A stretch of 40,630 nucleotides of DNA from Rickettsiales bacterium (GTDB lineage Bacteria; Pseudomonadota; Alphaproteobacteria; Rickettsiales; UBA1997), in assembly GCA_016778745.1 (NCBI GenBank), contig JADHOZ010000002.1:1-40630 (forward strand). Direction: 5' to 3'. The position numbers and the translations under genes were made by a program. Positions 1 through 40,630 of this stretch are shown here, piece by piece. Under the pieces are notes generated by a model that had not been told where the DNA came from, did no database searches, and was given only the letters and a program-made list of their open reading frames with translations. Position 1 is the first letter of the stretch. Every line of letters starts with the position of its first letter.

Positions 1-1458
1 GCTGGATTTAAAAATTCTTGTACCTTTAGCGCTATACTGGTCTTTAACAAATTTAAGATCTTTTAAAATCCCCTTGTTGCTCAGAACCGAGAATGCTCTT
101 ACAAGTTCCAAAAGCATTATTTCTCCGTTTCCCAAGGCTAATCCTGTTCCATATATTTGTGCCGGTTTATCCAAGCTTTCAAAGCCTAGCATATGTAATA
201 ATGATAAAAAATTTTCAACCCCAAGATCATCAATGGTTTTAATTGCTGGTACGTTTAGAGAATTTGCTAAGGCTTGACGCAAAGTAACGGGCCCATAATA
301 ATGGTGACTATAATTACTAAATTGATGTACGCCACTGCCCACTGCTTGGTCAATTCTAGAATCATCAATGATCGTTGCGGCGTTATATCCAGATTCAAGT
401 GCCATTGAGTATAAAAATGGTTTAAGGGTTGATCCGGCCTGTCTTTTAGATATAATTGAGTCGTAGAACTTTGTATCAGAATTATCGCTATTAGCTACCA
501 CCCAGGCCAAAACCTCATTACTAATATTTTCAACTACAATAAGACCGATGTTATTAACTTTATGGGTTGCCAATTTTTTCAAATGTCTGTGTGCTATTAG
601 GTCAGCTTCTTTTTGCAATTCCAAATCAAGGGTTGTTTGAATGGTGACTTTGTTTTCAGCAGAGAAATTATCAATGATATATTTTACAAAGTGATAAATC
701 TCATAATTTTTTTTGGCCTTATCAATTCGCAATGGTTGCTTTAAGATAGAAGCTATGTCTTTCTTGCTTATCACTTTGTTTTTGTGTAATTTTTGTGCTA
801 GGGCTAAGAAACTTTTATCTTGTAAGGAATTAGTTTTGTGCAAATCAAAGCGATTTGGAGATCTGACTATTAAAGCTAGAGCCAACATGCTTTTTTTGTT
901 CAGCAAGGCCACGTCGGAATTAAAATAATATCTTGCGCCAGCAACTATGCCTCTATTTCTTTTTGAATAAGGCACTTGATTTATATAAAATTCCAATATT
1001 TGTGATTTAGTAAATTTTTGCTCTAACATTACGGCCTCCCACCCTTCAAGCCACTTAGACCAGATATTCCTTTGTCTTGGGTGAAGCATTTGTACAACCT
1101 GCTGGGTAATAGTACTAGCTCCACGTATTTTTTTACCAACTAAATTACCCCATAAAGCATTAAGTCTAGCGAGCCAATCTATCCCATTATGCTTGAAGAA
1201 TCTTTTATCTTCAGCTTGTACGAAGGCCTGTTGTAAAAAATAAGGCACATCTTCTAATTTTATTAAGTCATGTAGATTCCAATCATTCTCATAAGTAATA
1301 TTGAGTGCAACATTATTGCGATCCAAAACCTGAGGTTTCTCAATTTTTAAATAGTTCGAAAATTCCTCACTAGGATCAGAAATTAAAAATAGGGTAGATA
1401 AGATTAGGGTAATTACGGCAAGGAAGATTATAAATATACCAAAACACAATTTATTCAT
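1..1458 (-). CDS. pbpC: Penicillin-binding protein 1C (GT51 transglycosylase + transpeptidase); N-terminal ~486 codons only, the gene runs off the window at position 1
   Basis: Missing from the ORF track because there is no stop codon in the window. My minus-strand translation from the ATG at 1458-1456 gives MNKLCFGIFIIFLAVITLILS (TM anchor). It then shows GT51 motifs (QAEDKRFFKHNGID, GASTITQQ) and, further on, transpeptidase SxxK (GSTLKPF) and SxN (NSLNVPA) motifs. The ATG overlaps the stop of the upstream A2M gene by 8 nt (1451-1458). Confidence 0.85.
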   Translation of the reverse strand, partial: MNKLCFGIFIIFLAVITLILSTLFLISDPSEEFSNYLKIEKPQVLDRNNVALNITYENDWNLHDLIKLEDVPYFLQQAFVQAEDKRFFKHNGIDWLARLNALWGNLVGKKIRGASTITQQVVQMLHPRQRNIWSKWLEGWEAVMLEQKFTKSQILEFYINQVPYSKRNRGIVAGARYYFNSDVALLNKKSMLALALIVRSPNRFDLHKTNSLQDKSFLALAQKLHKNKVISKKDIASILKQPLRIDKAKKNYEIYHFVKYIIDNFSAENKVTIQTTLDLELQKEADLIAHRHLKKLATHKVNNIGLIVVENISNEVLAWVVANSDNSDTKFYDSIISKRQAGSTLKPFLYSMALESGYNAATIIDDSRIDQAVGSGVHQFSNYSHHYYGPVTLRQALANSLNVPAIKTIDDLGVENFLSLLHMLGFESLDKPAQIYGTGLALGNGEIMLLELVRAFSVLSNKGILKDLKFVKDQYSAKGTRIFKSS

Positions 1459-4400
1459 CCGCGATTAGCAACTTGAAATCAAGGCCTTTTCCATAAATAT
1501 CGGGATTGTACATTTCTTGAGCGTGAACTGGCGGGGCCGAAAAGCTTCCGCTAGCAATTGCCTGAGCTATATAAGATAAATGGTAATTTCCGGCCATTAA
1601 ATAATCTGAATAAAACTGCACATTATCATGATTTAGCTCCTTATGATAAAATCCCCATCTATTAAAACCAAAGCTGTGCCAGTTGCTTTTTTGATGATAC
1701 CAAGAATTTTTTGTAATTAGTTTTTTCACCATTTCGGCATCATTTATAGAAGAGGTTGCTAAATTTCTATCAACAGGCTCAAGGCCACTAATTACAGGAT
1801 CATTGACAGCAACAAATTGACGCGCACTAGGAAGCGATAAATAAATATCGACCTTAACTAGGTCGCCCCTCTTTATTTTGCTGTTGTCTTTTAACAGTGC
1901 CCAATCGCCTCCTTTTTTAATACTAAATTCACGCCTAATATCAATCCCAGCATTTATTCGATCGGTTATTTTATCTTGGGAAGTATAAGACACTCTGGTG
2001 GTATAAAATAATCTTCCGTCGCCTTTTTTTAGAATAGTAATATTGGCATTTTTTCTAATATCGCCTGGATTGATCTTTTTATCAAAAATAAGAGGTTTAT
2101 CTTTATAAGAGGTCAAATTACCTTTACCAATATCATCATTATTAAACTTGACTGATAGGTTCATATTTGGCTTTTCCTGCTCATAAAGCTTAGAGTACTC
2201 TATTAAAGCATTAGAGCAGAACATATTTTCTTGTGTATTTTTGAAGTGATCCTTATTGCCTTTGCTAGCACTAACCATGCGCACAATTTTGAATGGAATA
2301 TCATTAAGCAATTCTTTATATTTCTTGTGTTTTGCCGCACTAACCAAGCTATCCAAAATAGCGCAGTTTGTTCGGGCTTGTGAGGATAAAATCCTTGTAT
2401 AAGCGGAGTCTAGTTCTTCGCTAAATGTAATCGTTTCAGCTGACTGATTTGAATAAGAAAGAATGTTATTAATAATATCTTTAATCCACTTCTCGTTCGG
2501 AGATACTATCAGCGCTGCTTGCAGGAAGTTAGCTTTACCAAATAAATCCATTTCGTCGAAATGTTCTTTGTGGTTTAATATAGCCTCTAGGCTAATCTTA
2601 TTGGTGCGCGATAAAGCATTTAAGGCCACGGCACGAACGGTATGGTCCATCGATCTTGTGTAATAATCTGGATCAATTTGATGATATAAAATCTTATCTA
2701 ACAGATATTGATCTAATTTTTCTTCCACTGCTTTATCAACCTCATATCCAGCTTGTGTAAGCCAGCTAAAAGCAAGAGAAGTATAAGCACTCAAATATGG
2801 ACTAACAAAATTATTTTCATTTCTAAAATACGATAGGCCGCCATTTGGGGCTTGGAATCTATAGGCTTGATCCAGAGTGTGTTGGGGTAGATTTTTAGAG
2901 GTCTCCCAGTCCAAATTCTTGGAAATATAGCTTTGCAAATTTTGATAATGCGAAGCCATAACAGCTTTGGATAGCCTTTGTTCCCAGCATTGATAAGGAT
3001 ATTTATTCATATATTTAAAAGAGCCATCAATATGGCCAATGATTGTAGGTGCTAAAGTAATATTCACGTCTCCGATATCGTCATAGATGTTGTTCGGGAG
3101 TTTTATTAATTCCGTCACTTTATCTTTGGTGGTAGAGCTATAATTGGCCGCAACTTCTAGTGAACGATTGCGTAAGATTTTAATTTCATGCGACAGTGAA
3201 TCTAGGGCTTTAGGGGTGGTTGCCTTGGCGGAAAATATAATTTTACCACCCTTCTTAGTGTTGATAGGAATAAATACTTTTTGTCTTTTAAAAGGTTCAA
3301 CTGTAATTCTTTTAACCACCTTTGGCAAAGATTGCTTTGAATTATCTTCATTAATAATATCGGCGTCAATCTCTAGCGTGACTTCTTGTATCGTTTTTTC
3401 TCTATTTAATATTACAAAACCAGCATCGAAATTATCTCCTTCGCGAATCTGGTTGGGCATCACTGTATTTATCTCTAGGGGCAGGATTGACTTGATGTCT
3501 TTCTGCGATAGGCCCAGTAGATCACCTTCGTTGGTCGCTAATATTAATATTTTCCAGCTTGTTAAATTGCTTGGTAAAGTAAAGTCAAATTTTGCATTTC
3601 CCTCGGGGTCGGTTATGATTGAGGGGTTAAAATAGGCAACATAGGCAAAATCTTTGCGATGATTTGCGTCATTTTTCTCAAAGCCAGATGCGAAAGCCCT
3701 ATTTACTCCGCCTCCGCCAGGGTTGGCACCTTTCTTCTCAATCTTTTGTCGTCCAATTAGTTTTTGAATTAAATTAAAGTTTGCTATATCTAGGTGACCA
3801 AGGTTATTAAAGCCTTTATGCACGTCGTAATAGGTTGACCCACCCTGGATCATATCAAAAACGGCTTTATCGATCACTACGGCCGTTAGCTCCATTTTGC
3901 CAGGGTTTTTTGTTTTACTGCTTGCTTTTAGATCAACAAAAACAGTTTGCTTGGGTTTGTAAATTTCCTTATCAGGCTTTATGTCTACTAAAATCTTTTT
4001 ATAAGGATCGTTCACATTAATTTTGACATATCCCATTTTGAAAGAAGGTTTGCCTAAATCCAACCCTTCATCTGAGAAGTCTTTTTTGCTTCTTTTTGAC
4101 ATCACCGTCACGGAAAGATAGAATCCAGGAAGGAAATCGGGCTCAACATCAAATTCAATTATTGGCATATTGCCATTAAGTTCTTGTACCCATTGCTTGA
4201 TTATTCCATATCTTTCAATTGTTACCAGAGCCTGAGAGTCGGGATATGGATTTTGAATCATGAATTTTGCTTTTTGTCCAACCAAATAATCTTGTGATTG
4301 AGGAATGACGGTAAGGCTATTGTCATTTTTTTGGTTCCAGTTTACCCAGTCATTCCCACTAACCCAAAGGTCAAGCTTGGTTTGATGGTCGTTACCATCA

Positions 4401-7400
4401 TTATCTTTCACTTTAGCGGTCAGGCGATATTGTCCAGATTTTTCGGGCTTAAATTTACAAGACAAAGCTTTTTCTTTTTTTGAAACGCCTTTGCACGTAA
4501 CAATATCTGTCCAAACTTTTTCGTAGCGGTTAATGAAGCTATTTCCAGAAGATTTGGCTTTTACCATCTCATTCTTCCCATATTGTACCGCGACTTCAGC
4601 TTTTGATCCAGACACTAAATATCCATTTTCATCGACAACAATATATTTAATATCTACATCTTTATTAGAGTTATAAAGCCATTTTGGTGATTTTAGGCCA
4701 ATGAATCTATTTACAGCAAAATAATTAGCTTTACTAGTAGTAGAAATATTCTTTCCTCTATCATCAAACACGCTTGATTCAACCAATAATTTTCCGTAAT
4801 AAATATCATTTTTATCAACAACAAAGCTATTATGTAATTCTCCTTTGGCATCCACCTTGTCGTGCTGAGAAAATATCACATCTTTGCGAGAATAATTTTT
4901 ATAACTATCAAACTTAAATCCAGCTGCTAGAGGATGTTCAGAGGAAAAACCTACTTCCTCAACCGTGGCGATAGTCCTAGCTGGGCTATCAGAGTAAGGC
5001 CCTCCCGCATGTAGCTTTGCAAAGCTGTCTACTTTTACAGTATCGCCTTGATAAAACCTATCGCCATTGAGGTTGTTGCTGACCTGAAAAGGTGCTGGCG
5101 TGAAATCGGATACTAAGAATTTAACAGGATACCAGAAATAGTTGGTAAAGTCTGATTTGAGCGATAGTTTATACCATCCGCTAGCAGCAGAATTTGCGAT
5201 ATTAAAGCTACCATCAAAAGTAGAAAAGTCTGATAAGGTGATATCATTTCTTTCATAAATGGTTTTGCCTAGAGGGTCGCTAACTTTTAGAGAATATTTC
5301 CCCCTTTGCGCTAAACTTAGTTTTTTATTTTCATTATTTCTTACATATATTTTATAGGAAACTTTATCTCCCTGTTTATAGATAGCTTGGGAAGTAATTC
5401 CCCAAGCTTTAATGTGACCATTATCATTAAAATTTCTTACCCCCACTTGATAACCAGAGACTCTTGAGGCGCTTACTTCAAAATCATGAGTAGCAGGTAA
5501 AATCGCTATCTCCTTATCTTTTTCTACCTTGACAAATAGGCGCTGCTTCGATCTCGACCATCGACTATAAGATACAAGGCCCTTAGGGTCAAACTTAGAA
5601 TGACCTTTCAATATAGCTAATCCATTTTCATCTGTTTTAGCTGAATCAATTTTTTCTTCTAAATTCATTATGTCGGCACCTAGATATAAACTCACTTTCG
5701 CATCCTTAACGCTTTTTCCATTAGATAAATTCGCAACCCAAATGACGCTATTAAAATGCCCAATTTTTGCTAGAATATTATATGGAGTTATCTGGGTTGT
5801 AAAATCGCCACAAGCGTCACCTTCACAAACTATTGGGTAAGTAAGGATTTTTCCGGAAACTATCCCTGATTCCCCCTCTAAAACATCTCTTATTCCCAAA
5901 GATATATTTTTATATTGATTATGCGCCATTGAAGGAGAAATATCATGGTATTTTACATCACTCAATCCGTTGGTGGCAAGGGCTCTATATTGTAGTTTAA
6001 TGCTATCAAAATTAACGGCCTCAATAGTATTGTCGGTGTTCATGTCTTTTTCCAGCACTACATCGCGATATTTTAAGTGAAAACTAGGATAAAAATTGCC
6101 AGTTTCCACAACAAAACTATAGCTTTTGTTAAGTGGGCGAGAAAAGAGATCCTTCAGAGCGTTTTCAGTTTTTTTTCCTTGTTGGTCAAATTCTTCAAAA
6201 TTGAGACTGGTTTCGTGTGTAGATTTTATAGCCTCATGTTTTTTGTAAAAAATTTGATCTTCATAAATTTTCTCTTCCCTTATTACAAATCCAAACAGGC
6301 TTTTAATCCAATCCCATATTCTAATAAAAATATTAGGTTTTTCTTTTTCAACTTCTACTTTTTCGATTCGCTCAATGGTAGAATCTTGATGCGTGGTGTC
6401 ATTTATTTTATCCAGCCTAAGCATATCTTTTTGTAATTCACTGTGGGGTATGGGGAGCGTTCCGTCTTGTAAAATTTTTACGAAGTAATGCGCTTGGGCT
6501 TGGAGCTTGATCGGCAATCTAACCCTGTATACTTTGGATCTGTCGTGTAATCTATGGTGGCTATTGGGGTCATAATAAGAATTGTTTTCCAATAACTCCG
6601 CTCTCTCGCCAGAAGAGTTGGTGACAACGATATTTTTATAAAGATCTTTTGTCAGTACTGGCGCATTGAACTCGAGGTATATAGAGCGATCTGGAGAGCA
6701 TTTTACGTTCTTTTTTGAGGCATTCATCTTAGCGATTACCGCCTCTATAGAGCCATCTTCTTTTCTGCGGTCAGAAGGAGTATAGCAGCTAACGTTGATT
6801 AATCTTGCAGAATCGTATGTTGCAAATGAAATTATTTTTTCGTCTTGTATAGATTTCTGATCTCCGTTGGGAGATCTAATACCGGGCTCGATATGCAAGG
6901 ACACATCGCTATTAGCTTTAAATTCTTTTAATGGACTGACGGTAAAGAAGTTTTGTTGCGATTTCAGAATTTTCGCCTCATATCTCGTCCCGTTAGATAA
7001 GAAGTAAAGATGTTTTTCCACGGATTCCTGAGAGACTTTTTGATTGAAAGTAACGCGTATTGACGGTAAAGTGGGGGTGTGCCATTCTTTTAAATATACG
7101 TAATGAAGAAGTTTTGGTCTTTGAGTAATAAAGCTATAATTTTGCTCCTCAAGCAATGCCGCCCCATCCTCTGCTTTGAGTTCTTTTCCGACATTAATTT
7201 GGTATTTAGTTGCTTTCTTTAGCTTATTTTCGTCGCTGAGTTGGCAGGCTAGAGCTTTTTTAGATATCCATCTCCATTTACATTCAACGGGCGGAGTAAT
7301 GCTGATAGGTATTTCCTCGGCCTCTCTACTCATTTTACCTAAGGAAACCATGTCTTTATTAAAGGTAAAACTTATCTGTCCTAAGGACGAAACATCGTCT

Positions 7401-7504
7401 CCCGCAGGAGAAATATTAACTATTTTTAATTCTTGAGTAGAGGCGCTAGAGGTGTCAATAAATAGCGCAAGAAATATGAGGATAAAAAATAGCTCTTTAA
7501 GCAC
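1451..7504 (-). CDS. yfhM: Bacterial alpha-2-macroglobulin family protein, thioester type (YfhM/ECAM-like), 2017 aa
   Basis: One uninterrupted 6 kb ORF with a GTG start at 7504. It has an N-terminal signal peptide (MLKELFFILIFLALFIDTSSAS) with no Cys lipobox. The thioester motif YPYQCWEQ is present (CWEQ encoded at 2978-2989). pbpC lies directly downstream, which is the canonical A2M-PBP1C pairing. Confidence 0.85.
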   Translation of the reverse strand: MLKELFFILIFLALFIDTSSASTQELKIVNISPAGDDVSSLGQISFTFNKDMVSLGKMSREAEEIPISITPPVECKWRWISKKALACQLSDENKLKKATKYQINVGKELKAEDGAALLEEQNYSFITQRPKLLHYVYLKEWHTPTLPSIRVTFNQKVSQESVEKHLYFLSNGTRYEAKILKSQQNFFTVSPLKEFKANSDVSLHIEPGIRSPNGDQKSIQDEKIISFATYDSARLINVSCYTPSDRRKEDGSIEAVIAKMNASKKNVKCSPDRSIYLEFNAPVLTKDLYKNIVVTNSSGERAELLENNSYYDPNSHHRLHDRSKVYRVRLPIKLQAQAHYFVKILQDGTLPIPHSELQKDMLRLDKINDTTHQDSTIERIEKVEVEKEKPNIFIRIWDWIKSLFGFVIREEKIYEDQIFYKKHEAIKSTHETSLNFEEFDQQGKKTENALKDLFSRPLNKSYSFVVETGNFYPSFHLKYRDVVLEKDMNTDNTIEAVNFDSIKLQYRALATNGLSDVKYHDISPSMAHNQYKNISLGIRDVLEGESGIVSGKILTYPIVCEGDACGDFTTQITPYNILAKIGHFNSVIWVANLSNGKSVKDAKVSLYLGADIMNLEEKIDSAKTDENGLAILKGHSKFDPKGLVSYSRWSRSKQRLFVKVEKDKEIAILPATHDFEVSASRVSGYQVGVRNFNDNGHIKAWGITSQAIYKQGDKVSYKIYVRNNENKKLSLAQRGKYSLKVSDPLGKTIYERNDITLSDFSTFDGSFNIANSAASGWYKLSLKSDFTNYFWYPVKFLVSDFTPAPFQVSNNLNGDRFYQGDTVKVDSFAKLHAGGPYSDSPARTIATVEEVGFSSEHPLAAGFKFDSYKNYSRKDVIFSQHDKVDAKGELHNSFVVDKNDIYYGKLLVESSVFDDRGKNISTTSKANYFAVNRFIGLKSPKWLYNSNKDVDIKYIVVDENGYLVSGSKAEVAVQYGKNEMVKAKSSGNSFINRYEKVWTDIVTCKGVSKKEKALSCKFKPEKSGQYRLTAKVKDNDGNDHQTKLDLWVSGNDWVNWNQKNDNSLTVIPQSQDYLVGQKAKFMIQNPYPDSQALVTIERYGIIKQWVQELNGNMPIIEFDVEPDFLPGFYLSVTVMSKRSKKDFSDEGLDLGKPSFKMGYVKINVNDPYKKILVDIKPDKEIYKPKQTVFVDLKASSKTKNPGKMELTAVVIDKAVFDMIQGGSTYYDVHKGFNNLGHLDIANFNLIQKLIGRQKIEKKGANPGGGGVNRAFASGFEKNDANHRKDFAYVAYFNPSIITDPEGNAKFDFTLPSNLTSWKILILATNEGDLLGLSQKDIKSILPLEINTVMPNQIREGDNFDAGFVILNREKTIQEVTLEIDADIINEDNSKQSLPKVVKRITVEPFKRQKVFIPINTKKGGKIIFSAKATTPKALDSLSHEIKILRNRSLEVAANYSSTTKDKVTELIKLPNNIYDDIGDVNITLAPTIIGHIDGSFKYMNKYPYQCWEQRLSKAVMASHYQNLQSYISKNLDWETSKNLPQHTLDQAYRFQAPNGGLSYFRNENNFVSPYLSAYTSLAFSWLTQAGYEVDKAVEEKLDQYLLDKILYHQIDPDYYTRSMDHTVRAVALNALSRTNKISLEAILNHKEHFDEMDLFGKANFLQAALIVSPNEKWIKDIINNILSYSNQSAETITFSEELDSAYTRILSSQARTNCAILDSLVSAAKHKKYKELLNDIPFKIVRMVSASKGNKDHFKNTQENMFCSNALIEYSKLYEQEKPNMNLSVKFNNDDIGKGNLTSYKDKPLIFDKKINPGDIRKNANITILKKGDGRLFYTTRVSYTSQDKITDRINAGIDIRREFSIKKGGDWALLKDNSKIKRGDLVKVDIYLSLPSARQFVAVNDPVISGLEPVDRNLATSSINDAEMVKKLITKNSWYHQKSNWHSFGFNRWGFYHKELNHDNVQFYSDYLMAGNYHLSYIAQAIASGSFSAPPVHAQEMYNPDIYGKGLDFKLLIADE

Positions 7505-7580
7505 GGCGTAAAAAATGTTGATCTAGATCCTTGATAAATTTTTAGATATTGTAAAGATAAGTTGCAAGCCATTTATTCCC

Positions 7581-7618
7581 TCCCAAAAGAAGGTCCGCCA
7601 CCAATTGGCGACGGACCC
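7581..7618 (-). terminator. Rho-independent terminator readable only on the minus strand
   Basis: The minus-strand RNA is GGUCCGUCGCC-AAUU-GGUGGCGGACC, an 11-bp stem with 9 Watson-Crick pairs and 2 G-U wobbles, followed by UUCUUUUG. On the plus strand the same two positions are C-A and A-C mismatches, so the structure is strand specific. Confidence 0.6.
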
Positions 7619-7988
7619 AAAGCTTTATCTAAGAAGATACAGCCAAACAAAGTTATTGCTTGGATAAACTTCTCATCACGTTATCAATAGAATATAAATT
7701 ATATTCAAGACCTAGAGCTAAAATAGTTCTAGTGCTACCGATAACACAACTAAAGTCGCTAATGGAATAAAAACCATAAGTTATGATATTAGGTAGTTAA
7801 CAAAATAAGATGAGAGGCTTATCACCAAACTAGCCACTAATATGACGAGTTAAGCAACCACTTCATTCTAGGTAAAAACGACAAACTCCCAAAAAAGAAT
7901 TTATCAATTTATTTGCCAGTGTGAAACTAACAAATAAAACTCCATAAAACATCTTGGCATCAGATACCCACCGAAACTAAAGCTAATT

Positions 7989-9032
7989 TTACAAGGATTT
8001 TAACACCTTGTTTCTAACGTCTTTAAGTTCGGAATCTGTTAAGGGTATAAGGCCTTTTTGCATCAAATAACCATCATTTCCTATAGTATTTTTACTAACA
8101 ATCTCTTCGAGAAATTCATTAATCCCTTTTATTAGAGGTAAGTGTTCTTTTTTGTAATAAATAAATAGCGGTCTCGAAACGGGATACGATCCTTTGACAA
8201 TGCTCTCAAAAGTAGGCACTACTTTATTGATTGTAACCGGCTTAACAACATGTCTATTTTCTTCTAAAAATGAGAATCCAAAAATTCCTAAAGCGTTATG
8301 ATTGTTTTTAAGTTTCTGCACAATCAAATTATCATTTTCTCCAGCTTCAATGAAATGACCATCATTTCTTATTAAGTGACATTTTTTCTTTCTGATTTTT
8401 TCATCCGCGTAAGTTGTTTTAAAGGCTTGCAAATCTTTACATGCTTTTTCCATGACTAATTCTACAAAGGCATCGCGGGTTCCAGACGTTGGTGGTGGCC
8501 CATAAACAGCAATTTCAATAGCGGGTAATCTTTTATTAAGGTCGCTCCATTTTTTGTAGGGGTTCGCTATTAGCGAGTTATTATTTTTACTTGGAACCTG
8601 ATCTGCCAAGGCCAAAAAGACCTCTTTTTTTGTTAGAGAGTAATATTCTCCATCGACAGAGTTAGCTAAAACAATTCCATCATAGCCGACCTTAATTTCG
8701 CCAACATTTTTTATACCATTAATGGCGCATTTTTCTATCTCGCTTTGTTTAATTTTTCGTGATGCATTAGATAAATCAGGATAATCAAAGCCGACGCCAG
8801 AGCAAAACAACTTAAACCCACCCCCAGTTCCGGTGGATTCAACAATAGGAGTTTTAAACGCACTATTTCTGCCAAAAGTTTCTGCAATGACTGCGGTAAA
8901 GGGATAAACCGTAGAAGAGCCAACAATTTGAATATGAGCCCTATCATGTGCTGAAAAAAAGCTACCAAAGGCTAATTTAGGTAGAAGGGGATTTACTGTA
9001 AACAATGCTATTAAAAGCAAAATACGCAACAT
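7989..9032 (-). CDS. pstS: Phosphate ABC transporter substrate-binding protein (PstS family)
   Basis: 347 aa with a signal peptide and the GSSTVYPF motif near the N-terminus, typical of PstS/PBP-like-2 phosphate binders. No pstCAB genes follow it. Confidence 0.75.
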   Translation of the reverse strand: MLRILLLIALFTVNPLLPKLAFGSFFSAHDRAHIQIVGSSTVYPFTAVIAETFGRNSAFKTPIVESTGTGGGFKLFCSGVGFDYPDLSNASRKIKQSEIEKCAINGIKNVGEIKVGYDGIVLANSVDGEYYSLTKKEVFLALADQVPSKNNNSLIANPYKKWSDLNKRLPAIEIAVYGPPPTSGTRDAFVELVMEKACKDLQAFKTTYADEKIRKKKCHLIRNDGHFIEAGENDNLIVQKLKNNHNALGIFGFSFLEENRHVVKPVTINKVVPTFESIVKGSYPVSRPLFIYYKKEHLPLIKGINEFLEEIVSKNTIGNDGYLMQKGLIPLTDSELKDVRNKVLKSL

Positions 9033-9213
9033 AACCGTTTATTTTCTATAAGTTTCAACGCAGTCGACGGTTTCGTCGCTAAAATTTGCGCGCAATTATT
9101 AGTGCAAGAATATCAAAAAGTCAATTGAAATCAAAAAAACAATTCTATACGATGCCGCCTCATACCAATTCTTACCTTTATTTGGTATAACTTTGATCGA
9201 CAATCATAATTAA

Positions 9214-11520
9214 ATGAATCTTTCCAAAAAAATTAAACAATTTGCAAATCAATTTTTATTGCCGGTAATTGTCGTCACCTTTCTTGCTGCAAGCACAAGT
9301 GCTTATGCTGCTGCCAATATTACCATTATCGGCAATGAAAGGGTCGATGAAGCAACCATTACATCATATATTAATGTTCAAGGAATAGTGAAAGGATCAA
9401 AATCGGCCATTCAAGATTCTCTCGAAAAGCTATATGCTTCTGAACTTTTTTTAGAGTCAAAAATATATCAAAAAAAAAGAGATTGGATTGTGGAGGTGAA
9501 AGAAAATCCAGTTGTTTTTGAGGTGAAGTTTGTTGGCAATAATAAGATAGACGATGATGCATTGAAAAATGAAGCCACGCTAAAAAAGCGATCAGTTTTT
9601 ACGAAATCTAAATTACAAAATGACATAAAAAGAATTAACGAAATTTATCTCAAGTCTGGCCGCTTCTTAACAAAAATAGATCCCAAAATAATTCAAAAAG
9701 AACGTAATCGTATTGAAGTAATCTTTGATATTAAAGAGGGTCCAAAAGCAAAAATTGACGATATTTACTTTGTTGGCAATGAAGCCTACTCAGACTCTAA
9801 ATTAAAAGAAGAAATTACCACGCAAGTATCAAAATGGTGGAAATTTCTTTCAAGCTTTGATGTTTATGATTCTGATCGTATTGAGTTTGACAAAGAAAAA
9901 CTTCGCCGCTTCTATGGTTCAAAAGGTTACGCAGATTTTTATGCAATTTCTGCGACTGCACAAATTACCCCAACCAAAGATCGTTTTTACATCACATTCT
10001 TACTAGAAGAGGGGATAAAATATGACATAGGAGATATAACAATCACTAATGATGTTGAGAAGTTTGATGAAGATGTTTTGCGCCAGCATATACTTATTAA
10101 AAAGGGCAAAACTTATAACTCAGATCTTATTGAAAAGACAGTTGAAAAAATGGTCAATCAAATGTCAAAACAATCCTTCGCATTTGCCCATATTGAGCCA
10201 GTATTAACCAGAAACCAAGAGCAAAAAATCATTGATGTCAATTTTGTCATTAAAGAAACGCCACCCATTTACATTAACGAAATTACAATTACAGGCAATA
10301 CAAGAACTATTGACAAGGTAGTGAGAAGAGAATTAAGGGTTAGAGAGGGGGATCCTTACAACATTACAAAGATTAATCGTTCAAAACAACGCTTAGAAAA
10401 TCTTGGATATTTTGAAAAAGTAGAATTTGAAACCAACAGAATTGATAATTCTGACAAGGTAAATCTGGCGGTAAAATTAAAAGAAAAAAAGACGGGCGAA
10501 TTAAGTCTGGGTGTTGGTTATTCAACAGTGGATCGTCTCACAACAAATGTTGGCATTAGGGAAAACAATCTTTTTGGCACGGGGCAAAAATTAGGATTTA
10601 GCGTGCAAAAGTCATTTGCCAGCTTTAGCGGAGAAGTCAATTATACAAGGCCATATTTTCTAGATAGAAATATTGATGTGGGTTTTGATATTTTTAAATA
10701 TGAATTAAGTAAAAGAAATACGCTAGTTTACGACCAAAATTCAGACGGGCTTACGGTGAGGGGAGGATATGCAATAACGGAATATTTGACTCATCAATTG
10801 CGATATTCTCTAAGTAGTCAAGAGGTAAGTAATGTTGATTCAGATGTTTCTATTGCAATTAGAAATTTAGAAGGAAGTTTCGTTAGCTCGGGAATCGGGC
10901 ATACATTATTATACGACAAAAGAAATAATAGCAGGCAACCAACATCGGGCTATTACTTATCGTTTAGCCAAGATTACACAGGCATTGGTGGCGACATTAA
11001 AACCATGAAATATACTGGATCAGCTGGATATTACATTCCAACGTTTAGCGAAGAGTTCATCTTAAAATTCCTTGCGCGCGGCGGTTTGATTGATGGGCTT
11101 GGTCAAGATGTTAGAAGTAATTACGGTTTTTATCTCGGAGGCAACACCTTTAGGGGCTTTAGATTCGCTGGTTTGGGGCCAAGATATGTAGAAAATGGCT
11201 CTGCCGATGGTGGAAGCGCTGCTGGTGGTACCACTTACTATGTTGGAACGGTAGAATTTATGTTCCCTTTGGGTCTTCCAAAAGAGCTGGGTATAAATGG
11301 CGTGTTATTCTCTGATAATGGGACATTAAAAGGAGTGGATCAGATAAATGTAGGTAGCTCACAAGTAGAAGATAGTGGATCTCTTAGATCAACTTACGGA
11401 TTTAGTTTAGTGTGGACGTCTCCAATGGGACCAATAAGGCTTGATTTTTCTAAGATTGCTAAAAGAGAAGACTATGACGAAACCCAGAATTTCCGCTTCA
11501 GTTTTGGAACGAATTTCTAA
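9214..11520 (+). CDS. bamA: Outer membrane protein assembly factor BamA (Omp85)
   Basis: 768 aa with a signal peptide (ASTSAYA/AA). Repeated POTRA-like units are present (V..V.F.GN.., I.F.I.EG..). A C-terminal beta-barrel ends in the aromatic FRFSFGTNF. Confidence 0.9.
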   Translation: MNLSKKIKQFANQFLLPVIVVTFLAASTSAYAAANITIIGNERVDEATITSYINVQGIVKGSKSAIQDSLEKLYASELFLESKIYQKKRDWIVEVKENPVVFEVKFVGNNKIDDDALKNEATLKKRSVFTKSKLQNDIKRINEIYLKSGRFLTKIDPKIIQKERNRIEVIFDIKEGPKAKIDDIYFVGNEAYSDSKLKEEITTQVSKWWKFLSSFDVYDSDRIEFDKEKLRRFYGSKGYADFYAISATAQITPTKDRFYITFLLEEGIKYDIGDITITNDVEKFDEDVLRQHILIKKGKTYNSDLIEKTVEKMVNQMSKQSFAFAHIEPVLTRNQEQKIIDVNFVIKETPPIYINEITITGNTRTIDKVVRRELRVREGDPYNITKINRSKQRLENLGYFEKVEFETNRIDNSDKVNLAVKLKEKKTGELSLGVGYSTVDRLTTNVGIRENNLFGTGQKLGFSVQKSFASFSGEVNYTRPYFLDRNIDVGFDIFKYELSKRNTLVYDQNSDGLTVRGGYAITEYLTHQLRYSLSSQEVSNVDSDVSIAIRNLEGSFVSSGIGHTLLYDKRNNSRQPTSGYYLSFSQDYTGIGGDIKTMKYTGSAGYYIPTFSEEFILKFLARGGLIDGLGQDVRSNYGFYLGGNTFRGFRFAGLGPRYVENGSADGGSAAGGTTYYVGTVEFMFPLGLPKELGINGVLFSDNGTLKGVDQINVGSSQVEDSGSLRSTYGFSLVWTSPMGPIRLDFSKIAKREDYDETQNFRFSFGTNF

Positions 11521-11593
11521 AAAACATTTTGCAATTAGCCAAACGATGTCGTAAACAAACTAACACCGATAAATAATCTAAAAGAGGAAGATA

Positions 11594-12544
11594 ATGATCA
11601 GAATTTTTCAAACAAAGACCTATAAGCAAGAAAAAGTATTTTCTCTAAAAGAAGCAAGTACACTAAAAGATGTGATATGGATAGATCTACAAAACCCTTC
11701 AGCCGAAGAAATAAAAGAAGTAGAAAAGGAATATGACATTAGCTTTCCGACAAAGCAGCAACAAGAAGAAATTGAAACAAGCTCTAGATATATAGAAAAT
11801 CCTGATTTTATCAGGATAAACTCTACATTTATCAATATAATCACCCAAGCGCAAAAACTGCAAGAAAGTGAAGTATCTTTTATTATTACTGGAAAAATAC
11901 TATTTAGTTTACGCTACACAGACAGTAAAATTTTTGAAGAAACCATCAAAAAGATAAAAAGACTTCCGGTCTCTTTCTCGACCCCGGCAAAAATCTTCAT
12001 TGCCCTTTTTGAATCAAGAATTGACCACGATGCTGACCTAATAGAAACAATGAGTAAACACACCGCTGAAATTGCTAGAAAGATCAAATATAATCACAAT
12101 CTAGATGAACAAACAATATTCAAAATCAACGAGTGCCAAGAGTTAACGATGAGCTTAAGAGAGGCTCTTTTTGATAAACAAAGAGCCGTTTCATCTCTTA
12201 TTAGAAATGAAGATATAATGAATGGAAATAACGAAAGATTAAGAATTATAATTAAAGACATTAACTCGCTTATAGAACATGCTAACTTCAACTTTGCCAG
12301 ACTAGAATATCTACAAAACTCGTTCCTTGGCCTCATTAATCTAGAGCAAAACAAAGTCATTAAAATATTCACCCTAGCTTCTCTACTTTTTATGCCCCCA
12401 ACGCTAATTGCCAGCCTCTACGGAATGAACTTCAACTTCATGCCCGAACTCAATTGGCAACTTGGTTACCCATTAGCAATATCGCTAATGGCATTATCAT
12501 CAGCCATCACAATCTGGATCTTTAAGAGGAAAAAATGGCTCTAG
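11594..12544 (+). CDS. corA: CorA-family magnesium/cobalt transporter
   Basis: 316 aa with the YGMNF (GMN) signature between two C-terminal TM helices (LYGMNFNFMPE). Confidence 0.85.
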   Translation: MIRIFQTKTYKQEKVFSLKEASTLKDVIWIDLQNPSAEEIKEVEKEYDISFPTKQQQEEIETSSRYIENPDFIRINSTFINIITQAQKLQESEVSFIITGKILFSLRYTDSKIFEETIKKIKRLPVSFSTPAKIFIALFESRIDHDADLIETMSKHTAEIARKIKYNHNLDEQTIFKINECQELTMSLREALFDKQRAVSSLIRNEDIMNGNNERLRIIIKDINSLIEHANFNFARLEYLQNSFLGLINLEQNKVIKIFTLASLLFMPPTLIASLYGMNFNFMPELNWQLGYPLAISLMALSSAITIWIFKRKKWL

Positions 12545-12574
12545 CAACTCTATGCTATATTGTCACGATTTAGA

Positions 12575-13477
12575 TTAGATATAAATAGTGCTTCCAACAG
12601 CATCAACACCACCAATTTGATATCTTCCGCCCCTAGCAATTAAGTTGGTTAAATTATCGGCAAAAATATTAAAGGAAGTAGAATTGTGATAAGATGATTT
12701 GTGATCCCCAAATAAATCAAAGGCAATGCTGCAGTTGAAGTTGTCTGTCAATAAATCATGCAGCTTTTGTGCTTTTGCTAGCTCCTCTGAGATGACAGGA
12801 GAATTATAGTTAGAACTAAAATTGTTGATATTTCCTTCTAAATCATCATTTTTTAAAATGAGGTCTTCTATTGCTTGCGGCTTATTGCCAAATATTTCTC
12901 TAATTTTTGAAATATTCTTATTTAAAATAGCTGTTGCTAGATCTTCTTTTAGACCTTCTTTAAGCTGAACTTCTTCTAAGAATTTATTTAATAAATCGGG
13001 TAGTGATATTTCAATTAAAACATTTTCTTTTCCAATACGAGACACAGCTTCAAGAGTAGTTTTAATGACCTCAATATCGGATTCTTCTTTACTGCAGCCA
13101 ATAATTTCAATACCAATTTGAGTTTGTTGTCTTTGGCCGTTAAAGTTCAAAGCTTTATTGCTTAAAACGCTGCCACAGTAGCATAATTTTATCGGTAAAT
13201 CATAACTTTTTAGTCTGCTTTTTAGCAGTCTTTCAATTTGCAAGGTAATGTCATTTCTAAATACTAAATTTTTACCACTTTTGGCATCAAGGGCGCAAAA
13301 CGCATCATCATAAAGGGTGGATTTATCCAAAAATTCAACTAAGGAGGTTTCGATCATTCTAAAATTTGATGCTAAAAAATGCTCCAAAACCAAATTTTTT
13401 TCACGAAATTTATTTTCAGCTTCTTCAAAAATAAGGTCACAAAAACCATCTGGTAGTAACTTAATATTCTTAGTCAT
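12575..13477 (-). CDS. hisZ: HisZ-like class II aaRS paralog (ATP phosphoribosyltransferase regulatory subunit family), short 300-aa form
   Basis: The N-terminus LPDGFCDLIFEEA matches the HisZ LPxGxxD pattern. Other matching blocks are FRNDITLQIERLL, PIKLCYCGSVL, QTQIGIEIIG and the C-terminal ARGGRYQ. No hisG is present in the window. The gene overlaps the UDG gene by 8 nt. Confidence 0.55.
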   Translation of the reverse strand: MTKNIKLLPDGFCDLIFEEAENKFREKNLVLEHFLASNFRMIETSLVEFLDKSTLYDDAFCALDAKSGKNLVFRNDITLQIERLLKSRLKSYDLPIKLCYCGSVLSNKALNFNGQRQQTQIGIEIIGCSKEESDIEVIKTTLEAVSRIGKENVLIEISLPDLLNKFLEEVQLKEGLKEDLATAILNKNISKIREIFGNKPQAIEDLILKNDDLEGNINNFSSNYNSPVISEELAKAQKLHDLLTDNFNCSIAFDLFGDHKSSYHNSTSFNIFADNLTNLIARGGRYQIGGVDAVGSTIYI

Positions 13478-14366
13478 TTTCTTTTAAAAATTGTTCTAAT
13501 GCTAGCAGATCTTGCCAAGCAATTCTCTTTTTTGTTGATTGCCTCATCAAATAAGATGGGTGAAAAATTGCAAATGTTTTTATGGTTTTATCCAAAAATT
13601 CCGGTGAAAAATCCATAAATTCGCCGCGAACTTTACTAATGGTACTGTCGAGTCCTAAAACCGTATTCATTGCTGTACCTCCAACTAGAATTATCAATTC
13701 TGGATCAATAAGTTGAATATGTCGTTGAACGAATGGTTTACAAATTGTTAATTCTTCCTCTGTTGGTTTTCTATTTCCTGGCGGCCTCCAAAAAAGCACA
13801 TTAGTCATATAAAGATTATCTTGGCGGCTCATATGGATAGCGCTAAACATTTGATCCAGCATTTGCCCGGCGTCATCGCAAAATGGAATGCCCTGCAAAT
13901 CTTCATGGTTTCCCGGCGCTTCGCCAATGATCATGACATCCGCATCAGGGTTACCATCACAAAATACCGTGTTAGTAGCCATTTTCTTTAAATTACAGCC
14001 GTCAAATTCTTCCACTGCCTTGCGTAATTCATCGAGGCTTTTGGCATTTTGTGCCATTTCTTTCGCTTTATCGACAATGGCATTGATGGAAATCGAATTA
14101 TCCGCGTTGCCGGTACTAAATTTTTTGGCTAACTTTGAAAGAGCGTTATTGGTTGAAAATTCTGGTTTGATAAAGTGACGAGATTCTTTCTTCTCTTTTA
14201 TCGTTTCAATTTGAGTTTGAGTAGTTTTGGTCTCAAGGCGTTTTTTTTCTTCAACTTTAGCTAATGTGGGTTTTTCTTTCAACATCAGGTGGTTGATAGG
14301 CTCTTCTGATAGTATCTCGTTCAGATCATTATCCAAATAAAACTGTATCGCTTCTAGCTTCGACAT
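13470..14366 (-). CDS. Family 4 uracil-DNA glycosylase with a ~120-aa N-terminal extension
   Basis: Motifs VMIIGEAPGNHEDLQGIPF and C-terminal FHPSYLMR, with CxL (DGCNLK) upstream, match the UDG family 4 pattern. Confidence 0.75.
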   Translation of the reverse strand: MSKLEAIQFYLDNDLNEILSEEPINHLMLKEKPTLAKVEEKKRLETKTTQTQIETIKEKKESRHFIKPEFSTNNALSKLAKKFSTGNADNSISINAIVDKAKEMAQNAKSLDELRKAVEEFDGCNLKKMATNTVFCDGNPDADVMIIGEAPGNHEDLQGIPFCDDAGQMLDQMFSAIHMSRQDNLYMTNVLFWRPPGNRKPTEEELTICKPFVQRHIQLIDPELIILVGGTAMNTVLGLDSTISKVRGEFMDFSPEFLDKTIKTFAIFHPSYLMRQSTKKRIAWQDLLALEQFLKEND

Positions 14367-14815
14367 TATTTCACTACTTTTTTAATGAATTTTTGGAAAT
14401 CATCGGCCTTTTCAAAATTCTTATAAACAGAAGCAAATCTTACAAATGCAACCTTATCTAGATTTTCCAAAGCATTCATAACAATCTCTCCAATTTGCGA
14501 AGATGAGATTTCGGTCTCGCTTTGCATTTCAAGTTGTCTAACAATATTATTCACCATTTTCTCAACTTGCATAGGGGAGATATTTCTCTTTCTCACCGCC
14601 ATTTCAATGGAGCTTTTCAATTTTTCTGGATCAAAGATTTTTTTCTCACCATTTTTCTTAAGAACTACAATTTCTCTTAGTTGTACTCGTTCAAATGTAG
14701 TAAATCTAGAATCGCACGCGCCGCAATATCGTCTTCGTCTGATAGATTCGCCATCATCAGAGATCCGACTATCTTTTACTTGGGTTTCAATGTTGCCACA
14801 AAATGGACATTTCAT
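14366..14815 (-). CDS. nrdR: Transcriptional repressor NrdR
   Basis: 149 aa with an N-terminal zinc ribbon (MKCPFCGN...CGACDSRFTTFE) followed by an ATP-cone. Its stop overlaps the UDG start by 1 nt (TAATG). Confidence 0.9.
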   Translation of the reverse strand: MKCPFCGNIETQVKDSRISDDGESIRRRRYCGACDSRFTTFERVQLREIVVLKKNGEKKIFDPEKLKSSIEMAVRKRNISPMQVEKMVNNIVRQLEMQSETEISSSQIGEIVMNALENLDKVAFVRFASVYKNFEKADDFQKFIKKVVK

Positions 14816-14816
14816 G

Positions 14817-15909
14817 CTATTTTTTAATTAAATTACTTTTAATAAAATCTTCTATTTTTCCATCTAAAACCGCATCAACATTGCCAGTTTCAAAATTACT
14901 TCGCAAGTCTTTTACCAGCTGGTAAGGATGCAAAACATAAGATCTAATTTGATGACCCCAACTATTATCGGTTTTGGCACTTTCTTGATTTTCTTGCTCT
15001 TGTTTTTGCTTTTGCAATTCCAGCTCATAAAGTCTTGACTTTAGCATCTTCATGCATTCGGACTTGTTTCGAATTTGTGATCTATCAGACTGACATTGCA
15101 CCACAATATTTGTTGGTAAATGTGTAATTCTAACGGCAGAATCTGTTTTATTAACGTGCTGCCCACCAGCGCCAGAAGCACGATAAGTATCAATTCTTAA
15201 ATCCTTATCTTCAATGGCAATGTCAATGGAGTCATCAATTTCAGGATAAACCCAAACAGAAGCAAAGCTAGTTTGCCTTTTGCCGTTAGCGTTAAAGGGA
15301 GAGATTCGAACAAGCCTATGAACACCACTTTCGGTTTTAAGCCAACCATAAGCAAATTTCCCAGAAACTTTTAGCGTAGCCGATCTAATGCCAGCCTCAA
15401 TATCTTCTAACATACTCACGACTTCGACGTTGAAATCTTTTTGATTACAAAATCTTTCATACATCCTAAATAGCATTAAAGCGAAATCGCAAGAATCAGT
15501 GCCTCCGGCGCCAGCATTAAAATCAATAAAGCAATCATTTAAATCTGCTTCGCCGTCAAACAATGATTCAATTTCCAAAATATCACATTTGCTTGTTAGA
15601 TCTTTCAAAGATTTTTCCACTTCGTTTATGCTATCTTCGTCTTTTTCTTCTTTTGCCATTTTATAGAACTCGACATTGTCGGCTAACAAATTTTCTATTT
15701 CTTTAACCCCATCGGTTTTATCCTGAATTGCTGATTTTTCTTTTAAGATCTTTTGCGCCTTGTCGTTGTCGTCCCACAAGTTAGGATCCTGCGACAATTT
15801 GTCTAGTTCATTTAGCCTCTTCGATAAAGCCTCGACGTCAAAGACACCCCCTAATCACATTGAGAGAATTTTTAATTTTACTAATAAAGTTTTCTATTTC
15901 CAAAGACAT
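14817..15909 (-). CDS. prfB: Peptide chain release factor 2, requires a +1 programmed frameshift (363 aa when joined)
   Basis: The track ORF 14817-15797 carries the SPF and GGQ motifs (RISPFNANGKR, GAGGQHVN) but lacks the N-terminus. Frame 0 starts at the ATG at 15909 and encodes MSLEIENFISKIKNSLNVIRGCL, then reaches an in-frame TGA. A +1 shift continues as DVEALSKRLNELDKLSQDPN and joins the track ORF exactly. Confidence 0.9.
15837..15852 (-). other. prfB +1 ribosomal frameshift cassette (internal SD + CTT TGA C)
   Basis: The minus strand reads AGGGGG TGT CTT TGA C. The E. coli prfB site as I recall it is AGGGGG TAT CTT TGA C. The SD-like AGGGGG is at 15852-15847, CTT at 15843-15841 and TGA at 15840-15838. 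Confidence 0.85.
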
Positions 15910-15977
15910 GCACTTGATGTTTTAATTACGAACAGGTAAATTAGAATAATACTTAATTAAAAAATTTCTATAAAATT

Positions 15978-17399
15978 ATGAGTGAAACAAAAAAATTTGA
16001 TGTCTGCGTTATCGGAGCTGGGCCAGGGGGATATGTTGCTGCAATTAGAGCTGCACAGTTAGGTCTAAAAGTAGGCATTGTTGAAGCAAATCATTTGGGT
16101 GGCATTTGTCTAAACTGGGGGTGTATTCCAACAAAAGCTCTTTTGAAATCTTCGGAGGTAAATCACCTATTAAGTCACGTTGGTGATTATGGGTTTGAAG
16201 TAAAAGGCGCGACATTTGATTTTGATAAAGTTATTAAAAGATCAAGAGATGTATCCAAAAAACTAAGTAGTGGAATTGCCGGATTATTAAAGAAAAATAA
16301 AGTCGAAGTAATTGACGGCTATGCTAGATTTATAAGTAATAAAGAAATTTCGATAGAAAAAGACAAGAAAGAAGTTGCCAATGTCCAAGCAGCGGATTTC
16401 ATTATTGCAACTGGCGCAAGAGCCAGAGTAATTCCAGGCATGGAGCCAGATGGCGATAAAATATGGACTTACCGCGAAGCAATGACACCAAAATCAATGC
16501 CAAAATCTTTGGTTGTTGTTGGCAGTGGTGCGATCGGGTCAGAATTTGCAAGCTTTTACAACAATATGGGATGCGAAGTGACATTGGTTGAAATGGCCGA
16601 CAATATTCTGCCAGTTGAAGATGAAGAGATTTCAAAAATCGCTGCTAAATCTTTCACTTCTAGGGGAATTAAAATAGTTACTGGCGCTGCTCTAAAAGCA
16701 ATTTCTAAAAGTAAAACCGGAATCGAAGCCGAAGTTGAAGTAAAGGGCAAAAAAGAAAAACTAAAAGCCGAAAAAATTATTTTAGCAGTTGGTGTGGTTC
16801 CAAATATTGAAGATATTGGTTTAGATAAAACAAAAATAAAAACAGATAGAGGATTAATCCAGGTAAGTGGATATTTGGAAACGTCAGAATCAAATATTTA
16901 TGCAATTGGTGATGTTATTTCGGGTCCATGGTTAGCGCATAAAGCTTCTCACGAGGGTATCATCGCCGCTGAAAAAATTGCTAGTAAATCTGGAAAATAT
17001 GATCCTATAAAAATACATCCAATTAAAAAAGAAAATATTCCGGGGTGTACCTATTCAATGCCGCAAATTGCATCTGTTGGCTTAACTGAAGCAAAAGCAA
17101 AAGCTGTAGGTAAACAAATAAAAGTAGGCCGCTTTCCATATATGGCCAACGGTAAAGCAATTGCGAGTGGCGAAACCGAAGGTTTAATTAAAATAATCTT
17201 CGATGAAAAAACTGGTGAACTACTAGGTGCTCACTTGGTCGGGGCTGAAGTAACCGAAATGATTCAAGGTTTTGTAATCGCTAAGCAAGCCGAACTAACG
17301 GAAGAAGATTTAATGCACACAATCTTCCCGCACCCAACAATGTCGGAGATGATGCATGAAGCAGTATTGGACGCTTATGGCAAGGCAATCCATTTCTAA
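15978..17399 (+). CDS. lpdA: Dihydrolipoyl dehydrogenase (E3)
   Basis: 473 aa with the FAD fingerprint VIGAGPGGY, the redox disulfide GGICLNWGCIPTK and a C-terminal HPTMSE interface motif. No E1 or E2 genes are adjacent. Confidence 0.9.
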   Translation: MSETKKFDVCVIGAGPGGYVAAIRAAQLGLKVGIVEANHLGGICLNWGCIPTKALLKSSEVNHLLSHVGDYGFEVKGATFDFDKVIKRSRDVSKKLSSGIAGLLKKNKVEVIDGYARFISNKEISIEKDKKEVANVQAADFIIATGARARVIPGMEPDGDKIWTYREAMTPKSMPKSLVVVGSGAIGSEFASFYNNMGCEVTLVEMADNILPVEDEEISKIAAKSFTSRGIKIVTGAALKAISKSKTGIEAEVEVKGKKEKLKAEKIILAVGVVPNIEDIGLDKTKIKTDRGLIQVSGYLETSESNIYAIGDVISGPWLAHKASHEGIIAAEKIASKSGKYDPIKIHPIKKENIPGCTYSMPQIASVGLTEAKAKAVGKQIKVGRFPYMANGKAIASGETEGLIKIIFDEKTGELLGAHLVGAEVTEMIQGFVIAKQAELTEEDLMHTIFPHPTMSEMMHEAVLDAYGKAIHF

Positions 17400-17630
17400 T
17401 AATATTACATCTGAAGCAGCACGGGTATTACATAGCCCTGTCCTATATCCATGTCAAATACCATAAAGCATATTGACATATTATCTATTATATCATACTT
17501 TTACCATACTTTCAGTTTAATCGCCACTTAGACGAAAGAATCATCGAAGTTCCTTCTTATAATATTGGCAGTTAACACCTGAAAGAGATGGTTATTTTAA
17601 GGCCATATTTTTCAATTTAAAACCTAAATC

Positions 17631-17867
17631 ATGAAAAAAATTATAATTTTTCTAACGGCGCTAACGCTGATTTACTCTCCTGCTTATGCTAAAAAAGCAA
17701 CATCTAAAACCCATGAAAGTACGATAATTGATTCCAACAATGCGGTTATTCAGTCTAATAAAGAGTTAGTGAAGTCTAATGAAAATCTTTTGAAGGAGCT
17801 CAAGAAATCGAAAAAGAAAAAAAAGAAAAAAAAGAAATCTAAGAAAAAGTCTTCAGATAAGAAGTAA
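17631..17867 (+). CDS. Small secreted hypothetical protein with a poly-lysine C-terminal tail (78 aa)
   Basis: It has a signal peptide (MKKIIIFLTALTLIYSPAYA/KK) and a short helical-looking middle. The tail is KKSKKKKKKKKKSKKKSSDKK, encoded at 17802-17864. A strong terminator hairpin follows immediately, which supports a real transcription unit. Confidence 0.5.
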   Translation: MKKIIIFLTALTLIYSPAYAKKATSKTHESTIIDSNNAVIQSNKELVKSNENLLKELKKSKKKKKKKKKSKKKSSDKK

Positions 17868-17871
17868 AAAA

Positions 17872-17910
17872 TAGACGCTAGATCCCCTGGGATTTAGCGT
17901 CTAGAATTTT
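17872..17910 (+). terminator. Rho-independent terminator after the poly-K ORF
   Basis: Arms 17872-17885 and 17890-17903 (TAGACGCTAGATCC / GGATTTAGCGTCTA) form a 14-bp stem with one G-U pair. The stem is followed by GAATTTT. Confidence 0.6.
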
Positions 17911-17925
17911 GATAATTAACGCAGA

Positions 17926-18021
17926 CCCCGCGCAAAGTGGGGCGCGCACCGTTGCGCGTAAAATTAACAATAACCAAATGGTTATTGTGAAATATTCGCG
18001 CGGATAAATTGAGCGCGCGAA
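17926..18021. other. Cluster of four consecutive hairpins, three of them GC-rich, in an AT-rich spacer (candidate structured RNA or REP-like element)
   Basis: The four hairpins are: CCCC(17926-29)/GGGG(17939-42); CGCGCA(17943-48)-CCGT-TGCGCG(17953-58); ACAATAACCA(17967-76)/TGGTTATTGT(17979-88); and TTCGCGCG(17995-18002)/CGCGCGAA(18014-21). Alternative pairings are possible, for example CCGCGC 17928-33 with GCGCGG 17998-18003. Confidence 0.4.
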
Positions 18022-18053
18022 GGGATAATTATCAGAGACATTGTAAAAAACAC

Positions 18054-18082
18054 TTGCTCTTTGAGCTTTTAATAAATACGAT
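18054..18082 (+). promoter_or_regulatory. Candidate sigma70-type promoter for tRNA-Thr
   Basis: TTGCTC (18054-59), a 17-nt spacer, then TACGAT (18077-82), ending 17 nt upstream of the tRNA 5' end. This is a pattern match only. Confidence 0.25.
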
Positions 18083-18099
18083 ACCCATCCTTAATTTGT

Positions 18100-18174
18100 G
18101 CCGGTTTAGCTCAGTGGTAGAGCTACTGTCTTGTAAACAGTAGGTCGGGAGTTCGACTCTCTCAACCGGCACCA
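18100..18174 (+). tRNA. tRNA-Thr (anticodon UGU), CCA encoded
   Basis: Hand-folded cloverleaf: acceptor GCCGGTT/AACCGGC, D-stem GCTC/GAGC, anticodon stem ACTGT/ACAGT with loop CTTGTAA, and T-arm GGGAG-TTCGACT-CTCTC. The discriminator is A, followed by CCA. Confidence 0.93.
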
Positions 18175-18202
18175 CTTCTTTTTTCCTATTTTTGGCTACA
18201 AA

Positions 18203-18252
18203 TGTCGAATTGATGGGAGAAATATATTCATATGTCTCCCATCAATTCGACA
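18203..18252. repeat. Perfect 18-bp inverted repeat with a 14-nt spacer just after tRNA-Thr; possible bidirectional terminator or palindromic element
   Basis: TGTCGAATTGATGGGAGA (18203-20) and TCTCCCATCAATTCGACA (18235-52) are exact reverse complements. GTTTTGTT follows on the plus strand. The flanks 18181-18202 and 18253-18278 continue the symmetry imperfectly. Confidence 0.85.
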
Positions 18253-18343
18253 GTTTTGTTCAAAATTAGAAAAAATAAGTTTGATTTAGCTTTGTTCTTG
18301 GCTGTAATTCAGTTAAAATAAATTCAATTCTCCATTTAGGTAC

Positions 18344-19069
18344 ATGGTTATTAGATCTCTCATTTATTGGTTCGTGATCTGTTCAATTAGTGCTTGTGTT
18401 CCTATCGTTTTCTGTTTTGTTTTCTTCACTAAAAATACTAGATATGCTGACGCGATTTCTACTCAGTGGGTACGTCTTATTTTGTTTTTATTGAAGGTAA
18501 TATGCGGTATTGATCATAAAATTGAGGGTAGGGAAAATGTGCCGCAAGGACCCTGTATTATTGCTTCTAAACATCAATCAATGTGGGAGACGGTGGCGAT
18601 GGTGATTACGTTTAAAATGCCAGCACCAATTTATAAAAAAGAATTATTAATGGTGCCATTTTTTGGGTGGTTTTTATCAAGAACGAGTGCGATTAAAGTA
18701 GATAGAAAGGGGGGGGCAAAGTCGATTAAATCTATTATAAGTCAAGCAAGAAAGTGCATAAAAGATGGTAGAAAAATTATTATTTTTCCACAGGGAACGA
18801 GAGTTCCGCCAGAAGCGAGTTCAGAAGCATATAAATATCAAGCAGGAATTACTGCCCTTTATTTACATTGCAATGTCCCGGTGGTACCAGCGGTGTTGAA
18901 CTCGGGATTATATTGGGATAAGAAGAATCTTTTGAAAAAGAAAGGAACGATTACATTAAAATTTCTAGAGCCAATTCAGCCAGGGTTAGGTAAACAAGAA
19001 TTTATAAGTAAGCTCGAAGAAATGATAGAAAAAGAAACGAAAATGCTGCTGGAAAAAAGTGGTGCCTAG
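18344..19069 (+). CDS. plsC: 1-acyl-sn-glycerol-3-phosphate acyltransferase (lysophospholipid acyltransferase family)
   Basis: 241 aa with an N-terminal TM segment. The acyltransferase motifs are KHQSMWET (an HX4D/E-type block) and IIFPQGTR (FPEGTR block). Confidence 0.8.
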   Translation: MVIRSLIYWFVICSISACVPIVFCFVFFTKNTRYADAISTQWVRLILFLLKVICGIDHKIEGRENVPQGPCIIASKHQSMWETVAMVITFKMPAPIYKKELLMVPFFGWFLSRTSAIKVDRKGGAKSIKSIISQARKCIKDGRKIIIFPQGTRVPPEASSEAYKYQAGITALYLHCNVPVVPAVLNSGLYWDKKNLLKKKGTITLKFLEPIQPGLGKQEFISKLEEMIEKETKMLLEKSGA

Positions 19070-19135
19070 AGCCGGAATCGAACCAGCGACACAAGGATTT
19101 TCAGTCCTTTGCTCTACCAACTGAGCTATCTAGGC
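19060..19135 (-). tRNA. tRNA-Phe (anticodon GAA), CCA encoded
   Basis: The reverse complement folds as acceptor GCCTAGA/TCTAGGC, D-arm GCTC-AGTTGGTA-GAGC, anticodon stem AAGGA/TCCTT with loop CTGAAAA, and T-arm GCTGG-TTCGATT-CCGGC, then ACCA. Confidence 0.93.
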
Positions 19136-19218
19136 AAAAAGAAGAGCCGAATCATAAGAAAAGACTTTTATTTTGCAAGTATGTTAGCTTAAATTAATGA
19201 ATTATTAAATATAATGAC

Positions 19219-19326
19219 ATGGACTATTCAAATTATGTTATTGCTGCTTACTCACTGTCAACGCTAGTTTTAATGGCCTTGCTTGTAGTGGTTGTGTTGA
19301 AATATAAAAGAAAGGATGAGAAATAA
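19219..19326 (+). CDS. ccmD: Heme exporter protein D (CcmD), 35 aa; not in the ORF track
   Basis: My translation is MDYSNYVIAAYSLSTLVLMALLVVVVLKYKRKDEK. It is a single TM helix with a YV..AY start followed by a basic tail, as in CcmD. It overlaps the ccmE start (19316) by 11 nt. Confidence 0.65.
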   Translation: MDYSNYVIAAYSLSTLVLMALLVVVVLKYKRKDEK

Positions 19327-19759
19327 AAGAAAGCAAAAAAGAATAATATTTATCAGCTCAATTCTAGCAATTTCCTTGTTGTCCGTTATATTCATCATTA
19401 ATAATTTTCGTGACAACATCGTATTTTTCTATTCTCCAAGCGAAATTAAAACCACAGAGGTATTAAACAAAATACAAAATCGCCAAATTAGAGTGGGAGG
19501 TTTAGTTAAAGAAGATAGCATCCTTAAAATTGATGCCTCAACCACTATTTTCACAATCACCGATCTTGAAAATGATTTAGAAATTTTTTATCAAGGAATT
19601 GTGCCAGATTTATTTAGACAAGGGCAAGGGGTTGTCGCAAAAGGGAAGTATGACCACACCAAAAAGCAATTTGCTTCTCAAGAACTCTTGATAAAGCACG
19701 ATGAAAATTATATGCCGCCAGAAGTTAAAGATTCTTTAAAAAAATCTGGTTCTTATTAG
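19316..19759 (+). CDS. ccmE: Cytochrome c-type biogenesis heme chaperone CcmE
   Basis: 147 aa with an N-terminal TM anchor, an OB-fold region (IRVGGLV, QGQGVVAKG) and the heme-binding block LIKHDENYMPPEV. Confidence 0.9.
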   Translation: MRNKRKQKRIIFISSILAISLLSVIFIINNFRDNIVFFYSPSEIKTTEVLNKIQNRQIRVGGLVKEDSILKIDASTTIFTITDLENDLEIFYQGIVPDLFRQGQGVVAKGKYDHTKKQFASQELLIKHDENYMPPEVKDSLKKSGSY

Positions 19760-19971
19760 TTGAGGCTATCAATCGCTTGAATCTTTTCCTTAATTTTCTT
19801 CGTTAATTCTAAAACTTCATGTGAAATTCGTGGGTCAATCACGCCAACTTTAATGTTAGAAAACGCCATTAATTTATCTTCTTTGAAAACCCTTGATTCG
19901 GGAACATTGGTATCTGGACTAATAAAGTCGTCAATGCTGATACGGGTGCCTCTGAGTTTTTTATCCGACAT
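19756..19971 (-). CDS. Hypothetical 71-aa protein
   Basis: The ORF abuts the stop of the AI-2E gene with zero spacing and overlaps the convergent ccmE end by 4 nt. I recognise no family. It is reported only because of the tight coupling. Confidence 0.35.
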   Translation of the reverse strand: MSDKKLRGTRISIDDFISPDTNVPESRVFKEDKLMAFSNIKVGVIDPRISHEVLELTKKIKEKIQAIDSLN

Positions 19972-21030
19972 CTAGGTATATTTTTTTCTGTATTTTTCTA
20001 AGAAATATTTGGCAACGGTACTAATCACAGCAGTTAATGGAACGGCAAGGAATATACCGATAAAACCCAACCAAGTACCAAAAAAGAAAATACCAAATAT
20101 CACCCACACATCATGAACACCAATTTGTGACCCGATAAGTCTTGGCGTTAGGAAATTCCCCTCAACTAATTGCCCAACGACAAATATGGCGCCAACAATA
20201 GAATAATTGACAAAATCAGAGCCCCATTGGAAAATGGCGACGATTAAAGCAATGATGACGCCGATAAGCATTCCGATATAGGGAACGAAAGAAAATAGAC
20301 CCGTTAGAAGGCCGATAATGAAGCCAAATTTTAGGCCACTAAGGCTCAAGGCAAAAGCGTAGAAGGTGCCTAAAATTAGGCAAACATTAAATTGCCCCCT
20401 TAAATAGCTGGATAAAGTCCCGTCAATATCTCTGGATAATTCTTTAATTTCTTTGGAATAACTTTTGGGTAAATGCTTGTTTACATTTTTTGTTAAAGAA
20501 TCCCAATCTTTTAAAATATAAAATACCAAGATCGGCACAATGAATATCAAGGAAAAGATATTAACAATATTGAGAGTCGAAGAAACAATATTATTGGCAA
20601 AGTCATGAGACAGGTTAATGACGTTTTCTGCTAAATTTTCTTTAGCAAAGATATTGGCGCTTTTATAGTCAATTTCAAATCCAACACTATTAGCAAAATT
20701 GATGATTTTAGGATAAAAACTGCCAACCACCACTTCAAAATATAGGGGAACCAAAGAGGCAAACTCAACAAATTGTTTGTAAATTATTGGCAACAATAAA
20801 AAGAGGGTGGATAACAATATGAAATAAAAAGCTAGCAATATAAAAATAGAGCTTGCCGTTCTGGTTATATTATATTTATTTTTCAACCTAACGACAACAG
20901 GGTTTAAAAAATAAGATAAGAGAAGAGACGTTAAAAAAGGCATCAATATCGGCTGCGCTTTTATGAATAGAAATAAAAAAAGAAGCGTAGCGCCTATAAA
21001 AATAAAAAGATCTTTTTTACTATTTGTCAT
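19972..21030 (-). CDS. AI-2E family (PerM/YhhT-like) membrane transporter
   Basis: 352 aa with roughly 8 predicted TM segments. The C-terminal GFIGIFLAVPL block is typical of the family. Confidence 0.8.
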   Translation of the reverse strand: MTNSKKDLFIFIGATLLFLFLFIKAQPILMPFLTSLLLSYFLNPVVVRLKNKYNITRTASSIFILLAFYFILLSTLFLLLPIIYKQFVEFASLVPLYFEVVVGSFYPKIINFANSVGFEIDYKSANIFAKENLAENVINLSHDFANNIVSSTLNIVNIFSLIFIVPILVFYILKDWDSLTKNVNKHLPKSYSKEIKELSRDIDGTLSSYLRGQFNVCLILGTFYAFALSLSGLKFGFIIGLLTGLFSFVPYIGMLIGVIIALIVAIFQWGSDFVNYSIVGAIFVVGQLVEGNFLTPRLIGSQIGVHDVWVIFGIFFFGTWLGFIGIFLAVPLTAVISTVAKYFLEKYRKKYT

Positions 21031-21032
21031 AA

Positions 21033-22088
21033 TCAGTTAATTTGAAAAATATTGTCCCCAATTTGTTCAAAATCCAGGCCAATATTTTGGAAGTCCTGTA
21101 TTATGTTTTGCCCACTATATTTTAGCGAAATAACAGCCCACTCTGTAGAAATAGTTTTGATAGTGAAGTCGCTAATAATTCTGCTATCTTGTATTTTTTG
21201 TTTAACTTTAAGCCATCTTTCATAAGAGCCAGTTCGAACAATTACATCTTTAACGGCTGAGTCATGATTTCTAATTTCTTTACCATCAACAGATAATAAA
21301 TAATCAATTGTTTTATTAGCTACTTTGCTCATTAAATGATTTTGATTAATTGAGGCCGTATTAATGAAGCTTAATTTAATATTTTTCTTCTGATTTCTCT
21401 TAATTAAGTCAATATCAACAACTACTTTTTGATTTGTGACATCATTAAAAAATGAAATTAAATATATGCCATTAGCATTATATCGTAAAATTGTCGGTTC
21501 AAATCTTTTGAAATCTCTTTGATTTACGGCGTAGCTTGATATGGTTGATTTATTTTCAACATCTCCACTGACTACTAAAAATTTTTTATTTTGGGCTTCT
21601 AAAAATTTATCATCTATTGATTGAGAAATTGCCACTCTCCAGATATTGTCGCTTTCCCAAACCAAAGATTTATCACCAACTCTGGTAATCGGTAAAACTA
21701 AATAATTTTCTTCTAATTCGGTGGCTTCCAGGCGTTTTTTCTTAAGTAGGTATCGAATGTAATGTTGGTCATAGGTTATTTTAAAAAGCGCGGAATAATT
21801 GTTGCCGGCAATAACCTCGCTCTTCACTTGTTCAGATTTGACCGTTTCTTCTAAATCCTCGTTTGAAATGTCATCTAATATTGAGGGATCCAAGCGCATT
21901 CTTACAAATAATTCCTCCAAGCCCCTTCTTCTAGAATTATCAAATGCTTTATTTTTGGCATCATTAGGAGAGTCGCCAGAGCTATGAATTTGAATATCGT
22001 CAACAATATAGAGGTCATCATCATAAGCGAAAGAAGCTCCGCAAATAAGCCAAAAAACAAGATATGAAGCTAAAAAAAATCTCGACAT
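21033..22088 (-). CDS. Secreted hypothetical protein, DUF2066-like by size, signal peptide and genomic context
   Basis: I prefer the ATG at 22088 (MSRFFLASYLVFWLICGASFA signal peptide) over the TTG at 22118 used by the track. Its position between the AI-2E gene and the divergent purM matches an arrangement I recall for DUF2066 proteins. The family call is unverified. Confidence 0.45.
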   Translation of the reverse strand: MSRFFLASYLVFWLICGASFAYDDDLYIVDDIQIHSSGDSPNDAKNKAFDNSRRRGLEELFVRMRLDPSILDDISNEDLEETVKSEQVKSEVIAGNNYSALFKITYDQHYIRYLLKKKRLEATELEENYLVLPITRVGDKSLVWESDNIWRVAISQSIDDKFLEAQNKKFLVVSGDVENKSTISSYAVNQRDFKRFEPTILRYNANGIYLISFFNDVTNQKVVVDIDLIKRNQKKNIKLSFINTASINQNHLMSKVANKTIDYLLSVDGKEIRNHDSAVKDVIVRTGSYERWLKVKQKIQDSRIISDFTIKTISTEWAVISLKYSGQNIIQDFQNIGLDFEQIGDNIFQIN

Positions 22089-22162
22089 GTTCGAATATAT
22101 TTTATAAAATCCTCGCAACTGCTGACCTAATATCTAATTAGTATCTTAAATCGCAAGTATAA

Positions 22163-23152
22163 ATGTCTATAACTTACAAAAAATCTGGTGTTGATATCGC
22201 CGCTGGCAATAATCTAGTTGAAAAAATTAAGCCTTATGCAAAATCTACCGCCACTGCAGGCACTAGCTCCGACCTTGGTGGTTTCGGCGCGCTTTTTGAC
22301 TTAAAAAAATCTGGCTTCAAGGATCCAATTCTAGTTTCGGCAACCGATGGTGTTGGTACAAAATTAAAATTGGCTTTCGAGCTGAATATTCATGACACAA
22401 TAGGTATTGATCTTGTGGCAATGTCAGTAAATGATCTGGTTGTTCAAGGGGCAAGGCCATTATTTTTTTTAGATTATTACTCAACTTCAAAATTAGATGT
22501 TGATGTCGCTAGTGACGTGGTGAAAGGAATTGCATTGGGCTGTAAACAAGCGGGATGCGCATTAATTGGTGGTGAAACTGCCGAAATGCCAGGCATTTAT
22601 TCGGGTGGTGAATACGATTTGGCTGGCTTTGCGGTTGGTGCCGTTGAAAGAGATGACATTCTACCAAAACAAACCTTAAAAGGCGATGTTTTAATTGGTC
22701 TAAAATCAAATGGCCTTCATTCAAACGGCTTTTCTCTGGCTAGGTATATATTAAAAGAAAAAAACATTGAGCTATCTCAAAAATTATCGTCAAAAACAAT
22801 CGGTGAGTTATTATTAGAGCCAACCAGAATCTACGTAAAATCTTGTTTAGAAGCTGTAAAAACCGGCAAAGTAAAAGCAATGGCTCATATAACCGGTGGT
22901 GGTTTAATTGAAAATTTACCAAGAGTTTTATCTAAAGAAGTGGAAGCAAAAATAGATTATCATTCATGGCAGCCAAATGAAATTTTTGCATTTCTACAAA
23001 AAGAGGGAGGCGTTGCTGATGAAGAAATGTATCGTACTTTTAATTGCGGTATCGGTATGGTTTTGGTGGCTGACAAAAATGACGTAGATGAAGTAATACA
23101 TAACCTAAAAAATAGTGGTGAAGAAGCAATAGCAATAGGAGAATTAGCATGA
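22163..23152 (+). CDS. purM: Phosphoribosylformylglycinamidine cyclo-ligase (AIR synthetase)
   Basis: 329 aa with the blocks YKKSGVDI, GGFGALFDL, DGVGTK, DLVAMSVNDL and GGETAEMPG. Confidence 0.9.
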   Translation: MSITYKKSGVDIAAGNNLVEKIKPYAKSTATAGTSSDLGGFGALFDLKKSGFKDPILVSATDGVGTKLKLAFELNIHDTIGIDLVAMSVNDLVVQGARPLFFLDYYSTSKLDVDVASDVVKGIALGCKQAGCALIGGETAEMPGIYSGGEYDLAGFAVGAVERDDILPKQTLKGDVLIGLKSNGLHSNGFSLARYILKEKNIELSQKLSSKTIGELLLEPTRIYVKSCLEAVKTGKVKAMAHITGGGLIENLPRVLSKEVEAKIDYHSWQPNEIFAFLQKEGGVADEEMYRTFNCGIGMVLVADKNDVDEVIHNLKNSGEEAIAIGELA

Positions 23153-23952
23153 TAGATAGAAAAATATCCGTACATTTACAAGATTACCCAGACGTTTCTT
23201 ATTTTGATGATGAAACAGAACTAGTCTCAAACATGGATCTTGTTAGAAATATATGTTCAACAGCCCTTTCAATCAGAGATAATAAAAATTTAAGAGTAAG
23301 ACTACCCTTAGCATCTCTAAAAATAATTGGCCAAAATGCATCAAGAATTTTGCAATTTAAAGATATTATTGCTGATGAAGTAAATGTTAAATCAGTAAAA
23401 ACCGAAGAAGATTTTAGTGAATTAGCTGAGTTAAAGTTGCAAGTAAACTTTAAAAAAATTGGTGCCAAACATGGTCCGAAAATAAAAGATATTATTGCAG
23501 CAACAAAACAAGGAAATTGGCAAAAAAATGATCAAGGTCAAATTGAAGTGTGCGATGTTACGTTAGAAAAAGACGAATTTGAAATAAAATTAGAGCCAAA
23601 AAATCAAGGCGAAGAAAAGCACGCCTCATTAGCACTACCAACAAATGATTATTTGGTTCGCTTAGATATTGAGGTCACAAAAGAATTAGAAGATGAGGGA
23701 ATCGCTAGAGATATTATCCGCGCAATTCAGCAAAATCGAAAAGCAGCAGATTTAGATATTTCTGATAAAATCAATATTACTTTATTTAGCGAAGAAAACA
23801 GAGCAATAGAAGTGGCCAAATCATTTGAAAGCTACATTAAAGAACAAGTCCTTGCTAACAATATTGAATATGCAAGCAAATCTCCAGAAAAGACAGATAA
23901 ATATTTTGAAAATAAACTAGAAAATTCTGATCTAATAGTAGTAATAAACTAG
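23149..23952 (+). CDS. Stand-alone C-terminal (anticodon/tRNA-binding) module of a type-2 isoleucyl-tRNA synthetase, 267 aa; either a split gene or an intact remnant
   Basis: It begins a few residues before the type-2 IleRS landmark SVHLxxxP (ISVHLQDYP). It continues through VRLPLASL, DEVNVKSV, NFKKIGAKHG, LDIEVTKELEDEGIARDIIRAIQQNRKAADLDISDKI. No catalytic body (HIGH/KMSKS) lies upstream, where purM sits instead. The start overlaps the purM stop as ATGA. Confidence 0.7.
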   Translation: MIDRKISVHLQDYPDVSYFDDETELVSNMDLVRNICSTALSIRDNKNLRVRLPLASLKIIGQNASRILQFKDIIADEVNVKSVKTEEDFSELAELKLQVNFKKIGAKHGPKIKDIIAATKQGNWQKNDQGQIEVCDVTLEKDEFEIKLEPKNQGEEKHASLALPTNDYLVRLDIEVTKELEDEGIARDIIRAIQQNRKAADLDISDKINITLFSEENRAIEVAKSFESYIKEQVLANNIEYASKSPEKTDKYFENKLENSDLIVVIN

Positions 23953-24002
23953 AAAGCTTAAGGGAGGGGGGTTTGTAATCACCTCTTCATGTTCCAGGCT
24001 AA

Positions 24003-25028
24003 TTAAATCTTAAAATCTCCCCAAGGTGATCTGGGTGGTTGAGGGTCGTAATCATTTTCTTGAGGATGACTGCCTTCTTGAAAATCTTCTTCAAAATGTT
24101 TTTCTTCGAATCCCAAATCGTTATTATCACTGTCATTAACTCTAAAACTCCCAGAGTCATGAGCTCTTCTCGCCAATAAAGGTGTTAATTTTTGCAAATC
24201 CTCTCGAGGATTATTAGAAAATACTAAAGTATTAGAATCGGACTTGGCGGCATCTCTAATGGTGTCGCGATAATCAAGTGAAGCTAAAAATTCTAAAATA
24301 TATCTTGAACCAAGCTCTTTATCTTGGATTTCATGAAGTGCATCGGCAATACCTTTCGTAATCACTTTTCTTTGTACGGCATAAGATTCTGCCTTTAACT
24401 CTAAGCTTTTTGCTTCAGCTTCAGCTTCACCAATTAATAATGCTTTTTTAGCTTCTGCTTTATTTCTAGCGGCCTCAAGGTCTCTTTTTGAAGCAAGTAC
24501 GCTATTGTAAGAATTTTGCACTTCCCTGGAAGGCTCTGGCTCGTCAACCAAAACATCAACAATTTCAAAACCATAATCCGCGACTTTTTGCTCTAATTCT
24601 TTCATGACAAAATCAGCTAAGTCGCTTCTTTTTGTGTAAACTTCTTCTAAATCAAGACTAGCACCTTTAGATCTAATTAAGTTTAGGATAAAAGAATTAA
24701 TTTGAACTTCTGGATTATTTAATTTGTAGTAAGAATCAACTACTCTATCTGGCAAAACTCTAAGCTGAACTTTGACGGGAATTTTAACAAAAGCATTATC
24801 TTTAGTTTTAATACCAAGCTCATGAACTGTTTGAGAAATTCTTAAATTAACATGAGTAGCAATCAAACTAATAGGAGCAGGAAATTTAAAATTGAGACCT
24901 GCTTGAGCTACCCCAACAAACTTGCCAAATCTTTCAATGATTGCAACATTTTGCTGCCTAACAATAAAGACAACCCCAGTCGCAAAAGCAAGGGGTACCA
25001 GTACAATAATGGCTATTAATAATTCCAT
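24003..25028 (-). CDS. SPFH/band-7 (stomatin/HflK-C-like) membrane protein with an acidic low-complexity tail
   Basis: I prefer the ATG at 25028 (MELLIAIIVLVPLAF), which is preceded by GGAG 6 nt upstream; the track ORF starts at a TTG at 25082. The SPFH core is VRQQNVAIIERFGKF...VDEPEPS, followed by an Ala/Glu coiled coil. No NfeD partner gene is adjacent. Confidence 0.8.
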   Translation of the reverse strand: MELLIAIIVLVPLAFATGVVFIVRQQNVAIIERFGKFVGVAQAGLNFKFPAPISLIATHVNLRISQTVHELGIKTKDNAFVKIPVKVQLRVLPDRVVDSYYKLNNPEVQINSFILNLIRSKGASLDLEEVYTKRSDLADFVMKELEQKVADYGFEIVDVLVDEPEPSREVQNSYNSVLASKRDLEAARNKAEAKKALLIGEAEAEAKSLELKAESYAVQRKVITKGIADALHEIQDKELGSRYILEFLASLDYRDTIRDAAKSDSNTLVFSNNPREDLQKLTPLLARRAHDSGSFRVNDSDNNDLGFEEKHFEEDFQEGSHPQENDYDPQPPRSPWGDFKI

Positions 25029-25094
25029 AATGACTCCAAAAATCGTTAAAAATGAGTTGTAATCTTGGATAATAATCTTCAAAAAACAACTATT

Positions 25095-26162
25095 TTATTC
25101 GCTTTCTAATAGCCTTTTTGCTTCATCTTCCGATCTTAAAGCATTTACAAATTCATCTAATTCACCAATCATAATGTCATCAATTTTATAGCTCGTTAGA
25201 TTAATTCTGTGATCAGTCACGCGGCTTTGTGGAAAATTATAAGTTCTAATTCTCTCTGATCGATCGCCACTTCCAACTTGACCTTTCCTATTTGCAGATC
25301 TTTCTCTGTCGGCTTCTTCTCTTTTGGCATCATAAAGCCTTGAACGCAAAACTTTCATCGCTTTTTCTTTATTTTTAATCTGTGATTTTTCATCTTGCAT
25401 TGAAACGCTAATACCAGTTGGTAAATGTGTTATTCTAACTGCTGAATCTGTTGTGTTTACCGACTGACCGCCAGGGCCTGATGCCCTAAATACATCAATT
25501 CTTAGATCTTTTTCTTCTATTTTAATATCAATATCCTCCGCTTCTGGAAGTACGGCAACAGTTGCTGCTGATGTATGAACTCTGCCTTGATTTTCTGTTT
25601 CTGGCACTCTTTGCACCCTATGAACCCCAGATTCAAACTTCAATTTCGCAAACACATTGCGCCCAGAAATTAAGGCTGATGCGTCTTTGTAACCACCAAG
25701 GCCGGTATCTGAAATTGTTAAAATTTCAAATCTCCAGCCATTGTTTTCAGCGTATTTTTGATACATGGCAAATAATTTGTAGGCAAAAAGGGCGGCTTCT
25801 TCGCCACCAGTTCCGGCTCTAACTTCTAGGATGGCATTTTTTTCATCAGCTTCGTCTTTTGGGAGTAGCGCAATTTTAATTTTTTGCTCAAGCTTCGGTA
25901 ATTTTTTTTCTAGATCAAATTTTTCACTCTCCATCATTTCTTTCATCTCTTTATCATCAGTTTCTGGTAGCATTTCTTTGATGTCGTCCAGATCTTTTTT
26001 TGATTTTTGATAATCTTCAATAATTTCGACAACTGGCGATAAATCAGAATGTTCCTTCGAAACTTTGGCAAAATTTTGCCCTAGCGAAGATGGATCTTGA
26101 AGTTTTTGCTCTAAGGCTTTAAACTTGCCAACAATTCCTTCAAGCTTTTCGGTAAATGACAT
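25095..26162 (-). CDS. prfA: Peptide chain release factor 1
   Basis: 355 aa with the PET tripeptide ([14 protein letters not shown]) and GGQ ([18 protein letters not shown]). Confidence 0.95.
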
Positions 26163-26226
26163 CGAAATGAGTAAAAATAAGGTTAAAAAACGACTATTCT
26201 AGAGCTTCCAAACTTAAAAGACAACT

Positions 26227-27783
26227 ATGCCTAATCAACAAGATAATTTCTACGTCACGTCACCAATTTATTACGTAAATGATGTTCCCCACATCGGACA
26301 TGCTTACACGTCAATTGCATGCGATATTATTGCTAGATTTAATCGTCTAAATAATAACAATACTTTTTTCTTAACAGGAACCGATGAACATGGTCAAAAA
26401 GTAGAAAAATCCGCTAATCTAAAAGGTAAAGATCCGCAAGAATTTTGTGATGAAGTGTCTAAAAAATTCCAAGAATTAACCAAGATTTTACAATTATCAA
26501 ATGATGATTTTATTAGAACGACAGATGATCATCACAAAAATTTTGCACAAAAATTCTGGAAAAAATTAGAAAAAAACGGCTTTATTTATAAAGGAGTTTA
26601 TGAAGGCTGGTATGCAATTCGTGATGAAGCTTTCTACGCTGAAGATGAATTGGTCAATGGAAGAGCCCCAAGTGGCGCTGAAGTAGAATGGCAAAAACAA
26701 GAAAGTTACTTCTTTAAATTATCAGCTTTTGAAGACAAGCTTTTAACTCTTTACGAGGCGGCTCCAGATTTTATCAAACCAAAATCTCGTTTCAACGAGG
26801 TGGTTTCATTTGTAAAATCTGGTTTAAAAGATCTTTCAATTTCACGAAACACGTTTTCATGGGGTGTGAAAGTTCCAGCCGATGAAAAACACGTCATGTA
26901 TGTTTGGCTTGACGCCTTAACAAACTATTTAAGCGCTTTGGACGCCGAAAATGACAGTGAAAAATACCAGAATTTTTGGAAAAATACCCAATATTCTCCA
27001 TTGCATATTGTTGGCAAAGATATTGTGAGATTTCACGCAATTTATTGGCCAGCATTTTTAATGGCTGCCCAGGAAAATCTTCCTTACCAAATTTATGCGC
27101 ATGGTTGGTGGACTAATAATGGTGAGAAAATTTCCAAATCACTAGGCAATGTCATTGATCCAATTAAAGAATTACAATGGCTACAAGCATTAGGCTGCAA
27201 TGAAAATCAGGCATTAGATTATTTTAGATATTTCTTATTTAGAGAAGTGCCTTTTGGCAATGATGGTGACTATTCAAGAGAAAATTTTGTTACCAGAGTA
27301 AATGCTGAATTAGCGAATAATATTGGCAATTTAACCCAAAGAACTCTTGCAATGATTTACAAAAATAATGGCGGTAAAATTGTTAGCTACCAAGATTATC
27401 AAGACGGACAAAATTTATTAAAGGATGCCTATAATTTAAAGGAAAATATTCAAAATTTAATGCAAGATTTGTCTTTTGATAAAGCAATATTTTTAGTCCT
27501 AACTCATGCCAGTAAATGTAATGAATTTATTAACGACAAACAGCCTTGGAACCTAAAAAAAGAAGGCAAAATTGACGAAATGAACCAAGTCTTGTCCTTG
27601 TTAGCGGAAAATATCAGAATAATTGCAGTTTGTTTGCAACCATTTTGCATTAATCTAGCGCCACAGATGTTGGAATTATTAAATGTAAAAATAACAGACT
27701 TTTCGACCTTAACCAAAGATCATTGTCTCAAAGAGGGGCATCAAATTAACGAGCCAAAGGCTTTGTTTCCTAGATTGGCATGA
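26227..27783 (+). CDS. metG: Methionyl-tRNA synthetase (short form without the C-terminal dimerisation domain)
   Basis: 518 aa with HIGH (PHIGHAYT) and KMSKS (KISKSLGN) motifs. Confidence 0.9.
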   Translation: MPNQQDNFYVTSPIYYVNDVPHIGHAYTSIACDIIARFNRLNNNNTFFLTGTDEHGQKVEKSANLKGKDPQEFCDEVSKKFQELTKILQLSNDDFIRTTDDHHKNFAQKFWKKLEKNGFIYKGVYEGWYAIRDEAFYAEDELVNGRAPSGAEVEWQKQESYFFKLSAFEDKLLTLYEAAPDFIKPKSRFNEVVSFVKSGLKDLSISRNTFSWGVKVPADEKHVMYVWLDALTNYLSALDAENDSEKYQNFWKNTQYSPLHIVGKDIVRFHAIYWPAFLMAAQENLPYQIYAHGWWTNNGEKISKSLGNVIDPIKELQWLQALGCNENQALDYFRYFLFREVPFGNDGDYSRENFVTRVNAELANNIGNLTQRTLAMIYKNNGGKIVSYQDYQDGQNLLKDAYNLKENIQNLMQDLSFDKAIFLVLTHASKCNEFINDKQPWNLKKEGKIDEMNQVLSLLAENIRIIAVCLQPFCINLAPQMLELLNVKITDFSTLTKDHCLKEGHQINEPKALFPRLA

Positions 27784-27823
27784 AGGTTAGACAGGGTTAT
27801 ACTCCCGACCTTAACCTTCATGC
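27778..27823 (+). other. 12-bp perfect hairpin that includes the metG stop codon
   Basis: GCATGAAGGTTA (27778-89) pairs with TAACCTTCATGC (27812-23). The 22-nt loop contains a GGG/CCC mini-stem. No T-tract follows, so it is not a canonical intrinsic terminator. Confidence 0.5.
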
Positions 27824-27844
27824 AATAGCCAAAAAATAAAAACA

Positions 27845-28639
27845 ATGAAAATATCATCCTTCAATATTAATTCTGTTCGCCTCAGACTCCCTTTATTAAA
27901 AAAATTTGTCGATGAAGCCAGTCCGGATGTCATTTGCTTACAAGAAACAAAAGTGGTTGATGAATTATTTCCGTTACTTGAAATCAAGGCTCTAGGTTTT
28001 GATTACGTAGAATTTAGCGGCGAAAAATCTTACAATGGCGTTGCAATCCTCTCGAAAGTGCCGCTTAAAAATAGGCAGATAATTGATGTAAAAGATTTTG
28101 GTCACAAAAGACACATCGCTGCGTCTTTACAAATTGGCGGTAAAGAAGTTGAGTTGCATAATGTTTACATTCCTGCGGGAGGAGATGAGGCGGATCCAAA
28201 AATTAATCCAAAATTTGATCACAAATTACAGTTTTTAGACTGGATGGAAGATCATTTCAAAGCCAAAAAAGATAAACATCTTATTATTGTCGGGGATTTT
28301 AATATTGCGCCTTTAGAACACGATGTTTGGTCGCATAAGCAGCTTTTAAAAGTAGTGTCACACACGCCAATTGAGGTTGAGAGATTGGGAAAGGTACAAC
28401 AATCAGCCAATTTCATTGACACGCATCGTCATTTTGTTGCCCACGATGAAAAGCTTTACAGCTGGTGGAGTTATCGGGGCAGAGAGCCTTTTAAGTCAAA
28501 TCGTGGACGTAGGCTTGATCATATTTGGTGTTCGCCTTCCTTAAAAGACAATCTAAAAGATTTTAAAATTTACAAAGATTACCGAATCCAAGAATCCCCC
28601 TCGGATCATGTGCCAATTTTAACGGAATTTTATCAATAA
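27845..28639 (+). CDS. xthA: Exodeoxyribonuclease III
   Basis: 264 aa with SFNINS, CLQETK, GDFNIAP and the C-terminal SDHVPI. Confidence 0.9.
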   Translation: MKISSFNINSVRLRLPLLKKFVDEASPDVICLQETKVVDELFPLLEIKALGFDYVEFSGEKSYNGVAILSKVPLKNRQIIDVKDFGHKRHIAASLQIGGKEVELHNVYIPAGGDEADPKINPKFDHKLQFLDWMEDHFKAKKDKHLIIVGDFNIAPLEHDVWSHKQLLKVVSHTPIEVERLGKVQQSANFIDTHRHFVAHDEKLYSWWSYRGREPFKSNRGRRLDHIWCSPSLKDNLKDFKIYKDYRIQESPSDHVPILTEFYQ

Positions 28640-28643
28640 AAAA

Positions 28644-29075
28644 ATGACTAAAACTTTCCAGATCAAGACGCAGCAAGAGATGGCGGCATTAGCAAAAGAT
28701 CTTGCCAAGAATTTGAACACTATGTTCAAATTTCAAAAAGTGATTTGTTTAAGTGGAACGTTGGGCGCAGGAAAAACATTTTTTGCTAAGGAATTTATTG
28801 GTGCTTTATTAAAAGAAAAACAAGAAATCACCAGCCCGACGTTTAATTTATTAAATATTTACGACTCTATCCAAGGTGAAATTTTTCATTTTGATTTGTA
28901 TCGCCTCAAAGATGAGAATGAATTAGAAAATATCGGCTTTTTTGATGCAATTAAAGACAATATCTGTTTGATTGAATGGCCAAACATTGCAAAAAAATAC
29001 TTGAAACACTACATTGAAATCGAGATTGCTGTTAATAATAGCGAAGAAAGAGAGGTGAAATTAACTAATGTTTAA
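28644..29075 (+). CDS. tsaE: tRNA t6A37 biosynthesis ATPase TsaE
   Basis: 143 aa with the P-loop GTLGAGKTFFAKE, PTFNLLNIY, HFDLYRL and IEWP. Confidence 0.85.
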   Translation: MTKTFQIKTQQEMAALAKDLAKNLNTMFKFQKVICLSGTLGAGKTFFAKEFIGALLKEKQEITSPTFNLLNIYDSIQGEIFHFDLYRLKDENELENIGFFDAIKDNICLIEWPNIAKKYLKHYIEIEIAVNNSEEREVKLTNV

Positions 29076-29634
29076 ATATTTATCCATTTTAGCAATATTC
29101 TTACTAACAGCTTGTGGCACCATTTCTAAGATTCATCAACCAGGAAAAGTAAAAATTCCAGCACAAATAGATTTTAATAAATATGAAAAAGTGGTGATCA
29201 TGGATTTTGCTAATAACACCGGTGAACCTATTTTTATTGACCAAAATAAAACTCCTATTACTCAGAGTTTTGCTGACAAGATTTATCACCAATTAAAAAG
29301 ATCACCAAATTTTGCCGATACGAATTTAATCAAAACCAAATCAGAAAAATTTATCCAAAAAGGTAATGTAATAATAACTGGCCAAATCACAAAATTTGAT
29401 AATGGCAATGATATTTTAAGAGGAATATTTGGTATTTTTGGCCGCTCAAAATTTGAGGCTAATGTCAACTTTATTGATGGGGAAACGAAAGAAATGATTG
29501 CGCAAATCAAAGTTAAAAAGGCTAGTTTGATTTATGGGTTATTTATTTCTGCGAATCAAAACCTAGAATATTTGGTTGAAGAATCAGCCAATAATATTGC
29601 AAAAAAAATTAATAATCTCAAAACAAATGACTAA
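29068..29634 (+). CDS. Lipoprotein of unknown function (DUF4410-like)
   Basis: Lipobox LLTAC/G. The core ITGQITKFDNGNDILRGIFGIFGRSKFEANVNFIDGETKEMIA resembles my recollection of DUF4410. The gene overlaps tsaE by 8 nt and rluD by 8 nt. Confidence 0.55.
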   Translation: MFKYLSILAIFLLTACGTISKIHQPGKVKIPAQIDFNKYEKVVIMDFANNTGEPIFIDQNKTPITQSFADKIYHQLKRSPNFADTNLIKTKSEKFIQKGNVIITGQITKFDNGNDILRGIFGIFGRSKFEANVNFIDGETKEMIAQIKVKKASLIYGLFISANQNLEYLVEESANNIAKKINNLKTND

Positions 29635-30604
29635 ATTTGAGTTCCAAACTAATGGCGCACACAATATCAGACTTGATAAGTTTTTGAGTGAGGAATTTGC
29701 TAAAATAAAACCAGAAATTAACCGCTCCAATATCCAAAAACTAATTTCCAAGGAGTTGGTAGTGGATGAAAAAAACAACATCATTACGTCATCTTCTTAC
29801 AAAATAAAACCAAACCAAAACATAATAGTCACTTTGCCAGAAGCAAAGCCAAGTAGAATCGCACCTAAAAAAATAGATTTTGAAATAATTTTTGAAGATG
29901 ACGATCTAATAGTAATTAACAAGCCAGCCAATCTCACAGTTCACCCTGGCGCTGGAAATCAAGAAGATACATTGGTCAATGCCCTACTTTTTACGCACCA
30001 AGACAAGCTTTCATCAATTAGTGGCGAGGCAAGGCCTGGAATTGTGCACCGACTTGATAAAGATACAACCGGTTTGATGCTGGTTGCTAAAAATGATTTA
30101 GCACATCAAGCGCTTAGCCAAGATTTACAAGATCGAAATATTAAAAGAAGCTATTTGGCCTTTATTTACGGTGCATTCGAGCCCAAATATGGTAAAATTG
30201 AAACTAAAATAGCTAGAAATCGTCACAACAGGCTAAAGATGTCCGTTACCAGAGGTCAAGGAAGAACGGCCATCACGAATTACGAAACAGTTGAAAGCTA
30301 TTTAGATAATTTTGTTAGCCTAATAAAATGCAATTTAGAAACTGGCCGAACCCACCAAATTAGAGTGCACATGGAGAATGCAAAACATTCAATAATAGGA
30401 GATCAAGCCTATGGAGCATGTAAAAAAGTTCTGCCAAAAACGGTAGAGTTAAGTAAAGAAAAGCAAGCATTCATCAAAAACTTTCCGCGCCAAGCTCTGC
30501 ATTCATTTGAAATAACATTTTCTCATCCCAGAACAAAAAAGGAAATGTCTTTTACAATAGGCTTGCCAAATGATTTGTTGGAGCTACAAAAATGCCTAAA
30601 ATAG
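29627..30604 (+). CDS. rluD: 23S rRNA pseudouridine synthase, RluD/RluA family
   Basis: I prefer the ATG at 29627 (MTKFEF) over the track start at 29576. It has an S4 domain (RLDKFLSE), the catalytic HRLDKDTTGLMLVAK and TGRTHQIRVH. Confidence 0.85.
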   Translation: MTKFEFQTNGAHNIRLDKFLSEEFAKIKPEINRSNIQKLISKELVVDEKNNIITSSSYKIKPNQNIIVTLPEAKPSRIAPKKIDFEIIFEDDDLIVINKPANLTVHPGAGNQEDTLVNALLFTHQDKLSSISGEARPGIVHRLDKDTTGLMLVAKNDLAHQALSQDLQDRNIKRSYLAFIYGAFEPKYGKIETKIARNRHNRLKMSVTRGQGRTAITNYETVESYLDNFVSLIKCNLETGRTHQIRVHMENAKHSIIGDQAYGACKKVLPKTVELSKEKQAFIKNFPRQALHSFEITFSHPRTKKEMSFTIGLPNDLLELQKCLK

Positions 30605-31500
30605 TTGTAATTTCAGGAGCTACATCGTCGGGCAAATCACAGCTTGCACTAGATTTAGCTTTGCAAATTAACGCTAAACAAAATTGCGCTATTATTAATG
30701 CTGATTCGTTGCAAATTTATGCTGGTTTGCCATTACTTTCGGCGCAACCAAGTCAAGAAGAACAAGTGCAAATTTCGCATCGTCTTTATGGTGTAATGGC
30801 GCCAAGCCAGAATTCTTCAGTAGCCAATTGGCTGTCTTTGGTAAAAAAAGAAGTGCAACAATTAATTGTCAATAAAACATTGCCAATAATTGTTGGTGGC
30901 ACGGGAATGTACATTAGTGCCCTGATTGAGGGAATTTCTCCGGTTCCTGAAATTGATTTCAAAGTTAGAAAGGCGGCAATTGATTTTTTTGAGAAAAACG
31001 GACTTGAGAAATTGCAGCAAAAATTAATACATCTTGGTGAAAAAAAACTTTTAGACAAACAAAGATTAATCAGAGCTTACGAAGTGTATTTACAAACCGG
31101 AAAAAACATTTCATATTTTCAAAATCAGCCCAAAAAACAGATTCTACCAAAGGCGAATTTTATTCATTTAAATTTAGAAATTGATCGCGAGCAACTTTAC
31201 AAAAACTGTAATGTACGATTTGAAAAAATGCTTGAGATCGGTGCGATTGATGAGGTAAAAAAATTAAGAGAAGAAATTAAAGATCAAAAATTTAGCCCTA
31301 CCAAAACGCTAGGCTACAAAGAAATATGTGATTATTTAGAGCAAAAAATCACCAAAGAAGAAATGATTGCTATTGCGACACAAAAAACTAGAAATTACGC
31401 TAAGAGGCAATTAACGTGGTTTCGACATCAATTACCAAATAAAAAAGTCTGCAACAATCAACAAAGCGCAATTAAATTTTTGTTAAATGAAATTTTCTGA
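30592..31500 (+). CDS. miaA: tRNA dimethylallyltransferase
   Basis: 302 aa with the P-loop ISGATSSGKS, IVGGTGMYI and RNYAKRQLTWFR. Confidence 0.9.
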   Translation: MPKIVVISGATSSGKSQLALDLALQINAKQNCAIINADSLQIYAGLPLLSAQPSQEEQVQISHRLYGVMAPSQNSSVANWLSLVKKEVQQLIVNKTLPIIVGGTGMYISALIEGISPVPEIDFKVRKAAIDFFEKNGLEKLQQKLIHLGEKKLLDKQRLIRAYEVYLQTGKNISYFQNQPKKQILPKANFIHLNLEIDREQLYKNCNVRFEKMLEIGAIDEVKKLREEIKDQKFSPTKTLGYKEICDYLEQKITKEEMIAIATQKTRNYAKRQLTWFRHQLPNKKVCNNQQSAIKFLLNEIF

Positions 31501-32203
31501 TCAAGGAATCATAATTAACATTTCAAGCTACGGCGAAAATAGTGCGATTCTAAAAATATTTAGTGAAAATCATGGTGTTTATCGCGGCTTTGTTAAATAC
31601 ACTAAATCCTCAAAAAACAAAGCGATATTTCAAATTGGTAATTTGGTTTCATTTGAATTTAAAGCTCGCCTTGAGGAAAATTTAGGAAGTTTTAGCAGTT
31701 TCGATCTAATAAAATCCTATTGCACAAAGATTCTGTTTGATAAAGAAAAACTAAAACTGGCCACTTCATTATTTCACTTAATTGACAACGTAATATTAGA
31801 AAAATTTGCCTTAGAAGAATTTTTTTTCTTGATAAGTGAATTTCTGCAAAATTTGGTAGAAGAGGATAATGCAATCAATAATTTAAGAAATTACATCATT
31901 TTGGAATTTCAAATTATTAAAATACTTGGCTACGAAATTGATATTTCAAGTTGTGTTGCAACAGGATCGACCGATAATCTAAGATATGTTTCCCCAAAAT
32001 CAGCTAGGGCGGTTTGTTTTGAGTCAGGAAAGCCTTACGAGAATAAATTATTAAAGCTGCCGGAATTTTTCACAAATTATGCTTCTAAAGTCAGTAAGGA
32101 AGATGTAATGGACGGCTTAAAGTTAACCGAATATTTTCTACTGAAATTTATTTTTGATGGCGATGTATCAAAAATGAAATTTAGAAATCTCAACAAAAGC
32201 TAG
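31487..32203 (+). CDS. recO: DNA repair protein RecO
   Basis: 238 aa with an N-terminal OB region (GIIINISSYGENSAILKIFSENHGVYRGFVK) and a later Cys-containing region. It overlaps miaA by 14 nt. Confidence 0.8.
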   Translation: MKFSDQGIIINISSYGENSAILKIFSENHGVYRGFVKYTKSSKNKAIFQIGNLVSFEFKARLEENLGSFSSFDLIKSYCTKILFDKEKLKLATSLFHLIDNVILEKFALEEFFFLISEFLQNLVEEDNAINNLRNYIILEFQIIKILGYEIDISSCVATGSTDNLRYVSPKSARAVCFESGKPYENKLLKLPEFFTNYASKVSKEDVMDGLKLTEYFLLKFIFDGDVSKMKFRNLNKS

Positions 32204-33009
32204 ATTCCAAATATCACGTAAGAAGTAATAGCAAGTAGATCGAGCTTTTGCCCAAATAAAATAACAATGAATAAAGCGACGCAAATTGCCGGCGCAAAAG
32301 GGAAGGTATCTTCTTTTTTTATCAATTTCCAGACCGATCCAAATAAAACCCCAATAAGACCAGAAAGCATTGTAAATAATAAAATCTTATCTACTCCAAT
32401 GGCAAAACCAGCAATAAAGAAAAACTTAATATCGTCAATTCCAATAGCCTGTTTTTTGGTGGTAATGTAAAAAAAACCAAGCAATGAAAAAGCAAATAAT
32501 AGCAGTAAAAAAGCTGCGCTCACATTATCTAAAAAATCAGTGTTTGGTTGTAGTGCTATTAAAATAGTAACCAAAATTGCCAAACTAAACTGACTTTGAT
32601 TGGGAATAAAATAATGCTCTAAATCAGTAATGCACATCAAAATCAAATTAGCTGTAATGGCAAATTGCACGATTACAATCCAATTAATTTGGTAGTTATT
32701 GGCTGTAAAAGTTAATAAGAATGCTAAAATTGTTGTTAGCTCAATGAGCGGATAACGTTTAGAAATGCTAATTTGACAAGCTCCGCATTTTCCACTACTA
32801 AAAAGCCAAGAAAATATAGGAATTAAATTTAGAGCTTTTAGAATCTTGCCGCAATTGCTACATTTTGACCTGGCAAAAATAATTGGCTCTTTGGTGACAA
32901 TTCGGTAACTAACAAGGCTTAAAAAGCTGCCAATTATTGAACCCAATACGCCAATTGACAATAATTTAAACCACAATGGCAAGATATTAAATATCAAGAA
33001 GGCTTGCAT
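32200..33009 (-). CDS. Type IV prepilin peptidase (A24 family)
   Basis: 269 aa and polytopic. The N-terminal Cys pairs CSNCGK...CGACQ are present, along with the Asp blocks ITDLEHYFIPN and GIDDIKFF (GxGDxK-like). Confidence 0.75.
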   Translation of the reverse strand: MQAFLIFNILPLWFKLLSIGVLGSIIGSFLSLVSYRIVTKEPIIFARSKCSNCGKILKALNLIPIFSWLFSSGKCGACQISISKRYPLIELTTILAFLLTFTANNYQINWIVIVQFAITANLILMCITDLEHYFIPNQSQFSLAILVTILIALQPNTDFLDNVSAAFLLLLFAFSLLGFFYITTKKQAIGIDDIKFFFIAGFAIGVDKILLFTMLSGLIGVLFGSVWKLIKKEDTFPFAPAICVALFIVILFGQKLDLLAITSYVIFGI

Positions 33010-33062
33010 AAAAAATAACTTAAAATAAATATTACGTAATCAAATTAATTGTTAGACAGATA

Positions 33063-33983
33063 ATGGAATTTTCATCCACACTTTACAAGTTTTTTACACT
33101 AATCATTTTATTGGCCCTAGCAGCGTCATGCTCTCAAAAGCCTGCGAAAATAGTCAATAATTATGATGCATTTTATTCTAAGTCAAAATCTCGCGGATCA
33201 AGCAATTCTAATAGCCTTGCCACAATTCAAAAAACTTCCGGAATGGAAATCGAAGTAAGACCGGGAGATAATTTATACAACATAGCTAAACAATATCACA
33301 CCACAATCTATGAAATTATTGAGAAAAACAACTTAAAACCACCATACATATTACATGTTGGCCAAAAAATGTTGATTCCTCTACCAAGCTATCACACAGT
33401 GGTGCATGGCGATAGCGTTTACACAATCTCCAGAGACTACAATATGAACATGGATAAGTTAATCAGACTTAATAAACTCAAAAAACCATATTCAATCTAT
33501 ACGGGTCAAAAATTAAGAATTGGTAAAACATCATCTAGCGTAACTAGATCAAGAAGCTCTAAGCAATCTTCTAACGATGACGCAGTGTTAACACGAAACA
33601 TTAGATCGTCTGGCAAATTTATTTGGCCCGTGAGAGGAAAGATTATTTCAACATTTGGCGCTAAAAAAGGTGGTCTCTACAATGATGGAATCAATATCAA
33701 AGTTGCTAAAGGCACTAAAGTGAAGGCTGCAGATAGTGGTGTTGTTGCCTATGTTGGCAATGAATTAAAAGGCTACGGCAATTTAATAATCATTAAACAT
33801 TCTTCAAAATGGATCACCGCCTACGCTCATCTTGATTCACTATCAGTTAAAAGAGGGCAAAAAGTTGAAAAAGGAGATATCATTGCCTCAGTTGGCTCAA
33901 GCGGAAATGTTGATTCCCCACAATTATATTTTGGTCTCAGAAAGGGTCGCGACGCTCTTGACCCGCAAAAACATATCAAATAG
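33063..33983 (+). CDS. nlpD: NlpD-like lipoprotein: two LysM domains + a degenerate LytM (M23) domain
   Basis: Lipobox LAASC. The two LysM repeats are VRPGDNLYNIAKQY... and VVHGDSVYTISRDY.... The M23 region has NDGINI in place of HxGxD and PQLYFGLRKG in place of PHLHFE. Confidence 0.75.
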   Translation: MEFSSTLYKFFTLIILLALAASCSQKPAKIVNNYDAFYSKSKSRGSSNSNSLATIQKTSGMEIEVRPGDNLYNIAKQYHTTIYEIIEKNNLKPPYILHVGQKMLIPLPSYHTVVHGDSVYTISRDYNMNMDKLIRLNKLKKPYSIYTGQKLRIGKTSSSVTRSRSSKQSSNDDAVLTRNIRSSGKFIWPVRGKIISTFGAKKGGLYNDGINIKVAKGTKVKAADSGVVAYVGNELKGYGNLIIIKHSSKWITAYAHLDSLSVKRGQKVEKGDIIASVGSSGNVDSPQLYFGLRKGRDALDPQKHIK

Positions 33984-34005
33984 AATCGCAGTTTAATTTT
34001 GATGG

Positions 34006-34031
34006 AGGGCGGGGTTTTGTGGCCCCGTCTT
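34006..34031 (+). terminator. Weak candidate terminator hairpin after the nlpD-like gene
   Basis: AGGGCGGGG-TTTTGTGG-CCCCGTCTT forms a ~9-bp stem with 2 G-U pairs. The downstream T-tract is poor. Confidence 0.3.
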
Positions 34032-34063
34032 CCATATTCATGCTATCATAAAATACAAAATAA

Positions 34064-34990
34064 ATGTCATTCTTCAAAATTTTTTCCAGGTCAAAAATAG
34101 GCGACCAACTAAAACCTAGTTCGAATAAAATATCATCAGCGATAACCCAAATTTTCACTCACAAAAAACTAGACGACCAAACTTTAGAAGATCTGGAAGA
34201 AACCCTAATCCTAAGCGACATGGGATCCGAAGCCGCAATCCAAATAATCAATAATCTTCGCTCAAAAAAATTCGCCAAAACAATCAGTGACGAAGAGATA
34301 AAACAATTTCTCCAAGACGAAATATCGCACATCCTAAAACCATGTCAAAAAACTTTAGATTTGGCAGATAAAAACAAACCCCAAGTCCTAATATTTAACG
34401 GCGTAAATGGCGCGGGAAAAACCACAACAATAGGAAAAATCGCTCAAAACCTAAAAAACCAAAATAAAACAGTCCTAATAGCTGCTTGCGACACTTTTAG
34501 AGCCGCCGCCTCAGCCCAATTAGAAGTGTGGGCTAGTAGAACGGGATGTGAAATAATTCTCCCGATAAAAGAAGGCGAAGACGCTGCTGCCGTAGCTTAT
34601 CGCGCTCTAGAACACGCCACTAAAAACAACTTTGACATCCTTCTAATAGACACGGCAGGGCGCCTGCAAAATAAATCAAATCTAATGGATGAACTTAAAA
34701 AAATTAATAACGTCATAAAGAAAATAGACCCGGACGCACCTCAAGAAAATCTCTTAATTTTAGATGCCACAACAGGCCAAAACGCCAAGTCACAATTACA
34801 AACATTCAACGAAATTGTTGGCATAACTGGCCTAATAATAACAAAGCTAGACGGCTCTGCAAGAGGAGGAGTAGTAGTTTCACTTGCCCAAAATTTCCAA
34901 AAACCAATTTATGCAATTGGAGTGGGAGAAAAATTAGAAGACTTGCAAGAATTTGCAGCTGAAGAATTTGCTAAAAATTTGGTTAAGTAG
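34064..34990 (+). CDS. ftsY: Signal recognition particle receptor FtsY (short form)
   Basis: 308 aa with GVNGAGKTTTIGK, DTAGRL and TKLDGSARGG. Confidence 0.9.
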   Translation: MSFFKIFSRSKIGDQLKPSSNKISSAITQIFTHKKLDDQTLEDLEETLILSDMGSEAAIQIINNLRSKKFAKTISDEEIKQFLQDEISHILKPCQKTLDLADKNKPQVLIFNGVNGAGKTTTIGKIAQNLKNQNKTVLIAACDTFRAAASAQLEVWASRTGCEIILPIKEGEDAAAVAYRALEHATKNNFDILLIDTAGRLQNKSNLMDELKKINNVIKKIDPDAPQENLLILDATTGQNAKSQLQTFNEIVGITGLIITKLDGSARGGVVVSLAQNFQKPIYAIGVGEKLEDLQEFAAEEFAKNLVK

Positions 34991-35244
34991 TTAATGTGTT
35001 AAAATAGTCTTAAAAATAATAGGGGGATTCATCCTGAAAAACAGATTAGCCCCAGTAATCTGCCCAAATAATTCAAATCGCAAACGATTATAAATCAACA
35101 TGCAATGGATAATATGCTAGATACTTAATTTATAGAAGCGGTATTAGGTAAGAATAGTTACGAAATCAAATATTACATCTAGGTTAGCGCGGTCTACATG
35201 GGCTAGACAGTTTGTAAGCGCGTCTATAAACAATGCCAACAAAC

Positions 35245-35802
35245 TTACCGCCCATAATGCGCCACAAAACTCTTTTTGGCAATCATATTGGCATTAATCA
35301 TAAATCCAGCCAAAGCGGCACTAGAATTCTGACTAATTGCGATTTTATCAGTCTTTAGCGCATAAATAGTAAAAATATACCGATGTGGTTTATCGCCTTC
35401 TGGAGGGCATGGTCCACCAAAGCTGTAGGTGCCATAATCATTTTTAATTTGGGTAATGTCATTATTTAATAAAAACTCATTTTTACCACCAAATTCTTGA
35501 GACAAACTTCCATAACTAGCTGGAATATTTAATGCAATCCAGTGCCACCAACCACTACCCGTTGGTGCATCTGGATCATAAACTGTGATTGCAAAACTTT
35601 TTGTATCTTTTGGTGCATTTTTCCAAAATAATTGTGGTGAGATATTGTCACCAACACAGCCAAATCCGTCAAAAACATGTTTTACTTTAATAGAAGATCC
35701 TGGCTTTATGTCTTGGCTACCAAACTCAAAATCGGGGGCATTACTCTTATTAATGCAAGAAGCCAAAACAAAAGTTAAAAATAAAATAATAATTTTTTTC
35801 AT
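35245..35802 (-). CDS. YbhB/YbcL-family PEBP (Raf kinase inhibitor-like) protein, probable lipoprotein
   Basis: I prefer the ATG at 35802 (MKKIIILFLTFVLASC, lipobox LASC) over the track start at 35820. PEBP blocks are DPDAPTGSGWWHW and GPCPPEGDKPHRYIFTIYAL. Confidence 0.8.
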   Translation of the reverse strand: MKKIIILFLTFVLASCINKSNAPDFEFGSQDIKPGSSIKVKHVFDGFGCVGDNISPQLFWKNAPKDTKSFAITVYDPDAPTGSGWWHWIALNIPASYGSLSQEFGGKNEFLLNNDITQIKNDYGTYSFGGPCPPEGDKPHRYIFTIYALKTDKIAISQNSSAALAGFMINANMIAKKSFVAHYGR

Positions 35803-35806
35803 AATT

Positions 35807-37294
35807 CTAAAGCATTTCACAGGCTTTCATCAATGCGCGAGCCTTATTATAACATTCAAAATATTCGGATTCTGGGTCCGAGTCAAACACAACGCCAGCC
35901 CCAGCCTGCAAATAAATCTTACCATTTTTAATTAAAGAAGATCGGAGTGTAATACAAGTTTCCATATCGCCATTGCTAGCAAAGTAGCCAACACAGCCAG
36001 CGTAAAAACTTCTTTTAACTTTTTCTAATTCTTCAATAATTTCCATCGCTCTAATTTTTGGCGCTCCTGACACCGTTCCCGCCGGAAATCCAGAAATTAA
36101 AGCATCTAGACTATCCAAGTCATCCCTTAAAATACCTTCAACATTGGAAGAGATATGCATCACGTGAGAATAATATTCAATAATCATTTTCTCAGTTAAC
36201 TTTACCGACGAATCTTTGCAAACCTTTCCAACATCGTGACGCCCCAAATCAATAAGCATTAAATGTTCAGCTAATTCTTTTTCATCGCTCAGTAATTCTT
36301 GAGCAATCTTGTTGTCTTCTTGCGGATTTTTACCTCTTTTTCTCGTCCCAGCAAGTGGACGAATAGTCACTTTGTTATTTTGACAAGAAACCATAATTTC
36401 AGGGCTAGAACCGCTTAGTGCAAAATCGTCAAATTTTAAAAAGAATAAAAATGGGGAAGGGTTAACGGATCTCAAAACACGATAAAAGGCAAACTCACTT
36501 AAATTTTCTGGATAATTTGAAACAAATCTTTGCGAAGGTAAAACCTGGAAAACATCACCATTTTTAATGTATTCTTTCGCCTTTAAAACAACATTTTCAT
36601 ATTCCTCTTTTTCATAATTTGAAGTAAAATCAAATGTAAAATCACCAATATCTGAATTTTCAAAACTATCCGCCGCATTAAGAATTTTCTCTACGTCTTC
36701 TATTTTCTTAGTCATTTCATCATAATTACCGCCTCCAAAAGATGGTGCGCAAATCAAGCAATTATCAAATAGCGAATCAAACACAATCAAAATTTGTGGT
36801 CGAATAAAAATACTATCCGCTATTTTCAACTCATCTGGCAAATGATTATCACCAATATTTTCCATGGATCTAACCATGTCATAATTCATGTAACCAAAAA
36901 TTCCACTACAAATTGCCGGCAATTCTTTATTATCGTAAGAAAGACCATTCCAGTTAATTTGAGATTCTTTAATTAGAGATCTTAAATTCTCGATCACATT
37001 TCCTTCTTGGGTGTCAAATCTCGTTTCATCGTAATTAAAATTTTGATTAATCAATGACCGCTTCCCCTCAACTTTCCATACCAAATCTGGATCAATACCA
37101 ATAACACAAAATCTACCTTTATTACGCGCTTTCTCAGCTGATTCAAAAAAGAAATTATAATGTGTAAATTTTTTTGATATTTTTAAATAAGCCGAAATAG
37201 GAGTGATGGTATCAGATGAAATATTTTTAAATAAAACACATCCACCATGTTGTTTGTTGAGATTCTCAAAACTGTTTTTGTCGAAATTAAACAT
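35807..37294 (-). CDS. trpE: Anthranilate synthase component I
   Basis: 495 aa with FFFESAEK...GRF (LLES-type block), VNPSPF, GTRKRG, KELAEHLMLIDLGRHDVG (AEH as in TrpE rather than the AEN of PabB) and GAGVVFDSDPESEY. No trpG is adjacent. Confidence 0.8.
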   Translation of the reverse strand: MFNFDKNSFENLNKQHGGCVLFKNISSDTITPISAYLKISKKFTHYNFFFESAEKARNKGRFCVIGIDPDLVWKVEGKRSLINQNFNYDETRFDTQEGNVIENLRSLIKESQINWNGLSYDNKELPAICSGIFGYMNYDMVRSMENIGDNHLPDELKIADSIFIRPQILIVFDSLFDNCLICAPSFGGGNYDEMTKKIEDVEKILNAADSFENSDIGDFTFDFTSNYEKEEYENVVLKAKEYIKNGDVFQVLPSQRFVSNYPENLSEFAFYRVLRSVNPSPFLFFLKFDDFALSGSSPEIMVSCQNNKVTIRPLAGTRKRGKNPQEDNKIAQELLSDEKELAEHLMLIDLGRHDVGKVCKDSSVKLTEKMIIEYYSHVMHISSNVEGILRDDLDSLDALISGFPAGTVSGAPKIRAMEIIEELEKVKRSFYAGCVGYFASNGDMETCITLRSSLIKNGKIYLQAGAGVVFDSDPESEYFECYNKARALMKACEML

Positions 37295-39165
37295 TAATTT
37301 TGGAAAATTTTCTCATTAATTGAAACCGGATATTTAGCGGATATAGACTCGTCATATCGACGTAATATCTCTAATCTCAATTTTTGAATTGCTGCTGTTT
37401 TTGCTTTAGCAAAATCCTCAGAGGAAGCTTGTCTTGGTAAAATAGTTCTCAAAATTGCAATGTTGTAATTGCCATCTTTTTCCAATATTGGATCTGTTGA
37501 TTCTTCTAACTTTAAAGAAAATACTGCGTTTGTGATTCTGGCTGGATTCGTAATGTCAAATTTGCGTGAATATCGATAAATCGCACCGTTTTTTCTTGCA
37601 ATTAACGCCGCATTTTTCGGGTCTTTTTTGATCTCTTCAGAGATTTTATTGGCTAGATTGACCAATTCTTCTTGCCTTTTCTTTTCTCTGAAATCTTTGG
37701 TTACTTGAGATTTGACATCTGAAAATGCCATATAGCGAGATTCTTCAATATTTTTGACTCTAAAAATATAGAACCCCTTATAATCTTGTGTGTAATATAT
37801 TTTTGAAATTCTACCCTTATCCAACGCAAAAGCATTTGTTGCTAAATTACCAAACTGACTGACTTCTTTAACATCTTTGCCAGAAGGGTCTTTTGACTCA
37901 TTATTAAATGTTAATGTGACAAGTTTTTTACTTAAATTCATCTTTTCAATAACTTTTTCTAATGCGTTACTCTCCAAAATAATGTCATTAATGTCAGAGA
38001 TTTTGTCTTCAACCACATTTTCCTTTTTAATATTTCTTAAATCAGAAAGAATAGCATCTCTAGCTTGAGAATATTCCAAAGATTTGGCTTCAGTAATTTT
38101 TGTTGTTAAAAATAGGTGATAGCCAATCTCGCTTTGTAATAAATGACTTAAACTACCAACTTTTAAAGCGAATACGTCATCAGCAATTGAAGGCAATAGC
38201 CCATTTTTAGTAATATCTTTTAAACGAATATCTGAAAGCTTCTTGTTTAACTTAGTTTTGGCTAACTGCATAAATTTTTTAGAAAGATCATCGCTACCTG
38301 CTAAAGACTGAATAAACGCATCTCCCTCTTCTTTATTATCAAAAACCACATGCAAGAATTCCCTTTTTTCTTCTTCTATTAGCTTGTCTTTTTCTTCTTC
38401 ATATTTTGCCCTTAATTCTTCTTCCGATGGTTCAAAGTTTTTTTCTAAATCTTTTTTGTCAAAAGATAACACTTCAACTTCTCTAAATTCCTTTTTGCGA
38501 TATTTTTCTTTGTTAGCTTCATAATATTGTACTAGATCTTCTTCTTTTGGATTAGCGATTCGGCCAATTCTTTTTTTATTAATTTCTACAAGGCTAACTT
38601 GTCTTTGTTCCTTACGTAAATTAGCTAATTCTAAAATCTTAAATTTGTAAATAGGTGCCGTAATCGTAAAAGTTTGGATCACCCCAGCATTCATAATTTC
38701 ATTTGAAATAGCATTAATATATCTTTCTTCATCAAGACTATGTTTTTTTAAGAAGCTATCAAACAAAGTTTGGTCAAATTTTCCATCATCATTTTTAAAT
38801 TCCCTATCATTAATGATTTTTTTCAATATCAAATCTTGGCTTGCAATAAAGCCATACTCTTCGGCTAAAATTTCTGATACTTTTTTATTAATCAATCTTC
38901 CCAGAACATCTTTTTTAAAGGCTTGTGATTCAAGATATCTTAAAGCCTCTTCACTATTAGTAGAAGTTCTAATAATCTCACGATCCGACCTACTAGCCTC
39001 AATAAAGTCGGTATAACTAATGACTTTATCTCCGATTTTTGCCACGTAAGTATTATTATTGCCAAAAATAAAGCCACTAATACCAAATAAAACAAATGTT
39101 AAAATGACAAAAGATAGGATAATCTTGAAGAAAAAGTTGCCTGCAAGTTTACGAAATAATTCCAT
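37294..39165 (-). CDS. ppiD: PpiD-like periplasmic chaperone / peptidyl-prolyl isomerase
   Basis: 623 aa with an N-terminal TM anchor (FFFKIILSFVILTFVLFGISGFIF) and a SurA-N-like region, then a parvulin-like segment (REFLHVVF). Its stop overlaps the trpE start by 1 nt (TAATG). Confidence 0.65.
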   Translation of the reverse strand: MELFRKLAGNFFFKIILSFVILTFVLFGISGFIFGNNNTYVAKIGDKVISYTDFIEASRSDREIIRTSTNSEEALRYLESQAFKKDVLGRLINKKVSEILAEEYGFIASQDLILKKIINDREFKNDDGKFDQTLFDSFLKKHSLDEERYINAISNEIMNAGVIQTFTITAPIYKFKILELANLRKEQRQVSLVEINKKRIGRIANPKEEDLVQYYEANKEKYRKKEFREVEVLSFDKKDLEKNFEPSEEELRAKYEEEKDKLIEEEKREFLHVVFDNKEEGDAFIQSLAGSDDLSKKFMQLAKTKLNKKLSDIRLKDITKNGLLPSIADDVFALKVGSLSHLLQSEIGYHLFLTTKITEAKSLEYSQARDAILSDLRNIKKENVVEDKISDINDIILESNALEKVIEKMNLSKKLVTLTFNNESKDPSGKDVKEVSQFGNLATNAFALDKGRISKIYYTQDYKGFYIFRVKNIEESRYMAFSDVKSQVTKDFREKKRQEELVNLANKISEEIKKDPKNAALIARKNGAIYRYSRKFDITNPARITNAVFSLKLEESTDPILEKDGNYNIAILRTILPRQASSEDFAKAKTAAIQKLRLEILRRYDESISAKYPVSINEKIFQN

Positions 39166-39246
39166 GTCTGGTTAAATAAATGATTGATTAAATAATTTGT
39201 TTTGCGGATTGTAGTTATCTGTTTCACTAAATTCAACTTACATTTG

Positions 39247-40521
39247 ATGAGACTTATCTTAGTTTTTTTTCTAGTCCTAACCGCTAAACTATCGCATGCC
39301 TTCCCACCAATTCAAAAAAGGGCGGTAAAGAATGTTACAATCAGTGGCATAGGAGCCTATGTTAATAATTACGACATACTAACCAGCTATAGCGCAGTGA
39401 GTGGCTGCAAGTCCCTAAATATCCTAACATCAGATGGAAAAATAGCAGATGCCGAACTTCTTGGTGCCCTAGAAATATCGAAAGGAAATCTCGCTTTTTT
39501 AAGAACGAATCATAAAAGCGCACACTATATCGTAGTGGGCAGTTTCTCGCTAAAAAAAGATGATACTGTGTCAATTTTAGATCTGAGAGAAGATCTAAAA
39601 GGCTACCTTTCTGTTTCCGGAACCGTTGCTTTTATCGGCGATGATAAACATGACATAGAATTTATTTCAGATGATGCCAAAAAAGGTAATAGCGGATCCC
39701 CGCTATATAATTCCAAGGGCTATATCATCGGAGTACTAAAAGGTATTGCAACCTCAAGCTCGGAAGGACGATACGTCACTGCTACATCAATAAAAACCAT
39801 TAGAGATTTTGCCATTAAAAAACGAATTAGACTCTCAAGAGCGCAGTTTTACGGCGACAATCAAACCGAAAAACATCAATTTTATGATAATTATGGTGTT
39901 AATGTTTCGTGTTTTTCCAAAGACGAAAATGGTAAATTACAAACCGTCGGAAAATTCGGAACCGGATCTTTCATCAATCCAAATGATGTCATGACTAACG
40001 CGCATGTTGTCGATAATTGCGATGTTATTAACATAACAACAAAAGATAAAGTCTATCAGGGGCAACTAATAGCCCAATTACCAGAAAAACAAGGGGACAT
40101 AGCATTTATCAGAACAAAGGCCAACACAAACAGATTTTCTTATTACGACGACAGACTTCCTCTAGTTGGTCAAGAGATATTTTTCCCATTTTACACCGAG
40201 GATCGAGGAATATTTAAAAAATCAATTGGCCGAATATCTTACGTTGGTCATAAAAATCACGGCCTCGAAATCAATGCCCCTGACTTAAAAAGAGTGATCG
40301 CTGGAGCCCCAGTATTTGACAAACAAGGCCGACTAATTGGAACGCTAGCAACAAAGCTAAATTACGATATGCAAAAAACGTTACTAATAGCGACTCCAGC
40401 CTCAAATATAGTGGATTTTGCCACTAATAGTCGTGTTCGAATCTTATCTAACAGAGTAGCCAGATATAACGGCACCCACAATAACGATCAAGCCCTAACA
40501 AAAATAATTTGCAATAAATAA
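39247..40521 (+). CDS. Secreted protein with two tandem trypsin-like (S1/PF13365-type) domains carrying complementary incomplete catalytic triads
   Basis: I prefer the ATG at 39247 (MRLILVFFLVLTAKLSHA signal peptide) over the track TTG at 39202. Domain 1 has GNSGSP but no His or Asp boxes. Domain 2 has TNAHVV and GDIAF but AGAP in place of the Ser box. Details are in the findings. Confidence 0.75.
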   Translation: MRLILVFFLVLTAKLSHAFPPIQKRAVKNVTISGIGAYVNNYDILTSYSAVSGCKSLNILTSDGKIADAELLGALEISKGNLAFLRTNHKSAHYIVVGSFSLKKDDTVSILDLREDLKGYLSVSGTVAFIGDDKHDIEFISDDAKKGNSGSPLYNSKGYIIGVLKGIATSSSEGRYVTATSIKTIRDFAIKKRIRLSRAQFYGDNQTEKHQFYDNYGVNVSCFSKDENGKLQTVGKFGTGSFINPNDVMTNAHVVDNCDVINITTKDKVYQGQLIAQLPEKQGDIAFIRTKANTNRFSYYDDRLPLVGQEIFFPFYTEDRGIFKKSIGRISYVGHKNHGLEINAPDLKRVIAGAPVFDKQGRLIGTLATKLNYDMQKTLLIATPASNIVDFATNSRVRILSNRVARYNGTHNNDQALTKIICNK

Positions 40522-40630
40522 TGGAATTTTTAACAAATTTTACTTGTTTGATCGTAACCATATTTGACCTGATATACGCCCACATAATTTTATCTATTTT
40601 AATTGCAGTTTTTGTCAAGCTAATCCAAAT
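40521..40630 (+). CDS. Partial ORF for a hydrophobic (membrane) protein, coupled to the protease gene
   Basis: The ATG at 40521 overlaps the upstream TAA by 1 nt (TAATG). My translation MEFLTNFTCLIVTIFDLIYAHIILSILIAVFVKLIQ stays open to the window end. Confidence 0.3.
   Translation, partial: MEFLTNFTCLIVTIFDLIYAHIILSILIAVFVKLIQ

What the first reader, a model, noticed from the sequence alone, without database searches (positions are those of the whole stretch)
23149..23952. Orphan, intact IleRS C-terminal tRNA-binding module expressed as its own cistron behind purM
The 267-aa ORF matches only the last quarter of a type-2 (eukaryote-like) isoleucyl-tRNA synthetase. It starts six residues before the SVHL landmark and keeps the conserved C-terminal blocks (VRLPL, EVNVK, NFKKIG, EGIARDIIRAIQQNRK, DKI). 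There is no Rossmann catalytic body upstream, because purM ends there. Two points argue against neutral debris. An 804-nt open frame is unlikely to survive by chance in such an AT-rich genome, where stop codons arise easily. The start codon also overlaps the purM stop as ATGA, a typical translational-coupling junction. Possible explanations are a split ileS whose body is encoded elsewhere, a free-standing tRNA-Ile binding or chaperone protein, or a very recent rearrangement remnant.
Basis: partly seen in the sequence, partly recalled or inferred. Interest (0 to 1): 0.65.

Follow-up and report, generated by a model that had tools for sequence, protein, structure and literature searches.

The report
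Separately encoded tail of isoleucyl-tRNA synthetase
This gene is a conserved, selected, stand-alone copy of the anticodon-reading end of isoleucyl-tRNA synthetase, and it most likely works as the second subunit of an enzyme whose catalytic part is encoded elsewhere, which would be a naturally split form of an essential translation enzyme not described before for isoleucine.

Summary
ORF 23149-23952 (267 aa) overlaps the purM stop as ATGA and matches only residues about 765-1017 of type-2 IleRS.

It is not debris. The purM-tail pair recurs in at least 14 species-level genomes and many metagenome contigs, down to 47% identity. dN/dS is 0.02-0.10, the same range as purM. The residues that read anticodon base G34 (Q194, R197, K198, L202) are invariant or nearly so.

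Related Alphaproteobacteria carry "body-only" IleRS2 genes of 797-890 aa (two of 978-1001 aa carry an extra insert). They keep intact catalytic and editing motifs and stop exactly where this ORF starts.

- One MAG (GCA_020630095.1) holds a body and a tail on separate contigs.
- A monophyletic body-only clade accounts for 11 of the 12 body-only genes found among 89 evaluable alpha-type IleRS2 loci sampled from metagenomes. It matches the tail clade in GC, divergence and deep branching.

The best reading is a two-gene, non-covalently assembled IleRS, with the tail translationally coupled to purM (confidence about 0.8).

Not shown: the body of this particular genome. I could not place a body and a purM-linked tail in one assembly, so a full-length IleRS elsewhere is not excluded. 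Fission at this linker appears to have happened several times. No paper describing a natural split IleRS was found.

The parts
22163..23152 (+). purM (AIR synthase), the upstream cistron. Its last codons supply the ribosome-binding site for the tail gene, and its stop codon overlaps the tail gene's start codon.
   Evidence: Pfam AIRS plus AIRS_C. It is 70-86% identical to the purM that sits next to the tail in relatives.
23137..23141 (+). Shine-Dalgarno-like AGGAG inside the end of purM (codons for ..IGE..), 7 nt before the tail start codon.
   Evidence: Read from the sequence. The same ...attGGAGaattagcATGA junction is present in L015-L021, L030, L162 and L168.
23149..23152 (+). ATGA overlap: the tail start codon ATG shares two bases with the purM stop codon TGA. 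This is a translational-coupling junction.
   Evidence: It is conserved or replaced by a 0-2 nt gap in most relatives.
23149..23952 (+). Stand-alone IleRS2 C-terminal module, the proposed beta-like subunit (267 aa). It holds the linker with SVHL, the last helix of the helical anticodon-binding domain, ARD2 with its INS insertion, and ARD3.
   Evidence: Family and sequence matches. AlphaFold model with mean pLDDT 87. Foldseek finds significant full-length matches only to the C-terminal tRNA-binding region of IleRS2 (8c8v, 8wnd). dN/dS is 0.02-0.10.
23149..23214 (+). N-terminal segment (residues 1-22) with invariant S7 and H9 and near-invariant L10 and P14. It is unstructured in the isolated model and is the proposed docking strand onto the body.
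   Evidence: pLDDT is 55-80 and the segment is coil in the model. Invariant columns are listed. The docking role is inferred.
23215..23283 (+). Helix of residues 23-45, the last helix of the class Ia helical anticodon-binding domain (ARD1). The preceding helices lie in the body protein.
   Evidence: Pfam Anticodon_1 positions 93-144 match residues 2-54. Body-only proteins stop at Anticodon_1 positions 89-92. The helix is seen in the model.
23359..23892 (+). DUF5915 region (residues 71-248), covering ARD2 with INS and ARD3. It includes F101, which aligns with PmIleRS2 F865, a D-loop contact.
   Evidence: the alignment, and residue roles from bioRxiv 10.64898/2026.02.03.703510.
23728..23754 (+). 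Codons for Q194..L202 (QQNRKAADL). Q194, R197, K198 and L202 align with PmIleRS2 Q961, R964, K965 and L969, the pocket that reads anticodon base G34.
   Evidence: Alignment. Q194 and R197 are invariant, and K198 and L202 at least 90% conserved, over 101 stand-alone and full-length sequences. The R964A mutant is inactive in PmIleRS2.

Best explanation
The ORF encodes the small subunit of a naturally split type-2 isoleucyl-tRNA synthetase.

The large subunit is a body of about 800-890 aa holding the Rossmann catalytic domain, the CP1 editing domain and the first helices of the anticodon-binding bundle. It would be encoded at an unlinked locus outside the window.

The tail is translated from the purM transcript. 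A GGAG inside the last purM codons and the ATGA stop/start overlap couple its translation to purM.

The two polypeptides would assemble non-covalently. The tail's conserved N-terminal SVHL segment and its first helix would complete the helical anticodon-binding domain of the body. The tail would then supply ARD2/INS, which holds the tRNA D-loop, and ARD3, whose Q194/R197/K198/L202 pocket reads anticodon base G34. The body reads A35/U36 and does activation, transfer and editing.

Shown here:
- The tail is conserved and under purifying selection.
- It has the IleRS2 C-terminal fold and the G34 pocket.
- Body-only IleRS2 genes exist that end at exactly the complementary position.
- A body and a tail occur together in one MAG.

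Inferred:
- That this genome has such a body.
- That the two proteins physically associate.
- That activity depends on both.
For: 1. The tail is functional and old. The synteny AI-2E/DUF2066/purM/tail is found in 14 GTDB species representatives, with the tail 56-68% identical and purM 70-73%. It is also found in closer contigs and in a 47%-identical relative. Tail dN/dS is 0.02-0.10 at unsaturated dS, against 0.045-0.055 for purM.

2. The tRNA-reading residues are kept. Q194 and R197 are invariant, and K198, L202 and F101 are at least 90% conserved. The equivalent R964A mutation abolishes PmIleRS2 activity.

3. The ends are exactly complementary. The tail starts at Anticodon_1 position 93 and MupB position 765. 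Body-only proteins end at Anticodon_1 positions 89-92 and MupB 764-766, 0-12 residues after the body's last conserved motif (...EEI[YW]xGL, or ...EFVWxxL in the metagenome clade), which directly precedes SVHL in full-length enzymes.

4. GCA_020630095.1 carries a body-only gene (P0313, 822 aa, contig 1) and a stand-alone tail (P0125, 257 aa, starting MVNSVHL, contig 3). The two loci have the same GC, 0.374 and 0.376.

5. An unbiased pattern scan of metagenome contigs found 12 body-only genes among 89 evaluable loci. Eleven of them share the ...PFT[STC]E[FYR][VIL]W.. ending, and the seven complete genes form a clade in 60 of 60 NJ bootstraps. That clade has intact HYGH, KLSKR and editing motifs and dN/dS of 0.07-0.11 for divergent pairs. 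Its GC (0.30-0.40), its internal divergence (73-90% identity) and its deep branch (at most 67% identical to any full-length body) mirror the tail clade.

6. The split falls inside a helical domain. The tail's first 22 residues are conserved but unstructured when modelled alone, as expected for a docking segment.

7. There are no intein or other joining domains.
Against: The body of the window's own genome was not seen. The window has none, and I could not place a body-only gene and a purM-linked tail in the same assembly, contig or sample set.

The one direct co-occurrence is in a MAG, so binning error is possible. That MAG's tail is not purM-linked and does not group with the window's clade in the tail tree.

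A full-length IleRS, type 1 or type 2, elsewhere in these genomes was not excluded.

No physical or enzymatic evidence exists. The trees are NJ only, and support for a single large stand-alone tail clade is weak (26 of 60 bootstraps).
Confidence: 0.8

Rival explanations
1. The tail is a free-standing tRNA-Ile binding protein, or has some other new function, and does not work with an IleRS body. The genome would have a complete IleRS (type 1 or full-length type 2) elsewhere, and the tail would survive as a co-opted module, for example a tRNA chaperone, a sequestering factor or a partner of another enzyme.
For: The fragment folds confidently on its own (pLDDT 87). It keeps its tRNA-contact residues. 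The body of this genome was never observed, and no assembly-level link was obtained. Free-standing tRNA-binding domains derived from synthetases are known (own knowledge: Trbp111, Arc1p).
Against: The cut lies inside the helical anticodon-binding domain, so the tail carries an orphan helix. Its N-terminal segment is conserved but unstructured alone, which makes sense only with a partner.

Body-only IleRS2 genes with exactly complementary ends exist, are under purifying selection, and lack the G34 pocket that PmIleRS2 needs for activity. One MAG has both halves.

Foldseek finds no relation to known stand-alone tRNA-binding folds.
Confidence: 0.12
2. The split is more than a tolerated accident. 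The separately made anticodon-reading subunit would serve as a regulatory handle, with IleRS activity titrated by the supply of tail protein, which is tied to purM translation.
For: The purM-tail coupling junction is conserved over deep divergence. Fission at the same linker recurs in several lineages.
Against: In several relatives the tight junction is lost. L001 has a Bro-N gene inserted between purM and the tail, and L010-L012 and L014 have an intergenic gap. In GCA_020630095.1 the tail is not next to purM at all. Recurrent fission is equally explained by a permissive surface linker, which also tolerates 20-45 aa insertions in full-length relatives. No expression data exist.
Confidence: 0.06
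3. The ORF is a neutral remnant of a recent rearrangement, or an assembly or binning artefact.
For: None beyond the absence of the body from the window.
Against: The same gene pair occurs in dozens of independent assemblies from NCBI, ENA, JGI and Logan. Identity ranges from 47% to 87%, and dN/dS is 0.02-0.10.
Confidence: 0.01

Closest known systems
Aquifex aeolicus heterodimeric (alpha-beta) leucyl-tRNA synthetase
   Same: It is a class Ia synthetase encoded by two separate genes whose products assemble non-covalently. The small subunit carries tRNA-binding parts (PMC2377443, citing Xu et al. 2002).
   Different: It is a different enzyme, LeuRS. Its split point differs: from my own knowledge it lies within the catalytic/leucine-specific region, so the beta subunit carries KMSKS. 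Here the whole catalytic core stays in the body and the cut is inside the helical anticodon-binding domain. The Aquifex complex has been shown biochemically, and this one has not.
Full-length type-2 IleRS (Priestia megaterium IleRS2, PDB 8c8v/8c9d; MupA/MupB; yeast IleRS 8wnd)
   Same: The tail has the same C-terminal architecture (end of ARD1, ARD2 with INS, ARD3), the same fold, and the same G34-pocket residues.
   Different: Those enzymes are single polypeptides of 1000-1100 aa. Here the last 260 residues or so form their own protein with their own start codon behind purM.
Bacterial split pyrrolysyl-tRNA synthetase (PylSn + PylSc)
   Same: From my own knowledge, with the topic covered in PMC11467909 (listed): a tRNA-binding domain is encoded as a separate small protein that acts in trans with the catalytic protein.
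   Different: It is a class II enzyme. The detached module is N-terminal and the fold is unrelated. The two genes usually sit in one pyl cluster, whereas here the halves are unlinked.
Laboratory fragment complementation of E. coli IleRS (Shiba and Schimmel 1992, 'Functional assembly of a randomly cleaved protein')
   Same: From my own knowledge, not retrieved here: IleRS cut at many internal sites reassembles into active enzyme in vivo. This shows that non-covalent assembly of IleRS pieces is feasible.
   Different: Those were engineered cuts in a type-1 enzyme. They are not natural, conserved gene arrangements.
Free-standing synthetase-derived tRNA-binding proteins (Trbp111, Arc1p/EMAP-II-like domains)
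   Same: They are small proteins related to synthetase appended domains that bind tRNA on their own (own knowledge).
   Different: They are OB-fold proteins unrelated to DUF5915/ARD domains. Foldseek shows no similarity. They are complete domains, whereas this tail begins in the middle of a helical domain.

Membership tests
Type-2 IleRS C-terminal tRNA-binding region (Pfam DUF5915 / ARD2-INS-ARD3) | Significant sequence match to the family profile above the curated cut-off. | tested here: met
   PF19302 scores 109 bits against a cut-off of 27, E 2.5e-31. MupB positions 765-1017 match. PmIleRS2 matches with E 4e-25.
Type-2 IleRS C-terminal tRNA-binding region (Pfam DUF5915 / ARD2-INS-ARD3) | Same three-dimensional fold as solved IleRS2 C-termini. 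| tested here: met
   The AlphaFold model has pLDDT 87. The best Foldseek hits are 8c9d, 8c8v and 8wnd, with E 1e-13 to 4e-19 and TM 0.62-0.70 normalised by query length.
Type-2 IleRS C-terminal tRNA-binding region (Pfam DUF5915 / ARD2-INS-ARD3) | Conserved pocket that reads anticodon base G34 (PmIleRS2 Q961, R964, K965, L969). | tested here: met
   Q194, R197, K198 and L202 align to these residues. They are invariant or at least 90% conserved in 101 sequences.
Canonical IleRS (single-chain enzyme) | The C-terminal region is covalently continuous with the catalytic, editing and ARD1 body. | tested here: not met
   purM ends at the tail's start codon, and no IleRS body lies in the window.
Naturally split, heterodimeric class Ia synthetase (Aquifex LeuRS type) | Two genes that together cover the full-length enzyme without gap or overlap. 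| tested here: inconclusive
   This is met in relatives. Body-only genes end at Anticodon_1 positions 89-92 and MupB 764-766, and the tail starts at Anticodon_1 93 and MupB 765. Both halves occur in GCA_020630095.1. The body of the window's own genome was not seen.
Naturally split, heterodimeric class Ia synthetase (Aquifex LeuRS type) | Both halves are maintained by purifying selection with functional motifs intact. | tested here: met
   Tail dN/dS is 0.02-0.10. Body-only clade dN/dS is 0.07-0.11 for divergent pairs, with HYGH, KLSKR, WTTTPWT and GTGxVH present.
Naturally split, heterodimeric class Ia synthetase (Aquifex LeuRS type) | The subunits form a physical complex, and aminoacylation needs both. 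| not testable with these tools
   No multimer prediction or biochemistry was available. The dependence is inferred from the R964A result in PmIleRS2.
Split-intein (protein trans-splicing) gene pairs | An N-intein at the end of the first half, and a C-intein followed by a nucleophile at the start of the second half. | tested here: not met
   The tail starts M-IDRKI-SVHL, and bodies end 0-12 residues after their last conserved motif. Pfam finds no intein (Hint) domains in either half.
Stand-alone OB-fold tRNA-binding proteins (Trbp111/CsaA/Arc1p type) | OB-fold tRNA-binding domain. | tested here: not met
   There is no such Pfam hit and no such structural match. Significant full-length structural hits are to IleRS only, with short-segment matches to IARS1 UNE-I and ValRS C-terminal domains.

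The most novel reading that the evidence does not exclude
Across a whole freshwater Rickettsiales-affiliated lineage (UBA1997-like), the essential IleRS would be an obligate two-gene heterodimer. The anticodon-reading subunit would be made from the purM message, so the cell would set its Ile-tRNA charging capacity through the supply of a detachable tRNA-recognition subunit. On this reading, the repeated independent fission of alphaproteobacterial IleRS2 at the same linker reflects selection for that modularity and not mere tolerance.
Probability: 0.12. Interest if true: 0.8.

Novelty: new variant of a known kind. Interest (0 to 1): 0.6.

Why it matters
If the two-gene reading holds, this would, as far as I could find, be the first natural heterodimeric IleRS.

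- It cuts a class Ia synthetase inside its anticodon-binding domain, so that G34 is read by one polypeptide and A35/U36 by another. That gives a natural system for asking how anticodon recognition is communicated to the active site.
- It bears on current work on C-terminal remodelling of IleRS (bioRxiv 10.64898/2026.02.03.703510).
- It matters for annotation. The tails are labelled 'hypothetical' or 'DUF5915', and one body fragment is labelled 'class I tRNA ligase family protein, partial'. Completeness and pseudogene calls in these genomes would therefore be wrong.
- It adds a well-populated case, possibly recurrent, to the short list of split synthetases used in arguments about modular enzyme evolution.

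Tried and rejected
1. The 768-aa ORF at 9214-11520 looked like a possible body. It is BamA.

2. Protein searches with a related full-length body and with a profile of two body-only proteins listed only the best 120 hits. These included 9 body-only proteins, but none from the window's clade. P0313 and P0291 turned out to have no close relatives.

3. Matching 'longest contig' lengths between the tail hits and the body hits gave no shared contig.

4. I tried to place a body-only gene and a purM-linked tail in one assembly or sample by looking up P0429, P0435, P0457 and P0502.

5. A PBP gene next to the body in L102/L119 resembles the gene at the window's left end, which suggested the body might lie just outside the window. 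I rejected this: identity is only 30-37%, and the neighbours differ (alpha-2-macroglobulin in the window, AmiC-like in L102).

6. The roughly 100 representatives of about 260 aa first looked like a huge stand-alone family. Many are fragments from contigs of about 1 kb; one shares a cluster with a 1336-aa enzyme. Only about 35-40 begin M-x(0-9)-S[VI]H and count as genuine.

7. A single origin for all the splits is rejected. Body-only proteins are scattered among full-length relatives, up to 83% identical to one, and were never monophyletic (0 of 60 bootstraps).

8. Searches for the accessions GCA_002335845, DDCV01 and GCA_020630095 in papers, and for the two GCA accessions in the supplement of the UBA1997 paper, found nothing.

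9. Rfam, tRNA, promoter and terminator scans around the locus added nothing specific.
Full report
**Observation.** The ORF at 23149-23952 (+) is real. It is 267 aa, starts with ATG and ends with TAG. The upstream gene is purM (Pfam AIRS plus AIRS_C). Its TGA stop at 23150-23152 overlaps the ATG at 23149-23151, giving ATGA. An AGGAG at 23137-23141 lies 7 nt upstream of that ATG.

The protein matches only the C-terminal quarter of type-2 IleRS:
- Pfam DUF5915 covers residues 71-248 (E 2.5e-31), and positions 93-144 of 148 of Anticodon_1 cover residues 2-54.
- NCBIfam MupB aligns at positions 765-1017 of 1033.
- Priestia megaterium IleRS2 aligns at residues 770-1006 (E 4e-25).

There is no IleRS body in the 40.6-kb window. 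The one ORF of about the right size is BamA.

**It is a maintained gene, not debris.** A protein search returned 557 hits. The best 120 are all 266-278 aa apart from two longer gene calls (300 and 356 aa), and are 59-87% identical over 90-100% of the query.

Contigs carrying them show the same neighbourhood: AI-2E transporter, DUF2066, purM, tail, and often prfA and metG. A scan of one genome per GTDB species found 14 species-level MAGs with this arrangement. They are labelled Rickettsiales bacterium, Alphaproteobacteria bacterium, and in one case 'Rickettsiales bacterium UBA1997'. Six further hits were ordinary full-length IleRS2.

Across those 14 genomes the tail is 56-68% identical to the window's copy. 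For comparison, purM is 70-73%, metG 66-71%, prfA 78-81%, AI-2E 37-49% and DUF2066 27-35%. A relative only 47% identical (P0123) still sits behind purM with a 4-nt overlap.

For pairs with unsaturated dS (0.07-0.75), dN/dS of the tail is 0.02-0.10. purM gives 0.045-0.055. The junction ...attGGAGaattagcATGA is conserved in the window, L015-L021, L030, L162 and L168. Other relatives have a 0-2 nt spacer, and a few have an intergenic gap or an inserted gene.

The lineage appears to be the freshwater Rickettsiales family UBA1997 or close to it. That family has been described as epibionts of cryptophyte algae (bioRxiv 10.1101/2023.01.31.526412).

**Structure.** An AlphaFold model built on a 101-sequence alignment has mean pLDDT 87. 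Residues 1-22 are coil with lower confidence. Residues 23-45 form a long helix. Alpha/beta domains follow.

Foldseek against the PDB finds significant matches over most of the model only to the C-terminal tRNA-binding region of IleRS2, from P. megaterium (8c8v, 8c9d) and yeast in complex with tRNA (8wnd). A few short-segment hits go to IARS1 UNE-I and ValRS C-terminal domains.

A recent study of PmIleRS2 assigns the residue roles:
- Recognition of anticodon base G34 to ARD3 residues Q961, R964, K965 and L969. The R964A mutant is inactive and cannot complement.
- Recognition of A35/U36 to ARD1 residues N647, F651, S713 and R721.
- D-loop contact to INS residues K862 and F865.

In the alignment these map to Q194, R197, K198, L202 and F101 of the window protein. 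Q194 and R197 are invariant across stand-alone and full-length sequences. K198, L202 and F101 are at least 90% conserved.

S7 and H9 of the SVHL segment are also invariant, although that segment is unstructured in the isolated model. Conservation of a segment that does not fold on its own is what a docking segment would show.

**Where is the body?** I searched with the body of the nearest full-length relative (P0147). Nine of the 120 listed proteins lack DUF5915: P0291, P0293, P0296, P0313, P0322, P0338, P0343, P0344 and P0349. They are 797-866 aa, or 978-1001 aa with a DUF559 insert. Six are on contigs of 15 kb to 2.1 Mb, so those six are not truncated by contig ends.

All nine end 0-6 residues after ...EEI[YW]xGL. 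In full-length enzymes that motif directly precedes SVHL. In profile coordinates, bodies stop at Anticodon_1 positions 89-92 and MupB 764-766, while the tail starts at Anticodon_1 93 and MupB 765. The two kinds of protein therefore fit end to end.

A direct co-occurrence was found. P0313 (body, 822 aa) lies on JAHDCD010000001 and P0125 (tail, 257 aa, starting MVNSVHL) lies on JAHDCD010000003. Both contigs belong to assembly GCA_020630095.1. The two loci have GC of 0.374 and 0.376.

**A body-only clade that fits the tail clade.** I scanned public metagenome contigs for the alpha-type IleRS2 motif CWRTDTPLIY. In 89 of them the 3' end of the gene lies inside the locus, and 12 of those 89 are body-only.

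Eleven of the twelve share the ending ...APLLPFT[STC]E[FYR][VIL]W.. followed by 2-15 variable residues and a stop. Most of them also share GWDTHGLP and a Cys/His-rich insertion just before the HIGH motif.

The seven complete genes (823-890 aa) have these properties:
- They form a clade in 60 of 60 NJ bootstraps.
- They keep the HYGH, KLSKR and editing motifs and have dN/dS of 0.07-0.11 for divergent pairs.
- They show conserved synteny ppdK-glyS-hom-body in the two contexts looked up.
- Their GC is 0.30-0.40, against 0.31-0.42 for tail loci.
- They branch deeply, at most 67% identical on conserved columns to any full-length body.

Among full-length enzymes, a tail identity of 40-45% goes with a body identity of about 65%, and a tail identity of 55-70% goes with 76-79%. 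The window's tails are 37-48% identical (typically about 40%) to full-length tails and 56-87% identical among themselves. The body-only clade is 66-67% identical to its closest full-length bodies and 73-90% within itself. The two groups therefore mirror each other in divergence, composition and abundance, and apparently in habitat. One metagenome (Ga0214923) holds both a purM-linked tail and such a body.

**Limits.** I could not place a body-only gene and a purM-linked tail on one contig, in one assembly or in one sample set. The look-ups for P0429, P0435, P0457 and P0502 gave no overlap, and all the capped searches are spent. The pairing for the window's own lineage is therefore an inference, and a full-length IleRS elsewhere in these genomes is not excluded. 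The one direct co-occurrence is in a MAG.

**Mechanism proposed.**
- The tail is translated by coupling to purM (junction shown; coupling inferred).
- It associates non-covalently with the body. Its SVHL segment and helix 23-45 complete the helical anticodon-binding domain (inferred).
- ARD3 reads G34 and INS contacts the D-loop (residues shown conserved; roles taken from PmIleRS2).
- The body reads A35/U36 and carries out catalysis and editing.

A body without ARD3 should be nearly inactive, by analogy with R964A, which would make the tail essential. No intein-like sequences are present, so protein splicing is not involved.

**Origin.** Body-only proteins are scattered among full-length relatives. 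P0293 is 83% identical to full-length P0320, and P0349 is 78% identical to P0311, yet body-only proteins are only 62-73% identical to one another, apart from the closely related pair P0343/P0344 (90%). They were never monophyletic (0 of 60 bootstraps). P0125 falls outside the purM-linked tail clade. This points to several independent fissions at the same place.

That place is a permissive linker. Full-length relatives carry 20-45 aa insertions on either side of SVHL (P0147, P0175, P0192). The same genes also tolerate in-frame DUF559 and GNAT domains elsewhere.

**Comparison with what is known.** The nearest analogue is the alpha-beta LeuRS of Aquifex aeolicus. Other split synthetases include bacterial PylSn/PylSc (own knowledge). 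Engineered IleRS fragments are also known to reassemble (Shiba and Schimmel 1992, own knowledge).

Full-text searches found no report of a natural split IleRS. The 2026 survey of 96,219 IleRS sequences discusses loss of INS and the exchange of ARD3 for a zinc-binding domain, but a search of its text found no mention of gene fission. Where the source databases name these proteins, the tails are called hypothetical, DUF5915 or 'isoleucyl-tRNA synthetase'. The only NCBI name seen for a body is 'class I tRNA ligase family protein, partial', given to one fragment.

**Verdict.** The remnant reading is refuted. The split-enzyme reading is the best supported, at about 0.8. It is a new variant of a known kind (a naturally split synthetase), of moderate to high interest to people who study synthetases and genome reduction.

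Noticed in passing
window 15838-15860 (- strand): This is the classical prfB programmed +1 frameshift site: AGGGGG-TGT-CTT-TGA-C. It sits between a short upstream ORF that starts ATGTCTTTGGAA... and the main RF2 frame (14817-15797, with PCRF and RF-1 domains).
   Followed up: partly
window 1-1449 (-) and 1451-7504 (-): A 2017-aa bacterial alpha-2-macroglobulin (MG2, bait region, A2M and MG10 domains) is followed by a class A penicillin-binding protein that runs off the window's start. This looks like the yfhM-pbpC type pair, which is notable in a genome of only about 1 Mb.
   Followed up: partly
P0147, P0272, P0273, P0283, P0320, P0349 (DUF559); P0192, P0351-P0355, P0373 (GNAT): Many alphaproteobacterial IleRS2 proteins carry whole extra domains inserted in frame inside the enzyme, either a Vsr-like DUF559 endonuclease or a GNAT acetyltransferase. 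NCBIfam already has a model for the GNAT form (NF040702). P0175 and P0233 also carry low-complexity Pro/Gly-rich inserts.
   Followed up: no
L037, L060, L082, L102, L109, L122 (body residues about 40-80): The body-only clade has a specific insertion of about 25-30 aa just before the HIGH motif, rich in Cys and His (...SPVVEPCALKDHANCRH...). It could bind a metal. L052 and L156 lack it. The clade also has GWDTHGLP where relatives have GWDCHGLP.
   Followed up: no
L001 5149-5994: In one relative (ENA 954-kb contig) a Bro-N domain gene sits between purM and the tail, and an IS1595 transposase lies at the locus edge. So the tight coupling to purM can be broken without loss of the tail.
   Followed up: no
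L033 4909-8947: In GCA_020630095.1 the stand-alone tail lies about 1 kb downstream of a phage-type gene cluster (S78 protease, major capsid, head-tail connector, tail completion gp17), separated from it by an lptF/G gene. The cluster looks like an RcGTA-like gene transfer agent.
   Followed up: no
L007 8495-8788: A 97-aa GIY-YIG nuclease-domain ORF lies 25 nt after the stop of the body-only ileS in GCA_020630095.1. It could be a trace of the event that broke the gene.
   Followed up: no
representatives (e.g. P0148, P0150, P0177): Many proteins of about 260 aa that look like stand-alone tails are gene fragments from contigs of about 1 kb. P0148 shares a 90% cluster with a 1336-aa enzyme. Several of these contigs begin close to SVHL, which may mean that repeats or insertions at this linker break assemblies.
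   Followed up: partly
window 12575-13477 (-): A 300-aa protein matches only the HisRS catalytic-core family (tRNA-synt_His). It is probably HisZ, the regulatory subunit of ATP phosphoribosyltransferase, and so a second synthetase-derived stand-alone protein in the same window.
   Followed up: no
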